DNA of 62,739 nucleotides, filler included, from Globobulimina sp. (taxonomy: Eukaryota), in the NCBI GenBank assembly GCA_003354225.1. It is 11 parts of 11 records of this genome, joined end to end, with 100 filler letters (N's around TTAATTAATTAA, not from the genome) between each part and the next. Parts side by side here need not be neighbours in the genome. Positions count along the whole stretch, not along the records: positions 34,321 to 39,929 come from PIVH01000491.1; 10 more parts are not named here. The stretch is one strand, 5' to 3'. A program made the translations under genes and the position numbers. The notes beneath the pieces were generated by a model that did not search any database, was not told the DNA's origin, and saw nothing but the letters and a program-made list of their open reading frames with translations. Below are positions 1 through 62,739 of the stretch, piece by piece. The first letter of the stretch is position 1. Each line of letters opens with the position of its first letter.

Positions 1-317
1 GATAACATAAATATAAACTGTGATACGGTGATTCAAAGATTTTTGATTGAAATAAATATAATAATGTTTGATCAAGATCTTCTCTGTCATTCTCATTCAA
101 TTTATATCCATTGTTTTTAACTCGTGATATCATTGATATATATTTTGATGGTGCTGCTATTGCTGTATCTCTGTATTGTAAATTGCACAATTTGTCTGGC
201 ATTGCAATGAAGAAATTAGACATACTCTGCAATGGATGTTGGGAGTTTAGCAATGCCGTATGATGTGATCAATCCTGCTGTCCCAATGACCATTCCTTTT
301 CTCACTATTCCAAACAT
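1..317 (-). CDS. Hypothetical protein, 3'-truncated by window edge; one intron (225..171)
   Basis: ATG at 317 (MFGIVRKGMVIG...). Removing a 55-nt GTATG...ACAG intron gives a frame open to position 1. Confidence 0.55.
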
Positions 318-388
318 ATTGAATTAATCCTTTATAAGACTAGCACAAAACTTTCACTCAAAACTTTAATAAAAAACGAAAAAGTTAA

Positions 389-1381
389 ATGCCAATGGAC
401 AATAAAGCAGCTTCTGGACCATTCACTCGATATGTTGGTATTATTCCATATGTTCACATGCGGCTTATGCAAAAACAATGCAATAAAAACAGGCAATATC
501 GAGATATGCGTCAGAATTCGTTGGGACGTTTGTATTGGTGGCCAGTATTAAACTGATAGTCGCCAGTGGGACACCACTCGCTGCCTTTGGAATTGGTATT
601 TAATCTGTTTTTTAATTCAAAATTACACGAAATACATTGATAATATCGATCTAATACTAAAGGTGTAACATTAATGTCAGTTGTATCAACTTTTGGATAT
701 ATCTCATTAGCACAATTTAATCCATCCGTAACAATTGCATTCGTAGTACGCGATTGCAAGGAATTGCCACGAAAGGATTATATTCAATGGACAATGTATA
801 TTGTAATGCAATTTTGTGGTGGTATATGTGGTGGCTTTTTTGCATGGATGGCTGGCGGGAAAGATGCCTGCGATGTATATACATTTGTCAACGCCGACTA
901 TACAGTGTCGCAAGCGTTTTTCGGTGAGTTATTTTATTGTGCGATGATAGCCACAGTGAATCTTCACGTCGCATCAGATGAGCGGCTAAATGGCAATCAA
1001 GTGTATCCCGCCGCTATCGGCATGATATTAACTGTGAGCGTATTGAGTATTGGTCATATCAGTGGTTCTGCAATAAATACAGCTGTATGGGCTGGCACTG
1101 TTTCGTCTGCGAGTGCATGTTTAGACGATGGAGAGACATTGAATTTGGACCATTGCTGGATTTATTGGGTTGCGCACATATTAGCTGGCTTGATTTCTGG
1201 TGGATGGTTTGTGTTGATATATGGTAGAGATATGAATGGGGTTAATGCGAAAATGGTGGATGAAGTTCAAGCCGGATCAGCTGATAACAGAACTACGACT
1301 GAACTTACATCCGTTGATCAGAAGTATGACAAAGTGCATGTGACACATGTAACTGAAGAGGAAGAGCAAGAAATAAGATAA
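389..1381 (+). CDS. Aquaporin (MIP family), 3 exons, with non-canonical NPA boxes
   Basis: Exon 2 reads AISRYASEFVGTFVLV (MIP TM1). ORF 674-1381 has FNPSVT and INTAVW boxes and a WIYWVAH motif. GT-AG introns at about 434-492 and 596-662. Confidence 0.9.
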
Positions 1382-1638
1382 GTCAAGGGATGAATATATG
1401 AATTTGTATTTATGTGTTGTAAAATTTTAGATCGTTTTTGTTTGTTTTTTTCTGTCTCGTTTTCGATATACAATTCATCCGTTTTAGATGCGATGAAACA
1501 ATGTAATAAAAATCTCACGCGGCAATTGTCTCTCAATTTGAGTGTTTCTGACTTTCTGTGTTGTTAGCAACGCTGTACACAGTGCAATTATATTAAACCC
1601 GAGTTTGGTATTAAAGTTTTGTATAAAACATTTAAAAC

Positions 1639-2193
1639 ATGGCAGCGCCCGCATTCCCACCGGCTCAAGAAGTACAAGCAAAAGAGAAAGAACCTATGGT
1701 GGAACAGAAAGCACCGCCGACGCAGGAAGCCGACCATCCCGACTTTAGTGGTACATGGAAGATTGTATCGACAGATAATTTGCAAGATTTTTGTGAAGCT
1801 GCAGACATCTCTGGAACTCAATATGCAATGCAAAAAAAAGCAGAAAAACGAATGGTGCAAGTTATAGAACAAGATGGTAATATATTTACTGTGCAAATGC
1901 AAACACAAACATATGAGCGAGAATTAACATATACCATCAATGCACCCTCTAAAAAACCATTGGAATATAGGGACCAACGCAAAAATATAATATCTGCGAA
2001 AGCTAAGTGGAGTAAAGACGGTGAGGCCATTATTTTAAAATGCAAAGTCTATGCAAAGGGTATTGATCCAAATGAAGATCCCGATGAGTTCACAAAACGG
2101 AGGGAAGTCAGATATCTAAAAAAAGGGAAAATGTATGAAGAGATCACTGTAAATGATGAGACTTTGATTAGAAAATTTCAAAAAAAAAAGTAA
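1639..2193 (+). CDS. Fatty-acid-binding protein (calycin/iLBP)-like protein
   Basis: DFSGTWKIVSTDNLQDF matches the FABP N-terminal GxW signature. The following pattern (IEQDGNIFTV ... REVRYLKKGKMYEEITVN...RKFQK) fits the FABP beta-barrel. Confidence 0.7.
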   Translation: MAAPAFPPAQEVQAKEKEPMVEQKAPPTQEADHPDFSGTWKIVSTDNLQDFCEAADISGTQYAMQKKAEKRMVQVIEQDGNIFTVQMQTQTYERELTYTINAPSKKPLEYRDQRKNIISAKAKWSKDGEAIILKCKVYAKGIDPNEDPDEFTKRREVRYLKKGKMYEEITVNDETLIRKFQKKK

Positions 2194-2291
2194 ATGTCAG
2201 TATCGTTTTTGCTACATAGATGTAAGTTTTTTATCATTTTCGCCTTGCACTTTAGTCAGTAGTGAGGTTAAGATCACTTGCTTTTTTAATC

Positions 2292-3173
2292 ATGGATCGT
2301 AACTTACAACAATTAGAAGCCATCGAATACCTATCATCCGATGTCTCCATTGTTCCCGAAATGTTTCAAAATGTTGAAGTGCATGATGGTCGCCCACGTA
2401 TTCTGAAAATTAACAATCACTTAAAAATAAAATATGATATCAAATTTGAATTTGGCGAAAAAAATGTTTTGTCGCAGGTACTATCAAAAATACCATATTT
2501 ACAAAATATAATGGATGGTTATGGCAGTTATCTATTTCTGGCGGGTTTAATTGAATCATATTGCAAAGTACAGAGGGAAATATATGAAGGGAATTTAAAA
2601 GGTGATGGAAATATTTGTTTTGGGGTCAAAGAGGAGTTCGAATTCAATCAACAAATCACAAAATGGTGCGTTGGTAATAAAATTGGTGACAGTATGTTTA
2701 GCATTAACTTGTCATTAAAAAATTCGTTTTCAGATAGAAAATACGAATGTGTTTTGGTTGCAGATGATAAGAATGAAAGCAATGAAGGTGAGACTGGCGA
2801 GTTACATGTCGAAGATGGCGAATCATCGCTACACTGGAAAATTGACGAATTTTCAGATTTCAATGCGACTGATTGGCCATTGCTGTTATCGGTTTTTAGT
2901 GAAAATAAATGGACGCCGCGGTTCATCAGTAACCAATTAATGTGTATGATAAATGAATGTGTAACGAATAACATTCAAGAAAATGTGAATGAATTTAAGA
3001 AAAGTAATGGAGGCAATGATATTGTTGCAAATATGGAGGAGAATGGTGACATTACCGTTGATTCGCGAGTGTGGGACAATTTTTTTGTTGATATGAGTAA
3101 TATGAAACATTTGTTGGGTGAATGGATGAATCATTTGTTTACAGATCAATGTGTTTATGATTTTTGCGATTAA
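2292..3173 (+). CDS. Hypothetical protein
   Basis: Uninterrupted ORF of about 293 aa from the first ATG; no family recognised. Confidence 0.6.
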   Translation: MDRNLQQLEAIEYLSSDVSIVPEMFQNVEVHDGRPRILKINNHLKIKYDIKFEFGEKNVLSQVLSKIPYLQNIMDGYGSYLFLAGLIESYCKVQREIYEGNLKGDGNICFGVKEEFEFNQQITKWCVGNKIGDSMFSINLSLKNSFSDRKYECVLVADDKNESNEGETGELHVEDGESSLHWKIDEFSDFNATDWPLLLSVFSENKWTPRFISNQLMCMINECVTNNIQENVNEFKKSNGGNDIVANMEENGDITVDSRVWDNFFVDMSNMKHLLGEWMNHLFTDQCVYDFCD

Positions 3174-3241
3174 AAGTAATGTTTTTGTGTCTTTTTTTAA
3201 TTGTGCCAGTGTTACCGAACATTTTTGAAGTAGACAGTTTC

Positions 3242-5629
3242 ATGCATTCTGGCTATAGGATGCAAAATCAATTCGACAAAAAATATCACAAGAAATCAGA
3301 AAATGTGGCAGATTGGTTAGCAGGACGATATTTATTGCGTTTCTTAGATGATGATGTTATTATTTCTTGTTATGATGATATAATTAACTCATTTGATAGT
3401 AAAAAAGATATTATTTCCACATTAATCCGAGCATCGACAACACAACAAATCAAACAAATTGTTAAAATCTTAAAAGACGCACAATTAAAAGAAATCGAAC
3501 GAAATAACCATAAAATTGTTGAAAAATATGCTAAAGATGAAAATTGTCGAAAAACATATTTTAATTATTTATCCACTGACTCTATATTCAATATTTGTGA
3601 ATTTTTACAGAGAAAAGATATGGATCAATTTAAAAGGACGTCGACGCCAAATGCTTTAATTGCATTCGAAGTGATGAAATCATATAAAATGGGCATCTTT
3701 AATATGAACGAATTAATTGAACAAAATGATTACAAATATCCGATTGAGTTAGATATTAAATCCAAAATAAAAACAAACCGAATCAAACCATTCACCAAAT
3801 ATCACTCATTAATGCAATCCTATTCAACCAGATATAATATCGCATTGCCAAATATGTTAATATTGCAAGCTACAAAAATGTACAATTCTGTATATCAAGC
3901 CACGATTTTGAATGATAACAAAGAATTTCTTCATCAAAAAGCAGAAAAGAACAAAGTATTTTATATTTTAGATCAAAGCAAAATTATCAAATTGAATAAT
4001 ACGAATAAATTGCAAACAATGAATCAATTAAATCTACATTCCAACCAAGGACATACTATCACATTGTTACAATATTTCGACAGACATCAACAAAGGATAC
4101 AAAATGTGCAGTTTTTATATTTGGATGCAACCACAACATTATCTAGATTTGAGTCATATATTTTAAATGATTTATTATCAATATATGCCGCATTATATCC
4201 ACATTTATCCACTTCTTGGTGTGACAAATTGTTGTATACAGTGAACAAAATGAAACAGTTTGGGTCAAATTTGCACGAATCTTTGATTAAAATATATTAC
4301 AACATTGGTGCACATGGCATTAGATTCGATGGATACAAACCATGGCCATACACACAATCATCTTGCGACGTTGACGAATATTTTCCATTTAATACTGATG
4401 GCGCCGGTAACTATCATGTACTCCAAGAAGATGGTATTATTTATACAGCACTGTTGAACCAAACAAATTTGCAAAGTAACAATAATAAATTGTATAAGTT
4501 ACAAGTTTTAAAAAAATATAATGAGGAGCAATATCATGCATATTTTAGATGGGCTCGTGTCGGATATCGGGGTCAATTTAAAAACGTTCCCGGTGATAAA
4601 GTTCAATGCATTGCCGCTTTCAAAAAGAAATTTTTTGATAAAACTTCAAAGCATTGGGAGGATCGCAATGATGGGGTGTATAATGTTGGCATTCCCTGCA
4701 AATATGCGTATTTACCGAGTTTATCTGCAAAATGCAATGATTTCCAGGTAATTACATTTGCATTAAATCCGAATCACATTCTGTTGAAATCGGGAAATGA
4801 ACAACCTTTTTATGCAAATGTTCAGCAATATGTTAGTGATAAAAAAGCAACTTTTCAGGTTACAGTGACAAATAATATTTTACCAAATGAATTAGAACAA
4901 CAACGTTCATATTATAGTAATTATACTAATATTTGTAAACCTGTACAATGTGCACCAATCACTTTAAACGTGACACCATCAACAACCGTTAAAATGATAC
5001 AAAATGAAATCTGTCAACATTTCAACAAAACAATACCTGCGAATAATATTCAATTATTTTTAGAATTCGAAAAAAAATGGATTCCACCTCCTTCGCAATC
5101 GAATTCGAAGATTGTTCAAAGAAAATATTTATGGCATAATGACCGCTTAGGAAATATTGACGGCTTTGGTAATGGAGTAAATGCAAATCGTTGTCATTGG
5201 GAAATTGTGCCATATGATACTGTAGCAAATGTTCGTTATGATATGTGTCAAATATCTGTTTATGAAAAAAGCAGAGTCCCAAAACAAACACTATTTAACT
5301 TTCCAAATGCTCCTGTTTTTGAAGTATATATTCGAGTGTATGGTAATTCCGCTTATGATGAAAAACAAAGTGAGAATCATTGCGATTGGACAAAAGTGGT
5401 AAAAGGCGTTAAAACCTTTAAAGTGAATGAATTAATGGAGAGCTTGAAACATTTTGCAGCCCATCCATTGAATGGAAATAAATATAAGAGGATTACTGAT
5501 AAATTTGCAGCAAAAGGTGAATATTCCTTTGTTATTATGGATAAAAAAGATATATCTAATAAAAGATTTAAATGTTATGATATGGAGAATATTTATGCTG
5601 CAGTATTTGACAAAAATGTCAGATTGTGT
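3242..5629 (+). CDS. Large protein with an internal PARP-type WGR domain; 3'-truncated
   Basis: YTALLNQTNLQSNNNKLYKLQVL...FRWARVGYRGQ...FKKKFFDKTSKHWEDR at about 4400-4720 is a WGR-domain pattern. The start codon is uncertain. Confidence 0.75.
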
Positions 5630-5729
5630 NNNNNNNNNNNNNNNNNNNNNNNNNNNNNNNNNNNNNNNNNNNNTTAATTAATTAANNNNNNNNNNNNNNN
5701 NNNNNNNNNNNNNNNNNNNNNNNNNNNNN
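5630..5729. other. Artificial contig linker (N-run + TTAATTAATTAA + N-run). Also at 11354-11453, 17073-17172, 22792-22891, 28510-28609, 34221-34320, 39930-40029, 45635-45734, 51338-51437, 57040-57139
   Basis: Same 100-bp spacer ten times, with stops in all six frames. Genes are cut at the linkers and contig lengths fall from 5629 to 5600. Confidence 0.98.
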
Positions 5730-7424
5730 AAACTATTTGTCAATGGAAGCTATGTAGATAGTGTAGATGGAGCAAGCATGGAATCATTAGACCCACGCGA
5801 TGGCTCCGTAATTTGTAATGTGAGTGCAGCACAAACAGCTGATGTCGATATCGCAGTAAAAGCGGCTAAAGACGCCTTTGACTCTGGAATATGGTCAGCC
5901 AGATCCGGTTTTTATCGCAGTAAAATATTAAATAAGTGGGCAGATTTAATTGAAGAAAACACAGAATATTTAGCCAGATTAGAGACTTGGGACAATGGTA
6001 AACCATTAACATTCAGTAAATTAGATTTATATTTATGTGTACAATATATTCGATATTTTGCGGGCTGGGCGGATAAAATCCAGGGCAAAACCGTGCAGAA
6101 TGACGATGTATTGGGCAAATATTTTAGTTATACCTTACATGAACCAAAAGGAGTGATTGCGTCCATCACACCTTGGAATTTCCCATTATTAATGTTTGTA
6201 TGGCAGGCTGCGCCGGCATTGGCCTGTGGTAATTCCATAGTGGCCAAAGTGGCGGAAACTACGCCATTAACGGCATTGTTTAATGCAAAATTAATGTCTG
6301 AAGCTGGTATGTTATCTTTATAGTTTATACAATGTACATGTACATAATTTTAATTGTGTCACTGCGTGGTAACATAATTTTAATTGTGTCACTGCGTGGT
6401 AACATAATTTTAATTGTGTCCTCATAATTTTTGCCAAAAATCATTATATTTTGCATGAATCATTTTGTTTTTTACGGATTTTGGTTTGAAAGCCGATTTT
6501 TGTTGATTTGCGTTTTGTAAATTAACGTATTAATAAAAAACAATGAATATAATAGGAGTGCCGGATGGTATGGTAAATATAATCCCCGGATTAGGTCCCA
6601 TCGCAGGTCGTGCCTTAGCCGCTCATCCGGATGTAAACAAAGTGTCGTTTACCGGCAGTGGTCCAACCGGCAGAGAAATAATGCGTTCCGCCGCTGAGAA
6701 TTTAACCTCTGTTTGTTTAGAATTAGGCGGTAAATCTCCCGCAATTATATGTGATGATGCTGATATTGATAATGCAGTGCAACAAATGCAAGTTGGCTTG
6801 GTTTTAAATCAAGGACAATGCTGTGTGGCTGCATCGAGAATATATTGTCAGGAAAAAATCTATGATGAATTTGTGGAGAAAACTGTTGCCGAAACCGAGA
6901 AGAGAAAAATAGGCGACCCCTTCCTCGAAGTGGACCAAGGGCCACAACAAAATAAACGACAATTCGAGAAAGTGTTGTCGTATTTAGATGAAGGTAAAAA
7001 ATCTGGTGCAAAATTGTTGCATGGAGGTAATCGGATTGGTGATGAAGGATATTATGTGGAATCGACCATATTTGGCGATGTTACGGATGAAATGAGTATA
7101 GCGAGAGATGAGATATTTGGGCCGGTAATGCAAGTTATGAAGTTTTCAGAGATCGATGAGGTTGTCCAACGAGCCAATAATACGACGTATGGCTTAGCCG
7201 CCGGTGTGTTTAGTGAGAGCATTAATACTTGCAATCGGCTGTCGCGTTCATTAAAAGCTGGTACAGTGTGGGTTAATTGTTATGATGTATTTGATGCATC
7301 GACGCCATTTGGTGGTTATAAGCAATCGGGTTTTGGTCGGATTAAAGGTGAGTATGCATTGGAGAATTTTACGAATGTTAAAGCAGTCACTCAATTGTTA
7401 CCAAATGATGGTGGATGGTATTAA
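5730..7424 (+). CDS. Aldehyde dehydrogenase (ALDH1/2-like), 5'-truncated; intron 6307-6555
   Basis: Motifs ITPWNFPLLM, FTGS, LELGGKSP, NQGQCCVAASR, EIFGPV and PFGGYKQSGFGR. A phase-1 intron joins the two ORFs. Confidence 0.96.
6342..6420 (+). repeat. 30-bp tandem repeat (about 2.6 copies) in the ALDH intron
   Basis: Unit ACATAATTTTAATTGTGTCACTGCGTGGTA at 6342 and 6372, partial copy at 6402. Confidence 0.95.
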
Positions 7425-7777
7425 AGAGCTCTAAACTGTAAATTAACTTTAATTTTATTTACTTTAGAAATTGTACAGTATACATTATCCTTGCACTGCA
7501 TGTAAGTCTCCAAACACGCTAAGTATATGAATATATTCTTTGTAAAAAAACACATTTTCCTGGCAAATATTTTCTTACTAAATCTGAAAGAACATGAAAT
7601 AATACGTTAAGCCATTGTATCGTGTAATTTTTTTGGATAGTACAGATACACAAAACACAGATACAAACATGTACAACAAGTATATACACATATATAAAAA
7701 TAACGAGTGCAGATCTGAAACGAAAGAATAAAATATGAAGTAAAATTAAACTGTTAATGTAGATTATGTCCAACTGT

Positions 7778-8986
7778 TCAATGACCTTCGTTAGAAAACT
7801 GTACTGGTACTGGTTGTTTGTCCACTGATAATATGAGCTTTTGAATTTGATAAAACAATGACTGTATATCCATCATATTTTTAATTCCGAGTTTAAACAA
7901 ACAGCCCAATGTAACACCATGCAAACACTGACCATTCAAACCCTGAGCATATGCGAGTGGAATAAGTATGTCCTTATATTTCAAATATCTGCCGTTTTCC
8001 AAATTAAATATCCAAACAAGAACATCATCCGTAGCCCATCCAAAATAATTATCGTATGTGCCTTCATTTACTTTTTCATGCTTCAACTTAGCAAATTTAA
8101 CCAACAAATTATTATATCTCCACTGAATTTGCGCATTTTCGTTCTTTAACTGATAATTCTGAGACGCCATCGAGCTGTTCAATTGTTGATATTTGTTAAT
8201 CTGTGCTGCAAACTGTATCCGCTGTTGATGTAATTGTCTGGCTAACGTTTCCAATTTACTTTTATACATTTCATCTTCGGCAGATTGCTTTTCATCAAAA
8301 ACGTCTTGATATCGAGTTACAGAATGCGCTCGATCTGGATACCATTTATCGAATTTAAAACTGACCCCTCTAAATGTGATTGTTTTTGTTTTAATTTGCT
8401 TTGCTTGGATCAATTCGTCAAATTCAACAATGCAAAGAATAGTGGCATTTAATTGTTTAATGGCTCCGGTTTTGGCAGCCATCCAACTTTCAACTTTGAG
8501 TGATTTGCACAGACTGCTTATTGAGAGATAGACCCACAGTTTGAAGCGTTTATGGTCAATACACAAATTGATGTTCAACACGAAGACTTTGTAGGACTTA
8601 GTGTTGTGCTGATAACTGTAGTAAGCTCTGACAATACGACCAACAGATTTAAGTTGATTTGAGTTGCATTGGAATACAAAGTGTTCAATCAATACTTTAT
8701 TTGTTGCTGTTTTATCCACTGTGAATGTCGCGACTCTGTATCTATTTGGTAACCAAATATCACGAATCTTACGTTTGTCTCCAAAAGCAATTTGGCATAA
8801 TTCATTGGATAATTCGCGTTCGTTATTAGGCCAATTCGTGTTTGGCAATATTGTAAATTCATAGTGTTTGGATTTATCATGCGGTCTGGTTGGGATTTGC
8901 TCGATTAGCATGTGATAATCTATTGGTGGCAACGGAGGGGATCTTCGTGGAAAGTTCAACGGAGGTGATTTTCGTCGAGTGCGCAT
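7778..8986 (-). CDS. Hypothetical protein with coiled coil and C-terminal SAM domain
   Basis: WATDDVLVWIFNLENGRYLKY...GLNGQCL...LFKLGIKNMMDIQSLFYQIQKL is SAM-like. ATG 8986 (MRTRRKSPP) chosen to avoid overlap with the opposite-strand gene. Confidence 0.7.
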   Translation of the reverse strand: MRTRRKSPPLNFPRRSPPLPPIDYHMLIEQIPTRPHDKSKHYEFTILPNTNWPNNERELSNELCQIAFGDKRKIRDIWLPNRYRVATFTVDKTATNKVLIEHFVFQCNSNQLKSVGRIVRAYYSYQHNTKSYKVFVLNINLCIDHKRFKLWVYLSISSLCKSLKVESWMAAKTGAIKQLNATILCIVEFDELIQAKQIKTKTITFRGVSFKFDKWYPDRAHSVTRYQDVFDEKQSAEDEMYKSKLETLARQLHQQRIQFAAQINKYQQLNSSMASQNYQLKNENAQIQWRYNNLLVKFAKLKHEKVNEGTYDNYFGWATDDVLVWIFNLENGRYLKYKDILIPLAYAQGLNGQCLHGVTLGCLFKLGIKNMMDIQSLFYQIQKLILSVDKQPVPVQFSNEGH

Positions 8987-9024
8987 GTTCTGAAAGCTAA
9001 AAACTACACTGAAAAGATAGAGCA

Positions 9025-9594
9025 ATGTCGTGCATTGTATTATACACTTTGTTCGGGTTGATACCAGCAATGAATATGCAAGAACCATCTTGTGGTTCAG
9101 CAGAGATACCATTGAATACATTGGTTGAATCAGAAAGAATAAAGAATATAATCAGAGGATGGTGGTGGTCCTATGTTGATGTTATTAAAGGAGATATCAC
9201 CAAACAAGATTTCAACGATAATTTAAGACGTGTATGGAACAGTGATTGTGTCCTTGAAGAACCGGATGTATTTCAGTATAATAATATGGATGAAATGCTA
9301 AATGGGAGAATTGATGATGGAAATAATATGGAATTACCATCAGTTGTCGATGGCCTATTGGACTTTGACATTAATAAACTAATTTTAGGGGATATGTATG
9401 TTGAGTTTATGACTAATTCTAAAGCAAAAGTACGTGCATTTAAAACATTGTTGCATCATAACAAACAACTTATTAATTATAATTATGACACATGGATATT
9501 AGAAAAAGATGAGTCAAAATCATGGAAAATTAAACGATTAACAATTGATTTAGATACTTTCGATATCGACATCACATACGATACTAATCAATAA
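9025..9594 (+). CDS. Putative secreted NTF2/SnoaL-like protein
   Basis: Hydrophobic N-terminus. The C-terminal ..TWILEKDESKSWKIKRLTI pattern is typical of the NTF2-like fold. Confidence 0.5.
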   Translation: MSCIVLYTLFGLIPAMNMQEPSCGSAEIPLNTLVESERIKNIIRGWWWSYVDVIKGDITKQDFNDNLRRVWNSDCVLEEPDVFQYNNMDEMLNGRIDDGNNMELPSVVDGLLDFDINKLILGDMYVEFMTNSKAKVRAFKTLLHHNKQLINYNYDTWILEKDESKSWKIKRLTIDLDTFDIDITYDTNQ

Positions 9595-9789
9595 TGCATA
9601 TTAATATACCTTTAAAAATGATTGCGATTATTTCCGAATTCTGATAGAATTAGAATTTGTGTATACTGTATACAAGTAATACAACATAAAAGCTAGACCG
9701 GTGGTTTTATGTTCTACCACTTTTTTCATTGAATTGAAGTTAGATAAACGCCTACAATATCGGATAAGAAGTGTACAAACACAATGCAA

Positions 9790-10482
9790 TTAGAGTGAAG
9801 ATTTTGGTTCAATTTCAAAATTTATTGCGTGTGTCGATTCTTTGGTGTCACTTTCGTCATTTTTGTTTTCGTTGTTGTCGTCGTCATCATCATCATCACT
9901 AGTCTCCAATGCAATTTCTTTTGTCATGAAATAGTCGTTTATGTAATTTGAATGTGGCTCTTTGTCTAAACATTGAGCTCCAAAGCTTATATCCGTATCA
10001 ATTGCTTTTATCAAATCATCCAATGAGTCGAATGCTAACTGAGGTCGTATAAATCCCGTAATAATAACTCTTAATTGTGCCGCATAAAAATCGTTTTCAA
10101 ATGTATGCAGTAAATGTGATTCCTATTTATATATTATATTTTTATTTTATTTCATATTTATTATGTATTAGACACACATAACGACTGTAATATTTTCATT
10201 ACCAAAATGAGGGTTTGTACCAATGCTTAATACATTTTTATAAATATTCCCGTTGCCTACACGTGCAAATCCAATGTAGACGCCTTGGTTTAGTTTTGCT
10301 TTTACTATTTCATTTAACTGATTTGGAAATGCTGATGGATCTAAATTTGCAGTTTTACATCCCATTTCTCGACCTCTTTGATGTCCTCTAACAACAGAAC
10401 CTTGCAATCTAAAAGGTCCAATCGGTTCTATTTTTTTCCACCACATTTCAGATAACTTTTTGAAGCCAACACTCGCTGACAT
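9790..10482 (-). CDS. RFK: Riboflavin kinase; intron 10182..10123
   Basis: GSVVRGHQRGREMGCKTANL and SIGTNPHF; after splicing ESHLLHTFENDFY...GFIRPQLAFDSLDDLIKAIDTDI. Confidence 0.92.
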
Positions 10483-10807
10483 GATGTGATATAAAGATGA
10501 AAAGTTTAAAGTTGTAATAAATGTTTTCTACATCATCACACAAAGAAACTAAACATAAAATAATATAATTTATGTAAAGATTGTACATGTTACTCCTTAA
10601 TATTGCATATAAATGTCACTTACATTGTTAATCCATTATTTTAGTTAGCATGCACCGAAAACTTTTTCGGAACTAAGTAAATACAAAATCTTAGATTTTG
10701 AGAATCCTTTCGTTGTAACATAGAATTTCAAGATCGATAATTTAGAAATCAAGGAAGATTCGCAAGACAATCAGCTTTACCCAGAAGAAACAGCAGGTTG
10801 CTGCAAG

Positions 10808-11353
10808 ATGATGACAAAATTATTTGGTGGCATAAAAAAGAAAAAAAGCCACGCTGAAACCGACGAAAAAATCAATAAACTTTTAGATGATTTGCATCAA
10901 AAACATAAGAAAACCATATCGTTGTTATTATTAGGTCCCGGTGGTAGCGGTAAATCAACCGTTCTAAAACAAATGGAGAAAATCTATCGCGGCAACGTCC
11001 AAAATAAGATCTTACGCGATGCGGCGCAATATATCCGGCAAAATATCTTAGAGGACATCTACGATTTGGCCACTCATAACGGCACATTAAAGGCATCGCA
11101 TCCACAGTGCCAATTATCTGAGAACGCACAAGAGATTTGCACACAAATCGCCTCGCTCAAAGGTGGACATTTAGAAGAGACAGAGTTGACGCCCCAATTA
11201 GCAAAATCTATTTCATTGTTATGGAATGATCCTGGCCTCCAACGTACATATTTTATACGGAAAACCTCTCACATTATGGACAATGCGCCTTATTTTTTCG
11301 CCAATATTAACAGAATATCCTCTGACAAATATCCCACAAACTTTGAGGATTAC
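10808..11353 (+). CDS. Heterotrimeric G-protein alpha subunit, 3'-truncated (true start may be upstream)
   Basis: LLLLGPGGSGKSTVLKQM, LWNDPGLQ and DNAPYFFANINRI...YPTNFED are G-alpha motifs. Confidence 0.9.
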
Positions 11354-11453
11354 NNNNNNNNNNNNNNNNNNNNNNNNNNNNNNNNNNNNNNNNNNNNTTA
11401 ATTAATTAANNNNNNNNNNNNNNNNNNNNNNNNNNNNNNNNNNNNNNNNNNNN

Positions 11454-14400
11454 GTTGATGGTGGGCAATTGGTCATAATTAATAAACTCCTCCTTCACAA
11501 ATTCGTGCTCGATGCCAAATATAAGCGATGGACACTGGCTCTCGCGATATTGCTCAATCAATGCATGGATTGTGTCTGTAAACGAGACCCAGCCAATCAT
11601 GCCGCAGTTGGGCGCCAACGGTATCACTGCATACGTACGGATCTCCAAATCCCTTTTGTTTGTCTCATTGTTGGATTTTAGTAATCTGTTAATCAAACCA
11701 AACAATTGCATGACGCGCTCATCCTGACGCAGATCCTCCTTCCCCTTCAGCAGAAACGTATAGTTATTGCCATCCGTCCCTAATATGGTCAGCTTACGTG
11801 GCCGCTGCGCAGTGCCTACAAACACACTCATACTGGAGTTGAATTTGAAGATATGCACATTGTTCACGTGCGCATTATTCCCTTTGTACGTGCCTGGCAT
11901 CACAATCTCTAAGTTATTGGCATTGAACAAGTGTGGCGATACGTATTGTAAATCTAAATCGGTCAATTTGTCAAATTGCTGATCTATTTTATTGTAAACC
12001 CTCCGATAATACTCCCATGCTCTTAGCATGTCTTGTTCGTTGCGGTTCTTTTCCGGCGTTTTTTTGTATTGTTCCACCAACTTCCACGCCGCCAATAAAT
12101 CCAATTTGAACGCATCCTCAAAGGCTTGTTCACGCAGTGTCTTTGCACCGTATTTGTCACCGACATTCCACAACAACTCATACAATGGTTTCAAGCGCAA
12201 TATCATGGCATTGACATTGCGCTGTTTGCCCCAAAATAGGCGGGATGCCTCAATCAAGGCTTCGTACCACATCTCATGCCATAATATGGCAACCCGCAGT
12301 AATTCCTTACTAATCATCTCGCCCTCCACTACTAAGTTATGATAATTCAATCTTATTTTATCCAACAAGGACTTTGCCGATTTCTTGCGTATAATATTTG
12401 GCGATTTCGAGGCCACCGTCAATGGGAAAATCAAGGATTGCGGATGGGAGCGGCCCACTTTTACCAACAAGCCATGAATCAATGAGCGCACTTTTAATTT
12501 GCCAATGTGCAGTCTGGCAATGATTTGTGGGATCACACTCAGCCATATATCAATGCTGATGTTCTCAAAGCCGCGTTGCAATGCATTGGTGACTCGGCTC
12601 AAATCGCCATAACGAAACCACAAATACAGCAAACGCAACACGTCTTGCAATTTGGTATCGGACTTCGTGTTTTTATTATAGCCAAAGATAATGCTCTTAA
12701 ACAAAGCATCCACCGCCGCCGGGATTAGACTCAGTAACTTGGCGCTTTTGTCCACTTTCACCATCAATTTCTTATTTCGATCCCTCCGCTTCCGATTCCG
12801 CTGCTTGTCCTCATAATGCTGGATTGCTTGGTAGTTCATCAATGCCCAGGCATGCCACGAATAAAACGACTTTGGATCGTGCATTGTCGCCTTCTTATAA
12901 CACAGCAAAACCTCATCGATCGCAGTATCCGTCAGACACTCATTCTTCTCACACTGCAATCCGCCTAATCGCAGATAGCAACTTGCCGTCAAATGATGGT
13001 AATAATAGTATTTCTCCTCAGTGAAATCCGGCCGGCCTTCATAATACGCCATGAAACTCTCCATGAACTGCACCAAACCACTCAACTGTGCCAGGGCTTG
13101 GTTCTTCAGACCCGCAGACCATAAATGCTTCGCGTACGCAAAAGCTACGTTCGGTTGGGCGTCCACGTATTTGTCCTCCGCCATCGCCTGTTCGTCGTCC
13201 ACCTGTTCCTGCGCATCGCCCATCTTTTCATCCACGTCTATGGATTTCATGTAGCGCGAAAACAGAGACACGTCGCGAGCCTGCACCCGGCGTACACCCA
13301 GCGGGAAGGTCAACGTATCGTTCATACAGTTGTGCAGCTTGGAGGCACTGCCCGTTTTCTTCAACGCGGGCGCCCATCTCACAAAATTGTTGTTGCTGTT
13401 CTTGTTATGCGAGTAATACATCTGGTGATAAAACAAGATGTTCTCATTGGGATAGCCCATCAGATTGGCAATGATCTTCAAGCTCATCGATAACCGGTTG
13501 CTTTTGCGGCACAATGATGTGAATTGCAGCCATGTATCCACATCGTCCTGCGGCCGGATCACCAGCTGGCGAATGGACAGTATGCTCTGCCACACCTCGA
13601 CGGAGTGAGACACAAAACTCAGCCGCTGTTTCCACATTGACTCCAATTCCAGGCACTTAGTTTTGTTATTATGCACTTTGGCATCTTTGTACAACAAAAT
13701 CTCCTCCAATTCGACCAATTGCTGTGCGCGGATACAGAGAGGATACATATTTTCATAATCATCCACGATGATACTCGTGAACTTTTCATCTAAAAACTCC
13801 CGGCATTTCTCAATCCAATACAGAGCCTGTTCGCTGTCAGTATCATGTACGGATAATATCGACCGTAGAAAGGCACCGTCAAAGTTATTGTTTGCATTGA
13901 TACGTTTGACAAAATATTTCATTTTGTCCCATTTGGATAAATTCCAACACGCCATGGCGCCCAACGGTGCTACGTCGCGTTCGAACTGCAATAAAATGGT
14001 CTCAGTGTCCTTTTTGGCCTCAGAGGACTTCATGCGACGCGCGCCTTTTTTGCGTTGTTTTTGGAGCTTTGCTATGGTGGCATTGAAGCCACTGCGTTGG
14101 CGCGGACTGTGTCGAGTGGCGATGTTATTTTTCTCGTGACGGAGACTTAAGGAATCTCGATATTGACGCTTTTTGTTTTTAATGTGACCGTTGCCATTGG
14201 ACATGGTCTGGTTGTCTTCGTCTGTGATATCGGAGATATTGGCGTCATTCATCATGTTGTGTGTTGTGGTGCGGTTGTTTAAGCGCTCTAATTCTAACTT
14301 GATGTCATTCACCGAGTCGTTGGCGAGGTTATATAATCTATCCCATTCACCGAGTGCTTTTAGACAACGCATGCGGCCCAAGGAAGCAGTTATATTTGCG

Positions 14401-17072
14401 TTGAGGTCGTTTGGTGGACATTCTAAATGCATTTTGCTGTACGCATCTAAGGCTTCCTCCCAACGGTTCAATTTCTCAAACCATGTGGGCTTGATATTGA
14501 TTTGCGGTTTGTGCATCTGAGTGTATTGCAAGATACCTTCTGCGGCTTCATTTTGTTGTAACTGGTTATTGATCTTCAACAATGATTCGGCGGTTAGCGA
14601 GTAAGAAGTGTTGAATTTTGCATGGATCACTGAGATATCGATGTTATTACTATAATGGGTCTGAACAATGTATGAAATTTAAGCAGTGTGGGACAACGAC
14701 ATTATGCGTTAAACAGAATTTGTACGGAAAACTTTTAAGTCAGCTTGAAAAATGCTGAAAACACACCTGGTGTTTCATGCCAGCATGATACAGTTTCGTA
14801 ACATATCCATTATAGGCGGTATGATGCTTACTTCCATGCATATGTGATGAGGCCATATGAATGGCGGAGCGTCCTATGGTTAAACAAGCCGATCGGAACT
14901 GTCGTTCTTTATAATATAACGCATTGGGAAAGGAATGACTTAATTCCGCTACGTGAGCTAGTACCGGTATTTCAATCCAGATGGAATTATTTTGGCGGTC
15001 CATAAACTCGACCAAACCCAACAATATCTTCTTCACCTTTGCCGGAACTAACTTTGTTTTTTGCAGTGCAGACATCAAACTGCGTCGACATTCATGTTGG
15101 AATTTATCATTTAGTTCCAACCAACACGACAGAAATGCTGCATTGAACAAGTCATTGGCCAATCCTTTATATTTCTGTGCCAATGACGCATTTACTCGTA
15201 GCTCTTTGCGTGGATTTTGTGATAACAGTTCGCATTGAAAGCCGTGCAGCCACGCAAACCAATCACGTTCGGCGGCTCTCCCCGTAATATCCCAAGCTTT
15301 GCGCAACATTACCTCGGCTACTTTTAATTTTTCTTGCTTTTCATCTGTATTTATCGGCTCCTTTTCTTCCAAATCCTCATCGCCTGCATCAAACAGATGC
15401 TCTTCGGCCGGGTTTTCAATGCTGCCTTGTCGCGAAAATTTAGACGACCGACCTGGGACATAACCTGTGGCAGAAAAACAAATATTAATCCTAAAAAAAA
15501 ATAGATTGTAAAAATATACCATTTAATTGTTTCTGTAAAGACGCAGATAAATATTTATCGTGAAATAATTGCTGTGTTAATTTGTTGACACTCGCATCCG
15601 ACATATTACTTAAATTATAATTCATTAAACGATTCAATAACTCACTGTATTGTCGATGCGATTTCTTACATTTGGTAACCGTCCGAGTCATCATCGGCAC
15701 GAATATTAAATAGTCCTTTCCCATTTTAATCATCATCAAACACAGTGTGCCCATAGTCGCATTAAACAACGATGTATCCACTTTATGTCCATACGTATTG
15801 ATAATATGTGTCAAGGGATGAATAATCCGCGAAGTATAGGCATTGAAATCGCATTTTGTGCTCAATCTACCAATGCATTCAATCGATTTAATGCGCACAA
15901 GCAACGAGACATCATTCGATTGAATCAATTCCATAATCGGTGGTAACACTAAAAACAAAAAATCCTGCAAATTGTTACCAAATATAGTCAATGCATTCAA
16001 CGCTGAAATGGTGCTACGTTCGCCACCGCCGCCAGGTCCACGACGTAGCACCAACAATAACTTCGGTAGCAAGGCATGTAAATATTGCTTAAATTCGTCC
16101 TGGATCGCTCTGCAAATCTCAATCATAACATACAATAATTGGTCTTGTAACTCGTAATACGATTTAATATTAGTCTGCGAAGGGATATTTGCGGCATTTA
16201 TCACTGCTTTTTTCTTCTTTTTAAAGCCCACTGTTTTGGCGCCATGGCCATTCATCATATCTTGTTTGGACTCAGTCTGCAGATTTAATTGAACCGGATT
16301 GATACTTGCAATATTATGCAATGACTGGGACGAATGGGTGGTTAACATGGATGTTTTTGGGAGATAGCCATTGCCAAAGGGACCAAATGAATCACTGCCA
16401 GTACGTACATGGTTATATATATCCATATCATTGTCATTATTCATCAAGTTATCATTGTCAATGGATAGGGATTGATTATTTAAATTGTTGTCTCCCATCA
16501 TAAACGAAGAGGGATGGTTATAATATGGATGGTAGCGGTTATATACACCGCCGCCACCAACCGCCGGCATACTCGCAATGGAATGTTTGTTGTGTGCCAT
16601 ATTTGGATGGCGTGTCCCACTCCGAATGGCCCGCATCATCATCAAAGTGTAGGCATTCTCATCCCATAAATTGTGAATCAGCTCAAATATCTCGGCTAAA
16701 TAGGTGCGAATATGAGACTTTACGATGCCAATCAATCGCGCCAATTGTTGCAATAACATGGCACGTTGCGAGGCACTATGAAACGTCTTCAAATTGCTTA
16801 AAATTGGCGGGATTACATTTTGTAGATATGATATGCTCTCTGATTTGATAAACGCAAATATCTTTGTGATATTACCTAAACTCTCTCGATGGTATTCATG
16901 CAAACTCGCATTATGTACAATTAATATCAATGCACGCAGCGCCACATAAGCGTAATACTGCGGATCGCGAGAACCTGTAATCAGCAAAATATTACTCTCC
17001 GATAAGAAATCAGACTCTTCTTCGTCATAAAACTCATCCTCGTTAATATTATCTGTATTCATTTTAACCTTT
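11454..17072 (-). CDS. TOR: Target of rapamycin kinase, truncated at both ends; introns 15519..15465 and 14766..14661
   Basis: HEAT repeats, FAT region (WFEKLNRWEEAL; LQDVLRLLYLWF), FRB (RVAILWHEMWYEALIEASRLF) and kinase N-lobe (QRPRKL, LLKGKEDLRQDERVMQLFGLIN). Confidence 0.96.
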
Positions 17073-17172
17073 NNNNNNNNNNNNNNNNNNNNNNNNNNNN
17101 NNNNNNNNNNNNNNNNTTAATTAATTAANNNNNNNNNNNNNNNNNNNNNNNNNNNNNNNNNNNNNNNNNNNN

Positions 17173-17291
17173 AAAAAAAATAGATATAATTGTGTATTAT
17201 GTAAATGTAAAATATCAATTCATTGGAACGAGCATGTATTGAATAATTTGTGTGTATATATAACATTTACGAATAATAATTTGCGTATTGA
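17173..17291 (+). repeat. 119-bp terminal direct repeat, copy 1 (copy 2 at 22673-22791)
   Basis: The first and last 119 bp of the contig are identical, offset by exactly 5,500 bp. Confidence 0.95.
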
Positions 17292-17551
17292 GAGTTTAGC
17301 TGCCAATCAATATGATATTATTAAGATATTGAAAGTGAGAAAAGTTAAAATTTAAATTAATTATTTGTCGTTTTAAAAAACATTATTTATCTGCGTGTTA
17401 TCTTTGTGATTAGGTGATACTGTGTGTGTTACCAACTATATTTTTATTACATTTTTCTTTTTGTTTTCATTATATCCAATATTATATTGTATCTGTTACA
17501 TATTTATTGCTAAACTTTGTGTTCTCACAATGTTCTGTTTATGTTAAATTC

Positions 17552-17588
17552 ATCTCCTTTCTTATTAATATAAGCATATACCTTTTAA
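17552..17588 (+). repeat. 37-bp dispersed direct repeat (second copy 20818-20854)
   Basis: ATCTCCTTTCTTATTAATATAAGCATATACCTTTTAA occurs twice. Confidence 0.9.
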
Positions 17589-17829
17589 ACTAAAACAAAC
17601 AATATAATATAATTTATTTTATTTTATTTTTCTCTTTTAAAATATTCAATATTAATTATTAAGTTTTTTGTTCTTCGCTTGTTTTTTCGCCATAAATATT
17701 ATCACCAAATTAAAAAACAAAACTTCTTCACTCACTCACTTCTACTCACTAACTTCTTTCCTCTTGCTGTTACTCGTCAAGTCAAGTAAGCTAAAGCGAA
17801 AAGAATAGTAATCAAAAAAAGAAAAGAAA

Positions 17830-19167
17830 ATGATATTGCATTTACTATCAATATCACTATTATTTGTGGCTTATTGCGTGCACGGGACTCCTTATGGTGC
17901 GATTATTGGCAATAGTGAGGTGATTATGGGTGTTGGTAGTTATGGATCGTTAAACGTGCCATACCGAGCCGTGTCTGCCTTTTCTTTGCCTAACGTAGAT
18001 CCAACCGGACTGGAAGCCGTTGGTCTGCGATCTCGCCGCAATGAGTATTTTAATTCGGTGGAGGCCGGTGTACAATGCGAAGGATGGGGTGTTCGAATGC
18101 ATCATAAATTCGGAGGATCGAGCCGCTGTAAGTATGGAGATTACGGTTTTAATTTAAATTTAGTATCATTTGCAGGGACAGATGGCGCTTCTGTTGCAAC
18201 CTCGATAGTGCGAGATACGACGGATAGTTTTCAAGTTTCGCATGATTTTTATGCATCGCCTCACTCGCAATATGTGTTTGAGTGTGATGTGACTATTACA
18301 AATTTATTAGCGGTGCGGAGTGAGCGTGCGCGGTATCGCCGTGTTTTAGACTGGGATATGTGGCCCTCATTGTTTAACGAATATATCACCATTTGGGGCA
18401 CGCAAACTGTCCCAAACTTAATACTGTCCAATGATAATGGTTTTTGTTTTCCAGATCCAAGTTCTTATTGTTCGCCGCTCATAGCTGCAAACAATATTGA
18501 TTTTGAAGATTCTGGGCCTGCGGACCACGGCGCTCAATTTACATTAGATTTTGGTCCATTGAACGGTTACGAATCTGCGTCATTTAAAATATTTTTTGGA
18601 GTCAGCGATGGTGAGACTGCGGCGGAGGTGGCTTTAGGCGCCGTTGGCAGTGAATTATTCAGCATCGCACAACAAGCAGGCGACCCGACTGAGGGTCTTC
18701 CTTTTACGGCGATTTTCGGATTTGGTGATGTCGGCGGTGAGGATTTTGCGCCATGCGGAGAGTGCGTGACAAGTTGCACAGATTTGGCGGCCGGCAATTA
18801 TCGAGCTTGTAATGCTTGCAATGTTTTTGTGAGTTGCTCGGTTGGAGGCATTTTTTCGCAGACCACCTGTCCGGAGCCATTAGTGTGGAATGATGCGCTC
18901 AAGATTTGTGATTGGGATTCGCATTGCAATTTTGGTTTATGTAACACAGAGTCTTTGCAAGATGTGGATGCTACGCCGGCGCGCTGCGGAGACTGTGTCA
19001 GTGACTGCACAAATGTAGATCTTGGAGATTATATATCGTGTTCTGGCACGGCAGCGCAATATGCTTCGTGTGGCGCTGGCGGCATTTTATACGATTTTCG
19101 ACCCTGTGGTGCTGGCACAGTATGGGATGATATGTTGAAGATTTGTAATTGGGTGTCTTCATGCTAA
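17830..19167 (+). CDS. Secreted protein: bacterial-surface-protein-like N-terminal domain plus two chitin-binding type-2 (CBM14/peritrophin-A) repeats
   Basis: Signal peptide; intronless 445 aa. Two Cys repeats: C..GNYRAC..C..FVSC...CPEPLVWNDALKICDW and C..GDYISC...YASC...CGAGTVWDDMLKICNW. Confidence 0.75.
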   Translation: MILHLLSISLLFVAYCVHGTPYGAIIGNSEVIMGVGSYGSLNVPYRAVSAFSLPNVDPTGLEAVGLRSRRNEYFNSVEAGVQCEGWGVRMHHKFGGSSRCKYGDYGFNLNLVSFAGTDGASVATSIVRDTTDSFQVSHDFYASPHSQYVFECDVTITNLLAVRSERARYRRVLDWDMWPSLFNEYITIWGTQTVPNLILSNDNGFCFPDPSSYCSPLIAANNIDFEDSGPADHGAQFTLDFGPLNGYESASFKIFFGVSDGETAAEVALGAVGSELFSIAQQAGDPTEGLPFTAIFGFGDVGGEDFAPCGECVTSCTDLAAGNYRACNACNVFVSCSVGGIFSQTTCPEPLVWNDALKICDWDSHCNFGLCNTESLQDVDATPARCGDCVSDCTNVDLGDYISCSGTAAQYASCGAGGILYDFRPCGAGTVWDDMLKICNWVSSC

Positions 19168-19535
19168 TAAATAAAATTATATATTTTTTCTTTTTTCTTT
19201 TGTTGTTTTTTTGTTGTTTTTTTGTTGAGTTGCTTTTTTTTTGTTGTTACGACGCATTGCAATTTTAATTTATAATTTTATATATTTTATATACTATTAA
19301 ATTGACAAACTGAATTTAAAAATAATACCAGTGCATGGTGACACATACATTTTTTCGTCTACGTACGTTGTGATATGTGATGTGATCTGGAAAATATTTC
19401 TAAAAATTTGTCGTTTGCCGATTTTCTCCAAGTGAAAAAACAAACACAAAAACACAAGCTTTTTTGTAAAGTATGGGTCTCTGCTAGAAGCAAATAACAT
19501 AGCTGCAAACAATGTTAATGTTATCATTGATAAAC

Positions 19536-19744
19536 TCATGGGTATAATATTTCCATATCTAAACTTTGCATATGTTGATCCGATCGCAAAGTGAAGCAGT
19601 ATTATAAACTAGATGTTATCACCCAATCATCAACCAGCTTACTGAAACTTAGTGAAAACGAAAAATGATGCCTAACATCTAGTTACCGCTTTCACTTTGC
19701 GATCAACATATGCAAAGTTTAGATATGGAAATATTATCCCATGA
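19536..19744. mobile_element. Foldback/MITE-like inverted repeat, arms about 75-80 bp (19536-19618 and 19673-19744)
   Basis: TCATGGGTATAATATTTCCATATCTAAACTTTGCATATGTTGATC... matches the reverse complement of 19673-19744 with few indels. No clear TSD. Confidence 0.7.
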
Positions 19745-20870
19745 ATTATAGTTAAACGATGTACAGTGTATTGGCAAGGTACAACAGGGTGGTTTATTGG
19801 GAATAGCCTCCCAAATATGCGGTAATTAATAAAAAGGTCCAAAACGCAATCATTCAAATGCGCAATCTGATAACAACAACAGCACTTCCAATGGATGTTG
19901 CATCATTTAAATTAAAGAAGATTAAAAGTAAAAAGTTTGTGGATTTTGGATCTAAAAAGATTACAAGGATATAAAAATAATTGGTTTGTCATGGGTTTAT
20001 TTAAAAAAACAGATGTGTAGAAACGATTTTAATTGAATTAAAACAAAAAACATTAGAAACGATTTTAATTAGATGTGTAGATATAGGTAAACAAAAAACA
20101 GACGATAATTTATTGCCTAAATTTTGATAAATATCTTTTAATAATACTGGATCGCGAATCGCGATGGCAATTTAATAAATATCCCAATTTGAATTCTTAC
20201 GTTGGGCGCAATACTTACAATTCATGTTGAAATAATAACGTTTCTTTAATACATTGCTTTGTTTTTTATCAAATACCACATATTTAGCACAATATCGCCC
20301 TAAACTCAGCCATGAGAATCAATATATCGCCAGAGATCATACGCACACAAAGTCAGCGATCATTTTGATTTGTATGAAATATAAATAATGAATAGGCTAA
20401 CTATGACTAGGACTACGATGTTATGCATATGTATGTGCTGCTGTTGATGTGTATGTTGTGCTTTAAACAGAACAACATAATATATATAAATACATACAAT
20501 ATACGTCAAATTAATTTGTGTACAAAAAAGTGGAAGACGACAAAAAGTTGCTCCAAATATGTTATTCTTAGGATTGCACTGAGCAACAAAATAAGAATTT
20601 CATCGATGTCCCGGCCTTTCATCACGAGATATGATTTGATTAGTTAGCAAAATATGTAAATGTCAGATTCATTATTTACACAACGTCGGATCATCGGATT
20701 TACCAATCACCACAGAGAATTTGTTACACTAATTTTTATTTTAGTATGTTAAAGTATTCAGTGCTTAACAGATTCAATCACAGGGGTTCTTAGCTGCATG
20801 CAGCTGTTTATTACCATATCTCCTTTCTTATTAATATAAGCATATACCTTTTAATTTTTTTTTCTTTTAA

Positions 20871-21608
20871 GGTAGTACCGGAACTAAGCAATATAAGGCT
20901 AGATTAAAGAGAATTCAATGGAATTCAAAAATTCTTTCAACAGACAATAGCTATGATCCTCAGGTATGTTTGTACATGAAATAAATTATGTTTCTGTTGT
21001 ACATGCTATTCAGAAACAAAGGCAAACACTACACGTTTTTGGGATGATTGGTCTATAGATGCATCAAATTAGCTCGCAATATTAACTTTGAATAAAATTA
21101 CTTTGAGATGTGAACACATCCAATAAATACGAAACTTTCCAACAGAACAGATTTTTCATATATTGCTTTAAACGTAAGAGCATCAGGTTTTTAGCGTCAG
21201 GTTTTTATTGTTTCTGAGAAACGAAGGCAAACCTATACTATTTTTACCTTTATCAGTCACCAGAAACGGTTTGCTTACACCTTACCCCAATAAAAATCTG
21301 ACGCTGAAGACAAGATGCTCTTTATTCAATTGTTTCTTCAAAAACAATCATTTTTTGTTGTATGCAATATATGAAAAATCTGTTCTGTTGGAAAGTTTCG
21401 TATTTATTGGATGTATTCACATCTCAAAGGAATTTTATTCAAAGTTAATATTGCGAGCTAATTTGATGCATCTATAGACCAATCATAGAAACATAATTTA
21501 TTTCATGTACAAACATACCTGAGGATCATAGCTATTATGTGTTGAAAGAATTTTGCATTCCATTGAATTCTCTTTAATCTAGCCTAATTGCTTAGTTCCT
21601 GTACTGCC
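20871..21608. mobile_element. 738-bp palindromic non-autonomous DNA transposon with TTAA TSD and GG...CC termini (Kolobok-like MITE)
   Basis: TTAA|GGTAGTACCGGAACTAAGCAAT ... ATTGCTTAGTTCCTGTACTGCC|TTAA. Arms of about 320-340 bp are near-perfect inverted copies. TTAA at 20867-20870 and 21609-21612. Confidence 0.85.
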
Positions 21609-22084
21609 TTAAAGAGGCAATAAAGTTTTAATTACACACAATATAATATAGGCAATATATAGTGTGGCAACATAAACATGACAAGATAATTGCGAAAAAA
21701 ATAAGGAATATATTGTATTGCTGATTTTATATTGCCTATTTTGCTGTTTTTTGAAAAATGAAAATAAATTTGAAATTAATATTGGAAATTATAAAAAAAC
21801 CAAAAAAAAAGCGTGTCATTGCAACCCCTTTCATAACAAAATAAAATAGCAAATGAAAATTTAAAAAAAAATTAAAATAAAAAAAAAAAACCATCAAATC
21901 CTAAAATTCCTATCCAAAAAAAACAAAAAAAGGCCTGTCATTACGATTAAAACAACACCACACATAGCTTATTTAAAAACGAAAATAAAATAAAAAAAAA
22001 AGCCCTATTTATCCTAAAACAATCATTGATCCTCTTGATTCTCATCTTCCTTCATCCTCATCTTGCTTGCATCAGGCGCATCAG

Positions 22085-22655
22085 CTACATAATTAAAGCT
22101 CCTACAGCAGCAAGACAAAATCGTTTAAATTTTATTAATTTGCCACCGGCGCCCACCAATTGTAGATCAACCGCCTCGACTCTACCATTGGATCTCGTGA
22201 AGGTCACGTTCCGCATTTTCTTAAACTGGACCTTCATTCCGTCCGCAATCTGAAAAAAAATAGTGCATCGCAATCGCATCCATCACAGTGATAAAAAGCA
22301 TTTAAAGCGTGAAATACTCTTGCTGTCCATGCGTGAAATCTTCGTCCACCATACAATACCCATTTAACATCTTCGTCCACCTATCACGTACATTCTTAAG
22401 CAACCCAGTAAATACCCTTTGTCCAAATTCTGGTATTACTACAAATTCACTCCCAAGCCAATTAATACCTTGTCCGTTGCCACCACGTCGGCCGTAACCA
22501 CCGTTATAACCACCTCTACCGTTGCCACCACCTCTGCCGTAACCGTTATAACTACCAAATTGACGGTAACATTCCAAATTGATTTTTTTACTGAAACATT
22601 CCAAATTGACGGTGATATGATTACGAAAATGCTCAGATTTATTACTGGTAATCAT
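22085..22655 (-). pseudogene. Gly-rich/RGG plus possible cold-shock-like domain, interrupted by a stop and frame change
   Basis: YGRGGGNGRGGYNGGYGRRGG tract followed by ...GMKVQF...GRVEAVDL in another frame. No intron found that restores the frame. Confidence 0.3.
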
Positions 22656-22672
22656 AAAATATTATGGGATGA

Positions 22673-22791
22673 AAAAAAAATAGATATAATTGTGTATTAT
22701 GTAAATGTAAAATATCAATTCATTGGAACGAGCATGTATTGAATAATTTGTGTGTATATATAACATTTACGAATAATAATTTGCGTATTGA
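22673..22791 (+). repeat. 119-bp terminal direct repeat, copy 2
   Basis: Identical to 17173-17291. Confidence 0.95.
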
Positions 22792-22891
22792 NNNNNNNNN
22801 NNNNNNNNNNNNNNNNNNNNNNNNNNNNNNNNNNNTTAATTAATTAANNNNNNNNNNNNNNNNNNNNNNNNNNNNNNNNNNNNNNNNNNNN

Positions 22892-25800
22892 ATCATATTC
22901 TCCTTGAATTCATTCCACCGCAAAGACACAGAGCGCGCAATATCAAAATTAAATTGTACAATATTTGCATTATATGACAAATGCGGCACAAAAAACTGTT
23001 GTTTCCACGTAAATAACTTTTTGCAAATATTATAAAACTGCATATATGGTTTAATAAATTCAAATGAATCGCCATTTGAAGCATTTTTATCATAATTCTG
23101 CATAACTGTAATAATATCATTTATTGATTTTGTTGGCAAACCTTTTAATATAAATTGCAAAGCGCGAATATTATCATCTTTTTTCAATATATTCTTATTA
23201 TTCAAATTAAAATGAAAATATAATAATTGTATCGATGATTCGAACTCATGTAATAAATATTGATTTTCTTTCAATAAGAAATCTAAAAATAAATCTTTGT
23301 GAATAACTGCCGTATTATCAATTTTATTGTGCAACAATGATAATGATTGTAATTTTAACGAAATAGTTAATCGATATTCGCGAAATGTGCCATCAAATAT
23401 ATTGTCTAACAAAACATTGATACATTTAAATGGTATAAACCCATCGTTTAATAATAACGATTTTGATTCGGTTAAAACTTTTCGTGCTTTCAAATAAAAT
23501 GATAAATCATTTAAAGACAAATCCTCCTCCAAGAAATTTTTAAATGTCACAATCTCTTTATATTCGTCTTTATCTTTATCGCCATCGCCATCTTTATGTT
23601 TGATATCAATGTTCGAATGGTGCTGCACTGCGTTGTGGATATCCCAACACATGGCATCCACTAAGTTTTTAATACCAAATCTCGACGGAATATATTCGTG
23701 ATAAATAAACTCTGGCAGCGGTAATATGGCACGGTTCTCACGAATACAATTCTTATCTGATTTATATTTGCTGTCAAATATTTCATTTATGGTTTTTAAT
23801 AACCACCGCTTCGATTTGACACTCCTTTTTGTATGCTGTCCTTTTGTAATTGCGATAAAACGCGATTTTGTCATTTTCCATTTCTTCTCCACTTTGTGCT
23901 TCGCTTTCGGTCCTTTTACTTTTGGCTTATTGACCATTAACGGCTTATGCTGCAATGTATGCGTTTGGTGTCCTTGGTGTTGTCCAGCTGATTTGCTATA
24001 TTTCTTATTTGAGTCTCTATCCGTCTGACTATTTGTATTTGTATTCATGTTATTATTCCTCCACATTTCCAACTCTTTGCGTAATTTCTTAATCTCTTTT
24101 TGCAAATCTTCCACTATGTCACTACCGTCATGGTTGGCAATATATGCTCTTCGTGATTGGGATTGTGACTGTGATGATGATTTTGGATGATATGAATTCG
24201 AACTACTTCTCTCTGTCTCTGACTTGTATGATTTAACAGTATTACTTCTCTCTGTTCTCTCCGTGGTATTATGGCTTTTGCTGCGTTCTGTTCTATTTCC
24301 AGACGTCATTGCTGAGGATCTGTTTGTTCTCAATGTAGACGACACCGATCGTGCTGTTGTCTTATTTGATGCAGATGTACACTCTTTGCCGTTGCTCGTA
24401 TTCTGATTACATTCTGACTCTGTTTCATTGCTATTTACATTTACTTCTTTTGCTGACATAGGGTCAGACGATGAGGACTCTGCAGCATAAATATTATTTG
24501 TTTTCAATTCTGTAATCTCTGTATTCAATGACTTGACATTTTTATTTAATTTCTTGTTGCTTTTCTCCAAATGAATTATTCTATCCCTTAATTGAGCCAC
24601 TTTTTTCTCCGCATCGTCCCTGCTTTTGATCATATCCGCGATGGCTTTCTGTTGCTTGGAAGACATAATCGATCCTCGGCGTGCTCTCGAATGCGAACTT
24701 TCCGATTTATGGCTACGCGATGTGGTCTTTCCAGTGGTTGGCAGCGAGGGATATCGATCACTTTTATTTTCAATATTGTGTTCCTTCATACTTTTTAAAT
24801 TCTCACTGATCATATCATCGTCTTCTTCGTCATCTTCCTCTGCAAATATATGCAATGTCTCACACAGTTCCTTTGCTTGTCGTAGTTCAATCATTTCCTT
24901 TTTCATTTGTCGCAGTTCGACTGCTTTTAATGATAATGTCGATTCACAGGACTGATTTGATTTTCTTAATCGCATAATTTGCGATTTTAGATTTTCAATT
25001 TCTTTCTGGAATTCTTGTTCGCTCTCATTATTATTGATATTATTACTCGATATCTCCGCGGTTTTTGTATCCGTTTTATTACTGATTTCATCTGCATTGT
25101 TTGATATTTTTTGTGTTGGAGACTGTTTGGATGAGCGCCTGCTTCCTTGTTCCAACTCTTTTAGTGTACGTTTATTTTGCCTCAATTCTCTCTTTAACTC
25201 TTCATTTTCATTCATATATTCTTTTAATATCGATTTTGCAGAATCACTTCCGTCACTATTTATGTTTTCAAATTGTTGCATTTGTTTCTTACTTTGAACC
25301 AATTCTTCTTTTAAATCCGTAATTTCATTGTTTGATATTCTTATTTTCTCTCTTAATTCTTCCACCAATTCACCATCCATTTGTTTATTGTCATTCTCAT
25401 TATTTTTATTCGATGTTTTGTGTTTCTGTAATTGTTGAATTTGTTGATACGTTTCATTCAATTTCAAAGTAGTATCTTTTAATTGATTTTTCAAAATAAT
25501 CAATTCTGAGTCTTTCTCATTCATCTCATCCTTCAACAAAGTATTATTAATTTGTAATTCTTCAATATTCTCCGTGTGAGTATCAAATCTATTTTTCGTT
25601 GACATATTTCCAGATTTATATTCCTTAATTTGTTCATTTGCGATCATTAATTTCGTCTCTAATTCTTCGATCTGTACATATAAACTGCCATTATCTCCAT
25701 CATTCTCCTGATCACCATCCAATTCTGTATCAGTCAATGAGTTCATCCCCAAATCCATTTTTCTTTTCGCTCTCTGCATTTTACGCAATCGGTGGCATTT

Positions 25801-27630
25801 CATTCTTTTCAATGTCTGATATCTTATTCGCAAATGCATTAAATTCGTTTTTGATTTTTCTAATTCATTATCAAATGCAATACATTTGGACTTCCAATTT
25901 TTTATAATGGTTTGCGATTTCTTATTGTCTCGCATCAATTGCTCTATTTCCTCGTTTAATTGTTGAGCCGATGGCTTTTGTGGATCGATATATTTCCGTA
26001 AATGGTGTATTGCCGCGTTTTGCGGATCAATGGCGACCTCTTTTAATATCTCAATTTCCTTTTCGCATTCTACAATCCGTTGATGTGAGTCTTGCAACTT
26101 TTTATTATATCCTTCAATCAGACTCATATTTGGAGGTTTATATTGTTCCTGCAATTTCAATCTCGCTTCTTTCTTTTTCTCTGGTTCCGGCGGCGTCCAT
26201 TCCACACATAAAACATTCTCCATTTCATCCAAACTCTCCTCCAATTTACATATTTTAAGTTCGACTGCTTTTGATAATGTATACAGTTCCGGCTCATCGT
26301 CGTTAAATTGAATATTTTCAATGTCATTGGCAAATACTGCATCGATGATGGAGGTTGTTTTATTTTCGTTGTTATTCTCATTGATCAATGTCATGCGTCG
26401 ACCGTGCGTGTTTAATATGGCAGAGGCGGCTTGCGATGCAGTCTCGAAACGCATAATAAATGATTGCCCGCAAAGTGTTACATTTTGAACTGTACCGAAC
26501 CTGTTATACAATCGCAACAAATGCTGTTTACTAAACTTACTCCGTATCGATATATATTTGGTAGGATATTCATTTGCAAAATAGACTGTTAAATGTGTTT
26601 CATTTATTTTCCTATTTTGTAATAATTCAAGGATAAACTGTGCGGATTCGATCTTATCAAATTCAATAAAACTGGCATATGGCAGCAAATGTTTATTCGC
26701 ATCAATATTAAATATGCATTGCGGGAATAAAGGTGAAATACGAATAAATTTTATGGTACCAAACCATGATTTGATTTTGTCCATTTTTATTTGGGCATTC
26801 AATCCAGTAATTAATATAACATTATTCTCCTGATTTTGTGTAAATAATTGCTTAATGTCATAGCCTTTAAAACTCGCCAAATGTTTGCTTTTTGTTTGCA
26901 AATCGTTTCTCAAATTATTGATTTGTTGGATTAATTCTTGTTCTTTTTGTTTGTAATTTAAATGAGTAATATGTGATTTATATTCTTTGTCATGTAATGC
27001 TAACTTGCTTTGGGTAGCAATTTTTTGCGCTAATTGTAATTGCTGCGTATGTTTATTTTGTGAGGTATTAAATGTCGAGATTTGATGTTGAATATTGTCA
27101 AATTTTTGTTTCATTGTTTCCAATTCGTCGTTTAATTGGAGCTTTGAAGTCGATAAAGTTTTGTTTGATTTCGTGATTGCATCGATTCGATTTCGTTCAA
27201 ATCCTAATGCGCTCGAAACGTTTTCTATAATATCGTTATTTCGAGCAATTAATGTCGACAATAAACGAGCACCGTCTTTGTTTTTGCAATTGTGTGAGAA
27301 TTCGAACCCTATTTTACAACATAACTCTTGCAGAATAACACGATTATAATCATATTCTTGCAGTAATTGTAAATGTTTGTTCCACGATAGAGATAAGGAG
27401 CGGTTATTAATTACGTTATCGATACGGTTTGTGCTGTAACTTTTATTCAGACGTTTTTTGGCTTTATAATTTACTAATTTTTGTAGTTTCAATACTTGAT
27501 GGAATTGCTTTTTCTTATTGATTGCGGGTAATATGGATGCTGTGCTGCGTGACTTGATCAAATAATTTCTAGTTTTCTCATTTTTTAGTTTCTTTTTGTT
27601 TATTAGTTCTTGTAAATCTTTAGATTTCAT
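22892..27630 (-). CDS. Large coiled-coil protein with two RRM-like domains; C-terminal region resembles TSNAXIP1-like ciliary proteins; 3'-truncated
   Basis: Intronless ORF over 1570 aa. RRM-like ILITGL...FIEFDKIESA and RFGTVQNV...FIMRFETASQA; long heptad regions; WLLKTINEIFDSKYKSD...LPEFIY...RFGIKNLVD motif. The TSNAXIP1 resemblance is from memory. Confidence 0.65.
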
Positions 27631-27955
27631 TGTGTTTTATATACACTAATTTTTCATTTATTAAATGACGACATTTGTTTTCATAATCACTTATCACTTC
27701 GTTTAATTCAATTGAATTAGGAATAGAGATCGCACTCTATTCAGGGATTTCAGTCTATTGACATTTTCCATGACTGACTTTCCAAAAACAATTTCGCTAG
27801 TAGTGATCCAGTGATGGATCCTTGTTAAACCTCACGGGGATGTTCCAGAAATCCGTGAGCCTGGAATCAGACCTGCGGCCTGATGGAATTTTGTACCACT
27901 ACTACTAGTAGCTACACAAGAAAGTTTGACATAACCAAACCACACCAGACATCCG

Positions 27956-28465
27956 ATGTTATTTTTATTAATATTAATAGTGATTGTTTGTATCGCAAAT
28001 TCGCAAACAGAATTATTTTATGAAAACGCTGAAAATTTTACTGATTGGATATTTGACCCCGACGCCGACGGAACAGCTGTGGCTTATTATGCGCCTGTGA
28101 ATTATGCAGATTTGTGTTATGACGAAGCTTGTTATGGTATTATTGAATATGATTTTGATTCAGTCACAACAACACCAGATTTCTTATCAAAATTAGGATT
28201 AATATCAACAATTGGATACACAGATATTACTATCAATTATGCATTAAAAAATGCTGCCGTTAATGTTACGATCAGAGGTGACTTAATAAAGTCAAACACA
28301 ACCATTGCAAATGGAGAGTGTGGGAGTAGTTATACCGTCGAAGGAGAAACATTTTCAACACTTGATTCAGACATTTCTGTCGCTGATATGACCCTCAACG
28401 AATGGCGCAATTCACCGATGCTAATAATTACAGATCTACCAGCCACAGCATACATTACTGTCTAA
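27956..28465 (+). CDS. Putative secreted hypothetical protein (may continue past the contig end)
   Basis: Signal peptide MLFLLILIVIVCIANS; acidic, Thr-rich body. Confidence 0.55.
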   Translation: MLFLLILIVIVCIANSQTELFYENAENFTDWIFDPDADGTAVAYYAPVNYADLCYDEACYGIIEYDFDSVTTTPDFLSKLGLISTIGYTDITINYALKNAAVNVTIRGDLIKSNTTIANGECGSSYTVEGETFSTLDSDISVADMTLNEWRNSPMLIITDLPATAYITV

Positions 28466-29123
28466 TCGATGAAATTAGAGTATGTAGCACATTACAACAT
28501 CAACAACTGNNNNNNNNNNNNNNNNNNNNNNNNNNNNNNNNNNNNNNNNNNNNTTAATTAATTAANNNNNNNNNNNNNNNNNNNNNNNNNNNNNNNNNNN
28601 NNNNNNNNNTAGTTTTTCACACTTACTTATCGACATCATTTAGTTTGCTACAGCAAAAATGAAAAAAAATGTATTCTGGCCATATTAACGTATCGATATT
28701 GATCGGATATTATCATGGGGTTTAAGCTCGTTGCTGGCAGGCAAATTAATTGAATAAATTGATGTTTATGGCATCGAATGTGTATTTATATATGGATTGT
28801 TTGGTATATTTTGTTTGGTATATTTTGGGATATAAACAATTATCTACAAAAGAAGTGGACCATGACACATGAAGCAAAATATGAGTTTTGTCAAACATTT
28901 ACATTGTTGATGTCAATAAGAAATGATTCTCAATTCATGTTTTGTTTAATATTAATGTTGGTTAATATTGGAATGCAATGTTTATCATTGAACGAATTTT
29001 GTTCATACAAATGGACCAAGAATTTGGGTGTGATATAAGTCATTTATTCCGGCCTACAAAAAGGGTTTCGATCCAATAAAAGAGATTTCCAATTAATTAT
29101 TTGCCAAATATGTGCCATACAAA

Positions 29124-31680
29124 TTACAAAAACAAATATGCGCCATACACTCCTGTTGACAATGAAGGAGCATATTGTATCGGCATCGGCATCTCCAATG
29201 GCAATGGCAATGGCAACTGATTAGTTTCCGCATTCATTGCTTTTAAGACATACGATCCGTAAATGCCGGAGCAATATGATGCTTTATAAGACGCAGAAGT
29301 TTGATTTCTTAGTTCTTGGATTGCTATCCGATGTTCTCTTTCTTTTTGGATATTTTTAAATTCCTCGCCATCCTCATCAATTATTACAGATTCCCTCCTT
29401 CTTTGTTTGTCCATTTCCGGTGTCAAATGTTCTATATTTATATCAGTGGTCGGTGCATCTCTCCTCATTCGTGGATGCATTTTACTGTCATCCACAAGTT
29501 CTAACTCTTTTAATTGATATTCCGGCGGTTCACTTACTTCCAAATCATATTCCTTTTGCTCGAGCTCAACATCACCATTTTCTATATTTTTTTCTTTTGT
29601 GTTAAAACCTATTATTTGCCTCTTTGTTGCTGCATTTCTTGAGGGTTTGCCAGGCATTGCGCCGGTAACACCTCTTGGAATCTTATTTTTCTTTTGATTC
29701 ATTTTGGATGCACTGCATAATGCTTTCTTATTGACATTGAATCCTAATGATGTTTCAGTTTTCTTTATATATTGTTTGCTGTCGACATACTGCTAAATGT
29801 GCTAATATAATATTACTTGATTACTGAAGTAAAACCTTTGAGCTTATAATAATTTGTTTATACTTTACATTTCAAGTACGCGAAACATCAGTAAGCAACG
29901 CTTGAAACACAAGAATCCGATTATTATAGGTCCATCCAAACAGAGTTCCTTTATTGTTTGCTATGAACAAATACAACAACCGAATCCGTAACAAGTTGGG
30001 ACAAAACAATTCACGCAATTGCTTGTTAAACCTCCTCCATTCCGGCGCATATTTGAATATATTAAACCATTTTGGCACAATCACCAATTTGAACTTGCAC
30101 TTTGCCACTAATTTGGGTAAAGATATCCAATATTTCATAATATCCCTACTCCCATTCCCTGCAAATCCTAACCTATCAAACGATCGATGCACAATTAATT
30201 CCATTTCGACCCTACTCGTTCCCGCACGGAGTTTATCCAAATGTTTAATAAATGTTTCATACGAAATCTGTAATTCTGTCGTGTCTTTCATATAATATCC
30301 ATATGCTAATTCCAACGCAGTTTGCAAAGCCGTACCATTTGCTTTTTTTCTTTCTGCATCCAACGCACTTTTCATTCTCTGAAGTGTGAGTTTACTTAAT
30401 CTCCGATTCCGTTTTTCTTCCATTTCCACCTCCAAATTATCTTCAAAAATGTCCCCTTGCTTCATACCATATGTTGCCTTCATATATTCTGCGATTTGCC
30501 GATTATACAAATGTCGTTTCCTCAAATATTGGAAGCCTGCATTTTTTGGATTAACATATTGATATTTCTTCAAAATCGTAGGGTTTTCAAAATAATATTT
30601 ATTCTTTTCTTTAAACGCATTGATTCGCAGCAACTCTCCGGCATAATATTTATGTGGTTCGTGAATCTCTAATTCGCGCAATTCATTGTCTAAATTTACA
30701 ATATTGCAAAAATTATGCATCCACATTTTCATTTGAACCTCTTGGTGCTGCAATATTTTATCTTTGGCGGTCAACTGGAACGGCTTAATTGGCGGTAGAT
30801 TTTGAATAGATTCGCCTTGCTCGATCATCTCCAGTCTTTTTATAATTAATTGTTCGTTGTGAAGTTGTTGGAATGTTGGAGTTGGTGCTGGTAATAATTT
30901 ATGTGATCCCCATTCAAAATTGTTATGCCTGAATAGTCTCACCGCATTCACTGCGTTCAAGTATAAATATAACACGATTTTCAAATGCAAGCAATTGCCG
31001 CCATTCACATATTGAATGAAAGGTTTTCTTTCAAATAAATGTTTCTGTAATAAATTCTTTATGTTTATGCTGTTTATTCTGTACAATGTGTTTTTATTTG
31101 TAAAATCATTCAAATCATAAACAGCAAACAGCAACAACGGACTGTTAAACCCTTCGCGGAATGAGCGGGCATTTGTGCTGTAATTGTCATGCGACCGTCG
31201 GCCTCCTCTGCCTCTGCCACTGTTTCTGGATCGTGTGCGAGGATCAGGTTTGCGGTCAAAATAAGAATATAATTTCCGATAATGATGCAGTAATTTTTGA
31301 ATTCGATCAACCGCATCTTTTTCAAATAATTTCCAGCGATATGAACTTGTGGGAGAGGATGGAATTATTTTGCCCCAATTTCGAAGGTCAGTGGAGAACA
31401 AATAATTTAATGAATATCCTGAACAATAGGAAAATAATTCGCTGCCAATAATATCTATTAAGCGATTGAAATAATATGAGGTTGAATGTGGATCATCGTA
31501 TATAATCTTTTTCTGTTTGTCTGCTTCCTTTTTCTTTTTCTTTTTCTTTTTTTTCTTCTTTCGTTTGCCGTTTGGTTTTTGTAGGATCTTTAAAGATTTA
31601 TCTCTCGCTGGAACAAGATATTCAGTGCCAAAATATATGATGCCGCTTTCATCAACATCATAGGTAGCAGATTGCGACAT
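29124..31680 (-). CDS. Multi-exon hypothetical protein (exons approximated by ORFs 29872-31680 and 29124-29745)
   Basis: Two long same-strand ORFs separated by about 130 bp containing GT/AG sites. No family recognised; exon structure and 3' end uncertain. Confidence 0.5.
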
Positions 31681-31854
31681 TGATGGAACTGGAACAACAA
31701 AAAATGTTACAAAGGGCACAGTTTTAAGTTTTTTTGTTTTGAGATTGAAAGTACAAAAAAACTTTTGATATGCACCGGAATTATTAAATTAAATAAAATC
31801 AAATCACAAATTAAACGCTAAAAATCGAACATTAGTTAACAATTAATTTCATAT

Positions 31855-32320
31855 TTAATTGGATTTCCATACTAAAACAGATAAATGACAAATTTGGACA
31901 TTGATATATTTTTTGGTTGCATGTGTCACCTTATTTGTAATTATAACAGTTGTAATTATGAAACAATATATGTATATTTAACATACATCACTACCAAAAT
32001 GTCGACCCACAATTACATTCCAAATAGGTCTATGTAGGTTCAGTTAAAGATAAAATATATTGTTCATATGGCATATGCTGTAAATCTTAAGTGTTAACCC
32101 ATGCGTATCGTTAAATGCCTTTCTCACTGCATTGGCCATTTTCTTTTCTGATGTAGAATCTTTGAATGCTGTTTCAACGGTTTGACACGAAAACTCACTC
32201 ATTTCATCTGTCTGTTTGTTCAATCCATAAATCAAGAAATAGCAAATCAAGACATCTAAATACCATGTCCGCATTCAAAATTTTAGCAGTTGTATCTCTG
32301 ACTTTCTTTTCATTGCTCAT
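31855..32320 (-). CDS. Dynein light chain, LC8 family, 4 exons
   Basis: Spliced product MSNEKKVRDTTAKILNADM|TDEMSEF...EKKMANAVRKAFNDTHG|PIWNVIVGRHFGSD|VTHATKKYINVQICHLSVLVWKSN. Missed as a whole by the ORF track. Confidence 0.88.
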
Positions 32321-32530
32321 ACTAAATGACTACTTTTTTTCTTCAACTGAAAGGATAAAAGAGATGGTGAGTGAACTGAAGAAAGTCTATAAAAAACTGC
32401 GAATGTTTTTCTTTAATCAAAAGCGACCATCACCAAGCTGAGAATCAGATAATATCCAATCAGTTTGAAGCAACATACCAAAAGTAGATAAATCGAAACC
32501 AAACCACTAACATAGCTCTATAAGACTATA

Positions 32531-34220
32531 ATGAATAGAAGTCAATCCTCATCGTCCAACACCCCCAAAAATAGAAAGAATAAATCGTCCAAGAGTCGTA
32601 AACGTAAGAACCAGAAATTCTGTGTTGGTGACAAATTGTTAGTGTCCTATATCGATCAAGAATTGCAGGGCGTGTTACATTTCCATGGTCCCGTCAACGA
32701 TGGCAAGAAAGGCTTAGTCCCTCTGTATGGCATAGAACTGGGCCAAGGCGAAGGCGAATCGGACGGCACCTACAACCAATCTGAACGCGTCTATTTCAGC
32801 AGCTCCTCCACCAAATCCGCAGTCTTCTTAAAGCAACGCTACATATTACAAGTTTTAACCCCTATAAACGGCAAACGACTCTGCGTCAACGATCGCGTAC
32901 TCGTCAAAGGTCGCGGCAACGGCGTGATTAAATTCATCGGGCCCACCTACTTCGGGCCGCATTTGTGGTATGGCATCCATTTAGATTCGAAATTGGGCCG
33001 TTCGGACGGCATGGTCCAATCCTACCGATACTTTGCCTGTCCCGTAAAGCACGGCGTCTTTGTCCGAGAGGAAAAGTTGACTCCTTTAGGTATGCCCTAC
33101 ACAGCACATCACTGAGCTGCTTTGCGCAAAATCGCAAATCTATGTGCTTTGTGCCGCCATTCTAGATAAACACGACCGACCTATCAATTTATTAAGCAAA
33201 TATATACGGAAAACGCGGCAAGAAATGGCGACGGACCTCTTTGAGGCCTGCGCCAAGGGCGACATTAAGGTCGTGCGACAGATCTTGACTGTGGATAAGA
33301 CGGTGGCGGCCCACGCCCGCGACAACAACACCGACGCCACCGCCCTGATGACGGCCTGCTATCATGGCTATTACACGGTGGCTCAGGAATTATTGCAAAC
33401 GCGCAAGATCTCCATCAATGAGCAAAACTATCACGGCATGACTGCGTTGCACATGGCTGCGCAAGCCGGCTATCACAAAATCGTCGAGTTGTTGATCAAA
33501 TACGGCATTGAGATTGACGCCACCACAGAGGACGGGACCACTGCCTTGTTCAATGCGGTGGAAAAGGGACACCTCAAAGTCGTGCAGACATTGTTGGACA
33601 ACAACGCCGAAGCAAACTTATGTATGTTCTATTTCTATGCAACTCAAACTGTTTTGCGTTTGGCCTCGCGTTCTACGCAAAATCGCACCCTCTCAACCCA
33701 CCCAATATAGCGTCGCGCGACAACGAGTCGCCGCTAATCCAAGCCTGCCATCGCGGACACGACGAGATTGTGTCGTTATTGTTGAAAGCGTCCAACATCA
33801 AAATCAACCAAAAGCGCAAAACGGACGGCGCCACTTCGTTGTTCGTGGCGTGCCGAGAAGGCGCCACCTTGTGTGTCACGCATTTATTGTCCAACAACTT
33901 GTTGTTCATCAACGAGAGCAAAACGAATGGGCGCTCCCCGCTGTTCATCGCTTCCTTCTTCGGACACAACAGCATCGTGGAAATGTTGATCGCGCACAGC
34001 AACAACATGAAGAACATCCGGATGAACCACGGCATTTTGGACGTGAACCAGTCGGACAGCAAAGTCTTCACTCCGCTGTTCGTGGCGGCGCAGGACGGAC
34101 ACACGCGGATCGTGACGTTGTTGTTGCAGAATGCGGCCGACGTGAACCAGGCGGAGCAGCGCGGCCATACTCCGCTGTGGATCACTGCGCTGCGCGGCCA
34201 CGTGGCGGTGGTTCGCGTGT
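32531..34220 (+). CDS. CAP-Gly (x2) plus ankyrin-repeat protein, 3'-truncated; introns about 33090-33164 and 33622-33710
   Basis: GVIKFIGPTYFGPHLWYGIHLDSKLGRSDGMVQSYRYFAC (CAP-Gly) followed by TALH/TPLF ankyrin repeats over three joinable ORFs. Confidence 0.9.
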
Positions 34221-34619
34221 NNNNNNNNNNNNNNNNNNNNNNNNNNNNNNNNNNNNNNNNNNNNTTAATTAATTAANNNNNNNNNNNNNNNNNNNNNNNN
34301 NNNNNNNNNNNNNNNNNNNNGTGAAATTACTGATAAATTTATATATTGTGTTCTTTTGCAATACGTTAAATTCAGAATGTAGATATTGCAATCTTGTATT
34401 TAAGTCTTGTGGGAGACGAAAATATACGCTTGGTTTTAGGTTATTGTTTGGGTTATCAATTGTGATTAATTGTGGTTTCAATTACCTGGTTTATTTGTAT
34501 GATTTGTGTTTTATGCTTGCTCAATTATTTTGGCAAGGTGCTAGGTATTAAGTAAGTGAAGTAAGTTGACAATTTTATTAAGTCGACAATTAAATGTTTG
34601 TTATATCACTCAAATTAAA

Positions 34620-36454
34620 TTAAAATAGACATTGATTATTCATATAAAAAGGATATTTATTCAATTCACGATATTTTAATGGTTTTTTAAGCCATTCAAC
34701 AAATTTTAAATATTCAACACGATCTCGTCCATAAAATTGATTTGCATTAAAGTCGAATTTAAAATTAGTATAATATTTGGGAGTAATTTCCCTAAATTTC
34801 AGCGAGAATAAATCACAATAATTGTTAAATTTTACCATATCATATCTCGATAAGGCATCTGGTAATGTATTAAATGCAGAAGAAACCCATTCTAATCTGC
34901 AAAATATTCGATATTCAATTAATAAAATACATAATTCATATACGAACATCATAAGTGTATATTTTGGTGACCATTTACGACACATTGCGTAGTAACAAGC
35001 AATGTTATCAATATATAATAATAATACTTTGCCTGTTAACGAATATTTATATGATTCAATCAATGATAAAACACAATGGGCTTCTTTTAAATTAATGTGT
35101 TTTGACATCATTTCATTTTTAAATTTATATTTCGCGCAAATATCATTCACAACAAAGCCTGCTCCAATTTTACAAGCATCAGTCGCTGCATATACATTAA
35201 TTGAAGGGGTATTAATTATAAATTGCATAGGCACCGACCTAATATATTCGGCATATTTTAACCAAAATTTAAAGTCATTCACAATCGATAAAGGTAACAC
35301 AATATACTCTGTTTTTTTTATGTTACCATTTCTAATGTTTTTATAAATATAATATATAGAATTGTATACTAAGGATTTTGTACATTTATTGAGCTGCGAC
35401 CAATGCATTATTTTACCACATAAAGATTCTAAGGCTTCACCTGAGACAACGCGATAATTAATAACTAAATGAATAAATTTACGTAATCGATTAAAGGCTT
35501 TATCAGGGATAGAAATTATATTTTTATCTAAATCCCATAACAACCCATAAAGCACTGCATTTGTACAATTATGTATTGATTTTTTATGAGAAATATCAAC
35601 ATTAAGTTCATTCATTAAATTATCGAATTCATTTTCAAGTATATCAACATCTTGTTTTGTGACACCGGCTAACACAAAATCGTCAATATGAACAAGTGTA
35701 TTGCCCATTAAATGTGGATATTTGCCTTTTAATTTGCAATTATTAAGGATCCAAATTAAGAGTGTTGCAAACCACTGGGAATTAGACGGTGCCGTCCTGA
35801 CACCATATGGCTGCTTTCTATCACGGAAACGAAGCCCGAATAATGAATATCCGATAAAGTCCGCATCCTTTTGAGGTAATGGGACTTGTCTGAAAAAATC
35901 GGATAAATCTCGCAATGCAAAATAATTCTTATTTATTAATAATTTAATATATTGGATCATATTTGGAAGTTCTCTCATTTTACAGCAATCCTTCCTGATC
36001 CATTGATTTATACTCGTTTTATTTTTATCGTGGTATGAACCATTACGTATTACTCTCACTTTTGTATAAAAACCGTTTCCGTCTTTCTTTGGAACACCAA
36101 ATATCATACAATAATACTTAGCGTCTTTATTAATTGGCTCAATTTGGCCATTTTTACATTCATCTGATAATTTATCAATAAATGCAATAACTTCATTTAC
36201 CGAATTACAAATATTTTTAATTTTTGTTGATAAATTTATGGGTTTTGAAGGTTTGCCATTTTTATCAATTTGGCCATCTGTTTTTAGAAACAATGGAAAT
36301 CCATTTTCAATATATTTGATTTCTAATTTGCTGTTTTCTTTTGATTTTAAATATCTTTTAAACGCTTTAATATTTAATTTATTTTTAAATTTTGATCCTT
36401 CTGAGTGTAATATTTGTAATTTTTTTACTTTTTTTGCGATTTCTGGGGATATTG
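34620..36454 (-). CDS. Reverse transcriptase + RNase H (DIRS-type), complete 3' end, no native ATG start
   Basis: RT motifs FGVPKKDG, SINQWI, RDLSDFFRQ, QPYGVRTAP, VHIDDFVL. RNase H motifs ATDAC, HINLKEA, YIDN, NTLPDALSR. Frame is open up to a CAG at 36457-36455. Confidence 0.92.
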
Positions 36455-36676
36455 CTGATTATGAAACTAATTAAGAAATGTTCTACAAATTTAAACCAAC
36501 ATCACAACGACAACAGGTATTATTTGTATACATATCACAAATGTAAACAATTAATACATAAACATATAACTCAAGTGTTATAAACTTAGATCAATAGCTG
36601 ACTAAGAATACGATTTAAATTCTAGTTTTATCAATAAATTAATTAAATAAAATGATGTATTTTTAATTTTAGTTAT

Positions 36677-37632
36677 TTAAAAACCTCCACATTGACAAAG
36701 AGGATGATCAGCATTAATATGAACAATACATTTATGTGCTTTTGGACATGGAATTGGGCCGTTTTGTTTATAACATTCACCAAAGGCATTATACGGCGCA
36801 CATTGACGATCTCTAATATCATAATGGCGACCAGTCCCAGTTAAAATATGTTTAATTTTATAATATGCATCATTTATCAAATTAGGTTTTTTGTTTTGAA
36901 AGTTATTATTTTGTCTGTAATTATTTGTATTCTGATTATTATAATTTGATTTATTATTCCTTTGATTATTGTAATTTCTTTTGTTATTATATGAATTTCT
37001 ATTATTTTTATCGCGATTATACTGATTTGCTTTTAATTTATCAAAATATTGTTTGACTTTATTTTTATTATTGTCATTATTTTTAATTTGAATAAATGAG
37101 TTATCTTTATTTGCTTCATCGGACTTATAATTTGAAAATTTATTTTGTAAAAATGAATCCAGCGACACCTTACTTTTTCTATTTTGATTGTTATTCATAT
37201 AATTATTTGTAAATATGCTATAAAAAGATTGATCCTTCAAAAGCGCTGCACGCATTCCATTATTTGACCAAATATAAAATAATTGAGGAACAAATAAATT
37301 ATCTTTGATTGATGGCAAAATAACATCTAATAATTTTGATAAATCACATCTTTTGTAATCTAACCAAACACGAATTAAACGATGCAAATCCACTTCATCA
37401 TCATTCTCTGGTTTTATTTTATTTAATTTTGTTTCCATTTCCATCATAAAATTAAGGATAAATTTAATAGATTTATGAAAATTCCATTTTGATTTAAATA
37501 TAGATTTTATTTCCTTTGAATAATTATTATGTGATAATTTATCCTCAATTATCAAATATTTATTGATTTGATACATTAATGAAATAAAAGACAAATCTTC
37601 TTCAACTGTGCCAGAAATAAATAAAATCAAAT
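36677..37632 (-). CDS. Gag-like ORF of element A (Asn-rich linker, C-terminal Cys/His finger)
   Basis: CAPYNAFGEC...CPKAHKCIVHINADHPLCQC, directly upstream of RT. Confidence 0.75.
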
Positions 37633-38027
37633 CTAATTTGATTGAAATTAATATTTTATCATTTGTGTTAGTTTTTAAATTGGCAGAATTTGCAGGCGAA
37701 TAAATTAAAGTTAATAAATTGTGATTAAGTGGGCCTTATTTCAATACATTAATTGGATACATTATATTATTAAATTTAACATATAAAAAATAAAAAAAAT
37801 TTTAAAATTTTATTTGATTGTTTGACAACATTTTGATTGTTTGACATTATGTGATGTTGGTATTTACAAATTAAACAAACACAAAACTATTAATTTACGA
37901 AATATTGTACATAAACTTGGAGGGTCACACCAAGAATACCAATAAAAGTAAGACAATAAAAGTCAAGTAAATGTCAAAAAGTTTCGAAAAAAAATAATAT
38001 AGAAAAAGGAAATTAATATAAATATAC

Positions 38028-39596
38028 CGTGTAATTCTTGTACGATATCTCTATTCGTTAAACGTTTACCATCCAAACCTGCTCTTTGATTCATTAAATT
38101 ATTAATAACATTTATTTCTTTACTTTTTAATTTATTAATTGTTAAATCAACCATTTATTAATTGCTTCTTCTTTTCTTTTTTTATCAATTGCTGCACAAA
38201 TAAGGTTATTACGATTAACTGAAATTAATTGATTAAAACAAGTTTGATTTGGATCATATTCAAATGACGATTTATTTGCATAATTAATTTTATCCATTTT
38301 ATTTTTTAATTCATTAAATTTGGTATGTACACATTGATCGAAATGATTTTTCATGACATCTAAATCTGATTTAGTTATATTTTGATTATTTTTATTGAAT
38401 CTTAGTCTTTTAATTGGAGGTTGATCACCGGTCTCAACAATATCATCAAATATACCATCGCTAACTGACCTTTTTTTGGGGGAAAATTTATTAATTAATG
38501 ATAATGGGAATTTGCGACCAGTTAAAACCAATTTATATTTCCGTAAATTAATAATCACACCATCTGAACTAATTATCTTTGTTTTATACAATTTAGAATT
38601 TATCGATGGTTTAATTCTATTAATATTTGATATTAATTTTAAATGTTCTTTTTCTTTGGCAATAATTGCAATATATTTGATAACCGGATCATTTTTAGGG
38701 AGATTAATATCAAAATCAAATAAATTAATATTAGCAACAATTGCTACCAATAATACTTTCCGTTTGATCTGAGAATCATTAATGAAAATATTTTCAGATT
38801 CATATCTCACGGAAACACAAAAATTATCAAAATTAGCATCCAGCGGTGATTTAGGATCATTTTCAGATAAAATGTCATCAAATAACTCATCAGATTTTTT
38901 CTCAGTTTTATTTTTATTTTGATTTGAATCAGATTTAGAATTAAATGAAAATTGATCATTATTAGTATCAAATATCTTTGTCATTCCTGATATATTTTCA
39001 TCAAGAAAATCAGCATCATTTTCATCTTCATTATTAACCTCATCTTGGGAGTGAGCTATATTTGTATTAACATTGGAGTCAGTATCATTTGTATTTGATG
39101 CCAAGTCATCTAAATATTTAATACAATTAAATGAATATATTTCGTGATATTTATCAAATTCTGCTTTATATTTTTTAGTTTTATATCCAATTAATTTATC
39201 AACAGTTATTTCTTTACATACTAATCTGACTAAATCTGGCAATGATTGATGCTCATTCATATAATAAGTGCGACTATGTAATACATTGAGAAATAATTTA
39301 AGCGAATCAAGGATTGATCTCTTTGATTGAGGGACAAAAAATATATTATTCTCCGGAATTTGAAGATATTTAATCAATAAACATATTTCAATTTGATTTA
39401 AATAATTTACCTCATCATTTACAGATTTTTTAAGGGAGTTCTTACGAAATGAAACAACCCAAATATCATCATTTAATTCAGATATATCCTCTGCATAACT
39501 TTCATAAATTGATTCAATATTTATTTTTTTATATTGTATACATGGTTGTTTTGTTAAATTTGTGTCTTGTGAATTGAATGCTGTTTCACTTGACAT
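38028..39596 (-). CDS. ORF1 of element A, unknown function; frame change at about 38154
   Basis: 484-aa ORF plus an overlapping 42-codon segment (38154-38028) whose sequence parallels the end of element B ORF1. Confidence 0.65.
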
Positions 39597-40029
39597 TGAT
39601 TGATTGATTGATGTTTAATTTTTAAATTTTGATTTAAGAATATTGCGACGATAATACTTGATATCGTAACTTTTTCGTTTTTGCAAGAATTGAAAGTTGC
39701 AGCAATTCGGCTAATTAGAGAAGTGAAAACGAAAAAGTTTGTTGAAGCTCAGAAAACCTTACACTTCAACAACTAACACACACACATAATATCAAAATAA
39801 GCAGAAATTCTGCGTTACACTTGAATTTATGACGTATTAAAAATCCAAATGTTGCAAATATTAAATGTAACAGATCATATTGGACAGAAACATATGGCAT
39901 AAAAAAGAATGATGAGATATCATTTGAGCNNNNNNNNNNNNNNNNNNNNNNNNNNNNNNNNNNNNNNNNNNNNTTAATTAATTAANNNNNNNNNNNNNNN
40001 NNNNNNNNNNNNNNNNNNNNNNNNNNNNN

Positions 40030-40183
40030 GGATAGTTATTGAATGGCCTAACTCCTCGAATTCATCATCATTCATCTCATCTGTGACTGTAATTTTTATA
40101 AATTTCCTTCTTTTATTAAAATCTATATCTACGTGAAATTTTCGGCTTACATGATGTCCTACCAACGCTTTCATTGCAGTCAT
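40030..40183 (-). CDS. Hypothetical protein, N-terminal fragment
   Basis: ATG-started frame open to the contig edge. Confidence 0.4.
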
Positions 40184-40265
40184 GATTCCTGACAGTTTTT
40201 TTATGTTTCACTTCACTAAAATTGTAAACATTTCAATTATCTTCAAAGCACAAAAATAAATAGTG

Positions 40266-40955
40266 CTACCACCTTCGCTTTCTTTGCGATATCTCGTTTG
40301 TGAGCGGTATATACCTTACAGGGACTTTATTAGTATATGATATTTTACCGTCATTGTCCTTTATATATTCTCTGAATATTTGCTCATCACTTTCAATGGC
40401 AACGGGAATTACCATTTTGCCGCCGACGTTTAGCTGTTTACACAGTTCATCTGCAACATCAACATCTGCTGCGGCTCCCACATGGATGGCATCATAAGGC
40501 GCTTCTTTGCTATGTCCCAATCTTCCATCACCACAAAATATCTCAATGTTTTTTGTTTTTAATAACTCTGAATGATGTTTATTTAAATTTGCTTTTGATA
40601 AATCTACCAATTCCTCAATGTGCTCAATTCCAATGACTTTACCTTCACTGCCAACCAAATATGCCATTGCTGCCACTAAATAGCCAGTGCCTGATCCAAT
40701 ATCAAGAGCTTTCATTCCTGGCTGTAAATTGGAATATAAATCATTCAATGCGTGTGCATGCATATGTGGTGCTGATATAGTTGCATTAAATCCAATGAGT
40801 TGCGGACTATCAACATATTCGTTAGAGGGACAAAAATCTGCTCTATCAACTCTCAACATTGCTTGTGCCACTTCATTATGTGTTATTATCTTAGTTTTAC
40901 ATAAATAATTGACCAAATCTACATGAGACTTACAAGCTGAACGAAACCATGCCAT
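40266..40955 (-). CDS. PCMT1: Protein-L-isoaspartate O-methyltransferase
   Basis: MAW start, ATISAPHMHA, ALDIGSGTGY, GDGRLG, APYDAIHVGAAA, VRYIPLT. Confidence 0.97.
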   Translation of the reverse strand: MAWFRSACKSHVDLVNYLCKTKIITHNEVAQAMLRVDRADFCPSNEYVDSPQLIGFNATISAPHMHAHALNDLYSNLQPGMKALDIGSGTGYLVAAMAYLVGSEGKVIGIEHIEELVDLSKANLNKHHSELLKTKNIEIFCGDGRLGHSKEAPYDAIHVGAAADVDVADELCKQLNVGGKMVIPVAIESDEQIFREYIKDNDGKISYTNKVPVRYIPLTNEISQRKRRW

Positions 40956-41008
40956 GACGTTAGTTTAATATATTTTTTACAAAAAATGTTATATATAATA
41001 TCATAACC

Positions 41009-42863
41009 ATGTCCAAGACACATGAAAAAGAGAATAAGTCGTCAGAGGCTGAACATTTGTTTGTTTACGCTACAGCTAAAGCAGGGATGGAAGATGTGGA
41101 TAAAAATAAAATCCAAGAAACAATTTACAACGCATCTAAAGGATCCGCATATTTTGAAAACGCACAACGTAAAGCGGCGCAAGTCGAAGAAAGAATGGAA
41201 TCGGTTAAAAAACGATTAAAACAAATATCAAACACACAAATTGAACAAATGCAAATTCAATCTAATAAATATATAAAACAAATTGACAGTCTGCGCGATT
41301 TATCTCGAACGTGGATTCACTGTGATATGGATATGTTTTATGCGGCCGTAGCAATGCGCGACAATCCATCATTGAAAGGGAAACCCGTGGCCATTGGTAG
41401 CATGTCAATGATCTCCACCACAAATTATGTCGCAAGGAAGTTCGGAGTCCGTGCTGCGATGCCTGGCTTTATTGGAAAAAAGTTATGCCCCCAAATTATA
41501 TTTGTTGAGCACAATTGGTCTGCGTACAAACAAGCATCGAGTTAAGTGCCATCTAATACATTGATGTCGATACAGAGCAGCATCAACAGATAAAGTGCGA
41601 GAAATTGTGGCGGAATATGACCCCGATTTTACCTCTGCCAGTTTGGACGAAGTGTACTTGGATGTTACTGATTATTTGCAGTTGCATGCGGATGAGGGCC
41701 AGCACATAAATGGTAGTGATATTGCACAGGAAATAAGGGATAAAATCTTTGCTGCCACACAATTGACAGCGTCCGCCGGTGTTGCTTGTAATAGAATGTT
41801 GAGCAAAATTGGCAGTGATATGAATAAACCAAATGGACAGTTTATATTAGAAAGTGATGGTAATAAAATTAAAGCATTCATGAACACATTGAATGTGCGA
41901 AAGGTACCCGGCATTGGCAGGGTCACACAGAGAATTTTGAAAGAAATTGGAGTGGAAATGTGCAGTGATGTGTTATGTAAAGCAGCTTTGGTTAAATTAT
42001 TCTTCAAACATGCAACATATGAATGGTTATTGCAATCATGTTATGGCATAGCGAGGAATAAACGCGATGCGAATGAGATACGTCAAAGAAAGAGCATATC
42101 GCAGGAAAGGACATTTGGTGCAAAAGGGATAGCACTTGAAACAGAATTGGAAGCAAAGATAATTGAAATTTGTGACAGTTTATGTGCAGAAATATTAGAG
42201 AAGAAAATCAGAGGTAAAACTGTGACGATTAAATTGAAAACAACGCAGTTTGAAACAAAAACGCGTGCGCATTGTTTAGGCTTTTATACCAATGATAAAA
42301 AAGTGATACGTAGCAATGCGATACAATTATTAAGGAAGGAATATCCGATTAAAGTGAGATTGTTAGGGGTTCGGTTAAGTGCATTGGAACAAAAACTCCC
42401 TCAAAGTAAGTTACAAAAACAATTGGACGCATTTTGGAGTGTCAAACAAAAAAATAATCATAATCATAGTCATAATAAACGGAAAAGAACTTGGAATGAA
42501 ATGATGGAAGAATCTGGCGATATATTACCAAATAAACGAAGGAGAATCAGTGTCACAGAGGAGAATGGCGGAGATGTTGATATTATAAATAAGAATTTGA
42601 ACACAAATAATAAGAAAAAAAAAGATAAAATGACTATTTCAAAGATGTTTGAAAAACAAGATAAGAAAAATAAGACTGAAAAAGCACAAAAATATATTTG
42701 TCCAAAATGCAACAGATTTGAATGTGTTTCAAATCTTCAATTAAATCTTCATTTGGATCAATGTTTGCAGCAAACGCAAAATAAAAAGAAAAAAAGACAG
42801 AAGAAAGTGGTTAAAAACACATTGACACATTTTTTCCGTCAGAAGACGACGAATCATTTATAA
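41009..42863 (+). CDS. POLK: DNA polymerase kappa (Y family); intron 41541-41589
   Basis: KAGM N-clasp, HCDMDMFYAAV, TTNYVARKFGVRAAMPGF, ASLDEVYLD, SDMNKPNGQ, UBZ finger CPKC...HLDQC and PIP-like TLTHFF. Confidence 0.95.
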
Positions 42864-42868
42864 ATTAT

Positions 42869-43840
42869 TTAACTGTTTACATGCATATTCACAACACTAT
42901 GAGGTAAGTATTGCTGACAGTTCTTTGATCCACAAAAGCAACGTTGTTTTGATGCAACATTTGCATTCGGTTCAATTCTGCCATAATTAAATGTCAATTG
43001 AGAATATCGTTTAATATTTTTAATGGCAAACATACAAATTCTGGGAATGTCTGTGGCAGAATAAACCAAATGAGGCATTAAATTTTCATCGCATGAATGA
43101 TTGATAAATCTCGCAATATTCCCACAGTGAAAAGGATCAATATTCACCGATGCAATGATTTTATCAGCAATTATTTCATTTACAGTCAATAAATATGTTT
43201 TATTTTCCCTATTTTGTAGCTCATTATCACTCAATATCTCTCCTACAAATTCCACAACAAACTGGCCTTTCATGATATCAGTATTGGTAAATAACCCCCA
43301 AAATGTATCTTTATCATATTTTAAATATACCAATATTCCGATTCCTAAACTCGTTTCTCTATTTTTGAACTGAGTCACTCTATTTTTACAATCCATTGTA
43401 TCACATTTACAAAGCTCATTGCATTCAATAATTCGGCTTATTTCTTGTATGGGTTTGTTTAACATCGGAATGCCATTTATAAACTTATAATGATATCCAT
43501 ATTGCAAACAACAGCCACATTCATTATCCGTGCCACACAGTGTATCATTACAATCACATGATGTTAAGAATTGTTTGGCAAATCTCCAATGTATATTTTC
43601 TGTGATATATTCAAAATTCATGCGAGGAATTGGTGGATAACTATTTGAGATTGATACTATTTCAATTGATGTGTTTCTCTCTTTTCCCATTGATATATCA
43701 TATTGAATGTATTTAATAAACCGATGGAATAAATAGCGAAACACTTTTGATACCACAGAAAGTGAATAAAAATCCATATGATCAACAAAATAATAAATGA
43801 AACCAAACGCTTGCACTTTCATTCCAATCGAGTATGCCAT
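42869..43840 (-). CDS. Pre-SET/SET/post-SET histone lysine methyltransferase (SETMAR/SUVR3-like)
   Basis: IIECNELCKC...CKNRVTQ, FVVEFVGE, GNIARFINHSCDEN, LTFNYG, CFCGSKNC. Confidence 0.92.
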   Translation of the reverse strand: MAYSIGMKVQAFGFIYYFVDHMDFYSLSVVSKVFRYLFHRFIKYIQYDISMGKERNTSIEIVSISNSYPPIPRMNFEYITENIHWRFAKQFLTSCDCNDTLCGTDNECGCCLQYGYHYKFINGIPMLNKPIQEISRIIECNELCKCDTMDCKNRVTQFKNRETSLGIGILVYLKYDKDTFWGLFTNTDIMKGQFVVEFVGEILSDNELQNRENKTYLLTVNEIIADKIIASVNIDPFHCGNIARFINHSCDENLMPHLVYSATDIPRICMFAIKNIKRYSQLTFNYGRIEPNANVASKQRCFCGSKNCQQYLPHSVVNMHVNS

Positions 43841-44239
43841 TATCCATAAACTGAGTATATTGAGGTTTTCATCGAAAATACTCCGTCATCATGTCAGTGG
43901 ATCCCAGAAGAGGACACCAAAAAAAGGTACCATACAACTTTGCCATAATCCAAAAATTAAATAGCCAATTCTCGAACTTTGTGTATACCAAATCTAAGAG
44001 GAAAGTCAGCAAACAAAGAGAAATAATTAAGGTTATATTTGGTATACACACAATTAAATGTACACGGATTGCCTATTTAATTTATGGATAATGTGACGTA
44101 CACGAATATAACCAAACCATATATAATATAGCAATGGTGGAAAAAGAACAGTCGACGAACAGGTTCCAAACGAAATCGTACCTTCAACAACAAACCAAAC
44201 ACAGAGACTGTCTCAACCGTCACCACCGAACCTTTACAT

Positions 44240-45634
44240 ATGCCACAAACCAACAATATAACTACATTCATCAACGAGAACTCGGGAGACATATTAGTCA
44301 CAGACCCAGAAACCTTAACTCCTCGACAAATACGCACCTTACAGACAGAATTAGGCCGCGTAATCAAACTAAACCATCAGTTGGAGATGGAACTGAATTT
44401 ACGCGCCTCGCAGGTGGAGCAAATGGAGGACAATTTCCATTTAGTGGCGGATCAGTCGAAAATGATCGGTGTTCGCGCCATGGAACAGGAACAAAAACTA
44501 TTAGAAATCAAGAAAGCCTTAGAACTGAAAACCAAACAACTAGCTCTATTTCGTGGCAGCAAAGCGGACCAACTGCCACTTAACGCCATCACTGTATTAC
44601 CCATGCACTTACGGGGCAAATTCAGCGAGTTTCTACGAGGCATACTATTGTCGCAGAAGAAATTCTTTGAATCAGCGCTCCGAGATTTCGTAGCAAATCA
44701 AATCACCGACAAAGAGTTGACGCTCAATGCAGAGCCACTGACGCGCCACAACTTATTATTGGAAATCGGTAAGATCGGCAACTCGCTGGCCTTTGATTAT
44801 ATGAGCGAGTTGGAATTGCGACTAAATGGCACCTTCTCGCCACAGCAAGACACCACATACACGCTCGTGACGCTACACAGTCAACACGCCTCTGCAGACA
44901 CGCAAGCTTCGCAGAAATCGTTTATATCCCAACCCGCCACAGCATACCCCCAGACACCGCAGCATACTCCCAACCCGCCGCCACATATGAACATGATGAC
45001 CAACTCACAAAGACCGGGCTCGCCCAATTTCAACGCCCAGCAACACAAATCGCAACACACCTTTTCCTCGCAAGGACCGCCGATGATATCTATGAATGCG
45101 CCGTCGCATACACCGGCCCATAGCTATGGCAGTTCTGTCGGTATGACGCCACAGACTTCGGTGTCTGTGCAAGAGAGCGATAATCAGAACCGGAAGAGGG
45201 GGAATAGCGCCTTTGACAAAGTCAAGAAATTGCTACCTTCCAAGAAAAGGAAAAAGCAGCAATTACAACAGCAACAATTACAACAGCAACAGCAGCAGCA
45301 AATGCAAATGCAGCCGCAACAAATGGTTTGTCATTCTCTGTGCGATTTTGCGTATAAATGCAAAGCCTACACATCAAATAATAGCAATACCCGCCCCCAG
45401 CACCACAACAATTTGTGCAACAACAATCCTTCCACCAATACCCAGCACAACAACAATTCATGAATGGACAGAATGGTCACACGAAGTTTCCACCCGCTCC
45501 CTCTATGAGCAGTATCCCCTCCAATGACCAGACTCAAACAGCGCCTACAACTTTTGAGCGGGCCGCCAATGCCTACAACTTCCACACATCGAGCACGTCC
45601 ACCCACAACAGCGCGGGTGCTATGGACGTGTGCT
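44240..45634 (+). CDS. Hypothetical coiled-coil, Gln/Pro-rich protein, spliced, 3'-truncated
   Basis: 407-aa ORF with a poly-Q tract; a probable short intron near 45326-45384 leads into the next Q-rich frame. Confidence 0.6.
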
Positions 45635-46118
45635 NNNNNNNNNNNNNNNNNNNNNNNNNNNNNNNNNNNNNNNNNNNNTTAATTAATTAANNNNNNNNNN
45701 NNNNNNNNNNNNNNNNNNNNNNNNNNNNNNNNNNTTGCTGAGCTGAGGAATGTTATTATTTGTTTGGCGTTTATTGGTGTCTCGAATATACAGATTTGAG
45801 TGCGAACGTTGTAATTTCTATAACAAATAAGAAGTGTATAATTATATACATTTGGACACAAGCGCCATTATAGCCACAAATACAAATATAGCATCTTTAT
45901 ATATTACGAAGTTTTATTTCTTCGCAGAATAAATAAAACGTAGTGTTATGATTTATTGTGAAAACACTTGTTATTTCTTACTTGCTTTTTTTTTTAGTTT
46001 ACATCAACAAACTTTACTTCTCTCTCTTCTCTCTGTCTTCGCATTTAATTCCACCGAGCCGCTGACCTCAAACGCTTTTGACGCAAACCTTATTTCAATC
46101 TTTGTGTAGTATATACGG

Positions 46119-48393
46119 ATGGCATTGACTTTAACAAAACAAGAATTTGATGAGTTTATCGATGATATTAAGAAGAATGACAAATTATTTATTATGTCCC
46201 CATCGTTAATGAAAGCACCATTGAAAGGTCCAGATGTTGCTCCGGTGAATTTTTATAAGGAAGATTATGAAGAAGTGATTAGTATGATTCAAACGAATAA
46301 ATTCGTTTATATCATGCCCACTGCATCGGCATCGTTTCGAACTGTTTTAGATCGATTTAAATCGAAATATAACGACGCTGCTGCCAGACCATCAAATGTC
46401 CGCCGCACTGAAAAAGAATTATTATCCAGTTTCTGCCGTAAAGTATCCTATGAACATGTTATATCATTTCGAGAATCGCCAAAATGGAGTGTTTAATGTT
46501 CAAACATCTGAATATTTCGTAAAACAGAAACAGCAAACTGCAGTAACCTCCGATGATCAATTGAATGATTTGCAAACGTCACAAAATGATGATGACATTT
46601 TAATGAATGCCCAACTTACCGATGATGGCAATGATATAAAACCGTCGGATTTGATGGTGCTATCACAACAAACCAATTTCGCGCATCTTCAAGGCTCTAC
46701 ATCTCAGGCTTCTCCTTCTCCGAATTCTAACACAAACAATACAAATAATAACAAGAAACCAGCTGATTTACAAACTGTCGATACAACAAACCATCGATCC
46801 CCGGATGCTACGAAGGATGCCATCCCTCTCACTACCAACGAGGAAAAGGAGCAAAAAACAGTGGTAGTAATACCGAAACGATCCAGATCCTCCGTATACA
46901 AACCAGATAAGAAAGAATGTGATGATTCCTCTCCTTCCACTTCCATTCAACAGAAACATTCCGATGATCGCAAACAAAAACCACATTTACATACAAATCG
47001 AGATAGAAACAACAAACATCATCGACATCGAACCCATACCAAACCAAGACATTCCAATAGAAATCATCATCAATCTCCGTTGCTTTCGCAGCATTCCCAT
47101 AATACATTTGATTCAGAGCTCGACGATGATGATATTTTACAGTATGATCCAATTCGTACACCTTCTCCTTCTACAACGTCCACATCGTCCTTCAATGCAT
47201 TAGCGAATTTATCCAAATATTTGGTGAAGAATGAGATTTATCAACATCTCAAAAATACGAAATTATCCGTCTTTGAACATAAAAATGTTCGCGACGATGC
47301 CTTGAGAGTTAACAATTTATTACTTACTCGTTCCTCTCAATTACATGAACTCAGTGCCAATGCGAATGCAATTAATTTATATGCGACGGCGCGAAACCAT
47401 TTTAGTGAGTTATTATGGAAAATTGAGGCAAAAGCGGAACAGGGCAGAGATATCAATGAAGTCATCAAACGATACAATGAAGAACGCCGTATTGCGATCA
47501 TTGCATTTATTGACCACATTGTAATGACCGGAGTTACATTGGATATGGTATTTTCAATGTGTTTCCATGATCGATTCACTGAAATTGCGCGCTCCGATGA
47601 CCATCGTTCGGTGTTTGATTTTATTTTTCATTTAGTGTTTTATGGACATTATGAAAATAAGAAATGTTTGAAATATTGGTGGCGATGGTTTGTGCCAAAA
47701 ATATTACAGCGATTTTTAGCATTGCAAGAAAACCGCTTTTTGAACGCGAAAGGCGGCCAAGTAAAAGCATGGAATTATCCATTCTTTAAAAAACGAATTA
47801 TTTATGCACAACTCCGATATTTTAAAAAGAGAAAAGCCGATAAAATGTCGCCAAATGCCGGCAGACATAGTGAAAATCCGCATGGATCAAAAAGAAAGAA
47901 AGAATTTCATCGACATATTTTAGGCACTTCCTCGCATTCACCACCACCAACATCTCCATTTAAATTTGATACAAATCCATATATTGAAAATATTGAAAAT
48001 GAACATAAACAACCAATCATTATTACAAATACAAATAATAATAATATACATAAACAAATTACAGCATTATCAACTAATCTTAATGCAAAAATTGATACAT
48101 TGACCCATAATTTGAATAAAGCAAAGAATCGATATCAATATTCCAGACATGATACACCTAAAAAGAAATTAGTCACTCTGCAATCCCACGCAATTTCGGC
48201 TCTCACCGTAGATCGCTCGCAAGATAAAGAAGCGGTCCTTTTATTATCGTCAGCCGTGGCCAGTGAAGAGAATCAAACGCATAATGAGATTATGATGGAT
48301 ATTATGAAAAGAAGGATGAATGGTAATAAACGGGCCAATACCGCCTCGAATGATGATTTAGTAAACAAAGTTGAAGGTCTCTCATTAGATTAA
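46119..48393 (+). CDS. ORF1 of element B, in two overlapping frames (46119-46496 and about 46480-48393)
   Basis: N- and C-terminal segments are weakly alignable by eye to element A ORF1; low-complexity middle. Confidence 0.65.
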
Positions 48394-48876
48394 CTGTTGT
48401 GTTTTAGTTTAATTATTGTGCTCACAAAATTAAATTGAAAACTAAGTACCTCTCTAAACTTTACTTTATAACTTACCACGCTTTGGTTTGCTTTACGAGG
48501 TGGGGCTGGTCGGTTTATCCCAATATGTCACTGTACTGCAGCTGAGTCTCTGTACACGCATAGAATGATACCGCCTTTCTCATTCTTGGATTAATCTCCT
48601 TAAGTACGGTGTTTATATTGTAAGTATCACAATTTATTTTTTATTTTGTGCATACACCATTAACTTTCTTTTCATTCTGTCTATTTTGTATATATAAAAA
48701 GCGTTTCTACTAAAACGTCAACCTATTTTGCTAACTACTTTTACCAAAGTACCAATATTTTATCTCCCCGTGAATTATGATTAAAATGATATACTTTTAC
48801 CAAAGTACTCACGTGTAACTTTACAAAGTTTACCAACGTTTCCAAACACTAACAAAAAACTATTATACTTTGACAG

Positions 48877-50012
48877 TCCCGGCGAGAATAAAAAATAGAC
48901 GACAAGCAAGAGACGATGTAATTCAATTTTTTACTGGATTTGCAACAAGAGAAGATTTCGGGATACCGAAATTATTACATTCTACGTTAAAATATTTATC
49001 TGATTCCTACAATATCTCCGATATCAGTTCCACGTCGAAAGAAATTTATTCATCATTCAAATCCAAACATGCCATTTTCTTTATTCTTGATGCCTGGACA
49101 CATACATTGGATTTCGTATTGTCGGCATTAAATAACATAAAAGAACAGAATCCATTGATCAATATCTTAGTGGATTGGGTCCAAATATGTAAAGCGAGCA
49201 TCTTTTTATTCAAAGAAAAACTCGCTCCCTATGGCAAGAAACCATATTTTAACGTTGTCAATTTCTGGGCGGCTGTCATTGAAATATTTGATTACTATTT
49301 GGACCATGCGACTCAGTTCAGTTTATTAATGGATAATAATTATTATACAGACCAATTTAACACCATCTCGCCACGAAACAATGTCATCCAATTTTTATTG
49401 AGCACATTCCCTGAATTTAAAATGGATGAATACGAAAAGGATAAAAAAGTCAATATTTATATTGATAATCAAAAATCCTACCATTCCAACAGTAATCCAA
49501 CAAATTTCAACAATAATAATTATAAAAATGATACCAAACCATGGAGAAATAAACAAAATCCGAATTATAATCAGAATCAAAACCATAACAATGACAATCC
49601 CAATCCGCGAAATTATAATAATCGCAATCCAAATGCCCGAAATGCAAACAATCGAACTCCAAATAATCGGAACAATAACAATAGAAATCCAAACAATCGC
49701 AATCAAAATAACAACAGATCCCAGAATAGTTATTATGCGTCAAAAGAGAAAACAAGAGCGTTCCGACGCTGTTGTCATGAATGTATGGGCGAATATGGTG
49801 TGCCATGCCCCAATGACTGTTGCATGTGGCGATTTTTTCTCGGATCTTGTTCAAATCCACGAAACCAATGTGGTACAAACAGCGATCAATTCAAACATAT
49901 TTGCGCATTCCATCCGGATCAAAACCATACGTTCCGAAATTGTGAAACAGCCAAATCAAAATCTGAAATTTATAAACAATATATCAAGAAATTCAGTGAA
50001 TTTTCTTTTTAA
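48877..50012 (+). CDS. Gag-like ORF of element B
   Basis: Asn/Arg/Pro-rich linker followed by CMWRFFLGSC...C...FKHICAFHPDQNHTFRNC. DDVIQFFTG...EDF parallels DLILFISG...EDL of element A. Confidence 0.75.
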
Positions 50013-50223
50013 ATTATAATATATCTATATTTTACCTTTGTAGTTTTGTGTGGGGGGATAATTTAATAATTAGTTTCTTTCGTTCATTTACCTATGAAAT
50101 ATGATCTAATCTCTTGTGATTCTTTCCTTTCTGTGTCAACGTTTCCATTATCGAAGACATTGAAAAGTCACTAAACAAACACTAAAACAGTTTTTTAATG
50201 TTTGAACTCAAAATACTACACAG

Positions 50224-51337
50224 CCTTTGACCCGCAGTTCGCAAAAGAACTAAAATCAAGGCTTGATCAATTTACATCATTACATAATCAGCCCTCAAAA
50301 TATGTCAACCAATTGAATATTCCGGCATTTAATAAATATTTACAAGGAAAGCGAAAATATAAATCTGATATAAAATGGATAACAGTCGGCTTCCCTCTGT
50401 GGTTAAAAACACATTTTAAATCAAAAAATCAGCCATTAACAAAACCAAATAATCTTTGCACAAAAATATCAAATATTGCAAATACACCGCAAGAAGCTAT
50501 TGCAATCTTAGATAAAATGATAAAAGAAGCTGAAAATGGACAAATAGAACCATTTTTCGGCAAACCAGAATATATTGTTATGATATTTTGTGTGCCAAAA
50601 AAAGATGGCCAGGGTCGATACACAAAATTCCGTATAATCAGAAACGGTTCGTTTAAAACAAAAGTAACCTCTGCCATAAATGAGTGGATTCGACCCATAA
50701 AATGTAAAATCCCTTCTTTACCAAATTTAAAACAATATGTAAAAACTCTCATTGATTGTAATTTCTTTGCGATCAGAGATTTATCGGATTTCTTTCGCCA
50801 AATCGGACTTTGTGAGGAAGATTCGAATTATATTTGTTATTCTTTATTTGGGTTAGTATGGAGAGATCGTAAGCAACCTTATGGTATCTCTTCAGCCCCT
50901 GCAAACTGCCAATATTTTGCCCAAATATTAATTTGGATTTTAGATAATAAAATATTTGACAAAAATTGGAGAAATAAAACGTTAGTACATATTGATGATT
51001 TTGTATTGGGAGCAGTAAAAGAAGCAGATTGTGTTGAGATGGAACACCGATTTGATATATTGATGAAGGAATTAAATGTTCAGGTTTCTCTCAAAGAAAC
51101 CAGATTTATAAAAACGTGTCAAAAATCTGTGTTATATGGTATTTTTTTCGATTTACAACACAAAACCATCGGTATTCCTCCAATAAAATATAAAAACTTT
51201 AAACAATTATTATTTTACACAATGCAATATCGCGTAATCACAGGAGCTGCCCTTGAATCCATTTGTGGAACCATTATGCATTGGGCCCAATTAAAACAAC
51301 CAACAAAATCACTTTGTTGGAATTTATTACACTTTAT
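50224..51337 (+). CDS. Reverse transcriptase (DIRS-type), 3'-truncated
   Basis: FCVPKKDG, AINEWI, RDLSDFFRQ, QPYGISSAP, VHIDDFVL, ALESICG. Confidence 0.92.
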
Positions 51338-51437
51338 NNNNNNNNNNNNNNNNNNNNNNNNNNNNNNNNNNNNNNNNNNNNTTAATTAATTAANNNNNNN
51401 NNNNNNNNNNNNNNNNNNNNNNNNNNNNNNNNNNNNN

Positions 51438-52401
51438 CTTCAAACAGTTTCAATTGTTTTTCAAATCCTTTATTTGGGCAAACAACCTCTCGTTTATCTT
51501 TTGCACACTCTTTTGCATCATCAAAAGTCATATTTTTAGTTTTCATTAACCAGCCAATGACAATGGTGGCACTGCGAGAGATCCCCGCTGAGCAATGAAC
51601 TAACACAGCTTTACCAGATTCTATTCCATTATCAATAAACTTAAACACATTCTCAAAATATTGCTTAATGTTTGCCTGTTCCTGATCGTGAATTGCTATC
51701 CGAAAATATTGAACATTCCGATCTGTATCATGCTCAAAATAACATTTTTCATGTTCTGTCACATTAACAATGTATCCTATATTCAATCCACTGATTGTTC
51801 CAATGAGTCGAGCATGATTCACATTTCCTAAATACAATTTATTTTCAATGATACATGCTGGATATCGTCGATATATCACAGGTTTTTCTTTTACGATATT
51901 CAGTAATTTGTTAAATTCATCGTCAGCGTTATCTTCTTTTTGTTCAGGTAATGAATTATTTGATTTATCATTCAATTTTAAAATCGAGTGTGCGTCTTTC
52001 AGCATATCTGGAATACATAAAATAGGATATTTTTTGTGCCATTCTTCAAATGAAATGTTTAAATGATAAAATGGTATCTTATTGTTAATATTTTCATGTG
52101 TCAGGTTTTGTAATAAGGAAATAAATCGCATGTAATTGTCATTACGATCACTGATGATATAATATAACATTCCCATTGCAATTTTGCTTTTGTTATTTTG
52201 ATGCTTTTTTAATAATTCAATAAGTTGATCATTTGATAAATTAATATGGAATGGAATATTGATTGAGTTTACAATGTGTTGTGTTTTCCATGCTTCATAT
52301 GATCGGATATCAATTACAATCACGTTCCATGGTGCTTGCAGCCTGTTAAATAGCTCACAACTTTCTCTTTCTTCAAGAATGTAGGTAGATGGTTGTGCCA
52401 T
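51438..52401 (-). CDS. Dual-specificity (MAP kinase) phosphatase with N-terminal rhodanese domain, 3'-truncated
   Basis: IVIDIRS...HIVNSINI rhodanese motif; VLVHCSAGISRSAT; CPNKGFEKQL. Confidence 0.94.
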
Positions 52402-52426
52402 TACTTTATTTAAATGCAGCTAAAGA

Positions 52427-52873
52427 ATGTATCTTACTTTTCTCAATGGTGCACGAAATTGTCGAAACTTTGCCACTGATAAATCGTTGTTATTTGTATC
52501 TGTATCATCAATATGTAAAGGTAAAGGATTGGGATTATTTGCTGGTGTTGATTTTAAGAAAGGTGATTTGATTGAAGATTGTTTCGTTTCTAAACAACGA
52601 TTTGAATTAATTGATGCAGAGAAATTACGTTCAGATGAAAATTTTGAAGGCGTTTCAGATGAACATTTTGCATTTCAATGGGATCAGAAAGGCATTCATG
52701 TTCATTTTGCTCAGGGTTATATAGGATATGCCAATCATGCAAATGATCCAAATACATATTTAAACAGAGACATTGAAAATAATCGTATTCAAACATATGC
52801 TCTAAAAGATATCAAAAGTGGTCAAGAAATATCACATCATTACGATGATCCGAACATGACAAATTATCAATGA
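52427..52873 (+). CDS. Small stand-alone SET-domain protein
   Basis: KGLGLFA..FKKGDLIE, YANHANDPN, ALKDIKSGQEISHHY. Confidence 0.85.
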   Translation: MYLTFLNGARNCRNFATDKSLLFVSVSSICKGKGLGLFAGVDFKKGDLIEDCFVSKQRFELIDAEKLRSDENFEGVSDEHFAFQWDQKGIHVHFAQGYIGYANHANDPNTYLNRDIENNRIQTYALKDIKSGQEISHHYDDPNMTNYQ

Positions 52874-53090
52874 TTTATGCTATTTACATTGGAGCAAAGT
52901 CATATTTTATTTGTAACGTAAAAGTGTAAAATAATTTTCCCCATGTAATAGAAATACAACAGCGTTATATTCATAATCTGGCTGCGTTTTCTGCTTCTTC
53001 CGCTGTGCTTGTTTGTTGATCCACCATCAAATACTCTTTATTATATTATTATTATTATCACCAACATAGTAATTATAGGCTGATATCGGT

Positions 53091-53152
53091 CTCTTTCTTC
53101 AAGAATGTATGTAGATGCCGTGGTTGTGGCATTCTTTATTTAAATGCGCAGC
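53091..53152 (-). pseudogene. Degenerate duplicate of the phosphatase 5' end and upstream sequence (52365-52420)
   Basis: CTCTTTCTTCAAGAATGTA.GTAGATG...TGGTTGTG.CATT.CTTTATTTAAATGC is shared, with a frameshifting insertion. Confidence 0.75.
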
Positions 53153-53206
53153 TTAACACTGAGTGGTTCATTTGTAAAATTAGATATTTTTTGGAATAAA
53201 AATTAA

Positions 53207-53266
53207 TCTGTGGAAACCTTTCTGAGTGTAATTTAAATTATACTTTACTTGAAAGGTTTTCACAGA
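53207..53266. repeat. 60-bp imperfect palindrome
   Basis: TCTGTGGAAACCTTTC...AGTGTAATTTAAATTATACT...GAAAGGTTTTCACAGA. Confidence 0.7.
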
Positions 53267-53507
53267 AAAAAAAAAAAAAATTAATCGATCTAAAGTACAT
53301 GATTATAATTAAATATTTTATTTGTTGGCTGTTGTTAAAGACGTTGCCATATATCTCAAAAATATAACATTATCATCACAAACAACAACACCTAGAAATA
53401 AAACACACAAACACACAAACAAAAAAAAGGAGAAAAAAAGGAAAAACAAAGGATAGGAAAGGTATAAAACACACAAAAAAAAAAAGAAAACTAGTACTTA
53501 TAACAAA

Positions 53508-54671
53508 TTAAACATATAAATGTTCAATTTGAGGAATTGTTTTTGTATTTTCAATACTCATTAATTGAACAGATTTCGTCTGATTATAATCATGATAAGT
53601 AAGTATTTGTTGCACCACCTGCTGCAACACCTTCCTTGGTCCGATTTCAACAAACACATATTGCGCGTCTGCATCCTCATCTTTTTCAATATAATGCTTA
53701 ATGCATTGATAAAAATGGACGCGAGAATATAACTGTTTTGCTAATAAATAACAAATGCCCTCATTATTCTTTTCGTTTTTATTTTTTATATCATATTTGA
53801 TGTCATGTCCCAGCGCATTCAAATACAAATCACACTTTAACTCGGGATTGAAATCCATATTAATTAAATCGTTAAAATAAGTGTCAAATGTCGGCTTCAT
53901 TAAATATGAATGGTGCCCGCCCGCAATATCTAAATGTTTATATTTCAATTTCTGATCAAAATGGTCTGCATTGTTGAGTTGATTTAATGCTAATTCGAGA
54001 TCTGTTTTGTAGCCGCTTAAAACAATCTGATTTGGCGAATTGATATTGGCGATGTCGATGTTGTTGGACTCACAGATTTGAACGACATCATTCATGTTAT
54101 TCAAGATATTCTTTTCTTTAATATCTTTGGGATTGCTCATAACGACGCACATGCCCTGATTTGGGGCAGATTGCAAACGATTTGCTTCCGAAAACCTGTG
54201 GGTTATATATAATGCGTCGGCGAATGATTTGAATAATCCGCCTGCGGTCACTGCCGACATCTCGCCCATAGAATGGCCGATTATGGTCGCCTCGATGTTG
54301 TGCGCATTAAATATATTATCAATGTCGTATTCTGTCTGCAATATTCTCCAGATGCACATGGAATGGATGAACATCGCCATTCCGCCGTATTTCACAGTCG
54401 ATAATGTTTTCACGTCGCCATCGAACATGGTATTTGACAGTTTATATCCCAACATATCATCGCATTCGTCGAGAAGCGCATGGATATATTTGTAATCTTT
54501 GGCTAAATCTTTGCACATTCCAACATAATGAGAGCCCATACCGGGGAATAAAAAGCATACTTTTTGCGCTTTTCTCTTGAACTGAGACGACAGCGTGGAA
54601 TTCAATCGATTGTGTCCACCAAAAAGGCCTTTCATTTTCAAAGGAATCCTGCGCATTCTAAAAGACAGCAT
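53508..54671 (-). CDS. Malonyl-CoA:ACP transacylase-like (FabD/MCAT family), probable mitochondrial presequence
   Basis: FLFPGMGS, GHSMGE, IANINSPNQIVLSG, HSYLM, FVEIGP; Arg-rich N-terminus. Confidence 0.88.
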   Translation of the reverse strand: MLSFRMRRIPLKMKGLFGGHNRLNSTLSSQFKRKAQKVCFLFPGMGSHYVGMCKDLAKDYKYIHALLDECDDMLGYKLSNTMFDGDVKTLSTVKYGGMAMFIHSMCIWRILQTEYDIDNIFNAHNIEATIIGHSMGEMSAVTAGGLFKSFADALYITHRFSEANRLQSAPNQGMCVVMSNPKDIKEKNILNNMNDVVQICESNNIDIANINSPNQIVLSGYKTDLELALNQLNNADHFDQKLKYKHLDIAGGHHSYLMKPTFDTYFNDLINMDFNPELKCDLYLNALGHDIKYDIKNKNEKNNEGICYLLAKQLYSRVHFYQCIKHYIEKDEDADAQYVFVEIGPRKVLQQVVQQILTYHDYNQTKSVQLMSIENTKTIPQIEHLYV

Positions 54672-54789
54672 TGTCGATCGCAAGGTTGTTTTTTTGAATT
54701 AAGTAAAAAAGTTAATTTTATTTAAAACTATAAAAAAAAATATGAAGAAAAAACAAACAATGACATGAAATGCAATGAAATCAATTTTG

Positions 54790-57039
54790 TTAAACATTAT
54801 ATCTCGATTTAAGTATTTCTTGCGTATTCGGACTCAATCTGTTCATAATATTTTGCCAGTTCGGCGCCGCGTTTTTGAATCCTGCCAATACTTTTTGGAA
54901 CTGCTCATTCAAGAAAGTCGGCGGCTGCTTCCACTCCGCAATGGATTCAAACAAAATGGTGCAGCCGTTCCGCGACTGCACCACGGCGATGGGATTCTTC
55001 ATCACCACAACCATCAAGGTTTGGAACGCCTCGATCTTATCGTCGTCCTCCTGGAACATGGACAGCGACTTAATCCATTCCACTGCGAACTGGTCCCATT
55101 TCTTGATGATTTTGTTGGGGAACTTCTTGACTAAGCGCGCCATCGTAATGGCCACATTGGTCACGATGTACGGCGGAGACTTTTCGTACTTGAGTATCTC
55201 CACCAAACGCGACAAGATCTCGTCGCAATATCCTTCCATAATGCTCTCGCCATTGTCGCCCATCTGGTCGCCGTACACCATCAAACACTGTCCGATGCAC
55301 CACGACGCATTGGTGCACACCGTCTGCCAGTCCCAGTTGAGGTTCGCAATGATGATCTTCAGGAACTTGCAGATATGCATCTGCATCTCGCGCGCATTCA
55401 AAGTGATAATGTCGCCCAACAGCGCCAGGCCGTTGCGCCGAACATTGAAATGCGTCTCGCAGATCGAGCAATAGATCATGGCCAACAGCTTCTGATGGTT
55501 GCCGTTCCAAATCAGGTTCCGGATGCTCGGGTTGCATTTCTCCACCAACACGGCCAACAGATCCAGCCCGCAAACCCAAAACTCTTTGTTGGGTTTCTCG
55601 ATCGCCGCGTCCTGCTCATGCTGCGCCACGTATTCGTTGTATTCGCGGCACGCATTCTTGACATCCACGCAGATATTGAGCACCGTGTCGAAGATGTCGG
55701 GCAGGTAATTCTGCTGATAATGCTGCGTATGGCCGATGTGCGTGGTCCACTGCGTGATGGCCTCGAACAAGGGGAAGATGTTGGTGTCGCCGGTCAGCGA
55801 CACCCAGCGCTTCAGGATGGGCGGAAGCAGCGCGTCTTGGAACTTCGGGTCGCAGAGGATGTTGTTCTGGCTTTGCTGCTGGTTTTGCGTATTCTTGACG
55901 ATCACGTTGGTGCAGCACAGGATGACGTCGATTAAATGCGGGAAGTTGCGTAAATGGTAGTTTTCAAAAGCTTGCAGAAACGTATTGATCAGCGCTTCGA
56001 TGTACTCTTTCTTCGCTAAGATCTTCTCGTTGCACGAGGTCAGAAACGTGGCGATGGCGCCGCAAGACGCGCGTTGGACGCGTTTGGACGACGATTTCAT
56101 GCCAGATAGGAATTGGTACAGGATCTTCTCGTAAAAAATGTCGCCTTCCACGCTCGAATAGTACCAGTTACTGAAACGAGCGAGCGACCAAGACGCGATT
56201 TGTTGCACTAAGATATGCTTTTTATTGTCGCATTGCAGTAATATAAAGGGGATTAATTCTGGCAAGCTCGGGATGATTGACTCGTATTCGCGTTGTGTGA
56301 TTGCGCCTTTTTAGTATTAATATTTGCAGTGTTTCAGCGTCAGACGTTGCAAATTACGGAATTAAAAAAGAAATATATCAAATGAACATACCTAAGACTA
56401 ATAATCCGGCTTCGATGTCTAAAAAATCGCGCGACTCGACCATGTGTTTGATCATTGGCAGGACACAGGACAGCAACTTGGATTTCAGCTCACCGCCACA
56501 AAAGGACAGCTTTTCCAACTGCGTGGCTGCGCATTTCCGTATATTCCATGAGGACTCCTCCTCATCCATTTGGTACGCATTTACGTGTTCACCCGACTTA
56601 GTTTCATAGACATCCGCACCGCCTCTGTCCTTGTAATGTAACGGTGCCATATCCTCCGCCAAATCAGCACAACTTTGGTCATCCGTTGCGAAGTCAATCA
56701 ACGATAATAGCTCCTCCGTGTACTTACAGCGAGAGACTAAGACTGGCAATAATTTGGGAAAGAATTCAGTCAAATACTTGTTGTCTTTGCTGGTGTCGGT
56801 TGCGTATAAGGCCCAGAACTCCGCCGCGGTGCACGAGATGTCACTGTCTTTGGCGTTTTTGGTGGCATCTAAGATGAATTCGAATATGATACCGATGTTG
56901 TTAGTATTTGGACCACTTAATTTAATCCAATATTCATTCATTAATACAATGACGGTGTCCACGATGACTTTGGTCACACCGCCAATGTCATGGTGCCCGC
57001 CGTTCATTTGCAACAAGATTAAGTTTATATATTTATCCA
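54790..57039 (-). CDS. TNPO1: Transportin-1 (importin-beta2/Kap104), 5'-truncated; intron 56391..56307
   Basis: AAEFW, acidic loop then WNIRKCAATQL, KRVQRASCGA, KEFWVCGLDLL, VCTNASWCIG. Confidence 0.9.
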
Positions 57040-57820
57040 NNNNNNNNNNNNNNNNNNNNNNNNNNNNNNNNNNNNNNNNNNNNTTAATTAATTAANNNNN
57101 NNNNNNNNNNNNNNNNNNNNNNNNNNNNNNNNNNNNNNNTGAAAAGTATGTTTGTCAGTGAAAAAACAATGATTTTTCTAATTCAAACTATTACAGTATA
57201 TAAAAATCTTAATTGTATTGGTAAATGGTAACCCCTTAGAAAATCTATTTTTAAAAAAAATTAACCAACGCAAAATCTATATTTTTTTTTACATTTTAAA
57301 AAAGAAAGTTCACAAAAAATCGCATAAAAAAATCCAATTTTTTTAAAAAATCGCCAAAAAATCGCCAATTTGTTTACATTTAATGAAACAAAGATCACAA
57401 AATTCATAAAAAAAAATATAGACTAATCCTGTATTTTTTTGTGGTCATTCAATCCTTGCACTCAAAACTTCAGCGACCTCGCCACGACAAAAATCGTTTG
57501 AAAATGAGTTACATCACTTACATGCAAAATCAGTTCATACTGTTATTTAGTATTCTTCAGAGGAATATTATTCGATATGTGAAGGAATTTGGTCAAAAAG
57601 GGTTAATCCCTTTGAGAAAACCTTTACACGAAAAAACGACATTTTAAGCTTACTTCACTGTGATTGATTTAAACTTGAGATGAGCAACGTTTCTGTACCT
57701 ATTTATTTGTTGTCGGAGCGTTTAATGCAACCCATGAACACACTTGCTTCAGTTCAGCATTCTCAAAATTCAAATAATACATCAGAAACACATGTTTTTA
57801 CGCTATATACAAAGGATACA

Positions 57821-59233
57821 TTACACAGCATTCCACGCTTGAATGCTACAATGAGATGAAGAGTTTATGTGCAGATTTAACTCTAAATCATCAATTAATT
57901 GTGGTCGTTCTGCATTAATTTCAAAGTTAATATCAATAAATTTAATCTTTAATCGATCCCATCTTCCAAATTTTGTTTTCCTTCGTTTAACTTCATTATC
58001 ATCTTTATCATCAATAAAATATTGATTTTTATAAATATCTTTTCTATCCAATATAACAATAATAGTAAATGGGTTTGGTAAATCCACCAATTTATCCGGC
58101 CGAATCATTATATTTTTGCCAATTGTATCATAACCATAATGTATTTTCTCTCTATTATCAAACTGAATTCTTAAGGTAGTCATTATATACATCACTCAAC
58201 AAAATGCATCCAATGATTCAAATCCATATATATTGCTAAATCAAATATTGTTTGCGCATTTATACGGATTTGATCCACAAATAAATTCACTGACAGCTCG
58301 AGTCAAATATATTTACAACTACCTCAAGAAATGTTTTTCACAATCTTCAAACACAAACTTCCAACAATATTCCTCTCCAAATTTGGTTTTCCCCTCAATC
58401 CACAATCTCAGATTCGTTTGCGTGCCAATGGCAGTATGCACATCCCCTAATGTTTCAAATTTGAATCCTTGGCATCTTTCCCTATAAAAATTGCAATGTT
58501 TATTAAATAAATCAGTAAATGAGAAAACTAAATCTTTTATGGGAAATGGTACTGTTTGGTTTTTACGCTTTAGCTCTAATAAATTGTTTTCAATCTCTCT
58601 GATAAATCCATAAACCAATAACACCAAAACATTGTCATCATAAACATTTCGCGTTTTTTTAGCTTTTTGATGTTGATTGTCGTCAACATTTACAATGTGT
58701 GGAGTGGCTATACTTTGCGAAATATTATAGATGGAATTCCATGCTTTTATGGTCGTTTTGATTGACGAAATGAGAGTGATATCCATCATTAAATCTTGTG
58801 TCTCGAACTGTCGTTTTTGTGCAGATATCTCAGAATCGATGGATGGTATTTTAACTTTTAACTGATCCCAACCTGACTTTGTTTGATTTGCATCGGTTCT
58901 GTCAAATGTTACAATGATGTTGAATGACGTCGGCAGGTTTCCAGGCAATGTTTTGTTGATCTCATTGGTGCGGTTTTTTTTGTCAAAAAAGTTAATACGA
59001 ATAAAAGTATATTTACAGTTTTTAAATTGTATTTTCCATTGATTGCTTTTTTTATATAATGTTGAGGCGTTGAGATACAGTTTGCACATTGATAATGAAT
59101 TAATTTTGGCGATATTTTGCTTTTTGTTTTTGCTAAATGTAAACCCAGTGGACATATATGGATTGAATGTGCATGGAATGTAGTTGGTGTTGTTATTATC
59201 AACTATTTGAGACGAAGATTTAGAATTACCCAT
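57821..59233 (-). CDS. Hypothetical N-myristoylation-motif protein with two internal domain repeats; intron 58322..58170
   Basis: MGNSKSSS start. LPTSFNIIVTFDR..WDQLKVK..IKAWNSI repeats as LPNPFTIIVILDR..WDRLKIK..IQAWNAV. Splicing gives HFLRIQFD, matching TFIRINFF in repeat 1. Confidence 0.8.
58175..58323. mobile_element. 149-bp palindromic TTAA-target MITE forming an intron (introner candidate)
   Basis: TTAA|GGTAGT...ACTACC|TCAA with an internal inverted repeat. Intron length 153 equals element plus one 4-bp TSD. Confidence 0.75.
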
Positions 59234-59364
59234 TAAAAACGGAAAGTTGTGCGTTTTTCAGAAAAGTATGTCGATCCCTAGCCGTGAAGTTGAAAAACAA
59301 TGAAACAATGAAGAAACAGAACACAAAAAAACAGATATCACACATATTAATTTAACGTCTACAT

Positions 59365-62334
59365 TTATTTATGTTTTGTTCTATAATTATGCGGTGCATC
59401 AATCAACAAAGCAGTCCAAATGGAATTCGCCGCTTCTTCCACAATTCTTAATAATTCGCTTGCTGCCAACTCTTCATTTATTTCTAAACTAAAGCGCGAA
59501 TAAACAAATCTCACATTTTCCTCAATCACTTGCATAGAGCCCTGGCCAATCAATGATAACAAATTCAGTATCAACGGTGCCATTTTCCTCAACCTCGAAT
59601 ATGCGGAAATAATATATTTCTGAAATTTTTTATATTTTATCGACTTATAACCACCTAACACATCAATCATCTGCTTAATAATCCTTATTTTTGGAGAGAT
59701 TGTCGATTTCATTGGAGGTTCCTCGCCATAAATATATCCAAAATCAATATGAAACAAATAACCGCCCGGTGTCAATAAGATATTATCCAAATGGCGATCT
59801 CCGACACCTAATAAGTATGTAATCACACAATACCCAGCCAATGACTTTGTAAATATATCAATGGATTGCGCCAACTGTTTGGGATTATGTTCATTCTGAT
59901 CAATATAATATTTACTGATACTATTTTGATATCCTTCTAAAATGCCACCAATGGTTGGCGCGTTGGGCACAAACTCCATCATTCCACTGTCAATCCCCGT
60001 GGCTAACACTGGATACGGCGTTAAATATAAATTTAAATTAACTTCTTGCAATAAGTTGTCCATCAAATGTATAGTTTGTATGATTAATTGGTCCCTCCGT
60101 AAATCGTCGCCATTCTTCCATATTATGATATAATATTTATCCAAATCTAAGTTGGTTAGTTGCGTTCGTTGCAATTGTCGCCGCAATATCTCATTTACTT
60201 CACTTTCGTTTTCATCCTCGCCGTCATTGGAAATATTCTCACCGTCATTCTTATTTTCGTTAGTTTTTGCATCCGAATCGTCCACACACGATTTAAATTT
60301 TTTATCTTTCTCGAATTTAAAGGCAATCCGTAAGGGCGCCATGGCACTGCGAAATACAGAACATTCTCCACCTTCGATGCCCGTCACGCGAATATTCGGT
60401 CTCAATGGCATTAAAACTCCCTTTTCAAATTCTTGTAAGTAATGAAACTTGCCCTTGTCCGATGATATCGTATATCGTAATTTGTTTTTCTTATCGTCAA
60501 CTTTTCCATTAATATTACCAATATATTCACTTTAATAAATAATAAGATATGGAATACTTGAATGAAACATATAAATCACAAAAACAAATTGATAGAAGTA
60601 CAGCTTTTAATTTCTGTCAATTTGTCTTGTAATTTACAAAAGTATTCCACATTTTACTTGTTTTTCAGTACCTTAATTTTATTAATTGTCCAATTAACCA
60701 TTTTTGTCTCAACAACTCCTCAAAATAATCAGCTCTCTTTTGTTGCGTTTCAGCAATAATTTTCTCCAAAAAGAATAGGTATCTTTGATTGAAGGCATTG
60801 TCACTGTTCTCGTCCTGTTCCGTTGCAACCACCACACTCCAATATAAAAAATTCAATAACGAATAACTTTGTGCCGATAAACATCGATCCAATAAGAAGC
60901 GTTCTAATTCACTCAGTGATTTCTTGTCAATGCCAATAAAACTTTCAAAACGTATAGCTTGTACTAATTGCATTATATATAATTCTAAATCCGCATCAGA
61001 TGCGGTACGACGCAATACGTCGATGCCAAACTTTCGAAATTGTCCGCACGTAAAATGCCCAGATAACAAATGCAACGCTGAAGCTATATCAATGGCGGCC
61101 CATTTATCCATTAAATTTAATGCTATTTCGATTTCTGAATCATTGGATTGATTTATAATTCGCAAAAATTTGGTTAATGCATTTTTGTTATCCATCAAAT
61201 ATTTTTTGTACTTCCATACCAATAACTTTTACCAACAATATTATAACACTGATGTTCAAGCCACAAATGGGTAATTTTACCAAAAAAGACATGCTTTGAG
61301 CATCGAACAAAAGTGTTACAATCCCATACCTTATCACTTTCAGTGATGTTACTCATATCAAACAATTTAATAATTTCTTGCAGCCGTTTCTGTTCATCAA
61401 CCGCGGGTCGCACATCATAGTCATCCAAGAGATCCAAATGCTGTGACAATTTATTGTTTTTTTCCAACACCGGATTGGTCAGTTTAGTTTCGGGATCACT
61501 CAGTAACAATAATAGCGATTCTATTTGAGGCACACTCTTACCATTTATTTCATTATTTTTATATTCCAATTTCTGTTTCGAGTCAGTACTGGTCGGAGCA
61601 CGTATAATTTGAACCTTTTTTTTATTTGCTTTTTCCTGAAACACTATTTTATATCCAATATTAGGCAACGTTACGGATAAATAAATACCGTGCGCTGTGT
61701 CACTTATTTGAACAGAGTTAGTTTTATTTTCTTGATTGATTCTGTTTAACCGCCTATTTGTTAATGCATCTAAATATGGGACTTTTGGTATTTGTTTCAT
61801 AGCTTTTGCAGTAATTTTGCTTTGTATTTGATCTTTGACAGTCAAGTAACGGTTTAATTTTGTAAATAAGGTTTTAGAATCAATAGAACCATCACCATGA
61901 TAGCCTTCGCGTATACGTAGTTTGTAATGGCCAAAACGTAAGATACGCTGTTCAAATAATGGTAATGTCACACCACCAATGATATGCTTGATAGAGCCGG
62001 TTAACGTGGATGATACGGCGTAGATAGTAAATACAATTTGGGAATCACGCGAAATATCACAAATACGTACCGGGAATGTTACAATTTCATTCCATTTACA
62101 TGCGGATGAATTAAACTGTTTGTATGAGCATGTTACGGGTAGTCCCAAGATCATACCTTTTTGAAATAATGCTGCTTCAATAAAACATTCATATTCGTTA
62201 TTATTACTGCTTGTTGTGGGCGAGTAATGTGTAAAATTGGTTAATTCTGAGGCTGCGGGTACACCACAAATCCCGCTGATAATAACTTTCACGTTGAATT
62301 GAACATCGGATGAGAAATAAAAGCAGACATTCAT
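59365..62334 (-). CDS. VPS34: Class III phosphatidylinositol 3-kinase; introns 61329..61226 and 60671..60530
   Basis: C2 domain (WNEIVTFPVRICDISRDSQ), helical domain (ALTKFL, LELYIMQLVQAIRFE) and kinase domain (KNGDDLRRDQL, AGYCVITYLLGVGDRHLDN, FHIDFGY). Confidence 0.96.
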
Positions 62335-62397
62335 TTCTCCGGACACGATTTTACTGACTTTAAGTTTTAAATATTATTCACGGTACAAGCAGCGACC

Positions 62398-62739
62398 ATG
62401 GAATTAATAAACTCAACACAGATTCAACAGGTACAATGTGCTTCTTTTGTAGTAGCGTCATGCAAAAAAATCATTGTAACAATGCCATGTATAGTGTTTC
62501 AATACAGCCAACAAAATCTCATTAAGTGAAGCAATATTCAATGAATATGACGAATTAATTAAATTACGTCGCCATTTTCATCGCTATCCAGAATTAGGTT
62601 ATAAAGAATACGAAACATCTAAATTTATTATAGCGTATTTGCGTAATCTATCATCAGCATTAACTATAAAAACAAATATTGCAAAAACAGGTGTTACCGC
62701 GTTATTGATTGGTGAAAGAGGTAATGGTCCATGCATTGC
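62398..62739 (+). CDS. M20D-type amidohydrolase, 3'-truncated; probable intron 62431-62494
   Basis: LIKLRRHFHRYPELGYKEYETS...AKTGVTALL. Absent from the ORF track. Confidence 0.88.

Follow-up and report, generated by a model that had tools for sequence, protein, structure and literature searches.

How can a retroelement in which one ORF alone carries a conserved ATG express its remaining proteins? The question is raised by a contig, here called element A, in a draft genome of Globobulimina sp. (GCA_003354225.1). The contig is one of 11 unrelated contigs that make up the window, which is the whole stretch of 62,739 nucleotides analysed and in which adjacent contigs are separated by linkers of the form N44-TTAATTAATTAA-N44. 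An earlier note on this DNA had proposed that the start-less gag and RT ORFs of element A are reached by alternative splicing from one upstream donor. We evaluated this proposal by comparing element A with element B, another copy in the window, and with 13 related metagenome loci, across which the RTs are 31-56% identical. The features of both window copies are collected in Table 1.

Table 1. Coordinates of elements A and B in the window, with the predicted exon junctions
Feature	Position	Strand	Remarks
Element A contig	34321-39929	-	5.6 kb; order ORF1, gag-like ORF, RT/RNase H ORF
Element A 5' untranslated end, to contig edge	39597..39929	-	From sequence; edge set by linkers
Element A ORF1 as assembled	38142..39596	-	ATG 39596-39594, TAA 38144-38142; 484 codons; no known domain
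One-base frame change breaking ORF1 of copy A	38154..38160	-	Located by tblastn with the L003 ORF1 C-terminus
3' end of proposed shared upstream exon	38028..38154	-	Last 42 ORF1 codons in the shifted frame (MVDL...QELH), plus base 1 of the split codon
Proposed 5' splice site GT (CACG|GTATATTT), phase 1	38026..38027	-	Same aligned column in 6/6 ORF1 ends
Proposed intron 1 (spacer, donor to revised gag acceptor)	37735..38027	-	293 nt; stops in the three frames 8, 6, 5
Revised gag 3' splice site AG (GAAATAAG|GC), phase 1	37735..37736	-	Overlaps the upstream in-frame TAA
Earlier-proposed gag acceptor (ACTAAC...TTAG|), phase 1	37633..37634	-	AG present; probably not the main site
Gag-like ORF	36677..37734	-	351 codons + stop; Asn-rich linker, C-terminal Cys/His cluster
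Spacer, gag stop to RT acceptor	36455..36676	-	222 nt; stops in the three frames 5, 10, 8
Candidate RT 3' splice site AG (TTTCATAATCAG|CA), phase 1	36455..36456	-	In-frame stop one codon upstream
RT/RNase H ORF	34620..36454	-	611 codons after acceptor + stop; catalytic HIDDF present
Element A 3' spacer	34321..34619	-	Contig stops before any recombinase ORF
Predicted exon junctions, element A	38028 -> 37734 (gag); 38028 -> 36454 (RT)	-	Sequence comparison
Matching predicted junctions, L001	2548 -> 3211, 4508 or 6472
Element B ORF1	46119..48376	+	ATG 46119; frame change near 46490-46500; ends ...NKVE then G
Element B proposed donor GT (GAAG|GTCTCT), phase 1	48377..48378	+
Element B candidate gag acceptor AG (CACTAAC...TTTGACAG|TC), phase 1	48875..48876	+	Same column in L001 and L006 (clade 3/3)
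Element B candidate RT acceptor AG (CACTAAA...TACACAG|CC), phase 1	50222..50223	+	RT ORF to contig end, 51337

The element and its proteins

We interpret element A as a lightly damaged copy of a tyrosine-recombinase retroelement, Ngaro-like and of the DIRS order. Its RT ORF matches the Pfam RVT_1 model with E=2.3e-6 at 27.9 bits, just below the cut-off of 29.6, and the alignment contains the HIDDF motif and a D..E..D..D RNase H block, about 70 residues past which the ORF ends. Sixty homologues were found at 31-56% identity; RVT_1 and RT_RNaseH matches are precomputed among them, the latter for several. Scans of genome_contigs and viral_contigs yielded no further family members.

The gag-like ORF has no Pfam match. 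Six positions of its Cys/His cluster (C312, C321, H334, C336, H344 and C349) are invariant in all seven sequences, and its structural model contains a helical domain at approximately residues 25-210 with pLDDT near 80 (57 for the whole model), for which a Foldseek comparison with the PDB returned no fold match (best E = 1.1). ORF1 of element A likewise has no Pfam match, and its AlphaFold model was unusable (pLDDT 31).

For the earlier assignment to a tyrosine-recombinase class, the observations come from the relatives rather than from contig A. A fourth ORF downstream of RT encodes a probable tyrosine recombinase (YR) in 10 related loci, and in L003 the YR homology begins about 650 nt after the RT stop, whereas contig A ends 299 nt past the RT stop and YR proteins gave no tblastn match on it. 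A recombinase profile built from seven sequences matches the PDB integrase 3nkh in its catalytic part (E=0.003); the ORF has no Pfam match, the Phage_integrase model included. The conserved motifs are SRPxE, YSxRIGG and WS...RY, which we take to be the R, HxxR and Y motifs of the recombinase. Pfam gave no match to an aspartic protease or DDE integrase in ORF1, gag, RT or the fourth ORF, and no Dam or methylase match between RNase H and the recombinase.

Read depth in a DNA run (X1) rises approximately 3-fold at 39744-39929, which indicates that the 5' end of element A is repeated in the genome, and is also raised at 34321-34507, the 3' end of the contig. With respect to the split direct repeats of Ngaro (A1-[ORFs]-B1-A2-B2), no terminal repeats were found in contig A, and the two ends of L001 are identical over 119 bases, with a period of 8014. 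Such identity is compatible with collapsed A/B repeats, with a tandem array or with a circle; closure of the ends is what an assembler is expected to produce from repeats arranged as A-[ORFs]-B-A-B. Inverted terminal repeats with an internal complementary region were absent from A, B, L001, L003 and L008.

Missing start codons and closed spacers

Neither gag nor RT of element A has an ATG ahead of its conserved N-terminus, as the earlier note had stated; the first in-frame ATG is reached 53 codons into the gag ORF and 116 codons into the RT ORF. The same was found across the comparison set, in which 27 downstream ORFs (7 gag, 12 RT and 8 YR) were examined. An ATG-initiated relative was sought there, and in just one of the 27 does an in-frame ATG lie between the candidate AG and the stop preceding it, the median first ATG being 90 codons downstream. 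In-frame ATGs occur before the RT acceptor of L012 and directly after the YR acceptor of L009.

The spacers that precede these ORFs are 82-651 nt long, and 20 of 21 contain stops in all three frames; six of the 21 are without any ATG. Frameshifting or readthrough between the ORFs was rejected on account of the stops in all frames of the spacers. No nucleotide similarity was found between the spacers of different elements, which implies that the sites shared among elements do not reflect recent common descent.

Candidate 3' splice sites

A phase-1 AG is located at the onset of protein conservation in every one of the 27 downstream ORFs, and its column recurs among relatives beyond what chance predicts. 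For YR, it occupies one column in 8/8 sequences, which none of 5000 shuffles reached, and the YR starts of L003 and L012 also fit, judged by eye. For RT, one column holds it in 7/12 (1/5000 shuffles) and all 12 have it within 12 columns. The shuffle control behind both values does not account for relatedness among the elements, and for gag the test was uninformative, because the phase-1 AG column that came out best lies inside the coding sequence. The first codons after the AG vary (GCA, GCC, GAA, GTG, GAT, GGT).

The context of these AGs, which played no part in picking them, resembles that of 3' splice sites. At position -3 the 27 sites have 17 C, 7 T, 3 A and no G, compared with 25% C, 12% T, 37% A and 26% G at all 2976 other AGs. 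YAG is thus present at 24/27, and the three AAG sites include the revised gag site of element A. CTAA lies 9-46 nt upstream in 10/27, versus a background of 6.5% (p = 4e-6), and ACTAA in 6/27 versus 1.8%. For the gag ORF of L002 and the RT ORF of L006 several AGs were available, and the site was picked by eye.

The RT acceptor of element A is as the earlier note described it: TAATCAG| ends at 36455 in phase 1 and is followed by AISPEIAK. The homology with element B, which had been said to begin at the acceptor, does begin with the first residue of the ORF (49.7% by tblastn, over 376 aa); B is in the same register, its ACACAG| ending at 50223. This register, one split codon before (F/I/Y)(D/S/N)P, is common to B, L001, L003 and L006.

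The gag acceptor had been placed at 37633, where there is indeed an AG in phase 1. That site, however, sits inside protein-conserved sequence: the preceding 34 codons can be aligned with L003 at the protein level, synonymous differences in Tyr-Ser-Pro among them, and L003 has no AG at the matching place. The acceptor is therefore probably the AG at 37736-37735, judging from these alignments. It is the sole phase-1 AG upstream of the conserved YSPxNS block in element A, and L003 (TAATCAG|AT) and L008 (CTTAAG|AG) have their sites at the equivalent position, the first codon of the ORF.

A shared candidate donor at the end of ORF1

The upstream frame ends RDIVQELH-G|GTATAT in phase 1, as had been noted, with 38028 as the last exon base and the GT at 38027-38026. 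A phase-1 GT is found in one aligned column at 6/6 ORF1 ends (A, B, L001, L003, L008 and L009), the next best column reaching 2/6; the sample is six, of which five probably come from one assembly. The column follows a conserved (D/N)x(L/V)xx(L/V)x motif, the GT is retained despite a codon change from GGT to AGT, and ORF1 stops 0-21 codons past it in five of the six copies. Several of the donors match GTRAGT poorly, namely GTCTCT (B), GTTTAT (L001) and GTTAAT (L003). The element A donor is identical over nine bases, G|GTATATTT, to that of a host TOR-gene intron; the host introns, all inferred from frame continuity, have donors G|GTATATTT and A|GTTAAGT and acceptors ACAG|. No conserved phase-1 donor was found at the ends of gag or RT.

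In copy A the donor lies in a frame other than that of the ATG-started ORF1, so the copy as assembled could not make fusions from that ATG. ORF1 of A and L003 share blocks of about 36-39% identity, and the last stretch (38028..38154) shows 40% identity to L003 ORF1 over the final 43 residues of the latter; the C-terminus also aligns with those of B, L001, L008 and L009. L003 ORF1 up to ..DPI matches frame +1 of A to A-coordinate 1770, and from MVDQ.. onward it matches frame +3 from 1776. A 29-nt mini-intron (GTTGAT...AAAAAG) was considered for this frame change and rejected, since L003 matches both flanks as protein with two residues between. In element B, tblastn with L001 ORF1 switches frame near 46490-46500; ORF1 is frameshifted in both window copies. 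ORF1 of L008 and L009 contains small canonical introns that restore the frame (GTGAGC...TCAG, phase 0, and GTATGT...AACTAAC...ACAG, phase 1), which indicates that the family retains spliceosomal introns in its genomic copies.

Contigs from three sequencing runs of one sample, none recorded as RNA, give DNA-like cover over most of the element A contig, with gaps at 37874-38247 and 38435-38808. They contain none of the predicted junctions, which weighs neither for nor against splicing.

A model for expression of the element

At the level of genomic sequence, the comparisons establish the gene layout, the absent ATGs, the closed spacers, the GT and AG positions with their phases, and the splice-like context. 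The best reading of these features, and one that we consider probable, is that a single phase-1 donor is joined to any of three alternative acceptors to give in-frame fusions with ORF1. The original idea of one donor serving alternative start-less ORFs withstood the comparative tests in the family (the GT column, the phase-1 AGs and the CTAA enrichment), with the gag site at 37633 and the ORF1 frame of copy A in need of correction.

The gene order would be ORF1, gag-like ORF, RT/RNase H and tyrosine recombinase, with a start codon in ORF1 alone; full-length relatives make the recombinase a third candidate target. The unspliced transcript would serve both as template for reverse transcription and as the ORF1 message. 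A fraction of the RNA would be spliced from the single phase-1 5' splice site in the last ORF1 codons (38027 in A) to a phase-1 3' splice site at the first codon of gag (37735), RT/RNase H (36455) or the recombinase (off the contig), yielding ORF1-Gag, ORF1-RT/RH and ORF1-recombinase. Splicing would here do the job that frameshifting does for Gag-Pol. We infer from the sequence patterns that the sites are used, that the three acceptors are paired with the one donor and that fusion proteins are made.

Protein searches returned no ORF1-RT or other fused protein, a weak counterargument given that the entries are mostly ORF calls on DNA. Among the 150 proteins listed for the RT query, the longest has 721 aa and none has an ORF1-like extension; a word-index search for longer proteins gave none, and a query with L001 ORF1 had no match at all. 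As a counterpoint to the fusions, an ORF1 of 490-780 residues on every enzyme would be unusual, and no protease is encoded for its removal.

Discussion

The acceptors are better documented than the donor (27 sites against six), and it is thus worth considering whether they are real and the upstream exon lies elsewhere, for example in a short or trans-spliced AUG leader ending in phase 1, so that separate Gag, RT/RH and recombinase would share a short common N-terminus. Spliced-leader trans-splicing is reported for another rhizarian, Paulinella (PMC6053224). Yet such a leader would make a coincidence of the phase-1 GT at 6/6 ORF1 ends and of the stops 0-21 codons beyond it in 5/6, ORF1 alone has a conserved ATG, and the host genes seen, such as PCMT, start with their own ATG. 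We know of no leader sequence, and regard this possibility as unlikely. Still less likely is that splicing is sequential and constitutive, each spacer having its own donor and the product being an ORF1-Gag-RT/RH-recombinase polyprotein after the manner of the Ogre intron, which is reported to be spliced between ORFs (excerpt of PMC3735527). Copy A does have phase-1 GTs two codons before the gag stop and three before the RT stop. However, the last 25 codons are without a phase-1 GT in 1/10 elements for gag (L001) and in 5/12 for RT (L001, L005, L009, L011 and L012), and where such GTs are found their positions are not conserved, while the acceptors require a phase-1 partner. On these grounds we rejected a series of introns in which the ends of gag and RT would supply the donors.

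Expression without any splicing would involve non-AUG initiation, internal ribosome entry or reinitiation on full-length or subgenomic RNA. Retroelements and pararetroviruses commonly resort to polycistronic translation (PMC5902531), and yet we consider this explanation quite improbable: it leaves unexplained why the ORF starts always have a phase-1 AG, why YAG and CTAA are enriched, why a GT is conserved at the end of ORF1 and why the first codon varies. Moreover, some spacers are merely 82-101 nt and are not conserved, and an Rfam search of the contig found no family at E up to 1. To dismiss the absent ATGs and spacers as meaningless decay in dead relics has some appeal, given that ORF1 is frameshifted in A and B and that the RT ORFs of L003 and L006 are split; nevertheless, we find this hardly credible. 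Across 15 elements diverged to 31-56% identity, 27 ORFs have remained open over 320-630 codons, the start-less layout recurs in AT-rich and GC-rich members with at least four record prefixes, and conservation of AG and GT phase is not expected from decay.

Alternative splicing from one donor to three acceptors, the preferred reading, may extend beyond the two window copies. The members come from several metagenome and draft-genome records, and their RTs diverge to about 31% identity. On balance, we lean towards the view that a scattered lineage of tyrosine-recombinase retroelements has exchanged Gag-Pol frameshifting for alternative splicing between one donor and three start-less genes. In such a lineage, intron-bearing RNA would be copied back into DNA, and Gag, RT/RNase H and recombinase would share an N-terminal protein.

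Retroelements need much structural protein and little enzyme from one RNA, with the enzymes delivered into the same particle, and the textbook solutions are frameshifting, readthrough, a single polyprotein or a spliced Gag-only message. If confirmed, the arrangement proposed here would be a further solution, in which one coding donor and three coding acceptors give all products the same N-terminal module. It would also be the first worked-out expression mechanism for an Ngaro-like element, would explain the start-less orphan ORFs that automatic annotation reports for such elements, and would provide natural long alternative introns in a genome whose inferred host introns are just 37-110 nt. 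Because the prediction names specific exon junctions, it is sharp and cheap to test.

Full-text searches, not covering the reviews by Poulter and colleagues, turned up no account of a tyrosine-recombinase retroelement with native splicing, and none is described in the excerpts of PMC7192593, PMC6681497, PMC8547959, PMC5718144 and PMC3783388. As defined in PMC3783388 and PMC8547959, the closest known type is Ngaro, of the DIRS order. The likeness lies in the gag-like ORF, the RT/RNase H and a separate probable tyrosine recombinase (the last in relatives), with no protease, DDE integrase or methyltransferase domain detected. Unlike Ngaro, the present elements have an extra long ORF1 upstream of gag, their three downstream ORFs are start-less and separated by closed spacers instead of being ATG-initiated, overlapping or frameshifted, and their recombinase goes undetected by the Pfam Phage_integrase model. 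DIRS1-like elements share the RT/RNase H with tyrosine recombinase and a probable replication via unspliced RNA; however, DIRS elements carry a methyltransferase-like domain in pol and are bounded by inverted terminal repeats (PMC3783388), and neither was found here.

Splicing is known from LTR elements: copia and BARE produce a spliced Gag-only RNA, and Ogre, a plant Ty3/gypsy element, splices between ORFs (PMC3735527). Ogre, copia, BARE1, CRR and Bagy2 resemble the present elements in having an intron-bearing genomic RNA and in the shaping of protein output by host splicing. Theirs are LTR elements with an integrase, in which one intron removes pol or joins two ORFs, whereas here the class is that of the tyrosine recombinase, one donor would serve three alternative acceptors, and a common N-terminal ORF1 is predicted. 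Retroviruses, the foamy-virus pol mRNA included, use one upstream donor and several acceptors and package the unspliced genome. There the donor is found early in gag or in the untranslated leader, and splicing yields messages for separate proteins, each with its own AUG. The arrangement proposed here would match this in its single upstream donor, its several acceptors downstream and its retention of an unspliced genome. It differs in having a donor that closes a long coding exon and downstream ORFs that lack an AUG, and in-frame fusions are therefore the products to be expected.

Element A and its predicted splice sites

Element A, a minus-strand retroelement with an ORF1, a gag-like ORF and an RT/RNase H ORF, fills one contig of the window. 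The eleven contigs, each of ~5.6 kb, are joined by artificial N44-TTAATTAATTAA-N44 linkers into 62,739 bases; adjacency across the linkers is therefore meaningless, and the eukaryotic genes on other contigs, e.g., those for TOR kinase, PCMT and a Y-family polymerase, are uninformative on the position of element A.

The earlier note had proposed that a single phase-1 donor at the end of the upstream frame could be joined alternatively to acceptors before gag and RT, neither of which has an ATG ahead of its conserved N-terminus. Its coordinates for element A are all correct on the sequence (see the table), and homology with the RT of element B, a related plus-strand copy, does begin at residue 1 of the RT ORF of element A. 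This RT ORF has a weak Pfam match (RVT_1) and 60 clear homologues.

As a whole, the proposal is borne out in part: consistent comparative evidence supports one donor and alternative acceptors, and two corrections concern the gag acceptor and the ORF1 frame of copy A. The AG at 37633 exists, but the stretch around it can be aligned at the protein level with L003, which is closest to element A among the relatives; the tblastn match starts from gag residue 11, the codons of a YSPxNS block differ synonymously, and L003 lacks an AG at the corresponding point. The sole phase-1 AG upstream of 37633, GAAATAAG/, has counterparts at the equivalent place in L003 and in a second relative, L008, and is probably the gag acceptor of element A rather than 37633. 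Likewise, the ATG-started frame of ORF1 in copy A is not the frame that reaches the donor: compared with L003, there is a one-base frame change at ~38160-38154. ORF1 of element B has a frame change near 46490-46500 relative to the continuous ORF1 of another relative, L001. These changes suggest slight damage to copies A and B, or an assembly error at a homopolymer; the site in A falls in a gap in the DNA-contig coverage.

Coordinates and properties of the features (a slash marks a predicted splice point)
Feature	Position	Strand	Remarks
Element A	34321-39929 (whole contig)	minus	G+C 23-31%
ORF1 start, element A	39596	minus	ATG
Donor, element A	GT 38027-38026	minus	...RDIVQELH, then G/GTATAT; phase 1
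Probable gag acceptor, element A	AG 37736-37735	minus	GAAATAAG/; phase 1
AG of the earlier note, gag	ends 37633	minus	ACTAAC...TTAG/; phase 1
gag ORF, element A	37735-36677	minus	first in-frame ATG 53 codons in
RT acceptor, element A	ends 36455	minus	TAATCAG/; phase 1
RT ORF, element A	36458-34620	minus	first in-frame ATG 116 codons in
Element B	45735-51337 (whole contig)	plus	contig end cuts RT
Donor, element B			G/GTCTCT
Donor, L001			G/GTTTAT
Donor, L003			A/GTTAAT
Donor, L008			G/GTAAGT
Donor, L009			G/GTACGT
Small ORF1 intron, L008	L008:1940-2010		GTGAGC...TTATCAG; 68 nt; phase 0
Small ORF1 intron, L009	L009:1100-1160		GTATGT...AACTAAC...ACAG; ~67 nt; phase 1
Putative host intron, TOR	15470-15525	minus	G/GTATATTT...CTGCCACAG/, ending CACAG/; 55 nt
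Putative host intron, Y-family polymerase	41540-41580	plus	A/GTTAAGT...ACAGAG/; 37 nt
ORF1, long loci			~490-780 codons; ATG-started
gag-like ORF, long loci			~350 codons; invariant Cys/His cluster at end
RT/RNase H ORF, long loci			~600 codons
Fourth ORF, long loci			~428 codons; tyrosine recombinase by sequence profile
Linkers 1-5	5630-5729, 11354-11453, 17073-17172, 22792-22891, 28510-28609		N44-TTAATTAATTAA-N44
Linkers 6-10	34221-34320, 39930-40029, 45635-45734, 51338-51437, 57040-57139		N44-TTAATTAATTAA-N44

Relatives with a common gene layout

An RT-alignment scan of the metagenome contigs returned 13 related loci (L001-L013) with at least four record prefixes, whose RT is 31-56% identical to that of element A. 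The long loci have one layout in common: ORF1, gag-like, RT/RNase H and a fourth ORF. Sequence comparison identifies the fourth ORF as a tyrosine recombinase: seven of its sequences, combined in a profile, match a solved integrase (E=0.003), and they have conserved motifs of recombinase type; Pfam gives no match to this ORF. The recombinase ORF, for which the earlier note had looked to an extended contig, is present in the relatives, and that of element A would lie past the end of its contig; L003 has a recombinase remnant ~650 nt past the RT stop. Two loci with another record prefix, L012 and L013, are G+C-rich and have the same phase-1 ACAG/ starts for RT and recombinase, which suggests that the layout is not tied to the AT-rich host. 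Structure prediction gave no identity for ORF1 or for the gag-like helical domain.

Predicted donor and acceptor sites

The end of ORF1 is included in six elements (A, B, L001, L003, L008 and L009). A phase-1 GT follows the conserved C-terminal motif in a single column in all six, the next best column reaching 2/6; in five of the six, the ORF1 stop comes 0-21 codons past the GT. Like donors occur in two putative host introns in the window, recognised by frame continuity only, which makes the ORF1-end donors plausible in the host. In L008 and L009, a small canonical intron within ORF1 restores the frame and is followed by a mini-exon of ~100 nt that ends at the shared donor; ORF1 of A, B, L001 and L003 is without introns of this type. 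These introns suggest that the family keeps introns in its DNA copies, and that unspliced RNA would be the form that is reverse-transcribed.

For the acceptors, the N-termini of stop-to-stop ORFs for gag (7), RT (12) and recombinase (8) were aligned, with every AG marked by phase. In the recombinase, a phase-1 AG occupies a single column in all eight sequences, where other columns, in any phase, reach at most 4/8; this was equalled in 0/5000 shuffles, which ignore relatedness. The residue at the column is variable (A, E, G or D), as is the triplet before it (L, T or I, and in L006 the stop codon itself). By eye, the recombinase starts of L003 and L012 also fit the pattern. In RT, a phase-1 AG falls in one column in 7/12 ORFs (1/5000 shuffles, again ignoring relatedness) and within a 12-column span in 12/12; with MAFFT gaps removed, a common register, the split codon followed by (F/I/Y)(D/S/N)P, is seen in A, B, L001, L003 and L006. 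In gag, the AG falls in one column in B, L001 and L006 (3/3); in A, L003 and L008 it coincides with the first ORF codon.

Relatives therefore share phase-1 AG columns, and two features for which the sites were not selected point the same way. Position -3 is C or T at 24 of the 27 acceptors, a few of which were picked by eye from neighbouring AGs, compared with 37% at 2976 other AGs; and CTAA, a branch-point-like motif, occurs 9-46 nt upstream of 10/27 compared with 6.5% (p = 4e-6). On this comparative evidence, the acceptors are likely to be real splice sites of some kind.

Of 21 spacers between ORFs, 20 are closed by stops in every frame, and ATG is wholly absent from six; an in-frame ATG lies upstream of the AG in one of 27 ORFs (L012 RT) and just past it in one other (L009 recombinase). 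If the ORFs were instead spliced into a single polyprotein, donors at the gag and RT ends would be needed, and these are not conserved: the final 25 codons lack a phase-1 GT for RT in 5/12 elements and for gag in 1/10. Protein searches returned no fused forms of the proteins. For splicing from the ORF1 end, the predicted junctions are 38028^37734 and 38028^36454 in A (38028^37632 for the AG of the earlier note), 48376^48877 and 48376^50224 in B, and 2548^3211, 2548^4508 and 2548^6472 in L001; contigs from sequencing runs that are not on record as RNA contain none of the predicted junctions. We consider it fairly likely, though less so than splicing as such, that one donor at the end of ORF1 serves alternative acceptors at gag, RT and recombinase. 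The spacers have no nucleotide similarity between elements and no match to Rfam families; that between ORF1 and gag of element A has a short duplicated and palindromic stretch at 37785-37823, with TGTCAAACAATCAAA twice.

Ends of the element

The ends of L001 (8133 nt; 1-119 and 8015-8133) are identical over 119 nt with a period of 8014, suggesting that the contig shows a complete 8014-nt unit. Circularity, a tandem arrangement or the collapse of A-B-A-B split repeats would each give such ends. A strong hairpin is found at L001:7988-8046, where 3′ and 5′ non-coding sequence adjoin in the self-closing contig. Its perfect inverted repeats of 11 bp flank a 3-nt centre and lie within a 25-bp imperfect palindrome (fold z-score -7.7), and the recombinase may use it as a recombination or junction site. 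A weaker version of the hairpin sequence lies upstream of ORF1 in element B (45897-45950). In contig A, the depth of the DNA sequencing run X1 is 3-6x higher at 34321-34507 and 39744-39929 (42-66, vs ~10-14 mid-contig), which suggests that the element ends are common to other copies; the assembly probably broke there because of these shared ends.

Comparison with known retroelements

Gene content places the family within the DIRS order and nearest to Ngaro, both as defined in excerpts of PMC3783388 and PMC8547959. With Ngaro it shares the gene order gag, RT/RH, recombinase and the absence of a methyltransferase-like domain and of inverted terminal repeats; split direct repeats are one of the readings of the L001 ends given above. 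Full-text literature searches returned no report of splicing in tyrosine-recombinase elements, and the proposed expression strategy of this family appears to be undescribed so far. Documented splicing is found among LTR elements: excerpts of PMC3735527 describe a Gag-only RNA for copia and BARE, splicing between ORFs for Ogre, and further cases in CRR and in the env of Bagy2.

Follow-up and report, generated by a model that had tools for sequence, protein, structure and literature searches.

The 153-nt intron at positions 58170..58322 (minus strand) of a Globobulimina sp. sequence is a GT..AG spliceosomal intron of phase 2 (it splits the Arg codon AG|A), and its ends display the hallmarks of a DNA transposon, a target-site duplication and terminal inverted repeats. 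We hold with moderate confidence that this intron goes back to a single insertion event, in which a short, TTAA-inserting and Kolobok-like DNA transposon of the non-autonomous, cut-and-paste type entered the gene. The origin of new introns is an old question, and transposon insertions that splice themselves out again are the best-documented source. What we describe is one well-supported case of this known route and not a new mechanism. It adds an introner-like case that can be checked experimentally, with a candidate element that is TTAA-specific and Kolobok-like. New here are a hairpin in the intron RNA that is biased to the sense strand, and a second TTAA-bounded, palindromic intron (60530-60671). 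The strand-specific hairpin suggests that the inverted repeats of a transposon may have been recycled as an RNA clamp that aids splicing, and may then have been maintained in the RNA sense alone.

Splicing of the intron and its host gene

The intron lies in a window of 62,739 nt, by which we mean the whole stretch of DNA that was analysed. The window has a G+C content of 35%, is eukaryotic and contains few introns and long open frames. The host gene is encoded on the minus strand. Its first coding exon (58323..59233) begins with an ATG at 59233, the product starting with MGNSKSS, and its second (57821..58169) includes the stop codon at 57821-57823. The joined exons read TTC TTG AG + A ATT CAG and encode Phe-Leu-Arg-Ile-Gln at the junction, within a product of 419 codons. 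Out of 309 candidates scored from a collection of about 5.8 billion proteins, the sole homologue of this product is P0001, a 423-aa protein from the EukProt entry of the foraminifer Bolivina argentea. Exon 1 is 53% identical to its residues 1-305 and exon 2 is 78% identical to its residues 304-420. P0001 is colinear over the intron site, with ...EKNFLRIQFDN... corresponding to ...EKHFLR|IQFDN... in the window. The host protein matched no Pfam family. It carries an internal repeat in its N-terminal part, and the intron is absent from the equivalent spot of this repeat, which is a weak point in favour of an insertion.

We aligned the contigs of four public runs (X1, X5, X6 and X8) to positions 57200-62700. 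X1 was treated as genomic DNA according to its behaviour: its contigs read through the neighbouring gene's introns, and one of them (record 1, 57713-58245) extends from exon 2 into the intron of the host gene. A second haplotype is visible in X1. X5, X6 and X8 are transcript-like in their behaviour; none of them is recorded as RNA (X6 and X8 are labelled "RNA?" as a guess, X5 "?"), and X5 and X6 are runs from close relatives. We took these three runs to be transcript-derived because X5 and X6 each skip three GT..AG introns, and X8 two, that are read through by X1. The intron 60530-60671 is skipped in X5, X6 and X8 and read through by X1 contigs. The intron 61226-61329 (minus strand, GT..AG) is skipped in X5 and X6 and again read through by X1; X8 has no joint there.

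For the intron of the host gene, the joint 58169|58323 is a 153-nt skip that appears as CT..AC on the plus strand. It was present in one contig of X5, one of X6 and two of X8, and in none of X1. One of the X8 contigs (record 23) consists of 163 aligned letters and 41 letters from the far side, which make up all of its 204 letters, and therefore no sequence lies between the two sides. These four contigs from three spliced-looking runs place the splice sites exactly where an original prediction, made by inspecting the DNA alone, had put them. Together with the colinearity of P0001 at the junction, they also bear out its claim that splicing restores Leu-Arg-Ile. In the spliced runs, no cover of the intron was seen beyond the exon part of its bin, and an uncovered stretch of this kind proves nothing.

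Transposon-like ends and the putative target site

The proposed inserted element comprises 149 nt (58175..58323, minus strand) and has GG...CC termini, with the first G doubling as the final base of the exon and bases 2-3 forming the donor GT. The 5' terminal repeat GGTAGT (58318..58323, minus strand) is the same as the first 6 nt of a 738-bp element at 20871, and the 3' terminal repeat ACTACC (58175..58180, minus strand) is the reverse complement of GGTAGT. On both sides of the element we find a putative copy of a target-site duplication. The exonic copy now reads TTGA (58324..58327, minus strand, within TTC TTG AG), and the intronic copy reads TTAA (58171..58174, minus strand), its last A forming the acceptor AG together with the host G at 58170. 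The inverted repeat at the core of the hairpin (58218..58273) has 16-nt arms at 58218-58233 and 58258-58273, which are 88% complementary, lie 24 nt apart and also pair in the folds. The inverted ends, the TTGA and TTAA next to them and the inner repeat are all described in the original prediction, and each of them lies where it was placed there. The two flanks agree at 3 of 4 positions and the terminal inverted repeat at 6 of 6, but the latter is short. The perfect part of this repeat spans just 6 nt, and its GGTA is a sequence that the donor site also demands.

An intergenic, palindromic and non-autonomous element of 738 bp (20871..21608) is the only clear inverted-repeat element with TTAA flanks in the window. 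It starts with GGTAGT and ends with ACTGCC (more fully, GGTAGTACC... and ...GTACTGCC), is bordered by TTAA at 20867-20870 and 21609-21612, and is self-complementary along its whole length (748 columns, 70%). The 10-mer TTAAGGTAGT, in which ACTACC and TTAA are joined, has two occurrences in the 62,739 nt of the window, one at 20867 and one at 58171. The intron thus shares its 3' end with the 738-bp element, whose matching end lies at 20867, as had been proposed, and this identity is confined to those two sites. At the 5' end of the intron, the same hexamer is found in inverted orientation and adjoins TTGA. The pattern TTAAGG[CT]AGT has a third match at 21612, where the 738-bp element has its opposite end. 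Past the 10-mer, no significant similarity was detected between the intron and the 738-bp element. Pairs of inverted repeats with TTAA flanks are not enriched in the window, with 12 cases (3 of them nested in the 738-bp element) compared to 6-17 for nine control tetramers.

When the element and one TTAA are removed, the rebuilt target is TTCTTAAGAA, a perfect 10-nt palindrome that is in frame. Two X6 contigs that align up to 58175 go on into sequence of the upstream exon, and they therefore represent a spliced variant with the junction TTC TTA AGA ATT. In this variant TTAA is intact at the exon junction; the contigs are spliced and so are silent on the intron in the DNA of the variant. An intact TTAA in a transcript is what would be expected if the exonic TTGA had arisen by a synonymous TTA>TTG change, as the original prediction had it. 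At a residue that is Glu in the window, the variant encodes Lys, in agreement with P0001. This shared residue is a weak hint that TTA may be the older state.

From this arrangement we infer the following course of events. An element with GG..CC termini would have inserted into a coding exon at the palindromic TTCTTAAGAA, and TTAA would have been duplicated upon insertion. The first bases of the element, G|GT, would have become the 5' splice site, and the downstream copy of TTAA with the next host G would have supplied the 3' splice site (..TTAAG|). With this donor and this acceptor, the 149 nt of the element, minus its first G and plus TTAA and G, yield the 153 nt that are removed, and the frame ...Phe-Leu-Arg-Ile... 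is restored. The exonic TTAA would later have mutated from A to G, presumably in this direction and without consequence for the protein (TTA>TTG), and the body of the element would have drifted, its sense RNA still pairing from end to end. A 13-bp helix over both splice junctions would draw them together, and the pairing may now aid splicing.

To judge how often such ends occur, we took every GT[AG]..AG pair in the window that is 60-300 nt long, 26,706 in all, as a pseudo-intron and let the register vary freely up to about 10 nt from either end. The combination of a 4-nt flank repeat (one mismatch at most) and a perfect terminal inverted repeat of 6 nt, a pattern set post hoc, was found in 65 of them (0.24%). 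If TTAA is required as one of the flanks, again post hoc, 4 pseudo-introns remain (0.015%), so that both figures are rough. Chance seems an unlikely explanation for the ends, since the window has at most a few dozen introns, and the identity to the local element is not yet counted in these figures.

The main rival to an insertion is an ordinary spliceosomal intron of more than usual length, in which selection on the pre-mRNA has favoured a stem that joins the splice sites and in which the likeness to transposon ends is coincidental. We regard this as possible, if on the unlikely side. The GGTA at the 5' end could be explained in this way, as it is needed by the donor. However, RNA pairing needs no set sequence, and what stands at the 3' end is precisely the 10-mer of the window's only TTAA-flanked element, a sequence found nowhere else in the window. 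Selection for pairing would also leave unexplained both the 4-nt direct repeat TTGA/TTAA and the TTAA of the transcript variant. The donor GTAGT is atypical here, the other inspected introns starting with GTACTG, GTATGG, GTATGT or GTACAA. Acceptors in the window are often A-rich (AAAG and TAAG are common), so the match to a TTAAG acceptor is less telling.

Hairpin structure of this and other introns

Folding predicts a single hairpin for the intron RNA, which takes up positions 1-147 of the 153 and has an energy of -39.8 kcal/mol (z -3.81), a value matched by 1 of 200 shuffles. A separate fold of the intron gave a z of -4.15. When the intron is folded with its exon flanks, a helix of at least 13 bp is predicted across both splice junctions. 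The antisense strand reaches -21.4 kcal/mol (z -1.50), which 17 of 200 shuffles matched. In the sense stem, 10 of the 53 pairs are G.U, and its symmetric loops contain 9 opposed mismatches, none of them A.C. Because the antisense folds poorly and the stem past the termini leans on G.U, the intron as DNA is a weak palindrome, unlike 60530-60671 or the 738-bp element. According to these predicted structures, its pairing may be kept at the RNA level.

A structure at the RNA level, with its difference between strands, its G.U pairs and its lack of A.C, is also what one would expect of an ordinary intron under pre-mRNA selection. The strand asymmetry is, however, in part compositional, since the program used for folding has a preference for G.U and the G+U content of the sense strand is high (the shuffle means are -27.3 kcal/mol for sense vs -16.6 kcal/mol for antisense). 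Moreover, selection on the RNA that followed a birth from a transposon would lead to an identical asymmetry.

No known RNA family reached its gathering score in the whole window. Five matches to RNA families fall in 58100-58400, all of them at chance level (E 4-10, 12-16 bits vs cut-offs of 50-90). These results lend no support to a known small RNA hosted by the intron.

Hairpins track intron length among the introns compared. All three RNA-verified introns of at least 104 nt fold as one hairpin: the 153-nt intron itself, the 142-nt intron 60530-60671 (minus strand; verified in X5, X6 and X8; sense z -5.81, antisense z -6.01) and the 104-nt intron 61226-61329 (minus strand; sense z -2.82, antisense z -2.60). 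Two shorter introns do not, namely the RNA-verified 64-nt intron 62431-62494 (plus strand; sense z -0.05) and the predicted 85-nt intron 56307-56391 (sense z +0.17). The short introns seen or predicted in the window range from 52 to 89 nt. That hairpins occur in all verified introns of at least 104 nt and in neither of the two shorter ones speaks for the ordinary-intron explanation. The stems fill nearly all of the three hairpin introns, with only 6, 24 and 21 nt left over, which argues that these introns were born as palindromic insertions rather than having received an insertion when they were already introns.

It is also conceivable that a small palindromic insertion, a 65-nt core around 58218-58273, hit a short intron that already existed and measured about 88 nt, and that the likeness of the intron's termini to a transposon arose by chance. 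This core is indeed the strongest DNA-level inverted repeat (16-nt arms, 88% complementary), and when positions 45-109 of the intron are taken out, the roughly 88 nt that remain lie inside the 52-89 nt range of short introns. Nevertheless, we consider this lesser rival improbable. No direct repeat was visible by eye around the core, the predicted stem runs unbroken from the core to the extreme ends, and the terminal match of TTAA+GGTAGT would be unexplained. Since the whole hairpin covers positions 1-147 of 153, its removal leaves no short intron behind.

Returning to the insertion of an entire TTAA-flanked element, which is the reading we prefer, the 142-nt intron 60530-60671 provides a second example of TTAA-bounded ends. 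It is located in the neighbouring Vps34-like gene, for which the best protein matches show 68% and 61% identity and the others at most 42%. The intron is bounded by TTAA (exon ...TTAAG|GTACTG, end ...TTAAAG|exon) and is a true palindrome at the DNA level. We also searched the window for TTRAG|GT...TTAA(A)G| boundaries between frames that stay open for 40 codons or more on either side. There were two matches, 58170-58322 and 60530-60671, and both are RNA-verified. The background of this pattern is about 0.0017 per intron, and finding two among 30 introns has a P of about 0.001, for a pattern that was fitted post hoc. When the hairpin introns and the 738-bp element were compared in 10 pairs, the best pair was the host-gene intron and a predicted intron at 6307-6555, with 3 of 200 shuffles reaching its score (uncorrected). 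At the sensitivity used, no pairwise similarity was significant, and we rejected the hairpin introns as one sequence family.

A more general scheme can be imagined, in which palindromic, Kolobok-like TTAA elements gave rise to most introns longer than 100 nt of the host, a probable foraminifer or relative from a poorly sampled group, and in which the hairpins were kept by selection on the pre-mRNA because they tie its splice sites together. The intron of the host gene would then be an old member, worn down to sense G.U pairing, and 60530-60671 a younger one that is still a palindrome in the DNA. We find this scheme doubtful.

Family status and known systems

The names "MITE" and "introner", given to the intron in the original prediction, imply multiple copies. 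The exact splicing, the TTAA and the GG..CC ends agree with these names, but no second copy was found in the window or in metagenome contigs. A second copy of the 149-nt element is absent from the 62.7-kb window, where the best non-self blastn match is 18 nt long (E 0.03). The 5' 22-mer of the element has no exact match in the metagenome contigs, and a degenerate 23-mer of the ends of the 738-bp element has no match in them either. Autonomous Kolobok elements encode a DDD/E transposase; no transposase domain was detected in the 26 window ORFs scanned. In X1, the summed contig depth, which does not equal copy number, is 12.7 at the intron bin vs 6.7 and 16.1 in the adjoining bins, and it reaches 100-257 at 57200-57751. 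There is no pile-up in X1 that would suggest extra intron copies, and we gave depth no weight. That sister copies were not found in the window or the metagenome contigs is in line with an ordinary intron. We regard the intron as a single candidate element, and its membership of a multi-copy, intron-making family as hypothetical.

The termini of piggyBac elements are CC..GG, and the 3-bp duplication of PIF/Harbinger elements is TWA. A piggyBac-derived MITE was rejected because of the GG..CC termini. We also rejected a PIF/Harbinger (Tourist-like) MITE, because the 3-nt flanks of the 738-bp element, TAA and TTA, are not a direct repeat, whereas its 4-nt flanks, TTAA/TTAA, are. In Dataset S2 of PMC12130899, "GG/CC termini, 3bp TSDs" are given for one family.

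According to the Background section of PMC9587614, a TTAA duplication and RR..YY termini define Kolobok, and these termini differ from those of piggyBac. The 5'-RR...YY-3' termini are GG...CC in both the intron element and the 738-bp element. The duplication reads TTAA/TTAA in the 738-bp element and TTGA/TTAA in the intron element, with TTAA in the transcript variant. The intron ends share the TTAA and GG..CC signature with the local 738-bp element, and this signature fits the structural definition in that Background section (PMC9587614). With non-autonomous Kolobok elements, the intron element and the 738-bp element share the 4-bp TTAA duplication and the RR..YY termini (PMC9587614), and the tentative assignment to Kolobok is made from these two structural features only.

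Among the papers searched, none combines "introner" with "TTAA", and one combines it with "Kolobok". In PMC12130899, "piggyBac" and "TTAA" are absent from the 12 of 13 supplementary files that were searched. Dataset S2 of this paper contains "Kolobok" 8 times, as terminal-motif matches in the rows covered, and "piggyBac" 0 times, and none of those rows has Kolobok as its final class. The notion that a TTAA/Kolobok introner would be unprecedented is softened by the Symbiodinium families of PMC12130899, one of which has Kolobok-type motifs. The lineage is notable as well: the homologue of the host gene is foraminiferal, and for Reticulomyxa filosa, the single foraminiferal genome that was screened in PMC12130899, 0 introners are given.

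Micromonas introners bring the 5' GT with them and borrow the 3' AG from the target-site duplication (PMC11282704). Our candidate element resembles IE1 of Micromonas pusilla, a DNA transposon that is short and non-autonomous, has terminal inverted repeats and a target-site duplication and is removed exactly. It differs in its 4-nt TTAA duplication and its single known copy, compared to the 3-nt duplications and thousands of similar copies of IE1 (PMC11282704).

The small palindromic introners of Symbiodinium are similar in architecture. They are about 100-150 bp long, have inverted repeats over nearly their whole length and 4-bp duplications, and carry or co-opt their splice sites (Dataset S2 of PMC12130899). 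Family fam4 of S. microadriaticum shows matches to Kolobok_T2 terminal motifs in the same dataset (PMC12130899). The comparison with these families concerns the length of the duplication (4 bp) and not its sequence. They comprise 7-47 copies in dinoflagellates and have "TIR DNA / Unknown / palindromic" as their final class (PMC12130899), whereas here we see one copy in a gene with a foraminiferal homologue.

A likeness also exists to the nonconventional introns of euglenids and to the introns of Fritillaria borealis, whose ends are brought together at the RNA level by pairing of their terminal inverted repeats (PMC11282704). Their junctions carry duplication-like repeats, and a MITE origin is suspected for them (PMC11282704). 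The junctions of those introns are non-canonical (PMC11282704), whereas the intron described here is removed at standard GT..AG sites.

The host gene and its surroundings

The protein encoded by the host gene (57821–59233, minus strand) did not match any Pfam family. The only homologue found was P0001, a 423 aa protein from the foraminifer Bolivina argentea (EukProt). The host protein is built on an internal duplication, in which residues of about 18–165 are similar to those of about 245–418, and this repeat shares 29% identity with the matching parts of P0001. Its N-terminus is Met-Gly, with which N-myristoylation signals usually begin.

In run X1, which behaves as genomic DNA, the host gene was also present in a second form (58391–58572 and other places), covered at roughly half the depth, with differences such as 58445 C>G, 58461 T>C and 58486 A>C. 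The letters of this second form are those of the spliced runs X5, X6 and X8, which behave as transcript assemblies. It could represent the other haplotype, or else a closely related paralogue.

Directly 3' of the host gene lies an intergenic, A/T-rich stretch of low complexity (57200–57751). Its summed contig depth in run X1 reached 100–257, versus about 6 in neighbouring bins, and it is therefore repeated or low-complexity sequence. No TTAA-flanked inverted-repeat element was evident within it.

Folding of other introns in the window

Two RNA-verified introns, both on the minus strand, form hairpins in predicted folds. The first (60530–60671, 142 nt), in the Vps34-like gene, has TTAA at both of its boundaries. 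As DNA it is genuinely palindromic, with both strands folding equally well against shuffled sequences (z of -5.81 and -6.01); the outermost 6–13 nt of its two ends do not form an inverted repeat. The second (61226–61329, 104 nt) is predicted to fold into one hairpin as well, spanning its positions 8–90 (z of -2.82 sense and -2.60 antisense), and TTAA is absent from its ends.

At the window edge, a GT..AG intron of 64 nt on the plus strand (62431–62494) is skipped in run X6, and it has no hairpin (fold z of -0.05). The gene that carries it diverges from the Vps34-like gene.

An intron of 249 nt is predicted in an aldehyde-dehydrogenase-like gene (6307–6555, plus strand). By eye, it contains a unit of ~30 nt in 2–3 tandem copies, and its fold is strong on the sense strand only (-60.0 versus -30.8 kcal/mol). 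Its reverse complement gave a weak alignment to the core of the host-gene intron (58218–58273), which was matched by 3 of 200 shuffles.

Base composition and transposable elements

Composition in the window is strongly gene-specific: some genes have 45–54% G+C, versus 22–35% elsewhere. These G+C-rich genes (mTOR-like, ankyrin-repeat and HEAT-repeat/transportin-like; 12000–14400, 33000–34200 and 55200–57000) display long shadow ORFs in other frames.

Two related retroelement copies (34620–37735, minus strand; 48819–51389, plus strand) each carry an ORF with a sub-threshold match to the reverse-transcriptase family RVT_1 (27.9 and 27.7 bits, respectively; cut-off 29.6). In both copies, an Asn-rich ORF adjoins the RVT_1-like ORF, with a Cys/His-rich stretch at its end.

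The intergenic element at 20871–21608 (738 bp) is palindromic and non-autonomous, and occurs as a single copy in the window. It is flanked by TTAA and has GG..CC termini, and is a candidate for an element of the Kolobok type.
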